Below the pieces are notes generated by a model. That model was not told the origin of the DNA. It made no database searches and saw only the letters and a program-made list of their open reading frames with translations. Both the position numbers and the translations under genes were made by a program. From IMG/VR virus record IMGVR_UViG_3300013117_000371: 64,000 nt of DNA, one strand, 5' to 3'. The stretch's first letter is position 1. Every line of letters begins with the position of its first letter. Shown here one piece after another: positions 1 to 64,000 of the stretch. The stretch is from a virus.

Positions 1-103
1 TGGTTACAGGATAGCAACCTGTATAGGTTTGTCAAGATTACTCGACTTTTCTGCTGAGGGAGCTCTCCTCCTCAGGGATGTACTTGGCCCAAGAGGCCCA
101 GCA

Positions 104-1909
104 CTACAACTCTTTGGGGTACTCGTACTCCCACTCCCCCCGCATAATGTTCCACGTACGGGAGATGTACTTGTGCGGCCGAGTCAACAACCACATCTCC
201 GGAGTGGGGTCCTCCCCCGGCTTCAGGGGGTGGGCGCCGGACAAAGAGATCCGCACGCCCTCATTGGTAAAGTGCTTTGCTTTAGCCACGTTGTACACCC
301 ACTCATCCGTAGTGTGGTGGGCAGTCCTCCCACTGCGCAGCTTCCGCCAGGCTTTCACCAGGAAGCCGGGGTTGGGCTCCACCGAGACATACCGCTTCAC
401 GATCACTCGACGGTCCTCCGGAGCGAACTGGGCCTGCCCCTCCAAACGGCGTACCCGGGCTTGGGCCTGACGGATGATCTCGGGGTTGAAGTGCCCCTCC
501 ATGGCCTGAAACATGTTGGCGTTCTTGAGGTCCAACCCTTCAGCCCCTGCGCCTGAAAGCACCAATACTCGAGTCTTGCCTGCTTTGAAGTCCTTGACCG
601 CTTGTTGGCGCCCTTCTTTGCTGATTTCGTGCTCCCCAACCTCCCGGCCGGCGCCGATAAAAATGGAGTGGGGTATCCCCCGCTGCGTCAACGCATAGTG
701 GACTGCCTCCACACCCCCCTTGATGAAGTTGGAATAGATGACCGTCTTGTTGCGGGGGTCTGCCGCCAAATGTTCCTCGGCATCACTTGCTACTCGCTCG
801 AGCTTGGTGGAGGTCTCCAGCATCTTGTCGTTCAGCCCAAAACGATTCTGCGTGGACTGCGCTGCCTGGCGGGCCTTGGTTACCCGAGCGAAGACGTGGT
901 GCCGTTCCTTCCTCTTTGGGACAATGCCGGCAATGATTCGCCGAACAATGGACGACGGAACTCCCCGGAGTTCCTCCTGGTAAAAATCCCACTGCTGGGA
1001 GGACATCTCCACCGGAATATACTCCGTAGTCACAGGGGGCAGGGACTTCCCCAGGTCCTCAGTGGAGACGAAGTCTATCCACTGCTCTCCCAACTTCATA
1101 AGGGTCTCGGGTTCAGTGACCGCCTTTTGCCCCCGCTCCCGGCCAAACAGCCCCTCAAACGTCCCCACCTGGGTAGTCACCTGTCGAGACAACCGCCCCT
1201 TGGCCGAAATCTCCCCGTCCGACACCGCCGACAATAGCGGCATCATGTCGTTGGGGGTGTTGGAAACTATCGAGCCAGTCAACAGGAGGCAATGGGGCAC
1301 CCCCCTCCGCAGCTCCATGAAGGAGCGAAAGTTCTGGGAGTTTGGGTCCTTCATCCTCTGAGCTTCGTCCGCTATCACCAAGCCCGGGGACAGGGCACTC
1401 AGTGCCGCCGCATGACGGCGGACCATGGCCCACCCCAACACGATGTAGTCAGGGAGGTTGTTCTGCACTTGGAGTTTCTTCAGGAAGGCAACGTCCTTCC
1501 CGGTCTGGATAACGAAGCCGTCTCGGTTGGTGAACTTCTCAATGCCCTGCTCATCAAACTGGGTCTTCAGCCCATCGGGGGTGATCACTACGATCGGCCC
1601 CCCACCTTGCTTCAGCACGTCCTCAGCAAGAGCTACCGACACAAAGGACTTCCCCGTGCCCACGCCATGGGCAAGGATGAGGCGGCCCCCATTCCGCCGG
1701 GCTTTCTCCAGCGCCCGCTTCTGGTGAGGGTAGGGAGTGAACCCCACCCGCAACCCTGGCCGCGAGGGGCGCCCCTCCGCCCACTTCGGGTGGGCCTGGC
1801 GAGCCTCGGCTAACTTCCCCAAGCCAGGGTGGTCGAGTATGCTGTTGAGTACTGAAGAAGCCACTGAGCGCACCTCCCGGGGCCATTCTACAGCCCCTAC
1901 CTGGCACAT
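104..1909 (-). CDS. SNF2/SWI2-family SF2 helicase/ATPase
   Basis: PYPHQKRAL (Q motif), GVGTGKS (Walker A), IADEAQ (Walker B), LLTGS (motif III), LSGAGAEGLDL (motif V), QAQARVRR (motif VI). Confidence 0.9.
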   Translation of the reverse strand: MCQVGAVEWPREVRSVASSVLNSILDHPGLGKLAEARQAHPKWAEGRPSRPGLRVGFTPYPHQKRALEKARRNGGRLILAHGVGTGKSFVSVALAEDVLKQGGGPIVVITPDGLKTQFDEQGIEKFTNRDGFVIQTGKDVAFLKKLQVQNNLPDYIVLGWAMVRRHAAALSALSPGLVIADEAQRMKDPNSQNFRSFMELRRGVPHCLLLTGSIVSNTPNDMMPLLSAVSDGEISAKGRLSRQVTTQVGTFEGLFGRERGQKAVTEPETLMKLGEQWIDFVSTEDLGKSLPPVTTEYIPVEMSSQQWDFYQEELRGVPSSIVRRIIAGIVPKRKERHHVFARVTKARQAAQSTQNRFGLNDKMLETSTKLERVASDAEEHLAADPRNKTVIYSNFIKGGVEAVHYALTQRGIPHSIFIGAGREVGEHEISKEGRQQAVKDFKAGKTRVLVLSGAGAEGLDLKNANMFQAMEGHFNPEIIRQAQARVRRLEGQAQFAPEDRRVIVKRYVSVEPNPGFLVKAWRKLRSGRTAHHTTDEWVYNVAKAKHFTNEGVRISLSGAHPLKPGEDPTPEMWLLTRPHKYISRTWNIMRGEWEYEYPKEL

Positions 1910-1916
1910 GCAAGGA

Positions 1917-2378
1917 TCAGGGAACCCAATCAGTACGGGCGTCGACGTCGAAGTCGGGGTACGCCCAGGAAACAGCGAGGTCGGCAGCGAAGGTGACCTT
2001 CTCCATCCCCGTATGCGTAGCGGAAGCTATCTCAACCAACCGAGCGTAGGGGAAGAACAAGCCTTCTTTGTAGTCAGGAGTACTTATGGCGGGGATCTTA
2101 CCGTGCATCTCCACCCCGTCCCCGAACGGCACCCGCAGGTGCAATAACAAGCGCCCCTCGGAGAACTCGTAGTCCAGGCGGTCGTACGTGGCCGGCTCTA
2201 TCCCCATCGCCGCTTTAATGACCGGGCCAGGGTCAATGTCCTCCTGGAAGTGGCTGAGCGCCAGCTTCCTCCGGAGCTGCAACGGCAGCAGCTCATCCCC
2301 CACCAGCTTGATGACGGCCTCGTAACTCCTGATAAGCCGCACCAGCACCCGGACGTGGTCGGTAGTAACGACAAACAT
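1917..2378 (-). CDS. Hypothetical protein (likely start MFVVTTDH at 2378)
   Basis: TGATG overlap with the stop of the upstream ORF at 2378-2380; protein-like composition. Confidence 0.6.
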   Translation of the reverse strand: MFVVTTDHVRVLVRLIRSYEAVIKLVGDELLPLQLRRKLALSHFQEDIDPGPVIKAAMGIEPATYDRLDYEFSEGRLLLHLRVPFGDGVEMHGKIPAISTPDYKEGLFFPYARLVEIASATHTGMEKVTFAADLAVSWAYPDFDVDARTDWVP

Positions 2379-2662
2379 CAGCCGCCCTTCCGCCGGCGCT
2401 CGATCTCCTCTCCCACTTCCCGAGCGGCGGTCAGCGCCGCTTCCTGCCGCTCCCTCGCCGACGTACAAGCCAACCCCTCAGCCTGTGCCGCCATGAACAG
2501 GAATCCCATCGGCTGGTAATCGCCGGCAGCAACGCACTTCCCCGTCCTGATGTCCTGCACGTACACTGCCTTGCCCGAATCGTACTTCGTAAAACCGGGG
2601 GCGATGGGCACCCACTTGTGCTCTGGAATCATTCCGGGGTCAGCTACAATTGATAAATCCAT
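2378..2662 (-). CDS. Hypothetical protein
   Basis: 94-aa ORF with GGAG upstream, translationally coupled to the next gene. Confidence 0.6.
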   Translation of the reverse strand: MDLSIVADPGMIPEHKWVPIAPGFTKYDSGKAVYVQDIRTGKCVAAGDYQPMGFLFMAAQAEGLACTSARERQEAALTAAREVGEEIERRRKGG

Positions 2663-2779
2663 CCCACTCTCCTATTTTTTACGGTTGAGGCAGCGACAAA
2701 CAACAACACCACCAAGAGCCCTACTGAGAGCAACAACCAACCCGAAACCGCCCAAGCCCAAACCTCTTCCCAGGCCTCG

Positions 2780-3238
2780 CTACACGAGGGGGGGAGCTCC
2801 ATCCCAAGCATTTTGCTGAGCTGCGTAATCATCGGCGAGCTTCTTCGCCTCCTTTTGTGACTGCACTTCCAGGATTCCCCGTACCGGGTGCTGAATGACG
2901 TACACGGGCGCCTCCTCGCGCTCCTCTCCCGCGAACGGAAGGGGCATAATGTGAAAGCCGGAGAGGATTGTCCCGGCGTGCTTTCGGTACCACGTGTACG
3001 GAATTACGTAACCCTTGATGCACAAGTTGGTATAGAAGTCTCCTTTCCCCTCCACAACCAATTGATTGTGGAACAGCGCAATGCCGATTCTCAACTTGTC
3101 GACTGGGATGTGGACGCCCAGCGCCTTCCCACGAGCCTCTACCCACCGCCTCACTTCCCACACGATATCGTCAGCGGTGGGGCTCCTCTTGGCCAGGGCG
3201 TTCCTCACTACCTCAGCAAGCCCCTCTGACCACCTCAT
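2780..3238 (-). CDS. Hypothetical protein
   Basis: ATGA overlap with the methyltransferase stop at 3235-3238. Confidence 0.6.
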   Translation of the reverse strand: MRWSEGLAEVVRNALAKRSPTADDIVWEVRRWVEARGKALGVHIPVDKLRIGIALFHNQLVVEGKGDFYTNLCIKGYVIPYTWYRKHAGTILSGFHIMPLPFAGEEREEAPVYVIQHPVRGILEVQSQKEAKKLADDYAAQQNAWDGAPPLV

Positions 3239-5100
3239 GTTCTGGCTTCTCTTTGAAATAGCAAGATCGCCTCTTCCTGAATGATCCTATCCTGCCACGG
3301 CACCTGCGAATTGCTATTGTTCGTCTTCAGCTTGTGTCTTATTGCGCCCGTCGTCCGCAAACCAACAGATGCGAACACCTCGCAGATAATCTCATCGGTA
3401 GGAATCACCCTATCACCGAGCCTCTTGTTTCCAACGACGAAAGCTACTTGCCCACCATCGTCCAGCCACTCAGACATCCGCTCTCCAACGGACAGCATGT
3501 CCTGGAAAAACTGCATCATCGCTCGCCGGCGGGCTTCCATCTTGGGGGCGACTTCTTCAGCGCCAAAGAACTCATGGAATGTGGGAGAGACCTTTCGCAC
3601 GCCAGGCCTATCCCCCACGGCGAGTGGTTCTACATACTCGGATCCAATCGTCTTGTCCCGAGTCTCGTAGGGGTCGTGCTTGAGTTCAGCCACAAGGGCC
3701 CGATAGGAGAGCAAGTGCGTTCGGAGGTAGCTCAATGCCTCTACGCCATATGGTGGGGACGTGATGACGTGAGTAAGAGAGCGGGCACCAAGATCGACGT
3801 CAAGGACCGAAGCCTCATGCACGGTGACAGCATTTGGGGGGCCAACAAGATCGCCGTGCGAATGAACCGATGCGTCAATGCTATTCGCCATTCTGTTGAT
3901 GTGCTTGGCCACAATTTCACCTACGTTTACGTCCGTTCTGGGAGTGGCTCTGTATTCCGCTCGAACGACATCGACGTCAACATTGCCGATGCTCCTCATC
4001 CTCGCCGAGAGTGCAACGAGGAGAGCATCCCTTGCAAACCCGGACTCCTTCAAGGCGAGTTCAACAGCGATCGAGACACCAAGCAAGGCTTCTTGAGTGA
4101 ACCAACGCTCCACATTGGAGAAGGCAGGCACGGGATTGCCGGGGCGTGCGAGTATCGCCGAGTGGTCCAGAGAATGAACATCCCTGCCGCCAAGGAACGA
4201 ATTCCAGCCCCTCCAATAGTCCCGCACGAACTGCTTGGCGCCCTGACGCAGCAACTGAGGGTCAAGTGGAAACGCAGCCTTGGTCCAAGACAGGAGGGCG
4301 GAAAGCGGACAGACCTCGATTCCCACGAAAGGAATTCCGAGCAGGCGGCATTCGACGGCCGTAGTCCCGCTACCGAGAAACGGATCGCACACGACGTCCG
4401 ATTTGCCTGCTCCGAAGTAGTTCAGCAAGGTGCGAACGACATGTGGGGGGAAACGCCCTACGTAGCGATGCCATCCATGCGAGCCGTAGTTCGAATTCCA
4501 GGACACAGCGGTGGGTTTTGGCTTCTCAAGTTGGAATTGAGCAGTGAACTCTCGTTCTCCAATCTTCTCGACGAGGGAAAGCCTCCGTACTGCGGTTCTC
4601 CGAGGGAACGGGCGGAGCCCCTCAACCTGCATGCTGAGTAGAGTTTGGTGGAACTCCAACTGGTCCGGCGGTCCATTTCGCATCCAAGGCATGGGAACGG
4701 CTTGAGCAGTTCCCCATGGGAATTGCAGTGGTAACAGCGATTCAGCTTTGAGGGCAGCCGCCCTCTGGAGGGCAGTGGGCCCCGTACGTTCGGTGAGCCG
4801 AGGAATGGAGGGATCACGCAGCCCTTCGGCAAGGTCTCTCTCGGAGGATCCTGGCAGAGGGAAAAGCATGCCTCCGGAGAAAGAATTACTGGGTGCTTTG
4901 GCCTGCCGGACATCCTGCAACTTCTTGTCGGGAGGCGAATGTGAAGTCAGCTCGCGCATCGGAGTTCTGACTGAGCGTACTCCCTTCTGCGCCTCTTCTA
5001 ATTCCTTCAGCGTGATCTTCTTGACGTCCAAATCTACTCCTTCGTATCGTGCCCGTTCTCTTCGGGATTTGTTCGACCGGCTGCATCGCCCGAGCGTCAT
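3235..5100 (-). CDS. Orphan amino-DNA methyltransferase, probably N4-cytosine (motif I before SPPY); true start uncertain
   Basis: HGWHRYVGRFPP, DPFLGSGTT (SAM-binding motif I), GIEVCP, ITSPPY (catalytic motif IV), FVVGN. No endonuclease next to it. Confidence 0.85.
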   Translation of the reverse strand: MTLGRCSRSNKSRRERARYEGVDLDVKKITLKELEEAQKGVRSVRTPMRELTSHSPPDKKLQDVRQAKAPSNSFSGGMLFPLPGSSERDLAEGLRDPSIPRLTERTGPTALQRAAALKAESLLPLQFPWGTAQAVPMPWMRNGPPDQLEFHQTLLSMQVEGLRPFPRRTAVRRLSLVEKIGEREFTAQFQLEKPKPTAVSWNSNYGSHGWHRYVGRFPPHVVRTLLNYFGAGKSDVVCDPFLGSGTTAVECRLLGIPFVGIEVCPLSALLSWTKAAFPLDPQLLRQGAKQFVRDYWRGWNSFLGGRDVHSLDHSAILARPGNPVPAFSNVERWFTQEALLGVSIAVELALKESGFARDALLVALSARMRSIGNVDVDVVRAEYRATPRTDVNVGEIVAKHINRMANSIDASVHSHGDLVGPPNAVTVHEASVLDVDLGARSLTHVITSPPYGVEALSYLRTHLLSYRALVAELKHDPYETRDKTIGSEYVEPLAVGDRPGVRKVSPTFHEFFGAEEVAPKMEARRRAMMQFFQDMLSVGERMSEWLDDGGQVAFVVGNKRLGDRVIPTDEIICEVFASVGLRTTGAIRHKLKTNNSNSQVPWQDRIIQEEAILLFQREART

Positions 5101-5308
5101 GCACGCCCGAGAGCCGATCCCCCGGAGTCAGCACCCCTTAACTTTGCCAGACTGTCCTCCCGGCATCAAGGATTGTTTCCGAGTTTTCTTTGTCCCATCC
5201 CTTTGGCGAGCGGCATCTTGGCCCAGTGAGGCCAACGGAAATGTCTCCACCCCCGGGAGGGTACCCCGGTCCCCGATGGCAGCGTCCCCTACGGGGGGTT
5301 TGGCCTTC

Positions 5309-5695
5309 TTACCCATTGGCCTCCCCCATCGTCAGCAGTACCTGCAACATCTGGGGCTTGTTGAGTTCCTTCACCGACTCATAGGCCCTACGCCGCTTCT
5401 TAGGGGGCATTTGCTTGACGCCTTGCACGGCCAGGTCCCACACCGCCGCAGCACTCGTCAGCAAGTCAATCGCAGGGACATCCAGCGCTTCAGCGTGGCG
5501 AACCAAGGTGAGCAGTCGAATATCCTGATTGTCGTGCCGCTCCATCTTGGACACTGCGACCGGGTGCACCCCCATCCGCTCCGCCACCTCCACCTGGGTC
5601 ATCCCTTGCTGCTCCCGGAGCAGCCGCATGGTGTAGTACACAGCGGTGCACAACGACAAGCCCAGTTTTTCTATTACCTCGTCAGCTTTCATCAA
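5309..5695 (-). CDS. XRE-family helix-turn-helix transcriptional regulator
   Basis: LREQQGMTQVEVAERMGVHPVAVSKMER matches the HTH_XRE pattern, followed by TLVRHAEALDV. Confidence 0.85.
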   Translation of the reverse strand: MMKADEVIEKLGLSLCTAVYYTMRLLREQQGMTQVEVAERMGVHPVAVSKMERHDNQDIRLLTLVRHAEALDVPAIDLLTSAAAVWDLAVQGVKQMPPKKRRRAYESVKELNKPQMLQVLLTMGEANG

Positions 5696-5860
5696 GGAGG
5701 TCCTCCGTTATCGTCTCCGCCTCTACCTTGTCCCCCGGCCCCAACGTGATGCTGATCGTCACCTTCTTCTTAGGTACGGGGAAGACCCCGTCGAAGCCAG
5801 GAGCAACCCTGAAAGGGACGGTCCCTCCCAAATCCACGTGGTCGTCACTCCGGTAGCACA

Positions 5861-6955
5861 TCACGCCCCTTCGTTTTTTTGCCCCAACAGGGGGGCAACG
5901 ACCCGCACAAGCATACCCTTGTCCACAACGAGCACGGGCACATCCTCCAACTCCCCGTCTTCCCGAATGAGCGCTACTCCCCGCAGCAGCACGACGTCCT
6001 CCTCCTCTGCAACTTCCTCCACGGAGACGATGGTCTTTGCCAAAGGCGGGGGTTCCTCCCCCGACGGGGACGCCGTTTTGCAGCGCTCCCCCACGCCCTC
6101 TGTTGTGGAGGGTTCAGGCTCCATCCCCGGCAAATAGGGCTCTTCATCCTCTTCTCCCAACTCGGAGCGGGAGTGTTTCCCCGCTATATCCCTCAAAGTT
6201 TTGGACACGTCATCGTGAGTGCCCTTGCACCGCCACACCAACTCTCCTTCCAGGGTGAGGGAACCGATCATGTCGCCCGGGTCTGTGGACTCCGGGTCGG
6301 ACATGATGACCGCAGTGTATATTCTCTCCCCCGTGCCTATATCCTCAGCCAACTCCAGTCGTGTGACGGTGGTGGTGACCGGGGACACTTGCCCTGCCTC
6401 CCCCACTACGCCCACCTCCCCCTCGAATTCTTCGCAGTCCAACAAGCGATTGTACCTGTAGCCTACCTGGCGGATCAACGCCACCGTGATGTGCTCTAGC
6501 AATTCAAGGACAGGGAAGGCGTACACCACCTTCTTCAAGGAGGTTTCCTCAAACAACGGGTCCCGCTTGGGGGGGCGCTGCCCCACGGAGCGGCAGCGGT
6601 CGAGTGCATCAGTTACCACCTCCTCCAGGGCCTCCAACCCCCGCTCCTCGGCGCCCTCGGCGTCGGACTCGCTGCGAATAGCAGTGTTACGCGAAAAGCT
6701 CAGGATGGCTGCGCCTTGCAAAGCATCCACCACTCGGCAAAGGATGAGATCCTGCACTCGAGAAGCCTCCTCCTTCGTAAACGTCCTCCCCTTCACCTTC
6801 TCGGCGATGCCCGCCACCCCTTTCAGCTCGTCCGCTACCGCCAACAACAGGGGCGAAACTGCCCCCTGCCGACGAATAAGCTCATCCTCGAAGGCCACTT
6901 TTCCCGCCAACGCTGACAACAACTCAGCTTTCTTCTTCATCACCTGTTCCTCCAT
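5861..6955 (-). CDS. Hypothetical protein with an acidic linker
   Basis: 364-aa ORF, start abuts the upstream gene; no recognised motif. Confidence 0.6.
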   Translation of the reverse strand: MEEQVMKKKAELLSALAGKVAFEDELIRRQGAVSPLLLAVADELKGVAGIAEKVKGRTFTKEEASRVQDLILCRVVDALQGAAILSFSRNTAIRSESDAEGAEERGLEALEEVVTDALDRCRSVGQRPPKRDPLFEETSLKKVVYAFPVLELLEHITVALIRQVGYRYNRLLDCEEFEGEVGVVGEAGQVSPVTTTVTRLELAEDIGTGERIYTAVIMSDPESTDPGDMIGSLTLEGELVWRCKGTHDDVSKTLRDIAGKHSRSELGEEDEEPYLPGMEPEPSTTEGVGERCKTASPSGEEPPPLAKTIVSVEEVAEEEDVVLLRGVALIREDGELEDVPVLVVDKGMLVRVVAPLLGQKNEGA

Positions 6956-6958
6956 TAG

Positions 6959-7453
6959 TTACTCAGTCCATGTCACCGGCCGGTACATTGGCGGCCCCTC
7001 ACTCCAGGGGGTGAACAGCACCCCCGAGTTCGGGACCTGGGCCGTGTGCTTCGCTCCGTCAAACTTCACCCTTGGGTCGAGGGGGAACACCGTATCCGAC
7101 ATCGGTACCGCACAACGCCACCACTCCGTCTCGTGCCTGGAGTAGCATAGCACGAACACGAGAGTGTTGGGCCACCGGCTCTCCTCGTACGCCCTTCGCA
7201 CCCACAGCCCGTTCGTTCCCCGGCTGTAGGGGAAGTTGAGGAAGATACGAGTCCCCAGCTCGTGCCAGGGCAACGCCAACGCATCCTCTCCCAACGGGGA
7301 CCCCGGCCCCAACCACCGCTCGCACTTGTGGTTCCCAGCATGGGCGGCGGCGTCCAGGTCGAACCTGAACACATGGTCGAAATAGTCGTACAGCTCCTGA
7401 GGAGTACCATAGTCCTCCTTGCCGCCGCCCGAAGGCTCTAAAGGGAAACCCAT
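6959..7453 (-). CDS. Phage-type DNA N6-adenine methyltransferase (Dam-like)
   Basis: DYGTPQELYDYF, FDLDAAA, IFLNFPYS (NPPY-like motif IV), RHETEWW, RVKFDG: the usual small phage Dam layout. Confidence 0.8.
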   Translation of the reverse strand: MGFPLEPSGGGKEDYGTPQELYDYFDHVFRFDLDAAAHAGNHKCERWLGPGSPLGEDALALPWHELGTRIFLNFPYSRGTNGLWVRRAYEESRWPNTLVFVLCYSRHETEWWRCAVPMSDTVFPLDPRVKFDGAKHTAQVPNSGVLFTPWSEGPPMYRPVTWTE

Positions 7454-7661
7454 ACTAGAACTCTTCGTTGTCGTTGAGGGTATCCAACATGACGTCGATG
7501 CGGCCGGCGATCTCCTCCAGTGAGTCCCGGGTTTGCCTTTGGCTCACCGACGTGTCTCCGAACACCTCCTCAATGGCGGCTTTGGCCGCTTCCACTTTGT
7601 CTGCGTGTTCCATTGCCAAACTCCCTCCTAAGTAATAAGCACCCCCCGAACTACTTCTCTG

Positions 7662-10600
7662 CTAAAGGGCATCTTCCGCCTCTCCTACTTCATCTTCGTC
7701 AAGGAAAAACCCCCTCCTGGTAGCTTCCTCCTCCTGCGCCTCGGAGATGTCGAACCCCTCCAACACTCCGTCGTTCACCCACGCCCATCCATTTGACTTG
7801 AGCTCCCAGGAGGAACTCTCGAGAACCCACATAGCGTATTGGTCCTTCTCAGTGCCCAGGCACCCCTGGAACTCCCCCTTTGGGTCCATCCACCCATGCT
7901 GGGAATCGGGGACCTTCAAGTGGTCCCAAGACAGGTCCGAGAAGAACTCCGCCTCCATGCGTTGCAAGACCACGTGGTCCGAGCACTTGGGCATGTACCC
8001 GCCGACATCGTTCACCCAGGCTTTCTCAGACTCTAGGAACCATGACGTGATCGGAATCCCTCGAGCTGCTGCGTAGGTCACTAGGGCAAACACCTTCATG
8101 TTAACGTTCTTCTTCCCCCTTTTGATGCCTCGCATTACCCGATTCACTGTGGCAAGTCCATCCCCGCCGAGGGCTCTCTTCATACCCCGCAACAGCTCAT
8201 CCAATTGCCGCACCAGGCCCTCCACCCCCAGGGGGTCCCTTTGGGACATCTTCGCCACTTCCTCAGCCAACTCAGCCAGCCGCCCCACCAAAGCGTCCCG
8301 CTCCTTGCGCCAATCCTTGGGGGGAATGCGCTGCTTCAACCCCTTCACAACGATGCGCAGCTTCCGGTTCTCCCGGCGCAGGTCTTCAAGCTCTCCCATC
8401 TACTCAAACTCCTGGTCGTAGTGCTCATCGGCGGCCTGAATGACCGCCTCGGCCGCAGTGCTCCCCTTGCTGATCACGCCGCCAGTGACGTGGCAGTACA
8501 CCTCTCCAACGTTCTGCATCACTCCAGCCCCAGGACAGCCCAGAATCTTCTGCTCACTCCCCATCGTTCTCCCCGCTCAGCACCGAGCACTCGTGGAAGT
8601 TCATTTCGTCGATGACCGTGACGTCCCCCTCCTGGTGGGACTTCTTTATGGCGCCCCCGAGCCCCATAGGTAGTGTGCCCATCGGCAGCACTCTCGAGTG
8701 GTCGGGGGACTCACGCATCTTGCGGAATTCCTCCCGCATCACCCCCAGTTGGTCCTTGGTGTACGCCCGCCCATCATGGGTGAATATCCTGTTCCCGCCG
8801 AAAGAATGCACCCGCACCTTCAGGGGGTCCAAGAGGCGGTACATGGTCCCCTCCGGCGTCTCCACCTCCAAGGAGAGGGCGTTCCCGTAGAACAGCAACT
8901 CCAGCTCCATGAGGGCGTCGAGCTCTACCTTGGTGTGGAGCTTCGTGTACTTGTCAGCCATCAGTTGTCCAGCTTTTCCGGCTTGGCCTGCTTGGCCTGC
9001 TCCAAGACGGCCATGAGGAAAGTACGTATCCCGTGCCCCACATGGCTAGGTGGAAGCAGGGAGCACACCTTCGTGATGAAGGAAGTCTGCTTGCTCAACC
9101 GGGGGAGCGCTACCTTGAGCTCCAGTGTTACCTGACGAGAATCGCTCACCGCCTCTTTCCGGGCCGTCTCCGCCGCTGCCAACTCGTTGATGAGGGCCTC
9201 CATCCCCTCCGGGACATCCTGCACCGCCAAGTCGACGTACTTGTAGAGGCAAACGGCCATCGCCATCCCCTGATAGAACCCGATGGCCCGCTCACTGGCG
9301 CCCCGCGCCCCACCCCCAACAAGAGCCTCTCCCAGGTAGTCCTTGATTTTCCCTACCACCCCCGGGGGTATCCGGTAGTCCTTGACGAACTGCCAGTTCA
9401 ACGTGCGCAGCTTGTCAATACCACTCTCCTCGTCGACGATGGCCAGTACCCGCTCTACGAACTCCATCAGCTCAAATGACATTACGATTCCCCCTTAGGG
9501 CAATTGCCCTCCGGTAGCAGATCCGCACAGAGTCGGGCTAGTCGGACACCCTCTTCTGTCGGTTCGAATCTGGCCAGCACTGGATGCCCACCCCCTAAGA
9601 AGTGGGGGTCCAACTTTCCATTGTCCTTGTAGACGCCTCGGGTGAGGAGGAGCTTTCGGCCATCGAAGGTGGTACATCCTTCGTAGTCCACCACCAGAAT
9701 CGAATGGCCGTTCCGGTCCTCTTGGGCTACTATCGTGTACTTGAAAGGATTGGGGTTCGGCGGCTCGGGGGGAGGGCAACTGCACTGGGTTTGGCAGGTA
9801 CAGCTACTCCCTCCGCTGAATAACGTTATCGCTCCCATCAGGACCCTCCCATTTGTTGGTGAGCTAATGATACCCACCCGATAAGGTCTGATCCCGGGAA
9901 CTCCACGTAGAATTCGTTCGTCATTCCTCCTCCGACCCCTTGGTGGGCATGTCCAACAACGCCTCCAAGGACCTGGTCCCATGCAAGGAAATATGGGAGT
10001 CGTAGTCCTCCATAGTCTGCAACAAGTGCCTCAAGCAGTCCCGCACTTTGTCCTGAGTGTTGCAATTCGGGCACGGCGCCCCCAACCGTCTCGCTTCCTC
10101 CCGAGTGAGTGGGCAGCCCTGGATGAATTCGTCACTTTCCGCCAACGCCCGCAGCTGGGCCTTCCGGCCAGCTCGGTCCACCACTGCCTCCGGCAACTTT
10201 TGCTGCAGGCGCTCCGCCAAATCCGTAGGGGTCTGGAAATACTCCCCCGGCAATGGGGGAGGCAGCACCACCCCGACGCCCTCAAGGATGTCCCCCGCCT
10301 CGAGCGTCATCCCCCGCTCCCAAACGGCCTTCAGGGCGTCCCATCGCTTGCGGCACTCCTTGCAGCCAGGGGGTTTGTCCGTGTAGCGCACCCTGTGCGG
10401 CTCAGCCGGAAGGCCGTACCTACCGAATAGGGCGCCCTCCTTGCAATCCAAACGAACGAACCTCGCCAACGGGGGAGCCGAGTTATTCAGGCGCTCCTTG
10501 AGACTCATCCCATAGTAGGAGGTCACCAGGTGCCAAGTGGCGTCCCTGCGGGGGTGCCATTGCAAAGTCAGGAACTTCATAGCACCCCCTCCCGTTCCAG

Positions 10601-10807
10601 CAGCCACCTGGTCACGCTGAGGTCCACTACCTCCCCTTCGGTGTAGCCCTCGTCCCCGTGCTCCAACTGAGAATGAGGTATCCACACCTCCGTGTCAACC
10701 TGGGTGATGCCGTCGGCTACCTCGATGTCAACCAGGACGGCGGCGTCGCTGGGCGCCACCACTACTCCCCGAACTGCTACATACTTGTCTTCGTCAAACC
10801 CGCTCAT
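7662..10807 (-). other. Run of small hypothetical CDS (7662-8399, 8554-8961, 8961-9482, 9482-9838, 9921-10580, 10577-10807)
   Basis: Consecutive minus-strand ORFs with GGAGG-type RBS and stop/start overlaps. Confidence 0.65.
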
Positions 10808-10915
10808 GTCTCATTCCCTCGGCAGCACAGGCACCCTGAACTCCAGAGTGCCGAAACCACTTCTGCTTCTGCCAGCATCAAGTAACCCTCCGGTGCTGCA
10901 CTAACCCTACAGGCT

Positions 10916-10944
10916 ACTCTACGTCGAAGGGGGAACCCTGTCAA
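10916..10944 (-). promoter_or_regulatory. Sigma70-like leftward promoter
   Basis: TTGACA (10944-10939), 17 nt, TAGAGT (10921-10916), with an AT-rich tract upstream. Confidence 0.7.
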
Positions 10945-10984
10945 GCTTTTTTTGTTTAACATCATTCAATTCCTCGCCCGTATG

Positions 10985-11016
10985 TGCTATAAGGACCATG
11001 GACCAACATACGGAGG
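10985..11016 (+). promoter_or_regulatory. TGCTATAAG promoter-like motif, TGGACCAACA leader and RBS
   Basis: TATAAG 10988-10993, TGGACCAACA 10999-11008, GGAGG 11012-11016, ATG 11022. Confidence 0.6.
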
Positions 11017-11021
11017 GAAGA

Positions 11022-11357
11022 ATGACAAAGACACCGAGGGTAATCCTGGGGGACTCAACCCCGAAACCATGCAAATACCACCTCTCATTCGAAGGGGGGG
11101 TATTCTGTTGTACCTTCGCCCCGAGACATAAGGGGGAAGCCCCACAAGCGCTGGCGTCCTGGAACCGTAAGGGGGGAGGGTCCTACACACTACGACCCTA
11201 CGGGGTAAGTATCACCCAGACAGCCCCTGGCGCCGTCCTGGACTGGGAAAAAGTACCGGGGGTGTCGCTCTGGCTCACCGAAGCAACGCCCAAGATCGGG
11301 GGGGCCTGCAAAACGGGCTTCCCGCAAAAAAGAAAGGGGGAGACAAGTGAAGAATAA
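11022..11357 (+). CDS. Hypothetical protein, paralog A
   Basis: Shares YHL..FAPRH.G..LRPYGV..DWEKVPG.SLW with the next gene; RBS favours the start at 11022. Confidence 0.7.
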   Translation: MTKTPRVILGDSTPKPCKYHLSFEGGVFCCTFAPRHKGEAPQALASWNRKGGGSYTLRPYGVSITQTAPGAVLDWEKVPGVSLWLTEATPKIGGACKTGFPQKRKGETSEE

Positions 11358-11676
11358 CTTCCAAGAGTGGCCCCGGGAAAATGGGAGCCCAAAAGGCGTT
11401 GGCTACCACCTGGAGGATGCCGGGTGGACCTTCTATGCCTCCTTCGCCCCCAGACATGAGGGGTCGGCCAAGGAGACAGAGGGGAACCTCAATGGAACTG
11501 AAGGGAGGACCTTCGAGTTGCGTCCCTACGGGGTCAACTTCACCGGCCCAAGTGACGAATTCGGCGCCATTGCGGAAACGGACTGGGAGAAAGTCCCCGG
11601 TTTTTCGCTGTGGTTCACCCGGGACTTGGCAGTAGCCAAAGGTATAGCGACCTTGGCAGGGAAGGGCGATGCCTGA
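11347..11676 (+). CDS. Hypothetical protein, paralog B
   Basis: Same motifs as the preceding gene. Confidence 0.7.
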   Translation: MKNNFQEWPRENGSPKGVGYHLEDAGWTFYASFAPRHEGSAKETEGNLNGTEGRTFELRPYGVNFTGPSDEFGAIAETDWEKVPGFSLWFTRDLAVAKGIATLAGKGDA

Positions 11677-12007
11677 AAAGATTGAATTCCACCCCGGATT
11701 CGGGGATGAACTGTGGGAGAACCTCCCCAAGGTAGTTCAGGGGGCCTTCATGGCCTCCGGACTGAGCCGCAAAGACTTCATCCGGGGCTGGGCGCAGTCG
11801 CTGTCCTGGCCCCGCAGGGAGCGGGAGCACGCCATTATGGCCGTCACCTCCGCCGGCCAACTCTGGGTCGCTGCCATGAGCTCCGGCCTGTGGAAGGGCG
11901 CAGCGCTGGTCAAGGACGTCCCCGTCAAGCTCTCACCGGGCAGTAGCTTGGAGAGCGGGGTTCGGGCGTTCCTGGAGGCCGCCCACGCCACCATGAAAGG
12001 CACTTAG
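11669..12007 (+). CDS. Hypothetical protein
   Basis: Overlaps the upstream stop; protein-like composition. Confidence 0.6.
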   Translation: MPEKIEFHPGFGDELWENLPKVVQGAFMASGLSRKDFIRGWAQSLSWPRREREHAIMAVTSAGQLWVAAMSSGLWKGAALVKDVPVKLSPGSSLESGVRAFLEAAHATMKGT

Positions 12008-12029
12008 CAAGGGGGGATAGGAGAAACCA

Positions 12030-12389
12030 ATGCAAAAAATACTAGTAGTAGGCAGACCCATGACAGGAAAGACCTCGTTCGCCCGGGGTCTCAAGGGGAC
12101 AATTGAGAGTACCAGCCATGCCTCTGGTAGAGAATTGCGGGTCGCTACCTACGACCCAGACGTCTACCCCAACCGGGGGGACATCGAGGCCTGGCTCAAG
12201 ATGGTGGAGGGGCAAGGATTCGACGCTGCCATCGTCACCGCCCAGCTCTCCGCCAGGGAACCTCCTACGATGCACCACGAAGGGGAGCACTACGAGTGCC
12301 ATGCGTGGCCGCTCATCGACCAGTTCAGCTCAGTGTACCGAGTGGAGCGGGTGCGCCTGAAGAAGGCCGCCGTGGACGACCGCCTGTAG
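12030..12389 (+). CDS. Small P-loop NTPase/kinase-like protein
   Basis: N-terminal ILVVGRPMTGKTS (hydrophobic strand plus GxxxxGKT); RBS GGAG upstream. Confidence 0.55.
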   Translation: MQKILVVGRPMTGKTSFARGLKGTIESTSHASGRELRVATYDPDVYPNRGDIEAWLKMVEGQGFDAAIVTAQLSAREPPTMHHEGEHYECHAWPLIDQFSSVYRVERVRLKKAAVDDRL

Positions 12390-12497
12390 TCCGCGCACAT
12401 CCCCGCAATTTCCAGCTATAAGAGTAGTGAGGAGGAACGCCGAAGGAAACATAGCGTTCCTAGCGACTCCCCTACGGGGGAAAGGAGGTAAAGCGAA

Positions 12498-12806
12498 ATG
12501 CTTACCCTGGTCATGCTGACCTTGCAGCTGAATTTGCCAGTCCAGCTGCCTGTGTCAGTGCATGTCCCCGCCACCATCTCCCAAGCCTGCATTGTGGTTG
12601 TGGAGCCACTCGCCGGCCCGGAAGACGAGAGCATTCCCCGGGAGCATCCCAGGGATCTCGGTGACGGAAGCGAGGGGACTGGCATCATTCCCAATGCGCA
12701 GGCTTGCGGCGCCTGTCTGCAACTGGGTATGGCTAGCCGGGACCCCACAACCCCGCGGCCGGTCCAGGCCGGTGTCCCTATGGCACGGGGCAAGGCAAAC
12801 ATGTAA
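12498..12806 (+). CDS. Hypothetical protein behind a structured leader
   Basis: AAGGAGG at 12482-12488; GCTATAAG at 12415-12422. Confidence 0.5.
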   Translation: MLTLVMLTLQLNLPVQLPVSVHVPATISQACIVVVEPLAGPEDESIPREHPRDLGDGSEGTGIIPNAQACGACLQLGMASRDPTTPRPVQAGVPMARGKANM

Positions 12807-13007
12807 GAGCACACAAGACGAAGGGGGGGGTCCGGCGTTAGTCGGAGGCCCCCCTTCGCGCTCCTCCTTTTTAGCTGCGAGGACACACCAACCCGGGGAG
12901 GGAACTGGTCTCCCCGGGTTGGTACAAGGAAGAAACAAGAACGGCACACCCACTGAAGGGGGTGTAGGGGGCTGAGTGGACCTGTGCGAGAGAGGCCCCA
13001 ACCCCCG

Positions 13008-13033
13008 CTCCACTTAGAAGTGGAGGACTTTTA
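13008..13033 (+). terminator. Probable intrinsic terminator between convergent genes
   Basis: CTCCACT-TAGA-AGTGGAG followed by GACTTTTAT. Confidence 0.45.
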
Positions 13034-13047
13034 TCAACGTGCTCCCC

Positions 13048-13803
13048 CTAACTGAGAGCCGCTCCGCCCACCAGGCCGGCGCCGGCGCCGACAGCGGCAG
13101 GAACGAAGTACGGGTGCTGTGTTACTTTACGAGCTCTGCCCATGAACCCGGCCAGCATCCCCCGCTGCATGGGGGAGTAAACCGGGCCTCGAGTATAAGA
13201 GCGCACCGGCGCACCGGCGCCGGCCCGAGTAGTGGTCACCGCTGTCGGCGCTCCTGGGAGCGCTGCGGTGGGCCTGGTGGCGGCTAAGTGCTGCTGGTAA
13301 GCGGGAGCCCGGCCCCGGTACAGCCCCACCTGCCGGCCGGTAGCGAAACCTTCGCTCTGGCGGAAAGCCGTCCGCTGCTGCTTTGCCGCTCGTTGAGTCA
13401 GCTGCCCAGTACGGGCGCTGGCCACCGGCCTGAGCCGCTGCGCCCCGGCGGCTGCCGCCGCCTGCTCCACCCGGACGGCCTTCTGGGTACCTACGGCACG
13501 GGCCGTGGTGCCCTTGATGCGCCGAGCGCCGGCGCCTCCGGCCTTACCGGTCCCCTTGAGGGCAGCAACGCCGGATTTGTTGAACTTGGCCATGCCCCCC
13601 TTGCCGATCTTACTGATCATCTGAGCTTCCAGGGCAGCGAGGCGCTTGGCCTCCATGCCCGCCAAGGTGCCGGCCTGGCCCAAGGAGCGAAGCTTCAGGA
13701 TGGCCCGGCCGAGGGATTGGAGGCCCCCCGCTTCCTTCTCCAGGCCCTCCCCCATTGCCGCCAACATTCCCTGCCGAAATTCCTGCAACAGGCTGCTGCT
13801 CAT
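13048..13803 (-). CDS. Basic Ala/Gly/Arg-rich putative virion-internal protein with an EKxA leader
   Basis: EFRQGMLAAMGEGLEKEAG N-terminus; C-terminal glycine-zipper AVGAGAGLVGGAALS. Confidence 0.55.
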   Translation of the reverse strand: MSSSLLQEFRQGMLAAMGEGLEKEAGGLQSLGRAILKLRSLGQAGTLAGMEAKRLAALEAQMISKIGKGGMAKFNKSGVAALKGTGKAGGAGARRIKGTTARAVGTQKAVRVEQAAAAAGAQRLRPVASARTGQLTQRAAKQQRTAFRQSEGFATGRQVGLYRGRAPAYQQHLAATRPTAALPGAPTAVTTTRAGAGAPVRSYTRGPVYSPMQRGMLAGFMGRARKVTQHPYFVPAAVGAGAGLVGGAALS

Positions 13804-14138
13804 CGCGCCTCCCCAGTCAGCATCTTCTTACCTTTCACCCCCAACCAAGCGAGGGCTGCTCCTGCTGCCGCCCCGCCGCCGAGCATTCGCCTGTGGCCTA
13901 CGGCCTTCAAGGTCTTGGGGTTCTTGAGGAGGTCCCCCAGCCTTCTGGTCCAACGGGACTGCCTGCGGTACCGGCGGTTCATAAGTAAGGCCTTGCCCGC
14001 CCCGTAGACGGCGCCGGCGGCGCCGCCTCGGGCCATCCACTTGGCCTCGTCGCTGACGCCTCTTTTTTCCAGGGCCTTCTCCCGCAGGTACCCCCGAAGG
14101 GTGTCGGTATTTACCGTCTTCATGTCGTCAGTATACAC
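13800..14138 (-). CDS. Small basic glycine-zipper protein
   Basis: ALEKRG near the N-terminus; GGAAGAVYGAG and GGGAAAGAALA motifs. Confidence 0.55.
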   Translation of the reverse strand: MYTDDMKTVNTDTLRGYLREKALEKRGVSDEAKWMARGGAAGAVYGAGKALLMNRRYRRQSRWTRRLGDLLKNPKTLKAVGHRRMLGGGAAAGAALAWLGVKGKKMLTGEAR

Positions 14139-14198
14139 TATGAAACGGGGTTGTCCAGTACTTCAAAACAAGGCAGGGCGGGTGTTCAGCCTCAGCGG

Positions 14199-14813
14199 CT
14201 ACCCAGCGCTTACCGCCACCTCTATACGCCCCGGCAACTTCTCCCACCAGGACACCCACCCTTTCTTTCCTTTCCATAACTTACTTGCAACGCAAATACG
14301 CCTCTCCCCCCGCATCCCTATGTCAGATGAGCAGTAGACGCCGGGGATGTCTGCAAGCTGCTGCACAATGCCGCTGTGATTTCTTTGCCCGCCGGGAAGA
14401 CGGAACACTACTGCCGCCGGCCGCAAGGCGTTCTTCCCGGCCTCCGTAGACCTGATCTCCACGGGGAGGGCGTTGATGCTCTCCAGCCACTCGTCCTTAA
14501 GGTCCTTGTCCACGGAGAGACCCCGCCACAGCTTCTTAGGGGCGTTCGTACGCCCACGCAGAAGCCCGGGAGGGTCCTTTTTATAGACAGTCCTATAAGC
14601 AAGAGTGGGAGAGTTTACCTTTCCTTCCAAGAGCATCCGCAAGCCCAATCCCCGGCCTATCCGGCCGATCAAGCCACGGGGGCGCCTCTCCCGGTCCCCC
14701 CGCCAGTACCCTTTCACCTGCGATTGTTCTCGCTGATGAGGGCGGACGTAACCGGCAGTTTTCTCAAAGGCGGCAAAAAAACCTCGTTGGAATGGGCCAA
14801 ACTGGTTTCTCAT
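14199..14813 (-). CDS. Hypothetical protein with an EKxA leader
   Basis: RBS GGAGG then MRNQFGPFQRGFFAAFEKTAG. Confidence 0.6.
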   Translation of the reverse strand: MRNQFGPFQRGFFAAFEKTAGYVRPHQREQSQVKGYWRGDRERRPRGLIGRIGRGLGLRMLLEGKVNSPTLAYRTVYKKDPPGLLRGRTNAPKKLWRGLSVDKDLKDEWLESINALPVEIRSTEAGKNALRPAAVVFRLPGGQRNHSGIVQQLADIPGVYCSSDIGMRGERRICVASKLWKGKKGWVSWWEKLPGRIEVAVSAG

Positions 14814-14901
14814 GGCTTCCTCCACCTGGAAGCAGGATACCACTACTGCGGAAAATGTCCAGCAGCGGGCAACGCACTAAGAGACAGCCACCCACCGAGC
14901 A

Positions 14902-15669
14902 CTAGACTCCCCGTTGTCTCGCTGAAGGTCGATGCGTCTGCCAAGCAGAGATTCGCTTCTCCACCCTCCTGTCTCTCACTCGGGCTCCTGAGCATCCTAC
15001 AATCGCTGCTACTTTGGCATCCGACATGGTTCCCAACAGATGATCATATTTGGCCCAATCAAAGCGAGAAAAGTGCCACTTGCGGTAGGGGGCAATCCCA
15101 AGACGGCTCCGCCGGGCCGTTACGGTTCGGGTCGCGCAGCCTACCTTTTGCGCTACTCTGGCATCCGACGTTGTGCCCAGGAGGCAGTCGTAGGTGGCCC
15201 AGTCATAGCGCTCGGGGCGCGTACAAGGGGGTATGCCCTTCTGCTTGCGGTGGCTGTAAACCGTCGACGCAGAACAACCTAGAATTTGGGCAATTACTGT
15301 GTCAACCTCTTTGCCCAGGAGGTGCTGCACTCTATACCACTCATACTGAGGCTTTCGCCCAATTTCCCGCATTGAAAGCGGCGCCATCGGGATGCCGAGT
15401 AGCGCACGTTCTTGCCTGATTCGTTCTCGACTGCACCCGAATCTCTTCGCAAGCTGGTTGTCCGGAACCTTCCCCAGGAGAGGCGTGATCTTTGCCCAGT
15501 CGAGTTTGGGTTTTCCCCCTCTGTAGGGTGCCCGCCCTCCAGTGTAACTGGGGGATATTCCCCGCTTCTGCCGCTGGTATGTTACTACGCTTTGAGGTAC
15601 TCCAAGGCGCTCAGCGATGAATCGATCAGTGTACTCGCCGAGCGGGATCTGGTCCCAAGTTACGTTCAA
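14902..15669 (-). CDS. Tandem five-repeat helix-turn-helix protein
   Basis: Five ~45-50-aa repeats with consensus DW..Y..LLG..SD..IA..LGCS...V...R...GI. Confidence 0.75.
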   Translation of the reverse strand: MNVTWDQIPLGEYTDRFIAERLGVPQSVVTYQRQKRGISPSYTGGRAPYRGGKPKLDWAKITPLLGKVPDNQLAKRFGCSRERIRQERALLGIPMAPLSMREIGRKPQYEWYRVQHLLGKEVDTVIAQILGCSASTVYSHRKQKGIPPCTRPERYDWATYDCLLGTTSDARVAQKVGCATRTVTARRSRLGIAPYRKWHFSRFDWAKYDHLLGTMSDAKVAAIVGCSGARVRDRRVEKRISAWQTHRPSARQRGV

Positions 15670-18600
15670 GGTGCACCTCCAGTGCCTCTCGGAGGCGGAA
15701 TGTCGGTTCGGACTCTATCCACCATCTTCGTTCTCCCCGAGGGCCTCCCGTACCGTCTCGAAGGTCAGTTCGCAGCACCGCTCTTCCCCGCACTTGGGGC
15801 AGATGTTGTCAACTCCAGGGAAGTAATTCCCGGCGTCGTCCCATTCTTCGGGGATGTTGCCTAACTCCCCCCATGGGAAGTACGCCAGGCACCGCCAGCA
15901 TTGAACGGCGAAGTCCTTGACGTACTCGAAAAAGTAGGAGGGCTGCCCCTTACTGCCGATCTCGTAAAAGGGGACTTGTTGGATTACCCTGGCGCCCTCC
16001 TCCTCCGTAGCCCTCCCAGGCACGTAGTAGGGCTCCCCCGCATGGGGGTTTTTCCGGAGCGTGCCCTTGTCTATCCTAATGTAGAAGTTACCCTTCACTC
16101 TCTCCCTCCTCTTCCTCAAACTCCCGATTCTGTCCATCCCCCCCTCCGTCAGTAGCATCCGACTTCTGTGGTAGCCCAAACAGGTAGCGGAGCTTGGCCT
16201 CCAAGTTCTCCTTGAGCTCCACATGTTCGGCAAGTACTTTCTGCAACCGCTCATCGTTGAGGGCCTCCCGCGCCTTGTCGAGCCTCTCTTCCACCTCCAG
16301 GCAGCGGGCTTTCCAGCCCGTCGCCCCTCCGTCGTACACCGACTGGGTGCGGACCTCCCAGGGTTTCGCCGTACGGTCCAGCATGGCCTCGCAAGCCCGG
16401 AGCCGCAGCTGGTCGGCGTAGAACTGCGCCAGCTGTCCCACCCAGCCGTTGAAATAGTGGACTCGCTTCGCCGTAGGGGAGGAGTACTTGAGGGTGAGGT
16501 TGCTCCAGGCGTTGGCCGAGAGTTCCCCCTGCACCCGGTCCAGGAAGCTGGACACGGTACACCTGTACGTGCAGTCGTGTTTGTGCCAGTGAGTGACGTC
16601 GCAGAAGATCTCGAACACCCGACCGGTGGGGAGGTAGCCCACCATCAAGCCGTAGAGAAACTCCGCCAGGTAGTCACGGGGCAGACTGATTCCCCCCGAG
16701 CTCTCCTTGAGGGCCTGATTCATCGCCATGATGTGCTCCGACGGGGTAACCATCTTCTGGCCAATCTCGTCCGCCGCCTCTTCGGCCGGCGTCCCGCCTT
16801 GGAGCGCCTTCAGGAGGGAATGCAGGTCTTCCATAGGCAACTGAATTGCCCCGGGAGCCTCCTGCCCCTCCGGAAACTCGAGGGCGACATCCCTGAGGAT
16901 GACCACGCTCCCCCGCTTTTCTATGCCGCCGATGTGAGTCACAACGATGTTCGGTTTGCTCGTCTTCATTTGCTCCTCCTTTTCTTTAGCCAGGCGTACC
17001 ACCGCCTGGGCAACCATCTTTTGGCCAATCTCGTCCGCCAGTTCCTAAGTGTCACTTACGTCGTTTGACTTCTCTCGCATCTCTTCCTCCTGCGCCTGCG
17101 TGGTATCCGGTACGTGGATCTCAGTAAACGGCACCATCGGACCTGGGGGGTCTATCAGCCGAGTAATCTCAAACGTCTCCCCCAGCTGATCCAGAACGTG
17201 TTGCTGGTACATCTCCTCTGGTGAGGGTAGGTCGTTCCCAATCGTAATGAGGCGGTCCATTGGGTACTCCCGGGCAGTCTCCCGGTGGAACAAAGAAGAC
17301 AAGCAGGCGACTACCTTGAGGCGGTTTTCGTCCTCCTCCTCCGGCGGTTCATCGGGGAGGGCCGCTAGCATGAGTGCAGCGAAGTCATGCTGCGTCACTT
17401 TCATCACTGGGAGTTTCTTCCCCTCCTCCCTTATGTACTTCGCAGCCGCCTGGAGATCCTCAATGCTCTTCGCCCCCCATACCCCGAACACTACTTCCTG
17501 TTTCCCTTCTACCATCTTCCCTTCTCCTTTACTCTTCTTTGCTAGACAGTTCGAGTTTCTTGATTCCCGCCAGGTTCCCGCCGAACAGAACAGCCCAAAA
17601 TTTCGTCGGCTTGCGGGGCCAGCCCATGAAGGAGTCGACATACTCCAGGAACCACCCAGTTCCCTCAAGTGACCCAGCCATTCCTTTCTTCCCGTCGATG
17701 CTGATAACCGACGCAATCGCCAAGTGACCAGAAGAGGTGACTACTACCACACGGTCCCCCACCTTCAGGTCGTCTTGCTCCAAAATGGCCCACAAGTGGC
17801 GCTCCCGCCACATTGAGTGGAGGGTCGTTGCGTCCTCCCCGGTCACTTTCCCGTCCTTGATGAGCTCGGGGGGCACCTTGAGGATGGGGGAGTACTTGTT
17901 CTCCCAACAGAAGAGCTCAACTTTGGACTTCCCGCCTTCCGTTGTCGTAACGTGCACTGTTCTTCCTTGGGTAGGTTGCCCTACTTTACTCTTCTGCATC
18001 GTCTTCCCCCTTGGGCGCATCTGCCTCAAAGCCGGAATGGGAGATAGTGAACTCCAGTTGAGTATTGTCTGAAAGCTTGACGTCGAAGAGAGCTTCGGCG
18101 CAAGGCTCGTGGTCTCTGTCGTCCTCCGGCGTGGGAGGCTCAAAGCCCTCTGGGAACTCGAATCCCTCCTCGACCAGCTCCAAGTACTGCCGATAGGGGC
18201 CGATGGACATCCTCGGCTCCATAAAGGGGGTGATTGTCCCCTTGCGGCCGTCCAGGAGCTCAATCTCCTGCCCAAACGGCATTCTTGCCCAAATGTCCTG
18301 GAGGATCTCCAACGCCGACTTCCCCGCCTTCGCTTTCTCCCTCACGTACGCCTCAAGGACCTTTTCGAATGGTGGCTCTTTATTCCTCATCGCGCTCCCC
18401 CTTGCACGTGTCCAAGTGGCGGCGGAAGTTGTTCCACGCCGCCAACTTGAAGTACTGCTCCCCCCTGCGAGACCTGCTGGAGTTCTTCGTGGTCCGCACA
18501 TATTGATCGGGGAACCGGCGCCCGCACTTCTTGCATTCGAATACGCCCCTGCCGTGGGCAGGGCAGTAACAAATATACCGAGGGAATTCTTCTCGGTGCC

Positions 18601-21600
18601 ACCTGGCGACACCCACTTCCTGTGCCCACTCTTTTCTAAATTGTCTTTCCTGCATTCAGTTTTCCTCATTAATCTTGATTAGTGCACTGCAGCCTTCCTC
18701 GCGGTCCTCCATTAGCAAGAACAAGTTTTTGTCGATCCCCCAGCCCGTACCGGGTAGCCTCCTTTCCAACGTCGCCTTGACCCAATTCAAGAGCTTCTCC
18801 TTATTGGCCAGGTTGGCCCCGAACAACGCTAAGTTCCATTGCAAGACCCACGCCTCCTTAAAACACAGGAGGTCACCCATCCAGTTGATGGTGGTGAGAA
18901 TGCGGAATTCCTCCTGCCACCGCAGCAGAAATTCAGCAACCTTGAACACGTTTGTGCCCCGCATCATCCGCTCCGAACCAACAATGGGGGTTCCTCCCTG
19001 CGGGCAGCTAGCCAAGGCATACCGAATCTCCAAATCCACTATGTCCGAGTTCTTGAGGGGGTTACTCCGCAAACGGTAGAACCAACGTGTCTGCCCGATC
19101 TGTGTCTCCATTGCTCAGTCCTCCTCTCCTAGAATCTCCCGTTTGTGGTTCATCACCACCCGAGCGACATACTCCACCATGTATGGCTCACGAGGCGGCG
19201 CCGGCGGCGAATACGCTGAACGGTCGGGATAGTGGGGGTACATCTCAAGCAACGCCCGCCCGTCCGGCGGCCCCAGCAAGGAAGGCCTCTCCGACTGGGA
19301 GATGATGAATGCAGCATTGAGCATCCCTATCTTCATCCTCCCCGAGAAGTCTTGCAACAAGCGGTCTATCAGTTCGCTCTCCTTGGCCGCCAAAGCCTCC
19401 TCCTTCCGCTTCTTCTTCCACGCCTCCGGCGGCCACAAGGCAGGGTCGGGGGAGGGCTCGGCGAACCGCTGCATCACAGCGTCATACGGTTCGTCCGCCG
19501 GCAGGACAGTCTCCAACACGCCGTCCCGAATGACTACCCAAAACTCTTCCCTGTCCTGGCCAGTTCCGCTGTAGATGCCGTCCAGGAGATACCCCCTCCC
19601 TGCTCCCTCGAACACCCGTACGGGGAGTTTCTCCCCCTCCTTGAAGCTCTCACAGCAGTCCCCCCTGCCGGTATTGAACTGGACCTTCGCCCCTTCCTCA
19701 GTGATTACCGTAGTGAACATCCCCATTCGCTAGTCCTCCTCTTCCGGCGGGGCAGCTTCCAATGGCTGCACCTCGTTGTCAGTCTCCTCCCAACCCGCCC
19801 AAGGCACCAATATACACATATCCCCGCTGGGAGAATCCACCACGGCGCTGTTGGCCATGTGCTGTTGAAGGGAGAAACGGGACACCAGCATCTGGTAGTC
19901 GTCTGTGCAGCTGCGGACAGCCCCTTCCTTCAGCAACGTACAGTGCCGGCAGGAGAAACGCCACAGCCCCTTGCAGTACTCCAACTGGTACTCCCGGTTC
20001 TCGTGGGTATCTACGACGTGGTAGCTCCCCTCTCCCGACACTCTCATCTTCTGCACAATCTCCAACAGGGTCACGCTATTCCTCCTCGATGAAGTAACTG
20101 TCCCTATGTTCCACTTCCCGCCAGTTCTGGGTAGCGTCCTCCGAACCCATATCCACCGGTACCAGGTTGTCTTTTTCGCTACTTTCCCCTACTCCCGTGC
20201 GGCCGTAGAGGAGGGTGTCGACCTCACCGACGATACGCATATGCTCCCCATTGAGGTGGCGGTAGGTCTTGCCCACCTCAAACTTGAAACCGCCGGCCTT
20301 GTGCTCGTCCTTGTGCTCGTCTTTGATGACAACCACGGTAGTTGGGCCCAACGCCAACGGGGAGCTCTCCCCCCTCTCATCAAGCGTCCAGGGGTGCTCC
20401 TGCACCTCGTCCGCCAACTTCTGGGGGATGCGGCCCTCTTCGGCCCTGAGCTTGCGCTCCTCCCCCTTGTGAACGACAAACGAGCCGGCTGCGTTGCGTA
20501 AGAGCACAAGCCCCGACTGCAACAGGTAAATGACCCGGTCTACCGTCCACTCCTCGAGCTCGTCCACACAGACGTGGTCATAGGACTCCCCCCGTATCTG
20601 CCCAAGCTCCCAGCTCACGAGGTCCTTCCGCAACGCCTCCAGGCGAGCCTTGCGGGCAACGGGCGGGGCGGAACGCAACCACTCCTTGACAATGCCCATG
20701 ATACCGGAACGGGTGTGCAAGGCGGCACACAACTGCGCCAGTAAGGGGGAACCCTTGCAGCCCGCCCCCCGGCCGAGCTTGTGGAGTTCGTCCCAGGGGC
20801 GCTTCTCTGCTCCCTGAGAGACGCCCTCCCTAGCGGCCACAAAGAAGCGCTCCAGTTCCTCGTACACCGACTTGGGCACAGTGTACCTAATTTCTCCCGT
20901 GCACGGGTTCTCCGTCTTCCCTACCCCTGGCCAGGGAGGTATCCCCATAGCCTTGTACAGGCTCTCCCGGACTAGGTCGCCGGGGATGGCTAAATTGACC
21001 CCCTCGGTTCGGCCACAATGAGAGGCGGGAGCCTCCTCCACCGTCATCACCACGTTCCCGTCCTTGTCCCTGTGATCCCCCAACGCCAGTCCCCTGTGCC
21101 CCACCACCCGGGCGTCCTTGAAGACGGCCCGATTGCCGTCCTCGGTGTCGATGTGGAGGTCCGCCCCATGCCAAGTCATCTCCCTCACCTTGCCGAAGAA
21201 AGTGCCCTCCGTTGGAATTGGAACCTCCGGAGCGGGTATTCTCAACCCTTCCTCCGACCCCTCCTCAATCCCCCCAGGGGCCAGAGGAACTAGGTAGGTT
21301 CGCAACGCCTTGCCATAGTGGGTGAACCCCTCCCTCGCCTTCTCGAGGTCTTCTACTACCTGCGCCTCGAAGTCGTTGAGTTCGTCCGAGTGCTTGTGCC
21401 ACCACGACCCACCCTGGACGAACATCCCCCAGGTGGTGACGATGAGCCCAAGCCCATCCGCCGATAGGCCCAACGGGTAATGGACGTCCTTACCGGGGTT
21501 ATTCTGATCCAGCACTCTACGGGCGACCGCCGCCCGGACTTCTTGTTCTGCTGTCAACTGCATCTTTTCCTCCTTTATGCTGCCTCAATTTCCCAAGTAG

Positions 21601-22323
21601 GCTCTGCTCCGCCGAGGGCCGGTGCCCGCCCCTTCGCTCCTCACCGGGACACCTAAAGTCACCCCCCCGCCAAGAAGACGTGCCCCTTGTGGTGCAACAA
21701 ATACCTCAAACATGCACAAAACCGGCACATCGGGCAGCTGCCCTCGCAGCCGCAAAGCTCGTCGTTGCTCATGTTATCTCCACGTAGTCGTCCGTCACAG
21801 TCACACAAACGTCGATAGTTGCCAAGTCGTCGGGGTCGAACCGCTCATTGCGCACGTCTATTGTAAAAATAGCAAGGCCGTTTCCCCCTCCCTGCTCCGC
21901 GATTCTCGCATCCACGTACGCCTTGAACTCCCCCCAGGTCAGGGAGCGGTAGTTAGAGTAGTCCTTCTCCGACGGCCGAATGGGGTAGTTCCCGGCCACG
22001 CTGACCCCCCTCAGGTAGCCGATGCACCCGTCGTTTTTGCACTGCCACGAGGAAGCGTCGAACGGGAACATGAGATGGTTGCAGTACTTGCAAGGGGGGA
22101 TGGGGGGATCTGTCTTCCGCTGCCTCCCCGAGGCCCTCCTCACACAGTCGGGACAGACATCAGTCGTAGCGTTGAAAAGCCATCCCGCAAGCAGCGCCTG
22201 ATTGCGCAAAGTCCCGGGGAGGCCGCAGGGCTCCTCGGCGCAGTAAACGGAGTTGCATCCTATGATGTCGCACAGCACCATCTCGAACCGCTCTCCTCCC
22301 CGTTCTCTTTGAACAGCCATTGG

Positions 22324-22446
22324 TTACCCCCTCCCTATCCCAATGAACGGGTCCAGGACGTACTTCCCCCCCGGGCAGTGCTCATTGAGCAACCGAGCAA
22401 GAACGTCAATGATGGGGGGTGGGAACGCCGCCGGGTGGGACGCCAT
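22324..22446 (-). pseudogene. Truncated remnant of an N4/N6 DNA methyltransferase
   Basis: GGAGG, then MASHPAAFPPPII...VLDPFIGIGRG*: HPAxFP and DPFxGxG motifs, with a stop right after motif I. Confidence 0.55.
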
Positions 22447-25400
22447 CAGCTCGCCTCCGCCGCCGGGGGCAGGGTAACCGTCACCACCACCCCATGCTCC
22501 GCTTCGTACGCCGTGCTGCGTCCCCTCGTCCTCGTCCGGGCGCTCAGTGTGCAGGTAGAAATTCACCCTGCCCGGAAGATTGGGGTGCCAATCAGAGGTT
22601 ATCTTCACTCCCCCCAAGCGGCAAGCAAGAGAGAGGAACTCCTCCTTGGTCATTCTCCCCCTCTTAGACCGAGTTCGGTCGGTCCTTCCTTTTTCTGTGG
22701 CCACGTTTGGGCATCACTTCTCCGTATATTCTCAATCCGGGAGCCCACCGGCAGCTCCGCATCCTTTCCTGCACACTCCTCCATCTCCCCGTCCTTGTCG
22801 AAGACTATGTCGAGCCGGAAATACAGTGCTGGTACCACCAACTCGGCGAAGTGCTGAAGGGCCTGACCGCACCGGGGGCAGTTGCATAGCAAAGTAAGAG
22901 CCACCTCCTCATGCGCACAGGCGGGGCACATACCCCGCATGGTCCCACCCACATGGTTAATAGTGAAACGGATAGTATGCTCTCCCCCAACCTCCCCTTC
23001 TAGCCAAATCATGGACCCTCCGGTATCGCAATGTCATCCGGTATTGCCTCAGTTGCATTTGTTGCCTCTGTGGGCTCAAGGGCCTCTGTGGCCACCATTG
23101 CCTCTGCGGCGCCCCCTTCCTCAGCCTCATACAAGGCCGCCATCTCCCGAGCAGGGCCTTCGAATTCCAACCGCACCTCCTCCCCGCCCAGCTCCTCCCA
23201 CTCCGCAATTACCGCTTGCAACGGGGCCACCAAGTCTGGGTCCAGGACCGTAATGTGTCCGAACGGGTTAATGACCGCCGACATCTCCTTCCGAGGAATG
23301 CGCATCATCTGGCTACTCCCCAGAGACATCTGGTAAAGGCGGTTTTTCACCCTCGCCCCGAACGTCCACTTCCTCCGGGCGTAGAGGACTGGGCAGTCCA
23401 TATCGCCGGCGTTGCAGTAATACCCGTGCAGCATCACCCAACCAGGGTAGCTCGGGAGGAAGTTGTCCTTGAGGAACTGCACCAAGTGGTCCGAACAGTC
23501 TAGGGTTGCCTGCTGTGCTTTCATCCCTTCGTCTCCTCGGTGCTGTCCCGCGAGAAGGGGGAGGGGGTCCCCATTGTGTCGCCGTTATCCATCTCCCTAC
23601 GCAACGGGCAGTCGTTTGGGGGGGAATAATGGTACACCCATCTCTTGGTCAGCAGTATCTTCCTTCTTGGGACTTGCGGATGGCGGCATTCGCACACCTT
23701 CGAGGGAGGACCAGCCCGATCAATGTGGGCACACTCGCTACAGTGACGGGGGATTCTCATGACCACTCCTCGGTGAGGTGGTACACCGTCGTCACCTCGG
23801 TTCGCTTCTCCTGCCGCACTACCCCTTTCCGGACCAAGGCGTTGACAGTGCGCCAGCCCACCCGGATGCCACTGATACGCTCCTCTTTGGCTGCGTACAG
23901 GTAGGCCCCAAAGAAGTCCGTTATGAATTCCCCACCATTGCGGAGGATTTCCACCACCTTCCGCTGAACCCGGGTGAGCTTGGCGTAGCTGATATCTATT
24001 CCGGCAGCTTCCAACTCTTTCAGACACCTCTCGCATCCCGGGAAGGTCCTGTTCGGAACCTCCCTGGCTCGGGACTTGGTGTAGTCGGTGACGATAATCA
24101 CCTTCCTGCACGCAGTCGTATAGTCCTTCCGTATAGTGAACAAGTCCTGCTCCGTAACCACGAATGACACGACGTGGCACCACCTTCGGCCCGGGGCCTT
24201 TTGCACCTGAACCCCCCTCATCGTTTCTCTCCTAAGGCTTCAAACACCTCCTTCCGAGCTTGGCGTGCGCACTTAGCCACCCCCACTGGACTGAGGGAAT
24301 ATGTCATAGTAATGAGGGTAATCGTGCTCTCCGCTATCTCTGCCTCCGTCCGCCAGTAGCACACGTCACAGAGGGCCTCATGCTTCCCCTTCTCCCGCCC
24401 GTGGGCGTGTAGATTGATTGCCGCACTGTGGCACCTGGTGCAATTATTCATTTTCCCTCCCCAGTCGTATCTTCAGCCCGAACCCCAAACAGCAAAGGTA
24501 GAGGTTCTTCTTCTCCGCGTCGTAGTAGGCCCCCACCCACAGGTCGTACCAGCGGTAAAAAGGGGTGACTCGAGGGGCCTTCTCCGGCGCTTCTGCGCCC
24601 AGGTAGTAGGGCTTGCCCACCCGGGGGATGTACTGCTTGGTGTAGGTCACCCCATTGTAGCCGAAGTCACAGGTCGACCCATCCGGCCGGGGGATCTGCA
24701 CCCGAAACCGGCCATGGCGCCTCAGGGCATCGCTAAGCTTATCGCACACCCAGTCCACGTCGGCGTTGGCCTCAATGCTCACGTACCCTTCCCACCTAGA
24801 CTGGACGCCGGAGCGGCGCTCATCGGACGGGCCACAGGTGAGATCCACTACGCAGTTCCTCAAGTCGTACTGCACCCGCTCGAACAGGCCGTCCTCCACC
24901 TCGTAGACGTCAAGGAGGTAAAAGAAAATCTTCCGGCGAATAGGTCCCCCCTCCCCCGCCTTGATCTCGTGCTGGTTACGTACACCCCCTGCACAGGGCT
25001 CAGGGATCAACAAGTCCGTCTTCTCCGTCTTCTCCCACACCTTCATCTCCCCCACCTTGGATACGGGAGACGCAGCAAACTTGACGACAACTTGGGGGCG
25101 GTCTGTCGCCACTACCCCCTCGACACCTACCCCCAACATGCGAGTCCAGATGTCCAACCACTCCAGCCATTGCGGGATCTGGTCATCGCCCTCCAACTCA
25201 AGTTGCCCAAACCAGCTATTGCTGGAGTTGACACAAGCCTCCCGTATTGGCCAAGGAGAACCCTCCACATACTTCAGAACTTCGAGTTCCCGCCCAACCG
25301 GGACAAACCCAAGGAGAGTAAAGGTGAACGGGCGCGAGTGGCAGCAGCTCACGATTTCCCCCTCGGCCACACTTTGAGCCTCCCCCGGTGCAACAACGGC

Positions 25401-27201
25401 GCCTTCAGGTCGTCCCCGCCCCACACTGTTACCTCCCCATGCCCAAGGTACAGGAGGAACGCCAAGAGCGCCCCCATTTTCGCACACCACCGCCACCTGA
25501 AGGGGCCAACGGCGTAAGCGGTCCGCCACCTGATGGGGGAAGGCTCTACAACTACCAGGTAGTACCTGGCCTTCTGCCCCTGTTTGTTCGTCTGCCAACT
25601 CATCGTCTGTACCTCCTCCCTTTCTGCCGGTCCATTATCTTCTCATGGCAAGGCGGGCAGCGGTTGCTCTCCCACCCCTCCGGCGGCTTGAACAGCTCTC
25701 CGCAACTCTTGCACCGGGGGAGGGGCTCCACAATGACGTTCAAGTACTCCTGCCTGAACATGTCGGGACCGCAACGCATGGACTCAAATAGTTCCTGCGT
25801 TGTAACGCCCTCCATGGGCTCTGGTGACGGCCCCTCAAACGTGGGCCATATCGTTTGGTCTTGCTTCAACCAGTCCCGCCCCCAAGCCTGCTCAACAGTG
25901 CACACCAGGATCAATTCTCCTTTACGTACGTACGCCTGGGAGACCTCCCCCACTACCTGGTCGCCCCGGCGGATCTCGCTGCCCCGCAGCCGCGCCGCCA
26001 GTTCCTGGTAGTCCACCTCGAACCGGTCACTGGGAAAAGTGGCGGTGAAGTGCCCCCACTGGGAGGCCTGGGTGAGGTGCTCCCTCACTTTCTCCTCCGC
26101 TTTCAACAACGCCCCCTCCTTGCGGAGCTCCTCGTAGTCGTGCCTTGTCATCATCGCCCGGGTTGCGCCGGTGTCCCTGTCAACCAGGTGGACCACCCCG
26201 CTCTCATCCTCGTGGGCCTCCAGGTCCCCCGTCAACTGGAGCTGCTCACCCTCCCGAGACGAGAAGGCGCTACGCAGAACTTCCATATCGAGGGGGTCGT
26301 CTTTGCTGGGCTTCTTCATGCCTCTCTCCCCCACTTCTCCAGGTAGGTGCGCCCCAACAGCTTGAAGCGGCGGTACATCTTCGCCTGCTCCTCGTCCCCC
26401 TCCGCCGTAGCATCGACCAGCTCCCGCAAGAATACCAGCCCCTCACGGAGCTTGTCCATCACGTTGCGGGCCCGTTTCTCAGTACCAGCACACTCCTGCT
26501 CCAAGGACGCCTCCGGCCGGGGGATGGCGCCGAGAATGGCCTGCACTCGGTAGAAGGCACTCCCCACCTCTACGTCTGCGCCCCACTTGCCCGGCTTGCA
26601 AGGGAGGGAGAAGACCTGGCCGGTGGCCCTGCTTATCTCCAACAGCTCCCGGGAGATGTCGTCGACGTTGAGCTTGAGGTTGGCCAACCGCACCCGGGAC
26701 TTATCTCGGCACTCCATCTCCACCTGCTGGAACACTAGACAACGCCCCCTTGGCTCAATGGAGGCGAACTCGGCCACCCCCGCCTCCGTCACGTAAAGCT
26801 CCAATGGAGGGACAACCAGTCTCTCCGGCTTCGTCGGGAACGTATCCTTCAACCTTCCGCCTCCACGTAGCAGTGCCGGGGGCACTCCCCTGCCCAGATG
26901 GGGGAGTGCCTTCGTAGTTCACTTCGCCCCCATATGCTGCCTCCAAAACTCCGGGTGGAAGTCGCAGACATCATCGGCACTTACCAGGTCGTACCAAATA
27001 GGCATCGACTTCCTACCGGGCAATCTGAGCAGACACCGCAACTTCTGCGGGTCCCCCGTACCTCGGTCAACCGAGGATGGGCAGCTAGCGCACGTGGGTG
27101 GGGTTTTTTTCTTTTCTTTCGACATAGGTGCCTCCTTGTCTTTATCCTTCTCCAAGCAGGAAAGGGCCTCAACAGCCCATTCCGGCCGCCCTGCACTCCG
27201 A

Positions 27202-27230
27202 ATACTAACCCTACAGGTTTTGCCTGTCAA
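27202..27230 (-). promoter_or_regulatory. Sigma70-like leftward promoter
   Basis: TTGACA (27230-27225), 17 nt, TAGTAT (27207-27202). Confidence 0.75.
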
Positions 27231-27274
27231 GCACTTTGTTTAACGTTTTTTCTTGCACGATTGGGGACGTTCTC

Positions 27275-27307
27275 TGTTATAAGAATAGTGGACCAACAAC
27301 ATGGAGG
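27275..27307 (+). promoter_or_regulatory. TGTTATAAG promoter-like motif, TGGACCAACA leader and RBS
   Basis: TATAAG 27278-27283, TGGACCAACA 27289-27298, GGAGG 27303-27307, ATG 27314. Confidence 0.6.
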
Positions 27308-29075
27308 CTTGTCATGCTTGTAACCTACGTGTCACACAAGACCCAGGTAGGGTGGGGAGACTACGAGCTGGACGAGCTCGACGCCGTCCGCATCGAAGTA
27401 GCCAACCAGGGCGACCCCCTCCTCGGGGCCGTTCTCCTACTTGACAAGGCCGAAGCAATCCAGCTACTGGGGGACCTGGTAGTGACGCTGCTGAGGGACG
27501 AAGCAGGGACGCTCCCCCCGGCGCAGAACCTGCGGGAACTCGCCCACCACAGCCAGCTGTTCCGGGACCTCCTCGCAATGCTGCGGGGGCACCGATGAAG
27601 CTCATACAGAGCCACCGCCCACTGGACACGCACGCCACGATCTACGCCGCCCCCACTGAAGTAGACGAAGGAAGACTGCCTCCCGAGATCTGCCTTGTGG
27701 TGAGCAACCCCCACTCGCAACTCACGAAGGTCATGATCTATCTGACTCTACCGGAGGCTACCCAACTGCACAGGGAAATAACCGACGCTCTGGAGGCGGC
27801 GCAATGAAGACCAACGACGTCAGCTGCACCAAGCGGAGCATCCGCAAGCACTGGGACACCGGCGCCGGCCACCTGCTGTTCCGGGTGGACCGGGAGGACC
27901 AACACGTCTCCCTGCGGGTGGACTACCACAGCGTCACGGACCCCTACCAGGACTCCCGGCCTCGGGACTACCCCACCATGCCCCTGCTGGCCATGGACGC
28001 CCACTTCGCCCTCTGCCTGAACGGCACCCCGATAGGGTTCATCGGGCAATCGTGCTCCGTGCAGCAGTGGCGGGACGGGAAGAAGCCAACCTACTACCCA
28101 CTCTGCAACGAGCACGTCGCCGTGTTGCTCCACCGTCCGCCGGAGCACATACTGAACTTCCTGGCGGGCAAACTGAGAAAGGAGGAATAGCCAATGGCTA
28201 CGATCTACAACTACTTCGTTCAGCGGCGCTTCGGCAGGTACTGGGGCTATCCGGCTCTGGTCAAGCCTTCGGAGTTCATGCACCAACTGACGGAGAAGGA
28301 ACAGGGGCAACTCCGATCCGGCGAAGCCGTAGAGAAGGAAAACAACCGCTTCACCGCCGAGCCAGGGGGAATGTTGTGATGAGCAACGACATCCACCGTA
28401 AGACGGCCGCCGAACTCTTCGGGATTCCGGAAGAGGAAGTCACCGAAAAGCAACGCCAGCTGGCAAAGACCCTTAGCTGCTGGAGGCTCTATGGAGCCCG
28501 CAGCAAATTCGGAGTAAAGGCGGGCAGAGAGCCGATGTCCCGCAAAAGCGCCCGCCGCTGCCCACTCTGCGAAGCGGAGGTAACCCCCGAAGAGGGCAAA
28601 CCAGCAGCACGGCTCCTTTCCAGCATCCCCCTCAGGGACACCGAAGTACTCGAGAGTCTACCTGACGTCCCCCTTAGCGAAACGGGGGAAACGCTCAGGA
28701 TGTCCCTTACCGGGCGTCCACGCGCCTCGGAACCAGCTCTCCAGAACATCCCCATCCGGACGGAGGAGGGCAGGAGGATACGGGAAGCCTTCGTGCCCGG
28801 CACCCCCGACCAGGGGCGGGAGGAGGAAGGCCCAAATGACTCCAAGCCGGGAAAGAAAAAGGGAGGGGGGTAAGACATGGCGATGTACAAGATGTACTGG
28901 TGCACCAACCAGGACGGACAAATCCGCACCTTGTTGGTGCACGCAGAGTGCAAAGATGCCCCTGAGAGTTTCTTGGTCTACCCTGACGAATGGGATGTTG
29001 AACTTCGGAGGGAAGTAGAAATAGACCCGGACCCTCAAGTTGAGGGGCTATTCGAGGTTTGAACTACAAGCGCCG

Positions 29076-29100
29076 GCCGGGGCCTTGTGCCGGCAGGAGG
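29076..29100 (+). repeat. GCCGG hairpin-RBS element, copy 1
   Basis: GCCGGGGCCTTGTGCCGGCAGGAGG, ATG at 29107. Confidence 0.8.
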
Positions 29101-30615
29101 GAGACGATGAAGATTTTGAATCTAACGCAACATCCGGCTTCATCTGAACAGAGACAGGCGGGAGTCATTGACTTACCGCCTGAGTTGAAGCGGAAGCTGG
29201 CAGAGTTCCTGACTTTCGAGGAGCTCCCGAGAAGAAATGAAATCCGCCTTCGGGCGGAAAAGATCGCCGACTTGGCCTATGGATATATCATGGGTCAAGG
29301 GGGATGGGGCGACGCCATTATAGGTCGGGCCATGATAGGAGGAGCCCCCTATTTAATGGCCCCCTTGAGGACGTGTTACTAAGTCTCTCAATTCGTCCTC
29401 TCTACGCGTTCTCCCGTCGGGAGAGCGTAGAAGAGACACTTCCAGATGGAAGCGTCAAAAAGGTCCAGGTGTTTCGGCACCTGGGCTTTGTGGATGCGTA
29501 AAACCGGGATTATCCTACCCGCACCCGGCGATCACGCTCAAAGGGTGCGGGCCACGGGGCAGGGTGCCCCAGAGGAGGAAGACATGAATGAGTAGATATC
29601 GTAAGTGCGCTATCGACATCGACACCGACATTGACGTCGGCGACGCTGTATACGTCTCGACGTGGGAGGATGTGGGGCCAAGTCCACGTCGTCGTTTTGG
29701 TGGACGACCGACGCACAAAGGGACGGAGTGCTCCCACACGCCATACTGCACCAACATGAGCCACGAGGCTCGGCTGCATGGCTGGCTTGGAACCACGTGC
29801 GACATCTCCCGATATGCAATCGGGGTTGGTGTTGTCGTGGCCTGTTGGCTGTCGTTTGACGGTGAGGAAATCGCCACCGTGAGGATGGCAGCGGAAGGTA
29901 GCCGTACCGAGAAGACGCTGCTGGTGAAATTGGGAGCGTATTCACGGCGCCAGTCGGGGGCTCGTGCCAACGGAGGGGACCATTGAAGTACAAGCTAGAG
30001 CTCGCAGACCAAAGCGGCACAGAGGAAACCATCCTCACTGCCGAGAATCTGGGCGAAGCTGTTGTCCTGGCCCGTAAATGGGCCCGGGCACTCTACGCCC
30101 ACGTAGAAACAGATGTAGGCGAAACGGTGTGCTTGACAGTCCAGGGGCTTGCTGTAACAGGAGAGCCTACCACCGGCTTTGCCGACTATTGGACCGGGCG
30201 AATTGACGTTGGGAGTCCGGATGAAGCCTACGTCGCAGCCGATTGGGAGGCCACCTTGGAAGTAGAGGGTGGCCTTGTTGAGAATCCGGGTGTGTGGTGT
30301 CTCGGTGGGACAAAAATGACCTTTGCGACCCACCATATTCGGGACTCGGCATACCGGCGTAAGGAGACATCTGAGTTGGGGGCGGACAACCGGGTGTGGT
30401 ACTGGCACACCACTGACGGTGTGGATGTGGAATACCCCACGGCCCGAGAGCTGTTCGAGGCGCATGGGGACCTAGTGGAATCTGCGGACGAATAAGCCGG
30501 TAAGGTACGGGCCCGACCCCCGAATCAGCAAGCTCTTTCCATCGACGCCATTGCGTCGGTATCTAGTCTAGGTGCTTGCTGGGGCACCCAGGCGCTCGGG
30601 TAAGAAAGAGTGCCA

Positions 30616-30640
30616 GCCGGGGCCTTGTACCGGCAGGAGG
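30616..30640 (+). repeat. GCCGG hairpin-RBS element, copy 2
   Basis: GCCGGGGCCTTGTACCGGCAGGAGG, ATG at 30647. Confidence 0.8.
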
Positions 30641-30860
30641 GAAAACATGATCACAGAGAAAATAGAGCAAATCCGGGCGGATGCCCAAGAGATTTTCAAC
30701 CTTCCCGGTGCGGACGGTCGCTTTGCCTTCGATAGCGACCGGTGGACGGCTTCCATCGAAGCCGCCCTGTATCAGGGCGGGTATTGTCGCGGTAAGGCAT
30801 TTGAGCGCCTGTTTTGGACGCTCAAGAAAGAGTACCCGAATACCTAACCAACCAGAGCCG

Positions 30861-30885
30861 GCCGGGGCCTCGTGCCGGCAAGGAG
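30861..30885 (+). repeat. GCCGG hairpin-RBS element, copy 3
   Basis: GCCGGGGCCTCGTGCCGGCAAGGAG, ATG at 30891. Confidence 0.8.
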
Positions 30886-31447
30886 AAAGTATGAGTAACC
30901 ACACGAAAGGGCCCTGGAAGGCCCGAGATGGTATCGTCCAGGTAGTCGGGGGCGGCCCTGACTACACCTTCTACGCCCCCGGCGAATCGGCCGGAGAAAT
31001 GAGAGCCAACGCTCACTTGATAGCGGTGGCACCCGAGATGTATGAGGCAGCGTCCATGGCCGCCCGATACCTGCGGCAAGCGCCGCAACCGCCCGACCGG
31101 AGGTACGAAGCGGTACTCATGGCGCTCGATAGAGCGCTCAAGAAGGCCGCAGGCAGGACGTTGCCCTCTGCTCCGTTGGGCAAGCTTCTTTGCTCCAGTG
31201 CCGGGGAACCCGGGTGCTTCTCTGAGTGTGAGCACGCTGAGGTCCACACTGAACTCCCGGCCTACCCCTGCCGAGGGGCCTACTCTTGCCCCAGCGTAGG
31301 GAGGGAAGTTCTCTGCATGCCCGTAGCAGAGACGCCTCCTGCGGATACCCCGCTCAGCCAGGAAAAGTAACTGGGGGTTACATGACAAACAAGCGCAAGC
31401 CGCAACGAAGGAAAAAACAAAGGAGATGTGCCCCCTGAACGGGGGGC

Positions 31448-31467
31448 AAGGGGAGGAAACTCCCCTT
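31448..31467. terminator. Hairpin at a convergent junction, possible bidirectional terminator
   Basis: AAGGGGAG-GAAA-CTCCCCTT: 8-bp stem with a GNRA loop. Confidence 0.55.
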
Positions 31468-34400
31468 TAGGTTCGGGGGCTCTCCTCCGGCTCTTCGGGG
31501 ACCATCATCTCTGTCTCCCCAATCTGCGCCAGCATTCGCTGGTCCTCCCTCCCCCGTTTGTACCACTGGTACTCCCCGGGCGGTATCACCCCGCCGCACT
31601 CGGCGCAGCGGTACTTGGTATCCATCGGCCGCGTCCCCTCCCTCTTCTCGAAGCGGTGAAGGGGGCAGTCGCGCAAGGCGTCAAGGTTGGCCTTGACTTC
31701 ATCGTAGATCTTGCGGGCCTCCCCCGGCGGGAGGCCGGAGATGTCCTCCAGGATATCAAGGAGGGACTTCTTGCTCATTCGCCCAAACGGGAAAGGAGCT
31801 CCGCCCGCCTCTCGGGGGGGCTAGTGCCGATTCGCTCCGCCTCGAAGAAGAGTTGCGCCGGATTGTGCACCCGGTGCTCAGGGGCCTCAACGTAGATCCC
31901 CATGACGTAGGGAACGCCTGGGCGCCTTGACAGCTCATCAGTGAACAGGAGTTTCTTGGCCCACTCCACCTCATAAGCCATCTCCACACCGTCTTCCTCC
32001 CAGGTGAAGAAAAGGTAGGTGCCGCCGTTGTAAGGCGGCGCCACCAAGACATAGTTTAGGGCCCCCTCATCGGCAAGCGTGAGCGCCTTCACCTCCTCCG
32101 CCGGCTTGGCGGTGAAAGTGGGGAAGGACGCCACGTACCCATCCAAGACCAGGGCGGCCAACTCCCGCTCCTCGTTCGAGTGGTGTTCATGGCTGAGTAG
32201 AATCGCCCGTGCTTCTGTTGTGTTCATGTCCGTAATGCCTCCATGTTAGATGCGCTCTCGTCGACGGGCGCCTCTCAAGGGGAAACGCCTCTCTCTTCAG
32301 GCTCCCTCCTCGGGAGGCGGTTCCCACGACCTCACACGGGTGAAGGCTTCCCTGGGAAGCTCTCGCCACGTCGCCCCATCCTTAGCCAAGGTGGCGGAGA
32401 AGAAGTTTGTCGGTCCCGCCTCCGCCCGGCGGCCCCCCTCCCAGTCGAAACGCTCGATCACCGACCGGGACTGCCTGACCACCAGGTCCCACCCCGGCTC
32501 GCTGATGTATCTCTTCCGGAAACTACTCAGGATGGCTACTACCGTATCGAAGTGCTCCGCCCGTTCTTTCGGCGTAAGTTCGTGCTCGCTCATGATTACT
32601 CCTCCAGGTTGGGCGGCGCCAGGCAATCCCAATGCAAGATGTCGCCGGGAGGCCGCTTGGGGCTATCCGTGTAAGGAGGACCTACCCGGCCTTCGGCCAG
32701 CTCGGGAGGGCCGTAATTGAGGTAGTACTCAAGGCGGGTGGCGGCAGCCTGCCGCTCAACCTCCTGCACGTCCACATCCGGGGGGAGTGGTCGACACCGG
32801 CTGCGTTGGACGTCTATGATGGAGTAGTGCCGAAGGACGTCCACCATCACCCGGGCTCGGGCTTCTGTGGCCTCCCAGCACTCCTTGTAGTCCGGGTACT
32901 CCGTCTTCACCGTGCCCAATATCTCCCGCAGACGGACGTAGGCTTGGGAGAGCTCGGCCTCCGCATCCCGCATCCTGTCGAACTCCCCCTGCAAGACCCG
33001 GAGCTCCTTCTCCTTTGAACGCAAAGCGTCGGCCAAGGAGGGCTCAGTGATAACGGCAGGCACTCTCCCCTCGCCGAGGAGGTTGGCTTCGCTGATCAGC
33101 TTCGCACACACAGAGCCCCAAAACTCCATCACCCGCATGGCGGGAAGGAAGACCTTTTTCTGCGTACACCCCCCCGGTAACTCGTGGATCACCCCCAAGT
33201 GAGGGAGTTGCGGCGTCCTGGTCAACTCCTCCAGGTAGAGGAAGTGATTTTTCCATGTGACCTCGTAGACGTCGCACTCCCCGTCCTGCACGTTGCGGGC
33301 GATCTGCGTCACCAAAACGTTGTAGAGGGAGGAGCGGTAGTTGCGGTAGTGAGTGTCGGTGTGCGGCTCGTACCGCCACTGCGGGTGCTCCTCAAGTTCG
33401 CTGAGCGTCGCCTTCGCCTCCTTGAACTGGGGGACGGGGACCACGTAAAGATCCAGCAGTTTCACTGCTTGCGCCGCCGCTCCGCCCTCTTCCAGGGAAC
33501 CCAGAAGCAGCTCCCGCAAGTCCCGGGAGGAGGGGGACTTCCCCAACGTCTTCCGTCCGCCTCTGCCTTCTCTCTGTTCCTCCACGACTCCCTCCTATGG
33601 TCTACTGCAATGACACACACCCATATACGACGCACCGCCACGTGCCCCGAAAGGGGGAGCCCCTGTAGGGAGAGCGGAATCACCCCCTGCAGGGGCTCCC
33701 CACTAGCGCACAACTACTTTCTACCGCACATGCCCCGACGTGTAAAGGGAAATGTTAAACAAAGTTACTGCAACGACGCCATCAGTCCCTCGCGGGCCTT
33801 CAGCCAGCCTTTGCGGGCCTTGCCCCCGACAGCAAAGTCGCCGCTGCCGGACATCCAGATGACAGCGTCCCGGAGCTCGTGAAGCAGCGCCTCCCGGCAC
33901 ACACTGTCCTCGAGCCCCCGCTCCCAAGCCCGGACGTTGGCCGAATCCAGGTCCAACCCCCGGGCCTGGGCGAACTTCCGGAGGAGGGTCACCAAGATGG
34001 AGGGGGAGTGCTTCTTCCCCACTTTGATGGTCTTGCCCCCGCTCAAGTAGGCAGCGAAGTCGAAGAGGGCGCCGGCGACGTCCGCGTCCCTGGTTTCCTT
34101 GGTGGTGGGGAAGAGCTTCAGGGCAGCCATAAGGGCCCCCCTGTCAATGAAGATGCGGGTTTTCCTGCTCAAAGTGCGAATGTCCACGTACCTGTCGGTG
34201 GGGGACTTGGAGGCCTCCAGGTCCCCGCCAATGTGGGACCAGCGCCGCTTCCTGGCCGCCGCCAGGCGGTCCCGGAGCTTGTCCTGGAGGATGTCCGCTA
34301 CAGCGCCGAGGTTGTAGCCCATTCCACCCTCGCTACCAATGGCGCCCAGATAACCTGGGCGACGAAGTCGATGAAGGCCCACATCTCCGGGCTCATCCTC

Positions 34401-35019
34401 CCTGAGGCGTAGTCTACCTCAACCTCCAGGGGATGTCCGGAATGGGCAAGGTTACTGCCGTGCAGGCGGTCGTACTCCCGCACAAAGTCCTTGTTGCCAA
34501 AGCAGTGCTGGACACACTCGGGGAAGGTCATGCCCGCCCCTTCTTGCGCCGTTTCTTCGGCTGCAACCATGGTGCCGGAGCAACTACGGACAACGGGGGG
34601 TTCGTTACCAAGGAGGCGCAGAAGACAGAGCCCAGCTCCCCCTCTCCCCGCTCCTCCCTAGTCTCCCCGCCGACAAAAGGGAAGCGCAACTGCGCCATGA
34701 GGCCCTTCCCCGCCTCTTGACACACAAGAAGTGCGCTCGCAAACCCCAATGTCTCCTGCAAGGACGGGCCGCTATACTGAACCTGCCGAAGCTCCAACTC
34801 GCACCTCGTCGGCCCGTTCTTCACGGAGAACTCCCGGCACAAGCCGAGGGGGTAGTACTTCTTTCCCTTGTAGGAGGGCTCCCCCTTCATGAATGGGGGA
34901 TGGGCGTTACCTTCATACTCCACCGCCACCAAGAGGGTGGTGAGGGGCGAATCCCGCGAACTCCACTCCAGGCTCCCTTGAATCTCTTCGAAAAGGGTGC
35001 ATGTGCCTGCTTGCGTCAT
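31467..35019 (-). other. Run of hypothetical CDS (31467-31778, 31775-32227, 32297-32593, 32596-33585, 33765-34382 region, 34298-34570, 34528-35019)
   Basis: Consecutive minus-strand ORFs with RBS and overlaps. Confidence 0.6.
33654..33763 (-). promoter_or_regulatory. Leftward promoter-like site with a 17-bp inverted repeat in the leader
   Basis: TTTACA (33746-33741), 17 nt, TAGAAA; inverted repeat 33654-33670 / 33685-33701; ATGTTAAACAAA box at 33752-33763. Confidence 0.5.
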
Positions 35020-35099
35020 AACCTACCTCCATCGACTTCCTATCCTGCTCCTTGAGCCACAATGGCTACGTCTACAGGTACGTCTTCCTTGTTGAAGGT

Positions 35100-35657
35100 T
35101 CAAGCTTTGCCTCCATTTTTTCGCATTCTCTTGTACGCCCGGTACGCCCCGTACCCCAAGCCTCCCTCCAACGCGAACCGCCCTGGACGGGACACCGGGC
35201 CGAGGGCGTTGACGAGGACGCCCTTCCCGCTGCCTGTAGCTACCCCCACCCCGGCGCCGTAAAGGTGGGCCAGGACCTCCGACGTGCCCACAACGGGAAG
35301 AAGATGGAAACGCTCGTGCTCACGCAAACTGGCGGCTACTTTCTTGCCTTTAAGGCCTCGATGCAAATAGATACCCCTCCCCTTCCCACGACGTACTACA
35401 GTACCAAGCACACCCCGAGAAAACTTATCGGTGACGGCCCGCAACTGCCGCTTACTCCGCCAGAGCCGCACACGGCCAGCAAGCCCGTCCGACTTGTGTC
35501 TCTTGAGCAGCAGGCGAGCTATACGCCCCTGCAACACCTGCCGCTGCACCGCCTTGCTCAACCCTTTTCGCCCCACGTAACGCACCTTGGGGTTGGCTGC
35601 ATGCTTAATTCCGGCAAGCATCCCCTGAAAGACGGCCTCTTTGGCTAAGTCTCCCAA
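35100..35657 (-). CDS. Basic protein with a KxA leader and an HExxH metallopeptidase-like motif
   Basis: FQGMLAGIKHAA leader; GIYLHRGL..SLREHERFH..SEVLAH; C-terminal glycine-rich segment. Confidence 0.55.
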   Translation of the reverse strand: MGDLAKEAVFQGMLAGIKHAANPKVRYVGRKGLSKAVQRQVLQGRIARLLLKRHKSDGLAGRVRLWRSKRQLRAVTDKFSRGVLGTVVRRGKGRGIYLHRGLKGKKVAASLREHERFHLLPVVGTSEVLAHLYGAGVGVATGSGKGVLVNALGPVSRPGRFALEGGLGYGAYRAYKRMRKNGGKA

Positions 35658-35661
35658 TCAC

Positions 35662-36180
35662 CTACCTACGCACTAAAGCAAACCCTGACCGGCTCCGTTC
35701 CGCTTCCTTTCGAGCCTTCTCCGCCAACGCCGTATCCGCTTTGCCGAAAACCTTCCCCCCCGCCCGCAACGCAGACACCCCCGGGATGCCCCCAAGGAAG
35801 TTGGAAAGGATCGGGTGCCGGGGGGTGAAGGACCCGGGCTTGCCCCTGATTTTCTCCTTCCACCCCTTCCCGTGCTTCGCTGCGGCGGCCTGACGCAACC
35901 TCACCGTGGCGCCGATGCCGCTCAGAAGGGAGAGCACCCCCGCTGCCGCAAGGGCCTTGTACGGCGCCCCCCCTTTCAGTTTCTTGAGGGCCCTCACGTA
36001 GCCCTTACGGGTCAAGTGCTTCTTCCGCTTGAGCCGCTGTACCATACGCAGCTGCCCAACTCCGGCGGGGAGTCCCAGGAGAGCGCCTACGCCCAACGCC
36101 TTCGTCGTAGCATCGCTCTCCCCCACTTTCTCAAGGTCTTCCTGCGCTGCCAGGAAACCTCGCATGAATTCATTACTCAT
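35662..36180 (-). CDS. Basic glycine-zipper protein with an EKxG leader
   Basis: AGGAGG RBS; MSNEFMRGFLAAQEDLEKVG; hydrophobic Gly/Ala helices. Confidence 0.6.
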   Translation of the reverse strand: MSNEFMRGFLAAQEDLEKVGESDATTKALGVGALLGLPAGVGQLRMVQRLKRKKHLTRKGYVRALKKLKGGAPYKALAAAGVLSLLSGIGATVRLRQAAAAKHGKGWKEKIRGKPGSFTPRHPILSNFLGGIPGVSALRAGGKVFGKADTALAEKARKEAERSRSGFALVRR

Positions 36181-36257
36181 TATTCCTCCTGTAACTTCTC
36201 CACTTTCTCCGCACAAGGAGAATACACCGCCGGCGGGGGGTAGTCAACTTCGGGGGG

Positions 36258-36449
36258 CTACTTTTTCTTGAGTTGAGCAGCCAGCTTCCTCCTCAACGCC
36301 AACAACTTGAGCCTCAACGGCACCCCAATCGGCCCCGTGCCCTTGCCTCGGGCGAGGCCTCTACCTTGCCCCCAGCTGCGAAGCTTTTCGCCGGGGGTGG
36401 GGCACCCCGCCAGTTTCTCCAACTCCACCATAAACAGCTTGTCTTCCAT
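36258..36449 (-). CDS. Small basic protein with an EKxA leader
   Basis: MEDKLFMVELEKLAG followed by a Arg/Lys/Gly-rich tail. Confidence 0.55.
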   Translation of the reverse strand: MEDKLFMVELEKLAGCPTPGEKLRSWGQGRGLARGKGTGPIGVPLRLKLLALRRKLAAQLKKK

Positions 36450-36462
36450 GACCAACCTCCCT

Positions 36463-36732
36463 TTACTTGAGTTTTAACCCCTTCCACAAGCTCATCCACC
36501 CAGCACGGGTCCAGAACTCTATCCTGTCGAGGGCCGCTTCTGAGCGTACCGTGTCCACGATGCGCACAACGGGGGCGTCTTCCGTTTGCTCCACCTGGTG
36601 CTTGAAGCGTAGCTTCTCCAACGCAATCTGGCTCTGCACCAACCTCAACCGGCGTTCCGCCCAGGTGCGTGAAAACAGCAACCCCAACACTATTACGGCC
36701 AAAATGACTACGGTTACCGCCATGACTTCCAT
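36463..36732 (-). CDS. Single-pass membrane protein
   Basis: N-terminal hydrophobic VMAVTVVILAVIVLGLLF followed by a helical segment. Confidence 0.6.
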   Translation of the reverse strand: MEVMAVTVVILAVIVLGLLFSRTWAERRLRLVQSQIALEKLRFKHQVEQTEDAPVVRIVDTVRSEAALDRIEFWTRAGWMSLWKGLKLK

Positions 36733-36753
36733 GAATCCCTCCGCAAATTAACC

Positions 36754-37403
36754 ATTCTGAGGTCCCCTTAAGGGGACCCCAGACCCTAGTCTGGCGAAAC
36801 AGCCCGGGGTCTGATTCCGCCAATTCTGAGGTCCCCGGCGCTTTAACGGCCCCTACGGGGCCTAGCGCCTTAAGGGGCCCTCAGGCCTTTTTTCTGGGGG
36901 CCATCTTCCCCGTAGCGCAGGTTTCGGCTTCCCCCTCCGTGTCGAACGGGCCGTACGTCCCGTCGCCACAGACCACTTGACGGGCGTGAATAAGCAGCCA
37001 CTCCTCCCCGTTCCTCACTGCCCACCACGCCATCTTCCCGGCGGACATGATTGCTACTGCCTTTCCAGCCAACGTTCTTGCCTGCATCCTCCTTACCCCC
37101 TATTGTTCGTGTCCTACTGCGAGTGCCCTACTACTATAAGGAGTAGGGCACTCCCTATATTGGGGTGTCTTACTACGGGGACCTCCTGAGGAAGCCCTCA
37201 TTTTCTTCCTCCCCAGTAACCTGGGCAAGGTGTTCGTCGACGGGGGTAAGCGCGGGGGTTGGTCTATTCCCCGTCCCCTGGGTACCCCTTTCCCGTGTTT
37301 CCTCAGTCATAGCAAGCACTTAACCCCTGTTTTCCATTAATAAAGGGTCCCCCTCTAAGGTGTAGAAGGTGAGCGTATACACACTACGTGTATACGCTCA
37401 CCT
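36754..37403. repeat. Cluster of palindromes and direct repeats in a largely non-coding region
   Basis: ATTCTGAGGTCCCC x2 (36754, 36823); 18-bp palindrome 36761-36778; 12-bp IR 37121-37153; 16-bp IR 37367-37403. Confidence 0.8.
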
Positions 37404-37471
37404 CCTCACCTAGTTTTCGCCAAAAGTACCCCATTATGTAGGACACCCCCTACGTTGAAGTATCCTGAAAA

Positions 37472-38815
37472 TCAATTACTGGAGCCAACGCTCCGTACAC
37501 TGCGGGGGTTCTGCCACTGAAACTCAAAACAGCCACGGTCCATCTCCCGCCCACTAATCGGATTGTAATCGAGATCGTGGTCTCGCCCTGTAGCCCACAG
37601 CCCCGTATCCACACAGGGGCTATCCCCCCGCAAATGATAGTCATCCCCGGAAGCATCCACAAACAGCGGATCTACAGACAGATCTGAGGCGTCCACGGGC
37701 CAATTGCCCGAGTAATCACCATTGGCGGCGCAGTTATTAAGACTGACTGCCACAGCACCCACTCCGCACGAGAACTCGTCAGTAGTGCCTCCATCCGAAA
37801 TGCAGTTTTGAACGGTGCGTCCTCCTGCTACGGGAACGTCCCCGATATAGAATCCCCGGGAGCCGCCGACCATAGTGCAGTTCTCAATGGTGCTGTCCGG
37901 AGCCGCCGGGTCTACGAGTGTGCCTCCTATTTCAATCCCCCGGTCTACCGCTCCCACGGAAACGAAATCGTATGCCGACAGGTTGCTGAAATGAACACTG
38001 CGGCCATACGCCCCGAATCCAATGGTACGCCCATCCGCTGTGAGGCCATGCACGGTGCTGTCTGAGATCGTGCCGTACTCGCCGGGCATAGCTGCCCAGG
38101 GCCCTGTGAAATAGATGCCGTAAACGCGGTCCTCGGCGTACGAATTGCGGGCGATGCAGCCCCTTACCGTAGGGGCGACAGTCGTGGAATTGGCGTAGAT
38201 CAAAAAGGCATCTTTCCCCGCCCCGGTGATGGAGGCCCCCTCAACAATCGACAGCTCAATCACGGTGGAGGTGCTGCCCTCACATCTGATCCCGTACCAG
38301 TTCTGGTTGGTGGGGTCTACCGGGGAGTCCACCAGAACTTGCCTGATCGTGTTGCCCGTCCCTGTAATCACCAGAGTGGACTGGCCAACACCGACGGCCC
38401 CGTTGGCAGTCATCCTCAATCCGGCGAAGGTGTTCCCCGTACCCCCCACGGTGAAGGGCGTGGCTCCAATGTAGCCCGTCACCGTCAGCCGCCCTGTGGT
38501 GCTCTGAACGTCCACGTCCCATGTATTCGCTCCCGCTCCCCATGCCATGCAAGTGGCGGTCGCCCCCGTCCCATCGAGCGTGTAGTCCGCACCATAGTGA
38601 CGCCAGGTGATACCGGTGACGCCCACCGGGGTAGTGAGAGACTGGTTCAATTCAGTATAGGGGCCGTACGTCTCTACCGTGTCCCCGTTCACCAGCGCCG
38701 CAAAGCAAGTAGCAAGCGAGGTGTAGTCCTTCCCGGCTCCGACTGTGCGGGTAAGGGCGGCTGCTGATACAGGCAGCAGACAGAGAAACAAGAGTAAGAT
38801 TACCGTCCGTCTCAT
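37472..38815 (-). CDS. Signal-peptide-bearing right-handed beta-helix (pectin-lyase-like) protein with a choice-of-anchor-Q-like C-terminus
   Basis: MRRTVILLLFLCLLPVSAAA signal; TVGAGKDYTSL; parallel beta-helix repeats; DPLFVDASGDDYHLRGDSPCVDTG..DRGCFE. Confidence 0.75.
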   Translation of the reverse strand: MRRTVILLLFLCLLPVSAAALTRTVGAGKDYTSLATCFAALVNGDTVETYGPYTELNQSLTTPVGVTGITWRHYGADYTLDGTGATATCMAWGAGANTWDVDVQSTTGRLTVTGYIGATPFTVGGTGNTFAGLRMTANGAVGVGQSTLVITGTGNTIRQVLVDSPVDPTNQNWYGIRCEGSTSTVIELSIVEGASITGAGKDAFLIYANSTTVAPTVRGCIARNSYAEDRVYGIYFTGPWAAMPGEYGTISDSTVHGLTADGRTIGFGAYGRSVHFSNLSAYDFVSVGAVDRGIEIGGTLVDPAAPDSTIENCTMVGGSRGFYIGDVPVAGGRTVQNCISDGGTTDEFSCGVGAVAVSLNNCAANGDYSGNWPVDASDLSVDPLFVDASGDDYHLRGDSPCVDTGLWATGRDHDLDYNPISGREMDRGCFEFQWQNPRSVRSVGSSN

Positions 38816-39210
38816 GGCATCCCTCCAGGCGGCTCAACCGGGTCCGGCAGTGGTTCAGTATCCGGCATTCCGGGCACCCATACCATTTCGCCCTCTCGAT
38901 ACTCCCACCGTTGGAGAGGGACATCATCCGGCTCGAAACCCGCCGGCAACTCAACTTGGGCAACGCCAAAAGGAGAGACTCTTTCCGCCGGTCCCCACTC
39001 GTGGTCTTTTGGCTGTACGGTAACCACCAGCCTGGAATCTACCAGGAAGCAGATGGAGTGAGTGTACTGCTCAACTGCCCCTATTTCCTCTACGGCATCA
39101 ACACTGCCGGAAACAACCAGGTCGGCCGGGGCTGTTACGACGGCTACAGCGCCCAGAATACCGGCGATGCCCAAGGCTGCTATCGTGGCTGTTTTGCTCT
39201 TCTTCATCAC
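38812..39210 (-). CDS. Small protein with an N-terminal signal/anchor (tail-assembly-like C-terminus)
   Basis: MMKKSKTATIAALGIAGILGAVAVV hydrophobic N-terminus; VELPAGFEPDD...WEYREGEMV. Confidence 0.55.
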   Translation of the reverse strand: MMKKSKTATIAALGIAGILGAVAVVTAPADLVVSGSVDAVEEIGAVEQYTHSICFLVDSRLVVTVQPKDHEWGPAERVSPFGVAQVELPAGFEPDDVPLQRWEYREGEMVWVPGMPDTEPLPDPVEPPGGMP

Positions 39211-40211
39211 AGGACCTCGTCACTGGCGTTATAGCTCTTGATGCGGACCAGCTTACCTTGAGCTGGAGCTACTGTGGTCGTCGGGACAATAACGATGAAG
39301 TATTTTGCCCTCGACCGAATCAACGAGTGCGCAACAGTGATAGTGGCGTAGTTCCTGGCCACTGTGAACGAAGGCACGAGCAAATACCCCACACTCATGT
39401 AGTCAGCAAGAGCGAAGGCCCCCGGCAAAACGTCCATGCCCAAGACCATGTAGGTGAACTGGTAGTTAGCAGCATCGGCCGCAATGCCGGTGATTGATAT
39501 GTCGTGAAACTCCTTGGTGGTCGGCACTTCGTAGACCTTGCCCAGAATCGGGACTGCTGGACCACCCGCCACGAAGTCGGCAACGGTAATGGTGCCCTTA
39601 TCCCCATCCGCCCCACCCGGCGCTGTGGGTTCGAGCCAACTTGCATCTTGCCCGGCGTCCAAACTGTCAACCAGTATCCCACGTGCGATATTCACAGGCA
39701 TGGACGCTCCCACAGCAGCAGCGCCCATAACAGGAGTTTTGCTGTCGAGGCTCGTAGTGTCCCCTGCAATGACTCCCGTGTCTGTATCAATGGTTGCCAG
39801 GGTAGCTTGGGTTGCGAGTGTTGCAGCTGTTGCTTCTGTTGCCAGCGTTGCAGCTGTTGCTTCAGTGCAGACACCGAGCAAGGTGGCTTCAAGGGCAAGT
39901 GTGCTCAAAGTTGCTTCTGTTCCGAGCGTCCCAACTGTTGCCTCCGTTGCCGCACTTACCAGGTTCCCCGAACCATCCTCCTGTACTACAGAGAGCGCAC
40001 CGGTACGACTGTCGATTGGGTTGTTCGCCCCATCGTGCACATTGGCGTCGCTGCCGGCGGCCGGGGATGAGCACTCAACCTTGGGCCACCCGGTGACGGG
40101 GTCAAATTCCAGGTAGTGCTGAGTGCCGTCCGTACCCCGAACAGATCCAATGTTCTGCCCGTAGGCTGTAGCGGAAAAAAGCACGATAAGCAGTGCAATA
40201 ATGTACCTCAT
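39207..40211 (-). CDS. Signal-peptide-bearing fibre-like protein with TEAT repeats
   Basis: MRYIIALLIVLFSATAYG signal; ATEATVGTLGTEATLSTLALEAT..TEATAATLATEATAATLATQAT repeats. Confidence 0.6.
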   Translation of the reverse strand: MRYIIALLIVLFSATAYGQNIGSVRGTDGTQHYLEFDPVTGWPKVECSSPAAGSDANVHDGANNPIDSRTGALSVVQEDGSGNLVSAATEATVGTLGTEATLSTLALEATLLGVCTEATAATLATEATAATLATQATLATIDTDTGVIAGDTTSLDSKTPVMGAAAVGASMPVNIARGILVDSLDAGQDASWLEPTAPGGADGDKGTITVADFVAGGPAVPILGKVYEVPTTKEFHDISITGIAADAANYQFTYMVLGMDVLPGAFALADYMSVGYLLVPSFTVARNYATITVAHSLIRSRAKYFIVIVPTTTVAPAQGKLVRIKSYNASDEVL

Positions 40212-40247
40212 GAAACCACCTCCTCTAAAAATGTGTGTGTGTACGTC

Positions 40248-41039
40248 CTAGACATTCTCCATGCAGACAGTAAGGACCTTGTCTGCCCCCGCAGCAGCGC
40301 TGTCGAGTCTGTACCACCCGGCGTGGGGGTTGACCAAGCGGATGTTCCCCATTACGTCTTCAAGCATGTCCATGGCGTAACTCCCCTCTGCTACGGGATT
40401 CGCCGCCAGGATGAGTGCCTTCCCCGCCGGCCACTGCTCCCAGTCTGCGGCGACGTTGGGGAGGAGCACCGCATCCCCCACCGCCAGGCTCAACCAGTCG
40501 CCGTGGTACCTGTGCACCTCGATGTTGGCGTTGTGGGTGAATGGTAGTTCGATGGTGACCTTGGCTTTGCCGGGGGGGACGTAGAAGGGGAAGGACCGAT
40601 TCCTCGCTGCCACAGGGGCGCCGGTGGCCATGAGCCACGCTACCTCCTGCCTGAATACCTCCGTCTCCCGCTCAATGGCGTCGTCCATCCGCACGTAGAG
40701 TACCGGTGTCCCCCGCTCAAACGCCACGGCCTGGACATCCACCGGCAGAATGGGCGGAGAGAAGACCTGGATGACCTGCGTAGCCAAGGTGTTGATCCAC
40801 TCGTCCAGGACCAAGGTCTCCTGCGCCGGCGTGACCACCCGAGCGGCCTTGCCGGTGGTGAGGTCCCGAACGATACATCCGGCGACGACCCCGTCGTCCA
40901 GGAAAGTAGCCCCCGTGACCGTGACCGTCTTGGTGCCGGCGTTCACCGCTGTAACCGCTGCGCGGGCCAACTGCTTGCCCCGCACCCGGTCACGAAAGTC
41001 GCCGAAATTGGCACATTGAATCTCGCTAAGTCGTTTCAT
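40248..41039 (-). CDS. Putative virion structural protein
   Basis: Beta-rich TVTVTGATFLDDGVVAG segment; lies in the structural cluster. Confidence 0.45.
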   Translation of the reverse strand: MKRLSEIQCANFGDFRDRVRGKQLARAAVTAVNAGTKTVTVTGATFLDDGVVAGCIVRDLTTGKAARVVTPAQETLVLDEWINTLATQVIQVFSPPILPVDVQAVAFERGTPVLYVRMDDAIERETEVFRQEVAWLMATGAPVAARNRSFPFYVPPGKAKVTIELPFTHNANIEVHRYHGDWLSLAVGDAVLLPNVAADWEQWPAGKALILAANPVAEGSYAMDMLEDVMGNIRLVNPHAGWYRLDSAAAGADKVLTVCMENV

Positions 41040-41629
41040 CCCATTCTCCTAGTTTGGTGCTGCCGCTTCCGCAACGCTGCCAGGGCGCGATGCCTCCTGA
41101 TGACCTGAGGAAGAGGCATGGGCTCATCTAGCAACAAGCGCAAACCATTGGCTGCGAATTTGTCCAAGTACTGCTTCGCCATCATCACCGGCCGCTCCTC
41201 GAAAGAAATGGCGAGGAACCAAGACGACGCTTCCATCGTCCAGTCCAGGTAGAAAGGCAACTGCGTGGGGCCCACCGACCGCAGCAACGCCTGCTCCGCC
41301 GTCAACGGGAACGGAATGTCCTGCTCCGCGTAGAACTGAAAAATACCCCACCTCTTCTGCAACTTGTATCGCACCAGGAACGGTAGGGTGGTGAGGACAT
41401 GGAAGTCTTTCGCCGTCAAGTCCCTGATGAGGTACTCGTCCTTATTGAACAAAGGGAGCCTGTTGAACGCCTCAGGGGCTGCTCTCTGCGTCTTCTTTAG
41501 CACGTTGGGCCTCCGTAATGTCTGCCAGCATGGCAATGCCGCGAGTGAGCCCGGATATGGACTCGAGTTCAGTATAGGGCACCGCTTCGATCCGCTCCCG
41601 CGTGGGCTTGACCAGCTGTACCCGGGCAA
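41036..41629 (-). CDS. Hypothetical protein (start probably internal, near 41530)
   Basis: ATGA overlap with the downstream gene at 41036-41039. Confidence 0.5.
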   Translation of the reverse strand: MPGYSWSSPRGSGSKRCPILNSSPYPGSLAALPCWQTLRRPNVLKKTQRAAPEAFNRLPLFNKDEYLIRDLTAKDFHVLTTLPFLVRYKLQKRWGIFQFYAEQDIPFPLTAEQALLRSVGPTQLPFYLDWTMEASSWFLAISFEERPVMMAKQYLDKFAANGLRLLLDEPMPLPQVIRRHRALAALRKRQHQTRRMG

Positions 41630-42332
41630 TGAGTTTGCGTATCACATCCATTGGGCCCAGTTGCTCATTGGCCGCAGTGAAGATGTGCATCCACCGCTTC
41701 GCCGCCGCCGAGCCGGCGATCGCATCCCGGGTGACCACCGCCTCCCGGTACTTGGCCGCCGCCGCTGCCCGCATGAACTTCAACTCCTCCTCCTTGTCGA
41801 TGTCCACTACCGCTCCGGAGTAGAGCAGGGCCACCTGATGCCCCATGCTGTAAAGGACTCGGTAAGTAGTCCCCGCCCGATGTAGCTCAAACAGCATGTC
41901 CAGTTCCCATCTGGAGAGGGACTTCAAGTCCCAAACCAGGTGGGAGTACATCCGGATAACCGACTCGGGGATGACCTTGCGGTGCAGCTCCATGACAGCG
42001 TTGCTGACCAACTGGTGATTGCCGTCTGCGGCGAGCAGGGACTCCACCGCAAACCGGAGCTCCCCCGAGTCCACAACGGCGCGGACCGTGCCGCACATGG
42101 CATCGTCGTGCCATACCCTGGACAAGAGGTTGTTGGCCACGAAATTGCTGACCGTTCGATCGTTGGTCAGGGGCTGTTGCACCCTTACATACAGGTCCTT
42201 AACATACCTCTCCAAGGCCTCTGACGGGTCGGTCTCCACGTACCCCAACTGCGCCAGGACGCGTAGGACATACTTCTGCGTCATCCCCTTCAGGAATAGG
42301 AGCAGAAGGTACCGTTCGCAGGGCAACTTCAT
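41472..42332 (-). CDS. Hypothetical helical protein
   Basis: ATGA overlap with the 656-aa gene; 286 aa. Confidence 0.65.
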   Translation of the reverse strand: MKLPCERYLLLLFLKGMTQKYVLRVLAQLGYVETDPSEALERYVKDLYVRVQQPLTNDRTVSNFVANNLLSRVWHDDAMCGTVRAVVDSGELRFAVESLLAADGNHQLVSNAVMELHRKVIPESVIRMYSHLVWDLKSLSRWELDMLFELHRAGTTYRVLYSMGHQVALLYSGAVVDIDKEEELKFMRAAAAAKYREAVVTRDAIAGSAAAKRWMHIFTAANEQLGPMDVIRKLIARVQLVKPTRERIEAVPYTELESISGLTRGIAMLADITEAQRAKEDAESSP

Positions 42333-44299
42333 GCTTGGCCGGCCCCCATACTATCCAGCTGGGTCAACTGGTCGGCTACCTTCTGCACGTTCTTGGTCGC
42401 CAAGAACGCGGTATCGGGGTCGACCGGCTCTAGCCCGATCTGCGCCGCCAAGGTGAGCTTGGCTAAGCTGTCAGCCAAAGCATACAAGGCAGGCAGCTGC
42501 TTGACAAACATGTCCAAAGTCTCACTCCCCATCAACTGGAGGGCCATCAGCTCGTCCTGCTGCTGGGGAAGCGCCGCCGCCAACTTGAGGAAACCCAAGT
42601 CCACGTCGTACTCAGTGTTCACCGTAGCCAAAGTCCTGGTCACCAGGAGGTCCTGCGGCCCCCTCCTGGAAGCCGCCACCTTCTGTAAAGCAGTGGGCTC
42701 GCCCACCCCCAGGGCCCCCAGGATGAACACAGCGTCGGGCAGGGATACAGCCTGCTTCTCCAGCGGCTCCCCTTCCCACTCGGCGTGCTCCACAGGCATT
42801 CCGGAAAGCGAGTAACCCAAGTGGTTCCTGGTCACGGTCACCCGCCTGGTGGGGAAGGAGCGGGACGCTACCTTCTCCAGGCTCATGTCGAAGTAGGACG
42901 CATCCTCCGTTACAAAGAATACCTGGGCGTCCTTGGGCAGGTACAATCGCCCGCTAAGCAGCAGCGGCTTCACCACCGTGGAGGAAATAACCACATCGGC
43001 CGCTTGCTCCGGGTGGTCCATGATCGAGTGCGTGGAAAAGTGGCGGCCCAGGTAAACCCGTCCCTTCTTGATCACGCCCAGCGGGCGGTAGATGGTGTTC
43101 TTTCCGGCAACCACCACCATCTTCTTGCCGGGGTGCCGCCACATGTCCTCCACCGAAGTCATCTTGATCGCCGGAGCCCGCCCTTTTACGTACTTGGTGG
43201 TGGGGTGCTCAGTCAACCTGTAAATCACCCCCTTGCTGGAGGTCGCCACGAGCCGTTCGGGGTCGTCGTCGCCCCACCCGATTTGCTTGAGCACCCGCAT
43301 GTTGAACTTGTTGCCGTTCTGGGAAGCTTTGATGCCCATCCCAGGCCTCAACTCACCTCGTTCGTACAGCGTCACAGTCCTTGCGGCCTGCTTCTCCAAC
43401 TCGAACACGCCGGGGTCCCTGACGATGGTGGCGAAGGGCTTACGGGAGAAGGCGTCCATCACCGCAGCCGGCACTTTACCTACCGGCAACTCCCGCACGG
43501 CGGGGCGGAAATCGCCGGCGTACGCTGTTTTCTCCATCACCCCAAACGGCACCCGCTCAAACTGCACTACCTCCTCCGGCACGGCGAGCAAGTCGCTCAC
43601 TTTGCGGCCGAAAGGGGTACCACTGAGGTAATCCAACAAGGACGCTTGCTTGGGGAGCTCCCCCAACACGGCCCGGCGGGAGTTGTTGGCCGAGTTGTCG
43701 ATGTTGCCGCCGTCCGGGCCCTTGGCGATGTTCTCCTGGTCCGGGGCGGTCTGCTGAGTCGGCATCAATTTCTTATTGGAGGAGGCGCCGATCACCGGCG
43801 CCGGCGCCCCAACCAGGTGGGAAAAGCCCATCTCCGTAGTAGGTATGGCGTAGTACTCACCGTCTATGGCGACCGCCACAGGGGGCTCCAGGGTGCCGTC
43901 GTTCACCACGAAGGGCACCGCCACGTTGCGCTGCTGGGGAGTAGCAATCATCACGCTGCCGACAATGATGTTCCCCTCGTCCTTGTCAATGCGGGGCTCC
44001 ATAGGCAACTGCGAGAGGTAGTCGAACTCGTTGACCACGGCCTCCAACGCTGCGGCCATGACAGCGTTGTGGTCCCGCATGTTCAGCGTCATCCGGCGGT
44101 TGGGGAAGGCGCCGACCTTGGGGCCTACCCATGGTTGCTGCCCCTGCTGGTGTTGGGGAACACCCGCCTGGCCCGGGGGTACCAGGCCAGCGTCCATAGG
44201 CGGCGAGGCGGGGGCCGCCAGGTCCGCCGAAGGCTGCGGTTGCTGCACGTCGGCCCTCTTCTCCATCCCCGGGTTCAGTTCCTCGAATACATGCTCCAT
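42329..44299 (-). CDS. Putative prohead core/inner-head protein with eight K-x-A sites
   Basis: MEKRAD, LPKQAS, MEKTAY, LEKQAA, LEKVAS, LEKQAV, LQKVAA, FLKLAA; sits next to the baseplate and RNAP genes. Confidence 0.55.
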   Translation of the reverse strand: MEHVFEELNPGMEKRADVQQPQPSADLAAPASPPMDAGLVPPGQAGVPQHQQGQQPWVGPKVGAFPNRRMTLNMRDHNAVMAAALEAVVNEFDYLSQLPMEPRIDKDEGNIIVGSVMIATPQQRNVAVPFVVNDGTLEPPVAVAIDGEYYAIPTTEMGFSHLVGAPAPVIGASSNKKLMPTQQTAPDQENIAKGPDGGNIDNSANNSRRAVLGELPKQASLLDYLSGTPFGRKVSDLLAVPEEVVQFERVPFGVMEKTAYAGDFRPAVRELPVGKVPAAVMDAFSRKPFATIVRDPGVFELEKQAARTVTLYERGELRPGMGIKASQNGNKFNMRVLKQIGWGDDDPERLVATSSKGVIYRLTEHPTTKYVKGRAPAIKMTSVEDMWRHPGKKMVVVAGKNTIYRPLGVIKKGRVYLGRHFSTHSIMDHPEQAADVVISSTVVKPLLLSGRLYLPKDAQVFFVTEDASYFDMSLEKVASRSFPTRRVTVTRNHLGYSLSGMPVEHAEWEGEPLEKQAVSLPDAVFILGALGVGEPTALQKVAASRRGPQDLLVTRTLATVNTEYDVDLGFLKLAAALPQQQDELMALQLMGSETLDMFVKQLPALYALADSLAKLTLAAQIGLEPVDPDTAFLATKNVQKVADQLTQLDSMGAGQA

Positions 44300-44308
44300 C
44301 TGTCTACC

Positions 44309-44617
44309 TCATTTGATCCGGCCGGTTCCCTGTACTTCCCCCGTGAGAGGAGGCACGATCGCCTTCAACCCGGGAGAAGGAAACCAGACGAGGGCCAACG
44401 CTAACTGCTCCAGGACTACTTTTGCCACCCCTTCGGCAATTGCATCAACCAGGTCCATATTCATTTCCGAAGCTACCGGCGCGCCCGGCTTGACGTCCAG
44501 GGATTGCCCCTGCGCTGTGATATCGACAGTGGGTACGGTGGGGACACTGGCTTGATACGCAGCAACGATGGCGGCGGAAATCTTGCCCTTGAAAACAGCC
44601 GGGTCGTCTAACGGCAT
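44309..44617 (-). CDS. Small protein downstream of the spike gene (possible spike tip or accessory)
   Basis: Position directly after the gp5/GpV-like gene; ends TGEVQGTGRIK. Confidence 0.4.
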   Translation of the reverse strand: MPLDDPAVFKGKISAAIVAAYQASVPTVPTVDITAQGQSLDVKPGAPVASEMNMDLVDAIAEGVAKVVLEQLALALVWFPSPGLKAIVPPLTGEVQGTGRIK

Positions 44618-44680
44618 GTGCGAGTCCTCCGGGTGTACCTCGAGGTAATCATAGCAATGACCGGGCTACTTTACAAGAGG

Positions 44681-45655
44681 TTACACCTGCACTTTGAAAT
44701 TCAGCACACCAGGGAAGGTCAACAAACAGGAGGGGTTGATCGTCCCGGCCGGGGTGACCAGAAAGTCGGTTGTCAACCACTGCATGAACTTGACCCCGTC
44801 AATGACGAACCCGTCCTCCTCAGTCAGTATCAGCCGCTGCGTATCGAAACGAATTTCAGGCGCCTCAAAGGTCACCGAGAGCTTGGCGTACCAGTACACG
44901 GTCTTCAAGGTGTTAATATCTACCGCCTCAGTCTCCAGCGTCATGGAGTCCTTAAAGGTGCCGAAAGTGTGTCCTTCTACATCGGTGTAGCTGTCCCCCT
45001 TGACCGAAACCCCCCGCGTCTGGGCCTCCTCCGAGTAACTGCCGTCAGCCGCAATTTCGGCGTGGAAAGCCCCGCACACGACGCTCGAGTACACGGCTCC
45101 CCCCTCCCCTGCCCAGTCCTTGACTCCGAAGTCCTTGCCGGTGCTCCCAAACCGCATGTGGAGGGTAGACTCACCTAAGTCGTGACCAACCACGAAGTCC
45201 AACACCGCATCCTTCCAGGACATCTTCCCCTGCGGCGTAACCAGCTCGTAATTGCTGGTGAGGATCTGCACTAAGTCCTGACTGGGCACTAAGTAAATGG
45301 ACGCGGTGGCTTTGCTATACAACTCGATACGCCCGTTCTTGCGGAGCACTATGCGACTGCCCAGGGGGAGCACCCACCCATGGTCGCCGGGATCAAGGTC
45401 AGTGTTCATCGTGCCTTCATGGTCCCGCGGCTGCAGCAGGAACCATTGCTCAGCTGACTCGGAAGTCCTCAACGCCAACCAAGGCTCGCCCTCTTCCGGC
45501 ATGGCTCCGGAGGCCTTCCCCCCCTTGAACGCATTGAGGCGCACATCCGGGATGATAACCGGGTCCTTGGCCGTGCCGTAGTCCAAACGGACAGTGGCCA
45601 GCTTATTCTCCGGGTCCACCGAAACAATAGTGACTTCTCTTATTTCTGCAGCCAT
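44681..45655 (-). CDS. Baseplate spike/hub protein (gp5/GpV-like)
   Basis: N-terminal OB-fold-like EVTIVSVDPENKLATVRL..AMPEEGEPWLAL; later beta-repeat VSVKGDSYTDVEGHTFGTFKDSMTLE. Confidence 0.6.
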   Translation of the reverse strand: MAAEIREVTIVSVDPENKLATVRLDYGTAKDPVIIPDVRLNAFKGGKASGAMPEEGEPWLALRTSESAEQWFLLQPRDHEGTMNTDLDPGDHGWVLPLGSRIVLRKNGRIELYSKATASIYLVPSQDLVQILTSNYELVTPQGKMSWKDAVLDFVVGHDLGESTLHMRFGSTGKDFGVKDWAGEGGAVYSSVVCGAFHAEIAADGSYSEEAQTRGVSVKGDSYTDVEGHTFGTFKDSMTLETEAVDINTLKTVYWYAKLSVTFEAPEIRFDTQRLILTEEDGFVIDGVKFMQWLTTDFLVTPAGTINPSCLLTFPGVLNFKVQV

Positions 45656-45663
45656 TGGAAACC

Positions 45664-48600
45664 TCAGTACCCGGGCCTACCTTCTCGCTTGGGCTTGCCG
45701 AACTCCGCCCCGCTCAACCAGGCAGGGACAGGGTGCAGCCCATGAACTTCAGCCCTCTCCCCGGTCGCCCCGGCCCTGATGAGGGTCTGTTTGACGCCCC
45801 GATAACCGAGGGACTCCAACCAGGTATCTCGATGCTGCGGCAACGCCGTCACCCCCTTCAACACAGGAGTTACCCTCAACGAGTTGTCGTGGGAGCGATT
45901 CCAAGCCCGGGCTTGGTAGTAGGGGATATACTCCCCCTTGATCTTATTGGAAGAGCCGGGGTCGTCCACCACCGCTAAGTTGGTAACGGCCCTGACCAAC
46001 ACTTCCACGTTCCGGGGGTCGATGCCATACTTGCCGTAGACAGCCATCAAGCTGTCCGCCATCGACCGCTGAGCGGCTGGTAAGCTCTTGGTCACGGCAA
46101 GCACCTCCCTCGGGTCCACCAAACCGGTAGTGAGGGCCTCCCCCAACTTCACGGACTGACCCCGTTTGACCACAACCGCGCGGCCCACCGGAGCGAAGTA
46201 CTTCCCCTTCCCTTTACTCCCCGTTACATGCACGTATGTGCCGTCGGGGACCTTCTCAACCGAGGCCACCTTCCCCGCCAAATGGGAAAGAGTGGCCTTA
46301 CCAGGCAAGTTCTGGGGCAAACGGAGAAGGTTGGTAACCTGGTCCAGGGGGGGGAGCTCCCCGAAGCCGCCGAGGTGAAAGCTGCGAAGCGTCAATTGGG
46401 TTCCCCGCTCCCCCAGGGCCTGGGCGGCCTTGATACCGACGTTGTCCCCCAACTGGGCCGGCCCATGCTCAGTCTGCCCGAAACACCTGGCGCAGATCCC
46501 TTCCCCGTTGCGGCAGCTCAGGGGGGAACGTACCCTTACCTGCTTTACTCCCTTGCGCCGGAAAATATCTACCTCGGCTGGAGTGATGATAGTGCCTGCT
46601 CTGACCCCCGCGGTGCTTTCCCCCAGCACTCTGTCCACGGCATCGGACACCGGGCGTACGCTGCCGGTGCTCCCACAATCACGGGTGGCGATGACCGAGC
46701 TCATGGTGGCGGCCAACATCTGCTTGGTGATGTCTCCAGGGATGCGTACGGACCGCACGGACTGCACCACTGCTTTGCGGGCCGTCGGCGCCGTGGACCA
46801 GTAGTCCATACTGTTCATTCCCTCGGCGTACCCCCTCCTCACCGGCACGAGGTTGCCCTCCCCCCAGTCTCCAAACAGGGGAGAAAGCAGCATTTGCTGC
46901 AAATTTGCCTTGGCCGGTTTCAACCCCGCCCGATTCATCCGGGTAAACGTGCTCCCGGGGGGGTATTGCTGTCTCTCCAGGGCTCTTCCCACGTCCCGCA
47001 CAGCTTTTTCCTTGTTTTTCGCCCCCTCCAACTGCCTCAAGTACCTCCGGCGCTCAGCCCTCAATGGCGTCAAATCCCCCAAGGACACCGACAGGCCTGA
47101 ACGGTAGGAGTATTCGAAGCCCAAATTCTTCAAGCCGTCCATGACCGCCCCGTAACGGGCGGGCGAGACCACCCCCAAGGTCTCTGCGAGGGCTTGGAGG
47201 CGCTTTTTGTCCAACTGGGGAGCGCCAACAGCCAAAAAACTCGCCATTTCGGGAGGTAAGAGGCCTTGAATCATGCTCCGGCCGAGGGTGGTCTCCTTCC
47301 CTGCCACCCGAATGCGGTCCGTGACCCCGATCTCCCCTCTTTTTTGGGCAGCAATGGCCTTTTTGAGGTCCCCGAAGCCCTTTTTTGCCTTTTTTCCCCT
47401 CACCGCAGTCATGTCGAAAAGCCCCATCAGCGCTTCATGGGTCGGAGTGTACAGGTAATCGCCGCTGGAGGGACTCCTGAGCAGCCTCGAGGGCATGCTG
47501 CGCTTGGCTTCGATGACCGCTTCGTCGGAAACGGGGACGAAGAGAGAGCAGGTGTCCCCGTCGAAGTCCGCGTTGTACACGCTGGTCACCAGGGGGTGTA
47601 ATTCAATGACGTTTTCGTTGGTCGGGCGGGGAAAGAAGGCCATAACGCCGAACTTGTGAAGCACCGGGTCCCGCTTCAGCCACACCGGGCGGTCAGCAAT
47701 AGCCCGTTTCAGGGCGGCTTCAACCAGGGGGTCCTCAGGACGGTCCTCGGTGAGCTTCTTAGCTACCAAAGGGGTTAATCCCAAAGTAGCAAGCTCTCGG
47801 ACAATGAAGGGCTGGTACATCTCCCGCAGCATCTCCCGCGGAACTCCTACCTCATCCAGGTGCAAACCGGGCCCGGGGACAATCACGGCTCTCCCGGACA
47901 AGTCCTGCCGACGCCGCATGATGTTGCGGTGGACCATGCCCAACTTCACCGAGCCGGTCCCGTGCAGCTGCTGAAAGATGCCCTTGGCTTCCCTGTAGTG
48001 TTCCGTCTTGCCTAAACCGAACAGGGCGGCTACGTCGGCGTAAAGCTTACCCCGGGCGTTTCTCCCCTCCTCGAAAGCCATGAGCTCAGGGGTTTCCTTT
48101 TTCAACCCCTTAAGTGAGTTGCCAGTGGCAATAAGGTCGCCGTACAGGAGGTTCAGGTCCGAAATAATCAGCCGCCCCTTCATAGAGGTAACCGGCCGAA
48201 AGACCGGGGGTATCACAGGGACGTTGCGGAGCATGTATACGTCCGCTCCCTCGCCCAGCTCATCCAGAGCCCGGAGGAACCTCTGACGTAGGGGGTCGCC
48301 TCCCTTGCTCAGCTCCTTTCGGACGTCCAATTCCCTAAGGGCCTTACCTAACGTGGTGTTGCCCGGCCCATCTACCGCCGTGTACTTCCCGTCCTCGTAC
48401 TGAAGGCCCTTTTGCCCGCTGCCCACAGCGATAACGTGCGCACGGGTCAAGCCCAAGATCTTGGAGATGGGGGAAATGAACACTGGGTTGGGGACTTCGT
48501 AAGGGAGACGAATATGGCCCCAGCCCGAGCCGTCCAAACCACCCGTAATCTTCGAGTCGAAGAGCTCCCCCGCCTTTGCCTTGCCGGTCTTGCCGGAGAA

Positions 48601-51600
48601 CATGGTGGGCTTGGTCAATTCACCGTTGGAACGAGCCAGGATCTCCTTATTGGTCATGGGTAAGAGCCACATCTCGTCCCCTTCCCTCTCCAGCTTCAAC
48701 CCGGCCGCATTCAGGTAGGCTTCGAACTTGTGGTACACCTTGGGGACCCGAGGAGGGGGTAGGGTTTGCCCCAGTTGAATGGCGGTCCACACTGCATCGT
48801 TGTCCTTGTCACCACGATAGCTGAGCACCTCACGCATGTTCTCGCCAGCACCGTGTGCAAGTAGGGCCATGGCCATCCCCCGGTCGGCAGACTGGGCTTT
48901 CCCTACTTCGCCTTCTCCGGCCTCCCCACCTTTTACCGGGGTACCTTCAGCGGAGTACGCGTAGGGGTAGCCGGCACCTCGAGCATTCATCTTGTGCTCG
49001 GCCTGGTGGATGAGCTTCAGCAAGTACTGGTACCCCACCAGGACGTCCCCCACCTTCTTGCCGTCAACGAAGACCTCCTCTGTGTCGGACATCCCGTTCT
49101 TCTTCAGGAGCTCCGCCACTTCCTCAACGAAGTCCCGCTCGTAGCTGTAAGCTTCGATGTGCTTCTTGATCGGCCTGCGCTCCTCCCCCCTCCCAACCCA
49201 GTAGGTGCGCTCATGCGCCGGGACATCAACAATACGGACACCTCCGGAGAAGCTGCTGACCGCAATGGGGTGCCCTTTCTTCTTGGCAACTTTGCCTACC
49301 AGAGTCTCGTACATCTGGGAGGGATTTGTACGCCCCCCGATTCCGACAGGATTAAGCAAGACATCAAGCGGTCTCCCGTCCCTGGTGGTGGGCATCTCCG
49401 AATCCGGTTTGATCTTTCCGCATACGCCCTTGTTGCCATGCCGGCCACTGAGCTTGTCGCCCAGCTTGGCCACCTCTTCCACCGCCACAGCGATGTAGTA
49501 CCCATCCGGCGTCTTCTCCACCTCTTGCACGATTCCGGGGGTCTGCCGATCCCACACCACCGAGGCGTCTCTGAGCGTCTCCATCCCCAACTTCTTGCCC
49601 AGTAGGCGCTCCTCTTTGGACATGGCCTGCTTCTTCACCCCGGCCACCAGGATTTGCCCCTCTCGGACCAAAGTACCTGGCTTTACCACCCCATCCTCCA
49701 ACGTCGCCCGCTCCTCCACCGACAGCGGCCGTACAGTGCGGGAGAACAACGCGGCGTCCACCTCAGCGTCTTCGCTATAGTGCTTCTGCACAATAGCTGT
49801 AGAAGTGAGCTTGGCGGCAAAGGACTCGCTGATGGTGATGGCGTCCTCGAAGTTGAACCCGTCGGCCATGTAGCCTACCCGGGCGTTCACCCCCATGGCG
49901 ATGAGCCCGTCCCGAGTAGTGTTGGCCTCTGTGAGGCGGTCGCCCTTCTTGACCTTGTCCCCCTTCTTCACTACGGGCTCGTGGTGCTCCACCGATCGGC
50001 CGTCGTTCAAGGGGAACATATGGGGGATGAAGACCTTGTGCTTCCGCCCGTCCTCCCCGTTCACCAGAATGCGGTCTTTGTTCACGGAAACCACGGTTCC
50101 GTTCACGGGAGAGCGCATCACCACCATGTCTCCAATTACTCGCTCCACTATTCGACCGTTGTCCGTGGCCGTCAGTACTAGCGGAACCTCCCGGTCCCGC
50201 AAGGCAATAGCGGAAGTCAAATGACGGTACACCATCTCCAAGCGGTTGGGGGAGGTGGCAGTGGCAAACGGGGTGGACAGGGTCACCTCTGAGAAAGTAG
50301 TAGCCGGGTCGATAACGTACTTCACGCTCCCGGCCGGCACTTCGACTACCTTGCCGCCCTTGATGGCCCGTACGTTCCGCCCAGCCTTCTTTGCCTGAGC
50401 ATACTCATCAGTGAGCGCGTACGGGGTATTGAGCAGCTCCCGCACCGTGAACGTGTGGGGCTGGCCCGTCTTCACTTCGCGTACCCTGAGAGCAGGCTCC
50501 CGGTTCTTCACCGTACCACCGATAGAAAGGGGGTACACCGCCCCCGCTTTCTCACTCTCCGGCGTCACCACCGGGTCGATGACGCCCACAAACGTGGGGT
50601 AGACGGAGCGGGCCGCCTCAGTGATGGCGTCGGGGTTGGAGATGCCCCCCTCCCCCATGATGCTGACCCGGCCCACTGCGCCCAATTCCGCATAGGGGTT
50701 GGTCTGCGGCGCCCGGTCGGCCAGGCCGGCGGAGGTGAAAATGCTCCACACCGACTTGTCGTACGGGGAGGACCCACCCATGATAGCCGTCACATCGTCA
50801 CTTTTGGCCATTCGGTACTTGAGCTTCCCGGTCACTCCCGCTCGGCTGATCCGCTCATGCACGAACGCAGGCATGTTCATGAACCAACGGTACTCCAACG
50901 AGTCTCTCCGGTCCGGTGTGTCCTTCCCCCGCACCACGTTCAGCAACTTCCGAGAAGAGAGGAGCATCACCTGGGAGGAGACCTTGGTAGTCTTCAACCC
51001 AATAGTCTTCTCCGGCACTTCAGGAGTGCTCATCTCCATGGCGGAGAACATCTCCCGGACCAACAGGGGGGCCCCGCTCTCGTTGGAGTCCACCCCCGCC
51101 GCTGCCAGCAACCGGACCAACTTGGGCTTAGTCGCTGCATTCTTTTGGAGCACTTCTGCACCCCAGGCGGACCGCATGTCACCGTCATCCACCCCCAAGG
51201 CCTTCATGACATGGTAAAGAGGGACATTGGTGTCCCCGTACTTCAAGGTGTAGAGCTGCCGCTCCGGGCTGTACAGGACCTCAAAGTTCCTCCCCCGGGA
51301 GAGGTTGAAAGAGGCAACGGTATCCCCTGTCTGCTTGCGGTGAATAAACACCCCCGGCTTCAGCCGGTTCTGAGTAATGGGGTAGTACTCACTGTTATTG
51401 ACGATGTAGCTCCACCTGGAAGTAGGCACGGGCACATTCACCAAGCGCAGCCGTTGCTTGTCTACAAGCCTCCCCTCTTCATACAGCGCCACGGTCCCCC
51501 GAATACCTACGCCCCACTTCTTCCCCTGCACCCGAGCAGCTTTCTGGGCGCTGACATCAGTGGGGTCCTTGGGGGTTTCCACCTCTACTTCGGACAGCCG

Positions 51601-51702
51601 CAACTCCCTCTTCCCGTACTTGACCGGGAACTGCCCCTCAAGGGCGCGCATGGCAGCGTTCAAGTTCTCCGAGTAGTCCCGGGGGAGCGTCCTGTCCGGC
51701 AT
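45664..51702 (-). CDS. rpoBC: Single-chain fused beta/beta-prime DNA-directed RNA polymerase
   Basis: Beta motifs: GFNFEDAI, GDKLSGRHGNKGV, LKLIHQAEHKMNAR. Beta-prime motifs: RRQDLSGRAVI, LKRDPVLH, NADFDGD (47574-47554), RSPLSC..GICARCFG, GERGTQLTLRSFH. No stop at the junction (~48690). Confidence 0.95.
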   Translation of the reverse strand: MPDRTLPRDYSENLNAAMRALEGQFPVKYGKRELRLSEVEVETPKDPTDVSAQKAARVQGKKWGVGIRGTVALYEEGRLVDKQRLRLVNVPVPTSRWSYIVNNSEYYPITQNRLKPGVFIHRKQTGDTVASFNLSRGRNFEVLYSPERQLYTLKYGDTNVPLYHVMKALGVDDGDMRSAWGAEVLQKNAATKPKLVRLLAAAGVDSNESGAPLLVREMFSAMEMSTPEVPEKTIGLKTTKVSSQVMLLSSRKLLNVVRGKDTPDRRDSLEYRWFMNMPAFVHERISRAGVTGKLKYRMAKSDDVTAIMGGSSPYDKSVWSIFTSAGLADRAPQTNPYAELGAVGRVSIMGEGGISNPDAITEAARSVYPTFVGVIDPVVTPESEKAGAVYPLSIGGTVKNREPALRVREVKTGQPHTFTVRELLNTPYALTDEYAQAKKAGRNVRAIKGGKVVEVPAGSVKYVIDPATTFSEVTLSTPFATATSPNRLEMVYRHLTSAIALRDREVPLVLTATDNGRIVERVIGDMVVMRSPVNGTVVSVNKDRILVNGEDGRKHKVFIPHMFPLNDGRSVEHHEPVVKKGDKVKKGDRLTEANTTRDGLIAMGVNARVGYMADGFNFEDAITISESFAAKLTSTAIVQKHYSEDAEVDAALFSRTVRPLSVEERATLEDGVVKPGTLVREGQILVAGVKKQAMSKEERLLGKKLGMETLRDASVVWDRQTPGIVQEVEKTPDGYYIAVAVEEVAKLGDKLSGRHGNKGVCGKIKPDSEMPTTRDGRPLDVLLNPVGIGGRTNPSQMYETLVGKVAKKKGHPIAVSSFSGGVRIVDVPAHERTYWVGRGEERRPIKKHIEAYSYERDFVEEVAELLKKNGMSDTEEVFVDGKKVGDVLVGYQYLLKLIHQAEHKMNARGAGYPYAYSAEGTPVKGGEAGEGEVGKAQSADRGMAMALLAHGAGENMREVLSYRGDKDNDAVWTAIQLGQTLPPPRVPKVYHKFEAYLNAAGLKLEREGDEMWLLPMTNKEILARSNGELTKPTMFSGKTGKAKAGELFDSKITGGLDGSGWGHIRLPYEVPNPVFISPISKILGLTRAHVIAVGSGQKGLQYEDGKYTAVDGPGNTTLGKALRELDVRKELSKGGDPLRQRFLRALDELGEGADVYMLRNVPVIPPVFRPVTSMKGRLIISDLNLLYGDLIATGNSLKGLKKETPELMAFEEGRNARGKLYADVAALFGLGKTEHYREAKGIFQQLHGTGSVKLGMVHRNIMRRRQDLSGRAVIVPGPGLHLDEVGVPREMLREMYQPFIVRELATLGLTPLVAKKLTEDRPEDPLVEAALKRAIADRPVWLKRDPVLHKFGVMAFFPRPTNENVIELHPLVTSVYNADFDGDTCSLFVPVSDEAVIEAKRSMPSRLLRSPSSGDYLYTPTHEALMGLFDMTAVRGKKAKKGFGDLKKAIAAQKRGEIGVTDRIRVAGKETTLGRSMIQGLLPPEMASFLAVGAPQLDKKRLQALAETLGVVSPARYGAVMDGLKNLGFEYSYRSGLSVSLGDLTPLRAERRRYLRQLEGAKNKEKAVRDVGRALERQQYPPGSTFTRMNRAGLKPAKANLQQMLLSPLFGDWGEGNLVPVRRGYAEGMNSMDYWSTAPTARKAVVQSVRSVRIPGDITKQMLAATMSSVIATRDCGSTGSVRPVSDAVDRVLGESTAGVRAGTIITPAEVDIFRRKGVKQVRVRSPLSCRNGEGICARCFGQTEHGPAQLGDNVGIKAAQALGERGTQLTLRSFHLGGFGELPPLDQVTNLLRLPQNLPGKATLSHLAGKVASVEKVPDGTYVHVTGSKGKGKYFAPVGRAVVVKRGQSVKLGEALTTGLVDPREVLAVTKSLPAAQRSMADSLMAVYGKYGIDPRNVEVLVRAVTNLAVVDDPGSSNKIKGEYIPYYQARAWNRSHDNSLRVTPVLKGVTALPQHRDTWLESLGYRGVKQTLIRAGATGERAEVHGLHPVPAWLSGAEFGKPKREGRPGY

Positions 51703-51780
51703 CGGTTCCCTCCACTAGTCCGTAGTCTAACCTACCCGGCGCTAAAAAGAAAGAAGCGTAGCAAAGGGCAGCCAAATCCC

Positions 51781-51788
51781 GCTATAAG
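51781..51788 (+). promoter_or_regulatory. GCTATAAG promoter-like motif
   Basis: Divergent from the RNAP gene, upstream of the 51867 gene. Confidence 0.5.
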
Positions 51789-51866
51789 AACAATGTACAG
51801 TGCCGAGAAAAACACCAGGCACTGTGGAATTGGGGAGAAAACCGCATAAGACAGGAGGTAGACAAT

Positions 51867-52967
51867 GTGGCACTAGACATCACAAGTGTGACTCGCCAGG
51901 TAGCACATCGGCTTGACGAGACACAACTCGACGGGAGGGTGATCGGAGGAAGGGGCGGATTCTCCCGATTCTTCCGAGACCACCTGCCAGAGGGGATGGT
52001 CCTCATCTCCAACGCCCAATCCATAAAGCTCTTTGAAGCCCACTACGGAAAGGCCCCCTGGGAAGCCTATGGCTGGGGGAAGGAAGAAGTGGGGCGGAGC
52101 GAAGCCGGGCGGGCAGTACTGAAAGAAGTTGAGGACACCGGAGTCATCCCCTACATGTTGGCCTGGGAGTACATCGTACCCCCGGATTGCGAAGTCACCC
52201 TGGTCAACGCCGAAACCGTAAGTAACTCATTCTTCGGTGCAAGTTTCAAATCGGCCATCCACCTCGTTGGGGACCCGTTCCGATCCCCAAGGCCGGGGGC
52301 GATGTCGAATCTGCTCATGAACGCCGCAGAGAACGAGGTCTCTCTGCCTTTCACGATCGTGCGGAATCTACGAGAGCTGGGGTTCCACCCGGACCAGTGG
52401 CTGCCGATAGATGAGGATATCATCCAAGTGGTGGACGCCATCGAGGAGGATGCCCGAATGATTACGGTCGTCGTGCCAACTTGGGCAGATATGGAGTTGA
52501 TTGATTGGGCAACGCCCAATCGCTTCCCCAAAGATGACTTTGGGGTGTTTGCCACTACCGTGGCGGACATAGCACGGCATGGCCCCAACCGAGCTTACGG
52601 GCTCATCCTGGAAGCCTGCCAAACGAAGTTCACTCGGGAACGGTATCTCCGGAGAGGCACGCCGGAAAAGACCGCTGAGGAACTCGCCAAGTGTGACTAC
52701 GTGTCGGACTTTGCCAAGGACACGGTACCCATGGATGTGCTGGAAAAGGACCTCAATGCCGTATGGTCCCCCACCGGCCTGAATTACCCCCGTGGGAGCG
52801 ACCGCCGCATCATGACGGTCTACACACTGAACGACACCGACTGGGTTGTGCTGCTCCCGCCCCCAGCCTGGTGGAAAGATCACGAGAGGGCATGGTACCT
52901 GTACCGTGCCGCCACGTCCGCAAGGGAGGGCATACTTGTCGTGGACGAGGAGGAGGAAGGGTTCTGA
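51867..52967 (+). CDS. Degenerate, probably inactive SF1 (RecD/UvrD-like) helicase derivative
   Basis: IHLVGDPFR resembles motif III; IMTVY and YLYRAATSARE resemble the motif V/VI region; Walker A/B are not intact. Confidence 0.55.
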   Translation: MALDITSVTRQVAHRLDETQLDGRVIGGRGGFSRFFRDHLPEGMVLISNAQSIKLFEAHYGKAPWEAYGWGKEEVGRSEAGRAVLKEVEDTGVIPYMLAWEYIVPPDCEVTLVNAETVSNSFFGASFKSAIHLVGDPFRSPRPGAMSNLLMNAAENEVSLPFTIVRNLRELGFHPDQWLPIDEDIIQVVDAIEEDARMITVVVPTWADMELIDWATPNRFPKDDFGVFATTVADIARHGPNRAYGLILEACQTKFTRERYLRRGTPEKTAEELAKCDYVSDFAKDTVPMDVLEKDLNAVWSPTGLNYPRGSDRRIMTVYTLNDTDWVVLLPPPAWWKDHERAWYLYRAATSAREGILVVDEEEEGF

Positions 52968-53052
52968 AAAAGAGAGCCCTCACAGCCCGACCAGGCGACG
53001 CAAACTGGTGGGACTGAGAGACATCGGCAACCTCAACCTATGAGGTAATCCG

Positions 53053-53154
53053 ATGTTCAACGCTGTTCTACTGGGGCTGGAGGTGGGCTGGGAGCTGTGG
53101 GAGCTAATCGACGGGTTTCTGGACCCGGAAGGTGAAATTCCACTGTTCGGCTGA
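53053..53154 (+). CDS. 33-aa small ORF with RBS and start codon inside a hairpin
   Basis: GAGGT 53042-53046, ATG 53053; MFNAVLLGLEVGWELWELIDGFLDPEGEIPLFG*. Confidence 0.45.
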   Translation: MFNAVLLGLEVGWELWELIDGFLDPEGEIPLFG

Positions 53155-53169
53155 CTTCCGGCAAAGGGA

Positions 53170-53210
53170 GGGGGACGGTTCTGGGGACCGTCCCCCTTTC
53201 CCCCTTTTTT
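53170..53210 (+). terminator. Intrinsic terminator
   Basis: GGGGGACGGT / ACCGTCCCCC 10-bp stem, then a pyrimidine tract ending TTTTTT. Confidence 0.75.
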
Positions 53211-55146
53211 AGCTGTACCCCGCTCTGCGTGGCGGGAGCTGCTCAGGGAGGGGCCTTTCAATGACCGGCTGCATGGGGTTGAATTGCTCCATCAGCGCCC
53301 GGTGCATATCAATGTTCTTGTTGGCGATGTCCTGCAACACCATAGCCCGCTGCAAGGGGGACTGATGCTTCAGCGCCATGCTGATCTTGTGTACTGCCCC
53401 CGGGTCCACACCTTCGGGAGGCACCATAGCGAGTATCTCCGGCGTTCCCATCACCCCGTGCGTTCCCGACAACTGGTCGGGGGGAGGCGCTAAGGGGGAT
53501 TCCCCCGGTTGAGCCTCCTGGCCGGGTTGAGGCTGTCCCTCTCCAGGGGCTCCTCCCGGCGGTGCTTCCTGGCCAGGTTGAGGCTGCCCAGGTTGAGGCT
53601 GCCCCGGTGGAGGGCCGAGCCCCAATTCCTCCTGCAACCGCTGAATCGCCGCCTGGTTGCGCACTCGCATCTTCTGCTCCTCGAGTTGTGCTTCCCAAAC
53701 GGCCTCACTGTCAAGGCCCATTCGCTCGTGCACCACCCGGTACGCCAGGCCGCCCTGGGCCGCCATGCCGCTCAGGATGGAGAGCTTCTGGACCTCGTCC
53801 CCGGACATGATGGGTTGGAGGAAGACCTCGTTGGGCAGCCCCCAGCCCAGAATGGAGGCGCACTTCTTCATCACGAACCGAATGAACCGCTTGTGCAAGT
53901 GCATCAACGCTATGAACTCGGTGTCCAATGCCCGCAGAGAATGGGAAGCGCCCGACCACGACTTGCCGCCCCACACGAACTCGACCGGTGTGCGCGCTCC
54001 AATGAGGATACGCTCCATCAGCAACCTGACCTGCTGGTCAGGCATGAGCAGGCGATTGGGGTCCCCGAACTGGAGCAGCTGCGACGGGATGGGGGAAATG
54101 GCCACCGAGGCCGGGTCCTGCTCCCAAGTCTCCAGCTGGCTGCGCATCTTGTCCATCCACATCTTTGCGGCGCCGGACAGGTTCACACTGTGCCCAGCAT
54201 CTCCGGAAGCGGCCGGGGTGATCATCCGGAAAGGGATGAGCTGAGTCATCACCAGCGCCTCCTCCGCTTTCAAAACAATCTTCATATGGAAGCAGTCAGG
54301 CAACGTCCCGGCCAACGTCGGCCAGGGCCACCCTTCCCTGGTCTGCACGGACTTCTTGTAGGTGGAAGGAGTCAGCGCTGTTTCCTCAAAGATGAACACC
54401 TGGTCATTGAACAGGTTCATCTTCTTATTACGGAGGATGGCCTCAACAAACTCCTGCGGGGTGTCGGCAATGGCCTCCCGCTTCCCTAACTTGACCTGGT
54501 TCCGAAACTCTTTGGAGAAATCCACCTGGTACTTAGGCTGCAACGAGAAGCCGACGCGCCTCACCGACAGCTCAAAGGGGTCCCACCGCCGTAGGGTGAT
54601 GCGATTCCCCGCCTTGATGTAGAAATCCCTGACCACTGCTCGTTGGTAGCTCTTGCAGACCACACAACGCACCCGGAAGGACTTGTCCCACGGGTCCACC
54701 TTGAACTTGGCGATCTTGGCTAAGTGAGGCTTCCCGCACTTCTTGCAGAGGAAGTACTTGTTGAACGGGGCGATCACCGACACTGCAGCGTGCCCGTACA
54801 CATAGAGGTCAAGGTTGATCTGCACCCGCAACGCCTGAATATCCAAAAACTCCGTCAGGAGCTCCACCCAGTCGTCTATTTCAGACTCCCGAAGCCCGCC
54901 CCGCAAAGTGAGATCGGTAACCGGGTACAATGCTTTGCGGACAATGGCAGCATTGAGTAGGGGGTTGAAGATGGCGAAGTAGGCGCACCACCGCCATACC
55001 TCATGGAGGGTGTCGGGGAGTACTGTACTGGCGTAATCCAAAAAAGGCGACGGGGGCTTGCTCAACGTCAGCCGGGACCGATCGTAAGCGGCCAGTTTGG
55101 AAGGCGGCCGCCTCTGCGGCAACGATTTGACTCTGCCTTCACCCAC
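53209..55146 (-). CDS. Probable portal protein with a zinc-ribbon insertion and a Pro/Gln/Gly tail
   Basis: Size and portal-like segments (WCAYFAIFNPLLNAAIVRKALYPVTDL; INLDLYVYGHAAV; ILIGARTPVEFVWGG..SGASHSLRAL); CKKC..CVVC; structural context. Confidence 0.6.
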   Translation of the reverse strand: MGEGRVKSLPQRRPPSKLAAYDRSRLTLSKPPSPFLDYASTVLPDTLHEVWRWCAYFAIFNPLLNAAIVRKALYPVTDLTLRGGLRESEIDDWVELLTEFLDIQALRVQINLDLYVYGHAAVSVIAPFNKYFLCKKCGKPHLAKIAKFKVDPWDKSFRVRCVVCKSYQRAVVRDFYIKAGNRITLRRWDPFELSVRRVGFSLQPKYQVDFSKEFRNQVKLGKREAIADTPQEFVEAILRNKKMNLFNDQVFIFEETALTPSTYKKSVQTREGWPWPTLAGTLPDCFHMKIVLKAEEALVMTQLIPFRMITPAASGDAGHSVNLSGAAKMWMDKMRSQLETWEQDPASVAISPIPSQLLQFGDPNRLLMPDQQVRLLMERILIGARTPVEFVWGGKSWSGASHSLRALDTEFIALMHLHKRFIRFVMKKCASILGWGLPNEVFLQPIMSGDEVQKLSILSGMAAQGGLAYRVVHERMGLDSEAVWEAQLEEQKMRVRNQAAIQRLQEELGLGPPPGQPQPGQPQPGQEAPPGGAPGEGQPQPGQEAQPGESPLAPPPDQLSGTHGVMGTPEILAMVPPEGVDPGAVHKISMALKHQSPLQRAMVLQDIANKNIDMHRALMEQFNPMQPVIERPLPEQLPPRRAGYS

Positions 55147-55660
55147 CGTGCGCCTCCATCTGGGCGATCAACACCCGGTTCAACTTCCCCACATACTCCG
55201 CAGCTTCCTCGCGGAGACCGGGGGCCCTTATTGGTACCTTTACATACTCCGAAGACTTTTTCAACGGTTCCGGTAAAGTCCCCGCCCCATGCAGGTCGCT
55301 CACGGCCGCTGCGTACCGATAAACTTCGGGGGCGAACTGCTTATCCGTGTGCAACGCGAGCAACATCACCATCTGCGCCCCACCCACCAACTCAGGGATG
55401 CTCGGGGGCTCCAACAGCAAGAAGTTAGGGGTCCTGCCGTTGAGTGCCTGCACCACGTGAGAAAAGACCCGAAAGTCATCAAATGCGGCGTGGGAACAGC
55501 GAACGGTCTTTGCCCCTTGAATCTTGTTCCAATTGCCCTGGGAGCAAGGGCCGACAAACGACCTCAGCTTCGCTGCCCCCCACTCAACCCACCCAGCACC
55601 CCCTTCGTCCAAAAGGAACGCCAAGAACACTGGGTGGAGTGCGGGATCAGTCAGCTTCAC
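55139..55660 (-). CDS. Hypothetical protein coupled to the portal gene
   Basis: Stop/start overlap with the portal-like gene. Confidence 0.65.
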   Translation of the reverse strand: MKLTDPALHPVFLAFLLDEGGAGWVEWGAAKLRSFVGPCSQGNWNKIQGAKTVRCSHAAFDDFRVFSHVVQALNGRTPNFLLLEPPSIPELVGGAQMVMLLALHTDKQFAPEVYRYAAAVSDLHGAGTLPEPLKKSSEYVKVPIRAPGLREEAAEYVGKLNRVLIAQMEAHGG

Positions 55661-55669
55661 CTGTCGTCT

Positions 55670-56425
55670 CTACTCGGCGCCCTCGGCTTGGGCAAGGTGG
55701 TGGAACTGCATGAGCTGGCCGTCGTTCCACACTTCAACCACAAGGGTGAGGGGCAAGAAAGCGTCCAGCGCCGTGCTGAACTGGTCGGCCAGGATGTGCA
55801 GCATGGCCCAGTTCGGCTCCAACCGGGAGAAGTACAGGTCGGCGAGCATCGCCATTCCCGCCACGCCGGTTCCCCAGGTGCCCGGGGCAGTGATGGCAGT
55901 GGAGGCCATGACGTCGGCGGCAACCAAGGTGACCGCATCCGTGCCGCTCACGGCAAACATCTCCCGCAAGGTGGCGTCCGCCAGCAAGGCGGTGCGCAAC
56001 CCAGCCAAGGTCCCGGACTCGTCGTTCGGGATGGAAATGGTCAAGGTCTCGGTGGCAGCGGCCCACGCCAAAACAAAGGCGGCGCCGGCAGCAACGTTGA
56101 TGACCAGGTTGTAGTCCTTCCCCGTGTTGCCCTCCAAGGCGTAAAGGCGGAAGCCGGCCTTCGGGGCCCAGTAACCCAGGCCATAGTTGATCTGGTAGGC
56201 TCCGATGTAAATCTCGTGCGAGGCCACAGCGTCCACAATGATCGGGTGCTGGTCATCCCCGGCGGGCCCGTCCCCCAGGCAGAAGAAGGGGATGGTGTTC
56301 CGCTGGAGGCCACCCTCGCTGTTCATGAACGCCCGGTCGATGTAGCTTCGGACGTCCTTCAGGCGCTCAGTGAACCAGCCGTGGTAACTCATCGACAGGA
56401 ACGCTCCAAAGTTGTTGCTCGGCAT
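55670..56425 (-). CDS. Putative virion structural protein
   Basis: Ala/Thr-rich beta segments; lies in the portal operon. Confidence 0.45.
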   Translation of the reverse strand: MPSNNFGAFLSMSYHGWFTERLKDVRSYIDRAFMNSEGGLQRNTIPFFCLGDGPAGDDQHPIIVDAVASHEIYIGAYQINYGLGYWAPKAGFRLYALEGNTGKDYNLVINVAAGAAFVLAWAAATETLTISIPNDESGTLAGLRTALLADATLREMFAVSGTDAVTLVAADVMASTAITAPGTWGTGVAGMAMLADLYFSRLEPNWAMLHILADQFSTALDAFLPLTLVVEVWNDGQLMQFHHLAQAEGAE

Positions 56426-56427
56426 GT

Positions 56428-57378
56428 CTACTCCTCCATGATAGTTGTGAGCACCCTACGGTGCTCACGGCTCAGGATTCCTATGTTCCCCGTGGCTACG
56501 GCGTTGCGCACGGTGGCGCCCATCACCGCCGCCACTTTCTCCAAGGTGTCTTCAGGGACCTCCTCTTTGGGCGGCACCTCCCGGTGACCGAACGTGGTCA
56601 AGAAAGCGTCCGGGTGCCCCTTCAAGCACACCTCCTGGTCCAACTGGTCCAACATACTGGCGTGCTTCTCCAAGTCCTGCTCTCCCAGGATGGTGTCAAA
56701 AAGGCTCAGCGCATCCGGCCGATGGGCCTCTAAGAACGCACGGCGCCGATCGAGCAGGAACTGGCGACTGGTGTTCTCATCTACGGCAGCGTACTTGCTC
56801 AATGGGTCGGGGGCCTCTACTCCGTGCATCAGCAGCTGCAAAGCCACCGACCGCCTCTCGCAGGGGCGCAAAGCGCCTATCTGGCCGGCCAAGCTAGCGG
56901 CTAGCTTCTCCAGTTGGTCTCTTGAGTCAAAGCCGACGTTGGCCCCCCGCACCACGATGAAGTTTTTCGGCTGAGGCCGAGCCTTTGGCTCTCGTACCTC
57001 GTCAAACTCCGCTGAGGCAGTCTTGGAAAGGTCGGCCCCGCCCTTCACTTTGAGCCCGAACTTCCTCAACGCCGTCAAGAGTCGAGCGCTGACCTCATCC
57101 CTGACTTCTTCGGGGAGCTTCTTGCCCGTGTGTAGGAAATAGAACATGGAAACCAAGGCGTTGGCCTGGTCCGAAATCGGGTAGTACCTTCCCACAACCT
57201 TGCCTTTCTGTTTCCGCACCAGGGCGAACTCCTGGTCGGGGAACTTCTTATGGTCCGCCTTGTCTACCCGCACCCCCTTAGAGATCCCACGAGCGGCGAC
57301 CTTGGCAAGTTCCCTTCCCTCACCCACAGTCTGGGCCAAGAACTCACCGCCGTCATCGTAATAATCCAACTGTATCAT
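56428..57378 (-). CDS. Putative head-morphogenesis protein with six K-x-A sites (start 57378)
   Basis: GGAGG then MIQLDYY; LAKVAA, LSKTAS, LEKLAA, LSKYAA, LEKHAS, LEKVAA. Confidence 0.6.
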   Translation of the reverse strand: MIQLDYYDDGGEFLAQTVGEGRELAKVAARGISKGVRVDKADHKKFPDQEFALVRKQKGKVVGRYYPISDQANALVSMFYFLHTGKKLPEEVRDEVSARLLTALRKFGLKVKGGADLSKTASAEFDEVREPKARPQPKNFIVVRGANVGFDSRDQLEKLAASLAGQIGALRPCERRSVALQLLMHGVEAPDPLSKYAAVDENTSRQFLLDRRRAFLEAHRPDALSLFDTILGEQDLEKHASMLDQLDQEVCLKGHPDAFLTTFGHREVPPKEEVPEDTLEKVAAVMGATVRNAVATGNIGILSREHRRVLTTIMEE

Positions 57379-57421
57379 GTAGCGCCTCCGCCGAGCGGGG
57401 TTGCCTTTCTCACCCCCCATA

Positions 57422-57659
57422 ATACCCGGTTAAATCAAGCCGTCAAGAAATCGCAATCGGGGGGTGTGCCCGCAGTACTTCCATGTTAGTTACGACTCCG
57501 CCAGCAGCGGACACCCCCCGCCTTCAGGCCACCGAGGAGACGCCCAACTTGCTTGACATCTACAGTTTACATTGGTAGTGTGTGGACAGGAATCCCCCAC
57601 CGTGAGGTGGGGGAGGAGGCCAAGATACCTGGTTAAATCAGGCCGTCAAGAAATCGCAA
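57422..57659 (-). promoter_or_regulatory. 35-bp direct repeat (two copies), each a leftward TTGACG-16-TATYWT promoter
   Basis: 57422-57456 and 57625-57659, 2 mismatches; -10 hexamers TATTAT and TATCTT. Confidence 0.7.
57553..57581 (+). promoter_or_regulatory. Sigma70-like rightward promoter
   Basis: TTGACA (57553-57558), 17 nt, TAGTGT (57576-57581). Confidence 0.7.
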
Positions 57660-57674
57660 AAGGAGGGACCACAC

Positions 57675-58745
57675 ATGATTCTTAAGCACGGAACGATTCA
57701 CGCGGAAGTGCGGGTGTTACAGGGAAAGCTCAACAGGGCGGGTTATCCTGTAGGGCCCGAGGACGGAAAATTCTTCAACATGACGGATTTCGCAGTGCGG
57801 GCGTTCCAGGCTGCCTACGGGCTCGCAGTCGACGGGCACGTAGGGGTGGGGGACCACGCCGGCGAAACCATCCAGACGCTGGACGGCATCCTGGCCGCAG
57901 CACAGTCGCACATCACCAATGAGGTCGTCGACACCTTCGAGGAGGCCGCTGCCCTCCCCTTCGGGCTGCCGGCCAACAACTTCGACCGGCGCATCTCCGC
58001 CGCTGTCATGCAGCAGCAGAACTGCGACGGCGGGCAGGGATGTCGGTACGGGGGGTGGATCGACCCCTACCAGTTCGACAAGGAGCAGTTTGACAACAAC
58101 CAGGTCTTCGTCGTCCCCAAGGTGGGGAGGCTAGTCCCCGGCCATGAACTGGAAGCGCCCGTTCACGGCGGGACCTGCTCCCCCTGGGCGGGGCTGATGG
58201 TGGGCGGCATTGTCTGCGTCAACCAGGACTACAACTTCCGCATCGGCCGCAGCGGGCGCAAAATCGCCACTTCGAAGCATGATGCCAAGGTAGGTCGCCA
58301 CGTCGTTCCAGGGTACGGGGACTATTTCGAAGTGCACGGGAAACTGCGCCTGGAGCAGCGCCCGCTGAACATCCTGTACCAACATTGGGACTGGCTCAAC
58401 AAAGTCAACCTCGTGGAAATGGACCACCACGTCATCCTTATCCTCAAAGTAGGGGGGGAGGACGGACTGCGGCTAGAGGACCCCCACAACCCAGGCCAGC
58501 CTCTTCCGTCCGGGTTGTACCGGTGGGCGGCGGATGGGTACTACCCCAAGGTGGACACGGACGGGGACGGAGTAAGGGAGAAGTTCTACTCCGGCACCAA
58601 ACAGACCTTCCGGCGCATCAAGGAAGTGGACAAATGCCGCCAGAGGTGGGACTTCTACCGCCTCCAGGACATGGACCCGGACACCTGCTCCCCCACCGAC
58701 GGGCCATGGGCAAGCCGAGAACCGTGGCCGTTCGAGCTCGAGTAG
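57675..58745 (+). CDS. Peptidoglycan-binding-domain protein, putative endolysin or cell-wall hydrolase
   Basis: EVRVLQGKLNRAGYPVGPEDGKF..TDFAVRAFQAAYGLAVDGHVG (PG_binding_1); possible Cys/His dyad GTCSPW..HHVILI. Confidence 0.75.
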   Translation: MILKHGTIHAEVRVLQGKLNRAGYPVGPEDGKFFNMTDFAVRAFQAAYGLAVDGHVGVGDHAGETIQTLDGILAAAQSHITNEVVDTFEEAAALPFGLPANNFDRRISAAVMQQQNCDGGQGCRYGGWIDPYQFDKEQFDNNQVFVVPKVGRLVPGHELEAPVHGGTCSPWAGLMVGGIVCVNQDYNFRIGRSGRKIATSKHDAKVGRHVVPGYGDYFEVHGKLRLEQRPLNILYQHWDWLNKVNLVEMDHHVILILKVGGEDGLRLEDPHNPGQPLPSGLYRWAADGYYPKVDTDGDGVREKFYSGTKQTFRRIKEVDKCRQRWDFYRLQDMDPDTCSPTDGPWASREPWPFELE

Positions 58746-58790
58746 TTCGGTCCTTTGATGGCCTGGCTGCCTCAAAAACTTTCCTTATTT

Positions 58791-58799
58791 TGCTATAAG
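58791..58799 (+). promoter_or_regulatory. TGCTATAAG promoter-like motif
   Basis: AT-rich intergenic segment ahead of the plus-strand small-gene cluster. Confidence 0.5.
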
Positions 58800-58803
58800 T
58801 ACT

Positions 58804-61800
58804 GTGAAGAAAAGCAGCTTGACCCAACCCCCGGGGGTCATCGACCGGGGCACTTCCTTTAGGGAGGAAATTTTGAACACGCTGGATTTTGGTGCGGTCA
58901 TGGAGCAGGAAAACTGGCAGGAGGACATCGACCTCTCCTGCCCATTCTGCGACGGCGAGAACCATCGGAAGTACGAAGAGTTGGACGAAGACGAGGTCTT
59001 CCAGGTCGTGTTCAGGTACTGCAAGGAGCAGATGCTCATGCCTCTGGGAGACTTCTTCACCGAGAACGCCGGGCGCCTCGGCATGACAGGGGAGTACGAA
59101 GAGCTGGACGACGACGCCAAAGCCACAGTGGTCCAAGCGTTCATCGACGACTTCGGCGTCGACGAAGAGGACGTAAAAGAGTACTATGCCCACAACGCCT
59201 ACGAGTTCGAATTCGAGCCCTGCGAGGAGTGCTATGAAGGGCATGTCGACCTCGACGTCATCTGGAACACCGCCTACGAAGTGGACGTGCCCTACACATG
59301 CACGGCCGGGTGCATGGCCGGGGGCTACTACGAGGACTTGCGGAAGAAGGCTCTGCAGTTCGGTTTCCTGCTCATCGAGCACGGGCAGAGGTACTGGTTG
59401 GTCATGCTCAGCTGCGGCCAGGACAACACCTGGCGCATCCACTACACCCGCTACGTCATCCAGGGATACCTGGAACTGGAGGACATAGAAGCCTGCTTGG
59501 GCAACTACGGCGCTCACGTCTTCCTGGAAGGTGAAGAGAAGAGGAAACTCCTGGCGTACTTCAAGGAACGACTCCCTTCCCCCCTGCAACGGGTCCACCG
59601 CTGCGCGCTTCGAGAGAAGGACTTTGCCCGAATCGAAGATGCTGAAGTCGACCGGGCGCTGCACAACCGGGAAGTACAGGAAGAAGATCTCCCCAACCGG
59701 TACTTCATAGTCCGCTCTGCGGTAGTATTGGAAGGGGAGTACACTGTCATCGCCAGGACCAGGGGGGAAGCACTCCACAAGCTTGAGGCGTTCATTGCGA
59801 ACCCGCAAAACCCCGACGTGACATTCAACGACGAGAAAATCGTCGGCGAGGTACCAGTAGGTGCCGAGGAGATTGGAGGCATGTCGAAAGATGAATGACA
59901 ACACCGTCTTCAAGATCGAGTTCACCGCTGATGACATCTGGGAGTCCCTCTTCGGGTCCGCCTACGACGACTGCGAGAAGGTGCCCTCCCCGGAAGAAGT
60001 GCGAAGCTGGGTACTCACCCACAGCAACGCCCTACGCACAAGAATGAGCGAGAAGTTCTGGGAGCTGCTGGAGGCGATGCTGAGCGTCCACCCGTTAAGG
60101 GGAGCATCCAATGGAAACAAACAGCCGAGGAAGCCAAGGAGGGGCCTCGTGAATCCTGAAAAAGTAGTCAAGATAGTCATCGACGACCAGCCCGTGAGTC
60201 CCCGAGAAGACGACAACCTCGGGACCATGGTGTGCTACGCCAGGAACTACGACCTGGGGGACAGGGACCATGGAGTTCCCCCACCAGAAGAGTTCAGCGG
60301 GTGGGAGGAAATGGAAGCCTGGATCTGGAAGAACCTGGACCCGGCCGTGGTCCTCCCCCTCTACCTGTACTCCCACAGCGGTATCACCATGCGCACCTAC
60401 CCCTTCACCTGCCCTTGGGACAGCGGACAGGTGGGTTTCATCTTCATCTCGAAGACAAAGGCGCGGGAGGAGATGTGCTGGAAGCGTCTCAATAGAGGCC
60501 GCATCACGAAGATAAAGGAATACCTGCGCAGCGAGGTAGATGTGTATGACGACTACCTCATCGGTGCCGTTTACGGCTTTCAGGTCTTTGGTGGGAATGG
60601 GGAAATCGAAGACTCGTGTTACGGCTTCTTCGGAGGGGACCACAAAAGGAGTGGGTTGTTGGACTGTGTCCAATACTACCTTGACCAAGGCTATACCCTG
60701 GAGGACGCATGAGCCACAACGAATCCATACGCAGTATCTTCGCTGCTGCAGTAGCCGAAATCCCGGCGCACTTCAGGGAAGACGACTGGTTCCAATGCCT
60801 AAACTGCTCCGCACACACGCAAGGCTATCAGGTCCTGCTGGATACCAGCGGCAACCGCCGATGCCCGGATTGCTGCAGCATCGAGTTGGTGCCGAGCGCC
60901 GAGCCTGAGGACCCAGTATGACCTGGATTGCCTTGAAGATAAACGACAAGTGGTGGAAAGTCCCCGCCCGCAAGCGGCGAGGCAAACGTGTCGAGTTGTA
61001 TGATGTGCCCTGGTCTTGCCGCCTAGCGGCAATGGCTACAGAGGTCGTCGACATGAGCACTGGGCGGGTTCTCAAAAGCCGCCGGGAAGGAACGGCGATA
61101 TCCTCCTCCGACTACGCAAACGCCCCCCAATTGTCACTCTGGAAAATGGAGAAAATAACCGGATGGGCGCAGCCCACAGGAGAAAAATGAACGACCAACG
61201 CACCTGGAGCTACAACATCACCGTCCCCCTTACCACGGTCAATTTCCCGGGGCCCCTCCTGGTGGCCCTGAACGAACACTTGGTGGCAGGGGACCTGTTC
61301 ACGGTCGGGTTCGTAACCAGCAGGGGGCCAATGGAAGAAGGTACTCCACTGGTCGCCATCGGCCTGGAGGACACGCCCGAGGAGCTGATCGAGCAGGAAA
61401 TCGCCCTCCTCATCTGGCGTACTGTCGGGGGCTACGTCCCCATTGAAATCTCAGTGACGGAGCACTGGCCCCCCACCGGGGACGGCTATGAATTCACCAC
61501 AGAAGAGTACGACGCCGAAAAGGAGGAGGGAAACCTATGAGCAAGCGATACACCCCAGTAGTGCATCGCATCGAAGAGGACCTACTTACCGAGAACCCCA
61601 ACTTGGGAGTAGACCTCACCTTTGGAAAGGGCAGGCAACCAACCCACTGGCCCTGCGAGATCGCCCTCCTGTGGGAAGACCGCAGATGGACCACGGAAGT
61701 CTGCGAGATCCCCAACAGCCTCGGCGAGGGTGCCTCCGACAAGGAAATCACAACGTGGTGGTTAAAAACCTACAGGGACCTCCCGCAGTACAGAGGGCTC

Positions 61801-61833
61801 GCCGAGATAATGGTCTACAACGTCAAGCGCTAA
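58804..61833 (+). other. Plus-strand cluster of acidic hypothetical CDS (58804-59898, ~59891-60712, 60709-60921, 60918-61190, ~61187-61540, 61537-61833)
   Basis: Chained ATGA overlaps; LPLYLYSHSG..WDSGQVGFI motif in the 60.1-60.7 kb protein. Confidence 0.7.
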
Positions 61834-61846
61834 CGAAGGAGAAAAT

Positions 61847-62461
61847 ATGGCAGTTTCTACACTACGAGATCCCACCATGCACCCTTGCCCCCACTGCGAC
61901 AGCCTCGCCGAGGTCGTCTTTGCCTCGGACGGCCTCCACCATCCCATGTGCTCCGAGGCAGCCTGCTGGGTGGGGCCCGGCTGCAAAATCACCCACGACA
62001 AGGCCGTCATAGCTTGGAACAGGATGATCGACGGGCCGGACAATGCAGGTTTCCTCTCTCTGGCCCTCTGCTCCTGCTGCGACAATGCACCCGTAGTGAT
62101 GTCCAACCACTATGGCAACCACCGAGTCTGCTGTACAGGCGAGTCCTGCGGGTGCACGGGACCATCCTCTGGGAATCGAGAAGAAGCCATCGCCGCCTGG
62201 AACAGAGTCATGAGGTACGCTGCAACCGGGAGAGCCAACCCGAAGAGGACAAAAATAACACCGCTTGATGCCTCTATGATCATAGCTCGGCTCGCCGCCA
62301 TCAGCGACGAATGCGGAAAGGCCGCCGACGATGCTCTCGAATGCGGCCAGGAGTACGCTCTAGCGAAGATTCACCATATCGACCGCCGGGTAATGCGGCT
62401 GCACGCCGAAATCACCGAGGCCTATGGGACCGCAAACGCGCAAGAAGAGGAGCTACCATGA
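61847..62461 (+). CDS. Lar-like (restriction-alleviation family) protein with two tandem Zn-ribbon modules
   Basis: HPCPHC..CSEAAC..AVIAWNR and LCSCC..CCTGESC..EAIAAWNR. Confidence 0.65.
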   Translation: MAVSTLRDPTMHPCPHCDSLAEVVFASDGLHHPMCSEAACWVGPGCKITHDKAVIAWNRMIDGPDNAGFLSLALCSCCDNAPVVMSNHYGNHRVCCTGESCGCTGPSSGNREEAIAAWNRVMRYAATGRANPKRTKITPLDASMIIARLAAISDECGKAADDALECGQEYALAKIHHIDRRVMRLHAEITEAYGTANAQEEELP

Positions 62462-62527
62462 GCAGCTTGTACAATCGCTTGAAGGGCGGGGACCTTCGGC
62501 TCCTGAGCGGTACTACCCACACCGTAG

Positions 62528-63652
62528 TCAACAACCCTCGACTGAAGTCGAGGGCTTGTAGGTAGGAGCAACATGAATGGTCGCACCCCCTACCATCGGC
62601 CGGTTGACAGCGGCCCTGGCGCTCAAATTCAGCGCCGCGATGTGGTCGGCCGGGCCGGAACGGCCACAGGCCCGACACGAAAACGAGTCTCTCGTGGGTC
62701 GGTTCCGCTTCGAGATGTGCCCACAGTCGGGGCACTCCCGACTGGAGTTGCGGGGGTCAACCACGAATACCGGAACTCCAGCCCGTCGGGCCTTGTACTC
62801 TACGAAGGCCCGAAGTTGGGCGAAGCTCCAGTTGTGCAATCGATTGCGTTGGCGCTTTCTGGCCTGTACCCGGCCACGGATGCCCTTGAGATCTTCCAGG
62901 GCAATTCCTCGTCGGGAGCGTTGCGCCTCCTCTACGATTGCTTTGCTGATGCAATGGTTTACGTCGCGCTGATATCTGGCTTGGCGGCCGGACACCTGCT
63001 TCAGTTTCCGTTTCGCCGCCTTGCTGCCATTCTTCTGAAGATTCTTGCGGCGATGCTGATACTTGCGCCGGTTGTCCTCTACGGCTTCCCCGGAGTAGCT
63101 TCGTCCATCGCTGTCGCAGGCGAGATTGACAATTCCGAGGTCAACCCCAAGAACACCCTCAGGAAAGAAGGTTTCAGGATCATCGATGTCGCAGACAACT
63201 CCGATGTACCAAGAGCCGCGAACGAACATGAGGTCAACTTGTCCATGGGCGTGAGAAAGCATGGCCCGTTGATGCTCACCGCAGACGAAGGGAATCTTTT
63301 GCCTGCCTTCAAGCGTCCAGATGGACACCGTGTCTTCCTTGCAGAACCGGAAGATTCTGTCGTCGTATGGCTGAGCGGAGTGCTTGCGGAAAGCCCGCTG
63401 CTTGCCTTTGAACACCTTGTACGCATCAACGACCTTGCCGACGCACCGCACAGTCATTTGGGCCGAAAGACCGAACCGTTCCCTGGCTGTACGGTAGACT
63501 TCGGATTGGAGGCGATAGACCTGAAAGCACTTGTGCTCCCATGCCTGAGTGCTGATCCAGTTGCAAGCTTCGTTGGAGCGTTCCAGGGTTGCCCGCAAGG
63601 CTTCCGCCTGCTCTGGCGACGGGAGAAGTTTTATGTTGGCAACCAGCTTCAT
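62528..63652 (-). CDS. tnpB: TnpB RNA-guided endonuclease
   Basis: RuvC-I LGVDLGI, RuvC-II IALEDL, Zn finger CPDCG..CRACG, RuvC-III ADHIAALNL; start ATG 63652. Confidence 0.95.
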   Translation of the reverse strand: MKLVANIKLLPSPEQAEALRATLERSNEACNWISTQAWEHKCFQVYRLQSEVYRTARERFGLSAQMTVRCVGKVVDAYKVFKGKQRAFRKHSAQPYDDRIFRFCKEDTVSIWTLEGRQKIPFVCGEHQRAMLSHAHGQVDLMFVRGSWYIGVVCDIDDPETFFPEGVLGVDLGIVNLACDSDGRSYSGEAVEDNRRKYQHRRKNLQKNGSKAAKRKLKQVSGRQARYQRDVNHCISKAIVEEAQRSRRGIALEDLKGIRGRVQARKRQRNRLHNWSFAQLRAFVEYKARRAGVPVFVVDPRNSSRECPDCGHISKRNRPTRDSFSCRACGRSGPADHIAALNLSARAAVNRPMVGGATIHVAPTYKPSTSVEGC

Positions 63653-63688
63653 CGATTCTATGATAGAAATGCGCAAATGGCTTGTCAA
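63653..63688 (-). promoter_or_regulatory. tnpB promoter giving a probably leaderless mRNA
   Basis: TTGACA (63688-63683), 17 nt, TATCAT (63665-63660), 7 nt, ATG; no RBS. Confidence 0.75.
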
Positions 63689-64000
63689 GGGGAAAGCGCC
63701 TATCCCTCCACCGACTCAAGTCGGTGGCTTCTCGGTGCAAAGGCGGGACTGTGATTCTGGAGCCCGATGACTTCTACAAAATAGAGATTCAAGTCACTGA
63801 TACCGGAGTCACTCTGCGCCTGGTGCCTATAGTTGACTTCGGAGAACCTGGAGGGAAGTAAGATGCAGCAACTAATTAATGCCTACCGCTATCTCTACGA
63901 CGGCGTCTCCGACATGATTGAGGGGAGAAACCTTTGAGCGCAACAAACTACCAAGAAATGATTGGCCGACTGAAGCGGGCCAGGAAACCCTACGCCCGCA

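Follow-up and report, generated by a model that had tools for sequence, protein, structure and literature searches.

Bacteriophage T4 carries a capsid-targeting sequence (CTS) of about 10 residues on the proteins IPI–III and Alt, and the prohead protease gp21 removes it at (L/I)-x-E (PMC10052503). The T4 propeptides direct proteins to the prohead core (PMC10052503; PMC9024508). In the phiKZ-like phages (SPN3US gp245, phiKZ gp175), head and ejection proteins are cut after A-x-E (PMC10052503). The propeptides of SPN3US are mostly long (111–254 residues) and no common short address has been described for them, but N-terminal propeptides of 20–24 residues exist (gp45, gp225) and the protease trims itself (PMC10052503). 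In bacteriophage P1, the first 30 residues of DarB suffice for a reporter to be packaged into the capsid; this signal has been shown on DarB only, and no connection with a cleavage motif has been described for it (PMC9024508).

The window analysed here, the whole stretch of 64,000 nucleotides, belongs to an uncultured phage of about 184 kb, and its gene products were found on a 183,892-bp contig. Alongside mostly unknown genes, it has genes for an SNF2 helicase, a DNA methylase, a portal and a 2012-aa RNA polymerase. The analysis showed that six minus-strand genes, lying at 13.0–14.8 kb and 35.1–36.4 kb, open with the leader F-x-x-G-[FM]-[LF]-A-A ... [LF]-E-K-x-[AG] (Table 1). This confirms two observations of the earlier note, namely that three adjacent minus-strand open reading frames (here P1, P2 and P3) share a common leader and that the leader returns at 35.1–36.4 kb, where three more open reading frames carry it (P4, P5 and P6). 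The N-termini read ...QEFRQGMLAAMGEGLEKEAG in P1, ...TLRGYLREKALEKRG in P2, ...PFQRGFFAAFEKTAG in P3, ...EFMRGFLAAQEDLEKVG in P5 and ...LFMVELEKLAG in P6; the leaders of P2 and P4 are looser, shifted matches to the motif. Across P1–P6 the Lys of the leader falls at residues 12–23, and the small residue follows two positions on. One short N-terminal peptide is common to these six otherwise unrelated proteins, with the 656-aa protein as a further member. An N-terminus of this kind (GEGRELAKVAA) is also present in the 330-aa portal-proximal protein, together with two internal sites. The leader is absent from the window's virion-type RNA polymerase and from its portal.

Table 1. Leader proteins, their leaders, other proteins with related sites and promoter-like elements in the window.
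Feature	Position	Strand	Description
P1	13048..13803	−	251 aa, pI 11.9; begins MSSSLLQEFRQGMLAAMGEGLEKEAG
P1 leader	nt 13729–13803, residues 1–25	−	FRQGMLAAMGEGLEKEAG
P2	13800..14123	−	107 aa from ATG, pI 11.5; begins MKTVNTDTLRGYLREKALEKRG
P2 leader	nt 14058–14123, residues 1–22	−	LRGYLREKALEKRG
Promoter-like element TGGACA-N16-TATACT	14130..14157	−	directly upstream of P2
P3	14199..14813	−	204 aa from ATG; begins MRNQFGPFQRGFFAAFEKTAG
P3 leader	nt 14754–14813; helix residues 7–20	−	FQRGFFAAFEKTAG
Promoter-like element TGGACA-N16-TATCCT	14834..14861	−	directly upstream of P3
P4	35100..35657	−	185 aa, pI 11.8; begins MGDLAKEAVFQGMLAGIKHAA
P4 leader, shifted	P4 N-terminus	−	LAKEAVFQGMLAGIKHAA; K6-x-A8 and K18-x-A20
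P5	35662..36180	−	172 aa, pI 11.3; begins MSNEFMRGFLAAQEDLEKVG
P5 leader	nt 36121–36180, residues 1–20	−	FMRGFLAAQEDLEKVG
Promoter-like element TTGACT-N17-TATTCT	36219..36247	−	upstream of P5
P6	36258..36449	−	63 aa, pI 10.8; begins with short leader MEDKLFMVELEKLAG
656-aa protein	42329..44299	−	leader of the same kind VFEELNPGMEKRAD, K13; further member
330-aa portal-proximal protein	56428..57420	−	sites GEGRELAKVAA at 40, QLEKLAAS at 172, TLEKVAAV at 295; probably a multi-cut head protein

Among the 68 called proteins of the window, the helix part F..G[FM][LF]A[AG] was found three times, always at the N-terminus, and 300 residue shuffles gave 0.0 matches. The ending [LFMI][EDQA]K.[AG] gave 11 matches among the N-terminal 45 residues of the same proteins, compared with 1.5 ± 1.2 after shuffling. 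A six-frame scan of the 64 kb with the composite pattern gave four matches, three of which form the N-termini of P1, P3 and P5. The leaders are written in different codons, indicating that conservation and selection act on the peptide and ruling out a DNA repeat as the source of the leader. Two known kinds of N-terminal peptide were also rejected: the leaders contain E, K, R and Q throughout and have no hydrophobic core, unlike a Sec or lipoprotein signal peptide, and GG follows the motif in P1 only, on proteins of 63–251 aa, unlike a double-glycine bacteriocin or RiPP leader.

The starts at ATG were preferred to longer GTG or TTG open reading frames because of ribosome-binding sites (RBSs) and promoter-like elements. 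An RBS precedes the ATG of P3 at 14813, the ATG of P5 at 36180 is backed by an RBS and a promoter-like site, and an upstream GTG start of P2 is excluded by the promoter-like site ending at 14130. The start of P1 is overlapped by the stop of P2. P1–P3 are located among early or replication-type genes, with sigma-70-like promoter-like sites, and not in a head module.

P1–P6 are all basic (pI 10.7–11.9) and Gly/Ala-rich, and several of them contain glycine-zipper-like hydrophobic patches; the C-terminus of P1 is Gly-rich and hydrophobic. Half of the leader (RGMLAGFM) repeats inside P1 at residues 213–221, near the C-terminus, without K-x-A. No Pfam or PHROGs match was found for P1–P5, and hhalign found no alignment between the P1 and P5 family profiles (probability 0.3%). 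The claim of the earlier note that the proteins are unrelated beyond the leader thus stands for homology, but not for character, since a basic, Gly/Ala-rich composition is common to them.

Close homologues of P1, P3 and P5 retain the leader. P1 homologues keep F..G....G[LM]EK[ET]AGG, P3 relatives start M..FEQGF.DALEKTAGYVRPH, and the closest P5 relative starts MSTAFTEGFLDAQDGLEKGA. The P5 family has the core motif KPGSF[TS]ARHP, and its distant homologues differ in their N-termini, yet have an early [LY]-K-x-A. When P3, P5 and the 656-aa protein were each searched singly against IMG/VR, no relatives were found. In tblastn searches against cultured phages, P3 had no match and P5 matched only Gordonia tail proteins, weakly; an Atlas search of P5 returned viral hypothetical clusters only.

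P3 alone of the six leader proteins has a folded domain (140 residues). In its AF2 model, a helix at residues 7–20 ends exactly at K18-T-A20 and is followed by a disordered basic linker (residues 21–62) and then by the domain (residues 63–204, pLDDT >90). This domain had no Foldseek match at E ≤ 0.001, and a wide VIA search gave generic alpha/beta folds with a top Z of 7.3. The domain occurs alone and, as recorded at 49 metagenome loci, also within giant multi-domain proteins of 860–2000 aa (for example at loci L025, L026, L027 and L030), alongside NADAR, DprA-like, metallo-beta-lactamase, Dam methylase, ATP-dependent DNA ligase, SAM methyltransferase and XkdF-type protease domains. The C-terminal domain of P3 thus recurs, as domains of polyvalent proteins do, in giant proteins of phages or mobile genetic elements with low-complexity linkers. 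Proteins of polyvalent-type architecture are widely thought to be delivered by the virion.

The closest cultured relatives by portal are the Vibrio phages D69, D148 and D181 and the Salmonella phage Arash, at about 21% identity. With a portal profile, 80 loci were recovered from IMG/VR, mostly on contigs of 170–195 kb, whose portals are 24–30% identical to that of the window. In many of these relatives, the gene directly upstream of the portal (300–390 aa) starts with M-x(5-12)-[AG]-F-x-[DE]-E-[LM]-[EQ]-K-x-[AGS] and continues in a Gly-rich run, and the same leader is found on other, non-homologous genes. At locus L058 the leader FQRGFLDELEKVA has the exact register of FQRGFFAAFEKTA in P3, and in a low-GC relative of 186 kb (L003) AAFVDELQKIA is found on a basic, Gly-rich protein adjoining the portal. 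In a complete relative of 190,298 bp (G001), in which P1–P6 have no BLAST homologues, a sigma factor (Sigma70_r3, E = 8.7e-11) starts ...EEFLDHKQKVAS. Judged by these sequences, the leader is clade-wide.

A Phe lies 3–8 residues upstream of 28 of the 59 N-terminal sites but of only 63 of the 306 internal sites (Fisher p = 5e-5; both counts include homologous proteins several times over), and the rate at internal sites is close to the background of 18%. The excess of Phe at N-terminal sites suggests that the leader has a role beyond being cut and would fit an address helix placed before a general cut site. With a loose five-residue motif, G001 showed a mild enrichment at N-terminal sites (13 vs 6.2 ± 2.4 in shuffled sequences) and a total of 65 genome-wide vs 51 ± 7. 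An underpowered 17-column matrix built from the leaders of the relatives failed to tell P1, P3 and P5 apart from shuffled proteomes; P3 scored 9.0, and the best score of a shuffled proteome averaged 6.1 ± 3.1.

The capsid protein of G001, identified by its match to PHROG 2522 (E = 1.4e-12), starts ...GKEKIAEYGGSYIRDRLRE, with ...GKEKIAEYGG, and K-x-K-x-A-E is invariant near the N-terminus of five capsid proteins of metagenomic relatives. In Arash, gp226 carries LVKEAG, which is spaced from the conserved RQKLRE just as the K-x-A is in the capsid proteins of relatives. The capsid N-terminus is conserved throughout in the relatives, and in the P1 family the residues past the motif are conserved as well as the leader, so that neither gives a step in conservation at the supposed cut.

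The head module of G001 also encodes a 571-aa protein with 1162 homologues. When its N-terminal 340 residues were modelled, the best match was T4 gp21 (5jbl_B, Z 8.7, rmsd 2.7 Å over 131 residues), followed by herpesvirus proteases (Z 6–7). The protein thus models as a gp21-type protease, with the likeness at the level of the fold only: none of five complete relatives has a match to the models PF03420 (Peptidase_S77) and PF04586 (Peptidase_S78) at E ≤ 1, and phmmer of the candidate against PDB sequences gave none. Its folded part, approximately residues 33–295, is preceded by an invariant F28-E-K30-x-A32 (FEK[VT]A) and followed by AEKLG and EKTAS. Such bracketing of the protease domain by K-x-small sites is what one would expect of a head protease that trims itself. 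The Arash homologue, gp222, carries LTKQA at residue 28. The Arash head-module proteins gp218–gp225 are dense in [ML]-[ETD]-K-x-A, and two small proteins of this module, gp221 and gp224, were detected in virions; gp224 is basic and Gly-rich. The published description of Arash mentions no processing. The coverage column of the Arash virion data looks unreliable (100% from two peptides, for example) and was not drawn on.

The earlier note had proposed that the phage imports and processes head cargo by a K-x-A/G code of its own, and had asked for a prohead protease gene. A candidate of gp21/assemblin fold is present in relatives only (the 571-aa protein of G001 and gp222 of Arash), and the link of the leader to this protease rests on relatives whose portals are only 24–30% identical to that of the window. 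The proposal is supported in part. The comparative evidence fits a head-protease propeptide, as the leader register is found clade-wide on non-homologous proteins and K-x-A sites lie near the capsid N-terminus and around the gp21-fold protease. The code as worded needs amending: it reads K-x-A/G/S, set within [LMF]-E-K, and not a bare K-x-A/G.

We consider it slightly likelier to be true than false that the leader is a two-part propeptide, an address helix joined to a head-protease site, which would work like the T4 CTS with a Lys-x-small code. The first part would be the short amphipathic helix F-x-x-G-[FM]-[LF]-A-A ([AG]-F-x-[DE]-E in relatives), serving as an address by which a newly made protein would dock to the prohead core under assembly, to the scaffold or to the protease. 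The second part, [LMF]-E-K-x-[A/G/S] at the end of the helix, would be recognised by the head-maturation protease that the phage itself encodes, an enzyme of the fold shared by T4 gp21 and herpesvirus assemblin. Once the prohead is assembled, the protease would remove the leader of 14–25 residues, possibly by cutting after the small residue. The mature, strongly basic proteins would then remain alongside the DNA in the head and be released together with it at infection. Possible roles are those of DNA-associated internal proteins or of membrane-active ejection proteins, for which the Gly-rich hydrophobic patches would be suitable; P3 may act as an effector domain. Several of the results above weigh against this reading: the absence of P1–P6 homologues from G001, the mild enrichment of the motif there, the failure of the matrix, the place of P1–P3 among early-type genes, the missing conservation step at the supposed cut, and the RNA polymerase and portal that have no leader.

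Like the T4 CTS, the leader is a short N-terminal peptide common to unrelated small basic proteins, and it ends in a motif that, on sequence evidence from the relatives, also marks sites in head proteins; a gp21-fold protease is likewise found in a relative (Z 8.7). It differs from the T4 CTS in its greater length (14–25 residues) and in its code, [LMF]-E-K-x-[A/G/S] instead of x-x-Glu, and the protease of the relatives, unlike gp21, has no match to the Peptidase_S77 model. With the phiKZ-like phages it shares a short motif repeated on many head proteins, here a predicted processing site, but the motif is K-x-small and not A-x-E. As with DarB of bacteriophage P1, an N-terminal address, here a proposed one, would load the protein into the capsid. 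The maturation and release sites of herpesvirus assemblin are cut between Ala and Ser, and to our knowledge they have no addressing function. The candidate protease of the relatives belongs to the same fold class (Z 6–7), and a small residue occupies the probable P1 substrate position; however, Lys would be at P3 rather than at P2, and the host range is wholly different.

Three other explanations were weighed against the two-part propeptide. K-x-small may be a processing site only, at which prohead core, scaffold-like or head-internal proteins are trimmed during maturation; the helix would then have no addressing role, and the proteins would enter the head by way of other parts. This is unlikely, but it agrees with the sites carried by the capsid protein and the protease themselves and with the multi-site internal proteins that lack an N-terminal helix (the 330-aa and 656-aa proteins of the window, a 510-aa protein of G001, and gp220, gp223 and gp225 of Arash). 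It also agrees with SPN3US, most of whose head proteins are uncleaved, so that packaging there is independent of cleaved propeptides (PMC10052503). The upstream Phe, which is commoner at N-terminal than at internal sites, is not accounted for in this way, nor is the register of the helix, which is kept across non-homologous proteins and very divergent phages.

Alternatively, the leader may stay uncleaved, as an amphipathic helix with which small proteins that act on membranes or oligomerise (such as pore-forming, lysis-related or exclusion proteins) bind a membrane or a partner, K-x-A being simply part of the helix. We regard this as improbable, since the hydropathy maxima are borderline (1.1–1.6 over 19 residues), P3 has a soluble-looking domain and no hydrophobic segment, and the same ending is found on the sigma factor, capsid protein and protease of the relatives, none of which is a membrane protein. 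Several features nevertheless speak for it, namely the Gly/Ala-rich, glycine-zipper-like hydrophobic stretches in P1, P2, P5 and the portal-adjacent family, a weak language-model lead to Gly-zipper_YMGG clusters (score 0.75), the half-leader in the C-terminal region of P1, which no K-x-A follows, and the sigma-70-like promoter-like site of each of P2, P3 and P5. Finally, the likeness may have no common function and be left over from shared descent or from the shuffling of modules among small, fast-evolving genes, or be a product of chance. The motif is short, the composition is common to all six proteins, and lenient BLAST gives 28% over 131 residues between P1 and P5. Against this, the comparison of the P1 and P5 family profiles is empty, shuffling is expected to give no matches to the helix part, and the register is the same in phages with portals only 24–30% identical, which makes this explanation highly improbable.

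A wider reading of the two-part propeptide, which we hold only tentatively and at somewhat less than even confidence, takes in the whole clade. In this very abundant group of phages of about 170–200 kb, whose protease has more than 1000 homologues in public data, a gp21/assemblin-fold protease with Lys-x-small specificity and a separable Phe-helix address may load and mature a fast-changing set of injected proteins; this set may comprise basic internal proteins, a sigma factor and effector domains of polyvalent type. A search of the literature found no paper describing either the leader motif or the Lys-x-small code. If the leader is a capsid address joined to a cut site, it would provide a sequence rule that lists the proteins injected with the DNA by uncultured phages of a large, common group; a sigma factor would be among them, as would domains known elsewhere from polyvalent proteins. 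The Lys-x-Ala/Gly/Ser specificity would then join the known codes of head proteases, such as the x-x-Glu of T4 and the phiKZ-like phages, and the leader would be a portable packaging tag, testable in the cultured relative Salmonella phage Arash.

A scan for the promoter-like motif T[GT]GAC[AT]-N14-17-[GT]TAT.CT showed four copies in the window, compared with 0.14 expected from shuffled sequences. Three of the four lie immediately 5' of genes for the leader-bearing proteins P2, P3 and P5. As the P2 ATG is only 6 nt past the -10 element, the P2 mRNA may be leaderless. A further element, TTGACGGC[TC]TGATTTAACC[GA]GGTAT, was present in two near-identical copies about 200 nt apart, 5' of the gene for the portal-proximal 330-aa protein.

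Locations of the sequence features in the window and in the complete relative G001
Feature	Location	Strand	Description
Promoter-like motif	14130-14157, 14834-14861, 26429-26458, 36219-36247	minus	motif scan
RGMLAGFM in P1	13141-13167 (residues 213-221)		repeat of leader helix half
255-aa protein	14902-15669	minus	HTH_23, HTH_17, sigma-70 region 4-like
Paralogue-like ORF pair	10998-11357, 11347-11676	plus	common FAPRH[KE]G...LRPYGV...DWEKVPG[VF]SLW
Duplicated element	57419-57446, 57622-57649	minus	upstream of gene 56428-57420
568-aa polyvalent-type protein	G001 21383-23089 (L132:1383-3089)		DUF5661, Peptidase_C92, InPase

The helix half of the leader occurs a second time near the C-terminus of P1, where no K-x-A follows it; this C-terminal RGMLAGFM is kept in P1 homologues. 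The protein encoded directly upstream of P3 is made up of about five tandem helix-turn-helix repeats. Elsewhere in the window, two adjoining ORFs appear to be tandem paralogues, of which the crude gene call kept only the second.

The C-terminal domain of P3, with the signature K[IV]N[AS]PT[FLM]AY..., was also found as a module of giant multi-domain proteins at five metagenome loci (L010, L025, L026, L027 and L030), accompanied by NADAR, DprA-like, MBL, Dam methylase, DNA ligase and XkdF-protease domains, with linkers rich in Ser and Glu between them. P0005, one homologue in which the domain stands alone, has an LEKKAG tail at its C-terminus instead. In G001, one protein of the polyvalent type combines three domains; its gene is neighboured by leader-bearing genes, and a leader-bearing sigma factor is encoded about 4 kb away.

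Among homologues of the relatives' head protease (P0054, P0055, P0068, P0073 and P0119), some reach about 950 aa and contain intein and LAGLIDADG endonuclease domains (PF14528, PF14890 and PF07591), which are inteins lying within the gene of a head-maturation protease.

Follow-up and report, generated by a model that had tools for sequence, protein, structure and literature searches.

A single-chain beta–beta' RNA polymerase encoded beside the portal gene of an uncultured tailed phage

The polymerase locus

The window, by which we mean the whole stretch of 64,000 nucleotides analyzed here, comes from an uncultured tailed phage and encodes an RNA polymerase (RNAP) whose beta and beta' parts lie on one polypeptide of 2012 aa (P0001, Table 1). 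The open reading frame is intact and begins with ATG, and its GC3 of 0.77 is similar to that of the neighboring genes. The three genes that follow it recur in the order 323/103/659 aa after the RNAP gene of a related contig (L007), and none of the three matched a known family. The divergent gene on the other side is likewise kept in the nearest relatives, as proteins of 358 aa (L007) and 365 aa (beside the related polymerase P0006); it had no match in Pfam or PHROG. Beyond it, the hairpin terminator sets the portal operon apart from the transcription unit of the RNAP.

Table 1. Features of the polymerase locus, with positions in the window
Feature	Position	Strand	Basis or remark
SNF2-family helicase, 601 aa	104..1909	-	Pfam SNF2-rel_dom and Helicase_C
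Three genes (324, 102 and 656 aa) directly 3' of the RNAP gene, co-directional	42329..45655	-	ORF list
Single-chain beta–beta' RNAP gene, P0001, 2012 aa	45664..51702	-	ORF list and translation; Pfam Rpb2 then Rpb1 domains
beta' module, aa 1006-2012	45667..48687	-	alignment to Thermus beta'
beta' trigger-loop start	46366-46413	-	
Retained beta' Zn site	46477-46527 and 46666-46680	-	
NADFDGD Mg-binding motif, aa 1377-1383	47554-47574	-	beta' barrel; motif present
beta' clamp helices	48016-48162	-	
Fusion junction GLKLEREGDE/MWLLPMT	48655..48690 (EREGDE/MWLLPM)	-	beta end to beta' start, no linker
beta module, aa 1-1005	48688..51702	-	alignment to Thermus and cyanobacterial beta
beta catalytic lysine loop (GDKxxxRHGNKG type) GDKLSGRHGNKG, aa 748-759	49426-49461	-	motif present
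Shine-Dalgarno GGAGG of the RNAP gene	51709..51713	-	six bases 5' of ATG, read from the sequence
366-aa gene between portal and RNAP genes, divergent	51867..52967	+	kept in nearest relatives
Hairpin terminator, 16-bp stem	53166..53200	.	between portal gene and divergent 366-aa gene; terminator scan
Portal protein gene, 645 aa, inserted 4-Cys cluster	53209-55146	-	fold and Arash homology

The portal protein was recognized by its fold. Sequence-profile searches against PDB sequences returned no portal, and no Pfam family matched, gp20 included. An AF2 model built from 86 homologues reached a pLDDT of 81 (an earlier model from a five-sequence alignment had given 42), and all matches listed by Foldseek against the PDB were virus portals or connector/neck assemblies, with E values down to 7e-8. 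The portal gp204 of Salmonella phage Arash is a homologue by BLASTP (E 9e-35), Cys134, Cys137, Cys161 and Cys164 are conserved, and the linked portal family counts 1685 representatives at 50% identity. The original prediction had placed the RNAP between a spike gene and the portal operon. The portal is borne out by the fold; the spike is not, as the 656-aa ORF in question (42329-44299) has no match in Pfam or PHROG and gave no usable match in the ESM Atlas.

The RNAP gene lies just downstream of the portal gene in the window and in all seven relatives examined (Arash, D69, L007/L008, the contig of P0006, L009, L010 and L011). The window helicase resembles Arash gp217 (tblastn E 1e-41), and SNF2 genes also occur near the RNAP in L009 and L010. 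Helicase, RNAP and portal are the only products of the window detectably shared with Arash by tblastn. Other neighbors include an endolysin-like protein and DNA methylases, while the ten neighbors of the RNAP had almost no PHROG or Pfam matches. A k-mer scan of the intergenic regions and a scan for the sigma-70 consensus revealed no enrichment of a shared promoter motif.

Architecture of the single chain

The ORF, the Pfam domains and the Thermus alignments agree on a beta part of about 1005 residues that runs straight into beta', as had been predicted. Rpb2_3 and Rpb2_6 occupy aa 331-911 (Rpb2_6 with E 1e-48), and Rpb1_1, Rpb1_2, Rpb1_3 and Rpb1_5 occupy aa 1157-1782. Residues 297-1002 are collinear with Thermus beta 360-1097 (E 2e-60), the alignment to cyanobacterial beta beginning already at aa 73, and the second half aligns with Thermus beta' 495-850 and 997-1463 (E 6e-94). 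In the PDB the protein matches bacterial beta and beta' best; identity to bacterial subunits is ~29%. At the junction, the beta alignment stops at aa 1002 and that of the beta' N-terminus begins near aa 1020. The NADFDGD motif is intact, as had been claimed, and the beta' half also contains the switch-2 segment RRRQDLSGRAVIV (aa 1263-1275) and the trigger-loop segment GERGTQLTLRSFHLGG (aa 1764-1779). Judged by its sequence, P0001 joins the entire catalytic core of a bacterial-type RNAP in one polypeptide, with all catalytic motifs present.

Both halves are indeed shorter than their E. coli counterparts (beta, 1342 aa; beta', 1407 aa), yet they are near the size of minimal bacterial subunits. 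The description of the enzyme as streamlined holds mostly for its loss of lineage-specific insertions and of the beta' zinc ribbon; the core itself shows no reduction. The four-cysteine ribbon of the beta' N-terminus is absent (there is no cysteine in aa 1006-1150), and the second Zn site is kept. At the positions of E. coli beta D516 and H526, P0001 carries P and A in the alignment of bacterial beta; at those of beta' R275, E295 and A302 it carries T, A and D in the alignment of Thermus beta'. We take the former two positions to be part of the rifampicin pocket and the latter three to lie in the sigma-docking helices. The changes at these positions suggest insensitivity of the enzyme to rifampicin and a lack of binding to the host sigma-70, both being predictions from aligned residues.

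Relatives and known counterparts

A homologue search with the RNAP gave 743 matches, more than 100 of which are full single-chain fusions of ~2000-2170 aa; the contigs of the relatives reach ~210 kb (about 180-210 kb). A related-locus search of IMG/VR with the RNAP returned no close relative. The beta' tree unites 27 fused proteins, five beta'-only fragments and the Arash/D69 proteins in one phage clade (SH-aLRT 100), within which the nearest group to P0001 comprises P0003, P0004 and P0006 (support 100). All 23 sampled bacterial beta' sequences, which were best hits only in a tree with the archaeal outgroup left out, fall across the branch from this clade (support 99-100). The clade consists solely of phage and metagenome sequences and is distinct from the sampled bacterial beta'. 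P0001 is not a one-off but belongs to a large family of fusions. One beta'-only protein in the fused clade, P0132, was considered as a genuine split form and rejected, since it begins at base 16 of the contig and is a truncation artefact; genuine split forms are claimed for Arash and D69 only.

These results bear on whether the stretch might be a bacterial rpoBC locus, be misassembled, or hold an ORF that a sequencing error has fused, to which we attach a negligible probability. Such an origin would be consistent with bacterial subunits being the best matches in the PDB. Against this stand the uninterrupted architecture shared by over 100 independent homologues of different sample origin, the GC3 shared with the neighboring genes, the split of the tree between the clade and bacterial beta', and a neighborhood of portal, SNF2 helicase, endolysin-like protein and DNA methylases. 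No ribosomal-protein or other rpoBC-operon gene was matched in the ~50 ORFs scanned, and scanning the window for tRNA genes and Rfam families gave no match. The tree, the homologues and the neighbors contradict a bacterial locus or misassembly and uphold the prediction of a phage-encoded single-chain RNAP among virion genes.

The closest described counterparts are those of Salmonella phage Arash (gp206 and gp216) and of Vibrio phages D69, D148 and D181, which share the beta' clade with P0001 at ~28% identity. Their genomes resemble the window in the gene order of portal, small ORF and RNAP and in the SNF2 helicase partner, and each encodes a single RNAP and sigma-70-family genes but neither alpha nor omega. 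Their enzyme, however, comes in two pieces (beta plus N-terminal beta', ~1525 aa; C-terminal beta', ~606 aa), with the break corresponding to residues 1471/1472 of the single chain of P0001. The pieces are separated by two small ORFs in D69 and by nine genes in Arash. In Arash the helicase gene gp217 comes after gp216, the gene of the C-terminal piece.

The mReC phage RNAPs (Weinheimer and Aylward 2020, PMC7481178) are likewise bacterial-like, readily alignable and outside the cellular clades. Many of them are as compact (beta about 1000-1050 aa, beta' about 900-1010 aa), but in all supplementary rows covered beta and beta' are separate ORFs, whereas P0001 is fused; RNAP fusion is mentioned there for the crAss phage only (PMC7481178). 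Some mReC contigs carry T4-type markers (matches to the gp20 portal or baseplate) and capsids matching Pfam Gp23, whereas the window portal has no Pfam match; P0001 is set apart from mReC by gene layout and markers. Like P0001, the crAss-like gp66, which is virion-associated, and YonO are single-polypeptide two-barrel phage RNAPs. They are, according to PMC7481178, too divergent for sequence alignment with cellular subunits, whereas P0001 aligns with E values of 1e-60 to 1e-94. Our literature searches gave no described phage beta–beta' fusion of the P0001 type beyond crAss gp66.

The phiKZ/AR9-type RNAPs are also two-barrel phage enzymes without alpha or omega. They consist of 4-5 polypeptides in two sets, lack sigma and are very divergent (PMC7824862, PMC13282480, PMC7598289), whereas P0001 is one ORF; the match of the AR9 nvRNAP to P0001 has an E value of only 1e-15, compared to 1e-60 for bacterial beta. 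One of the two sets is packaged in virions. Genomic linkage to an SNF2/Rad25-like helicase is also described (PMC7824862). Among cellular enzymes, the RpoBC of Helicobacter and Wolbachia has the C-terminus of beta joined to the N-terminus of beta', as in P0001. P0001 differs from cellular RpoBC in its 2012 aa, in its missing beta' zinc ribbon and in its place outside the sampled bacterial beta'. At ~2900 aa, the Helicobacter and Wolbachia fusions are standard bacterial RNAPs working with alpha, omega and the host sigma. Cellular beta–beta' fusions, in E. coli as in Helicobacter, still use alpha, and the fusion alone carries no implication of alpha independence.

Sigma factors, the virion and a model of infection

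A Pfam scan of ~50 ORFs of the window, ORFs under ~150 aa (the size of omega) lying outside it, found no alpha, omega or sigma gene, in line with the original prediction, and a phmmer search of the window ORFs with three sigmas from relatives gave no match. The lack of sigma holds for the window only and not for the lineage, as sigma-70-family proteins occur in both cultured relatives: Sigma70_r2 has a match in Arash gp196 (E 1e-11), a weak one in gp10, and one in D69 (E 4e-8). The complete genomes of Arash and D69 each contain one Rpb1_2 gene, and no match to alpha or omega genes was found in either. Given the sigma-70-family genes of the cultured relatives, the P0001 enzyme is by analogy probably sigma-dependent rather than self-sufficient.

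The Arash particle preparations contained 116 proteins, among which gp206 (beta plus N-terminal beta') had the highest spectral count of all, 3516, with 128 unique peptides (PMC10585845). The C-terminal piece gp216 (40 unique peptides, 1210 spectra), the virion-associated helicase gp217 (38 and 1148) and the sigma gp10 (24 and 467) likewise rank with the most abundant proteins of the particle, and the second sigma, gp196, is not listed among the virion proteins (PMC10585845). The authors warn of abundant intracellular enzymes as possible contaminants (PMC10585845). Packaging of P0001 would be carried over by analogy from Arash, a relative with ~28% identity.

Our preferred explanation, held with moderate confidence, is that P0001 is a phage RNAP carried in the virion, independent of the host RNAP and probably directed by a phage sigma. 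The enzyme would be packaged in the capsid and enter the cell along with the DNA, the SNF2 helicase and a phage sigma probably being packaged with it, and would transcribe the early genes without the host RNAP. As the sole phage RNAP, it would probably transcribe later genes too, by means of a second phage sigma. The covalent tether of beta to beta' may take over at least part of the role of alpha in assembly. A more specific version, which we put forward tentatively and rate somewhat below an even chance, has one single-chain core serving all of infection, with a packaged sigma and the SNF2 helicase acting early and a second, unpackaged sigma moving newly made core to the late genes.

An unlikely but serious alternative is that P0001 stays out of the virion and is made after infection for middle and late genes, host RNAP transcribing the early ones, so that adjacency to the portal gene would reflect late co-expression. 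P0001 has no recognizable N-terminal capsid-targeting leader, its sole EKxA-like site (aa 384) lying within a conserved beta motif; the RNAP has a transcription unit to itself, with a strong terminator between this unit and the portal operon; and the Arash authors allow for carry-over of enzymes in particle preparations (PMC10585845). Carry-over hardly explains, however, why Arash virions show one sigma but not the other, and the RNAP pieces have the highest spectral counts of all Arash proteins. The relatives moreover have a single RNAP set, and a late-only enzyme would therefore leave the virion sigma without a role. We consider it quite improbable that the phage supplies only beta–beta' and that the working enzyme is a hybrid which recruits the host alpha dimer and perhaps omega or the host sigma. 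Such recruitment would be in keeping with the collinearity of both halves with bacterial beta and beta' over almost their entire length, with the use of alpha by cellular fusions, and with the missing phage alpha and omega among the ~50 window ORFs scanned and in the complete Arash and D69 genomes. The identity to bacterial subunits is only ~29%, however, the residues of the sigma-docking helices are replaced, the relatives carry their own sigmas, and the phage RNAPs of phiKZ and AR9 function without alpha (PMC7598289, PMC13282480).

If the two-sigma holoenzyme system is true, it would represent the first sigma-dependent RNAP without alpha to be encoded by a phage. In the reviews of jumbo phages, RNAP-encoding phages lack sigma, and phages without an RNAP of their own encode sigma (PMC7598289, PMC7824862). 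The lineage of P0001 appears to have RNAP and sigma together, and the two-sigma system, if true, would break the published rule that a phage multisubunit RNAP and a phage sigma are mutually exclusive. The enzyme family is large and almost unstudied, with few cultured members and none characterized biochemically. A chain of 2012 residues that retains the full bacterial-type catalytic core but does without alpha, omega and the beta' zinc ribbon would offer a minimal natural model of RNAP assembly and core–sigma recognition, and a virion-delivered RNAP, with its predicted insensitivity to rifampicin, would also account for the takeover of hosts by such phages.

Architecture of the single-chain polymerase

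The ORF encoding P0001, the RNA polymerase (RNAP) of the window, is uninterrupted over 2012 codons in the ORF list and its translation. It opens with an ATG, preceded by GGAGG 6 bases 5', and its third-position GC is 0.77, compared to 0.75-0.82 in the flanking genes. Pfam places the beta domains first and the beta' domains after them, and a motif read revealed the catalytic signatures to be all intact (table). Within the beta half (the first 1005 residues), aa 297-1002 align to Thermus beta 360-1097 (E 2e-60) and cyanobacterial beta aligns from aa 73 onward; the N-terminal lobes are thus present but diverged. The beta' half (the remaining 1007 residues) aligns to Thermus beta' 495-850 and 997-1463 (E 6e-94). 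The N-terminal motif of beta' starts about 10 residues after aa 1002, where the beta alignment stops, and the junction (...EREGDE/MWLLPM...) is direct, without a linker.

Compared to the E. coli enzyme, P0001 is without the lineage-specific insertions. The four-Cys zinc ribbon at the N-terminus of beta' is missing too, aa 1006-1150 holding zero cysteines in the motif read; the second zinc site is retained (DCGST ... SPLSCRNGEGICARCFG). Pro and Ala are aligned with E. coli beta D516 and H526, which we take to be residues of the rifampicin pocket. The clamp-helix scaffold is retained in the alignment, and the equivalents of E. coli beta' R275, E295 and A302, presumably sigma-70 contact residues, are Thr, Ala and Asp. 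As judged from the sequence, P0001 is predicted to be rifampicin-insensitive and host sigma-70 would not be docked. The non-virion RNAP of AR9 matches P0001 at E 1e-15 only, compared to 1e-60 for bacterial beta.

Features of the window and of the RNAP chain (nt, window positions; aa, P0001 residues)
Feature	Position	Strand	Remarks
SNF2 helicase	104-1909 nt		
N6_N4_Mtase and Dam-type DNA methyltransferases	3235-5100 and 6959-7453 nt	-	near SNF2 helicase
P0242, 255 aa	14902-15669 nt	-	five tandem helix-turn-helix repeats, ~45 aa each
Stretch of ~3 kb	28380-31466 nt		codon bias convincing in none of its ORFs; tRNA and Rfam scans without a match
Beta-helix protein, 447 aa	37472-38815 nt	-	pectate-lyase-like matches Disaggr_assoc, DUF5123
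RNAP (P0001)	45664-51702 nt	-	
366-aa gene	51867-52967 nt	+	between portal and RNAP genes; no Pfam or PHROG match
Portal, 645 aa	53209-55146 nt	-	two genes upstream of RNAP
Peptidoglycan-binding-domain protein	57675-58745 nt		endolysin-type matches
Lar-like restriction-alleviation match	61847-62461 nt		
Rpb2_3	aa 331-394		Pfam E 2e-7
Rpb2_6	aa 571-911		Pfam E 1e-48
Beta lysine loop	aa 748-759		GDKLSGRHGNKG
Rpb1_1	aa 1157-1211		Pfam E 4e-5
Switch-2 segment	aa 1263-1275		
Rpb1_2	aa 1331-1401		Pfam E 5e-25
NADFDGD	aa 1377-1383		
Rpb1_3	aa 1410-1544		Pfam E 3e-4
Rpb1_5	aa 1642-1782		Pfam E 4e-12
Trigger loop start	aa 1764-1779		

Relatives, phylogeny and gene neighbourhood

P0001 is not unique and belongs to a large, uncharacterised family, for which we found no description in the literature searched. 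Queried against a large protein collection, it gave 743 significant matches, more than 100 of them single chains of ~2000-2170 aa on contigs of up to ~210 kb. Many further members reach 2400-2975 aa owing to inteins. Inteins, with LAGLIDADG or Hom_end domains, are present in many of the relatives (the homologues P0002, P0005, P0013, P0019, P0032 and P0039 among them) and recur at five sites in catalytic motifs (~383, 752-764, 963, 1383, inside NADFDGD, and 1777-1786 on P0001). The window gene has zero inteins, compared to two in its nearest relative, P0002 (61-69% identity), which comes from a hydrocarbon metagenome and has the entire local gene order in common. The best matches from cultured phages (~28% identity) belong to the Vibrio phages D69, D148 and D181 (~187 kb) and Salmonella phage Arash (181 kb). 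In these phages the RNAP is in two pieces, in contrast to the one chain of the window: ~1525 aa (beta and N-terminal beta') and ~606 aa (the remaining beta').

The beta' tree (IQ-TREE, LG+C20, midpoint root, without an archaeal outgroup) comprised 58 rows: 27 fused proteins including that of the window, 5 beta'-only proteins, 23 bacterial beta', 1 Rhizobium phage beta', and Arash and D69, the two RNAP pieces of each joined for alignment. All fused proteins together with Arash and D69 form one clade (SH-aLRT 100), within which P0001 groups with the homologues P0003, P0004 and P0006 (support 100). The beta'-only proteins are nested among the fusions and are probably contig-end truncations; one that was checked starts at contig base 16. 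All bacterial sequences, sampled as best matches only, lie on the opposite side of the tree (support 99), and P0001 does not nest within the bacterial beta' sampled. The original prediction of a single-chain phage beta/beta' RNAP is real and its core reading right.

The concern that the contig might be a bacterial rpoBC locus is answered by the adjoining portal fold and phage genes. The 645-aa ORF matches the annotated Arash portal (E 9e-35) and no Pfam or PHROG family; its relatives number 1685 representatives at 50% identity. Its AlphaFold model, from an 86-sequence alignment (pLDDT 81), was compared with the PDB by Foldseek; the matches listed were all virus portal or connector/neck entries, including lambda, E217, T4, G20c and HTV1 (probability 1.00, E down to 7e-8). 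In 7/7 loci examined the RNAP lies downstream of the portal, frequently with an SNF2 helicase and a GpA-type terminase nearby, and the order portal, small ORF, RNAP recurs in Arash and the Vibrio phages. Other window genes (helicase, methyltransferases, endolysin-like, beta-helix) fit a phage, and the tRNA and Rfam scans gave no tRNA gene or Rfam match in the window. A strong terminator separates the portal gene from the divergent 366-aa gene, and the RNAP thus starts its own transcription unit. The spike label placed on the neighbouring 656-aa ORF is unsupported, there being no match of any kind in Pfam, PHROG or ESM Atlas; the beta-helix protein is a better tail spike/depolymerase candidate.

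Several side observations concern these genes. The portal carries a four-Cys cluster at aa 134-164 (C134, C137, C161, C164; three invariant and the fourth nearly so among 86 homologues), which resembles a zinc ribbon set into a beta-rich part of the protein, unusual for portals. Many portal homologues are 1000-2400 aa long with several matched stretches, which suggests that they may also hold inteins. The closest relatives retain the 366-aa gene, at 358 aa in the related locus L007 and 365 aa beside P0006, and more distant ones do not. GC skew, negative in the rest of the window, turns positive in the ~3-kb stretch.

Sigma factors and the virion

Arash and D69, whose genomes are complete, have a single Rpb1_2-type gene apiece and neither alpha nor omega. 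Sigma-70 region-2 genes are present in both (Arash gp196, E 1e-11; Arash gp10, weak, in a structural operon; a D69 ORF, E 4e-8). The expectation that the window has no alpha, omega or sigma was borne out among the ~50 ORFs scanned, of at least ~150 aa, a range that lies above the size of omega. The window protein P0242 has weak Pfam matches (HTH_23, HTH_AsnC, and Sigma70_r4 at 26 bits); sigma region 2 is missing, which makes P0242 a candidate multi-site DNA-binding or transcription factor.

In the virion proteomics of the Arash paper, gp206 (beta and N-terminal beta') has 128 unique peptides and 3516 spectra, the highest of all, followed here by gp216 (C-terminal beta'; 40 and 1210), the SNF2 helicase gp217 (38 and 1148) and the sigma gp10 (24 and 467); the second sigma, gp196, is not listed. 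The Arash authors note that abundant enzymes may carry over into particle preparations. The window encodes a homologue of gp217 (E 1e-41), and P0001 has no N-terminal leader of the head-protein kind.

Proposed working and known phage polymerases

Considering the single RNAP, the sigma genes and the absence of alpha and omega in Arash and D69, the Arash virion counts and the gp217 homologue of the window, we propose that the single-chain core would be packaged with a sigma and the helicase and would start early transcription on entry. It would work without host RNAP and, as the sole phage RNAP, would also serve later stages with another sigma. For the window RNAP we infer packaging, sigma dependence and alpha independence; P0001 is probably sigma-guided rather than self-sufficient.

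The mReC study described phage beta and beta' branching outside cellular clades (PMC7481178), sequences that are not among our tree rows. In contrast to the fused P0001, beta and beta' are separate ORFs in every row covered of its supplementary table, and its text mentions fusion for crAss phage only (PMC7481178). Several mReC contigs in the part of supplementary data 2 covered hold two separate beta/beta' pairs, ~1360/1005 aa and ~1020/900 aa (PMC7481178), which may mean that those phages have two RNAP sets, as opposed to only one in each of Arash and D69. According to reviews, jumbo-phage RNAPs consist of 4-5 pieces, in two sets and without sigma, and sigma factors are encoded by phages without their own RNAP. 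Compared to these known phage RNAPs, what is new is a bacterial-like enzyme in a single chain, with a single set in each genome and with sigma factors alongside.
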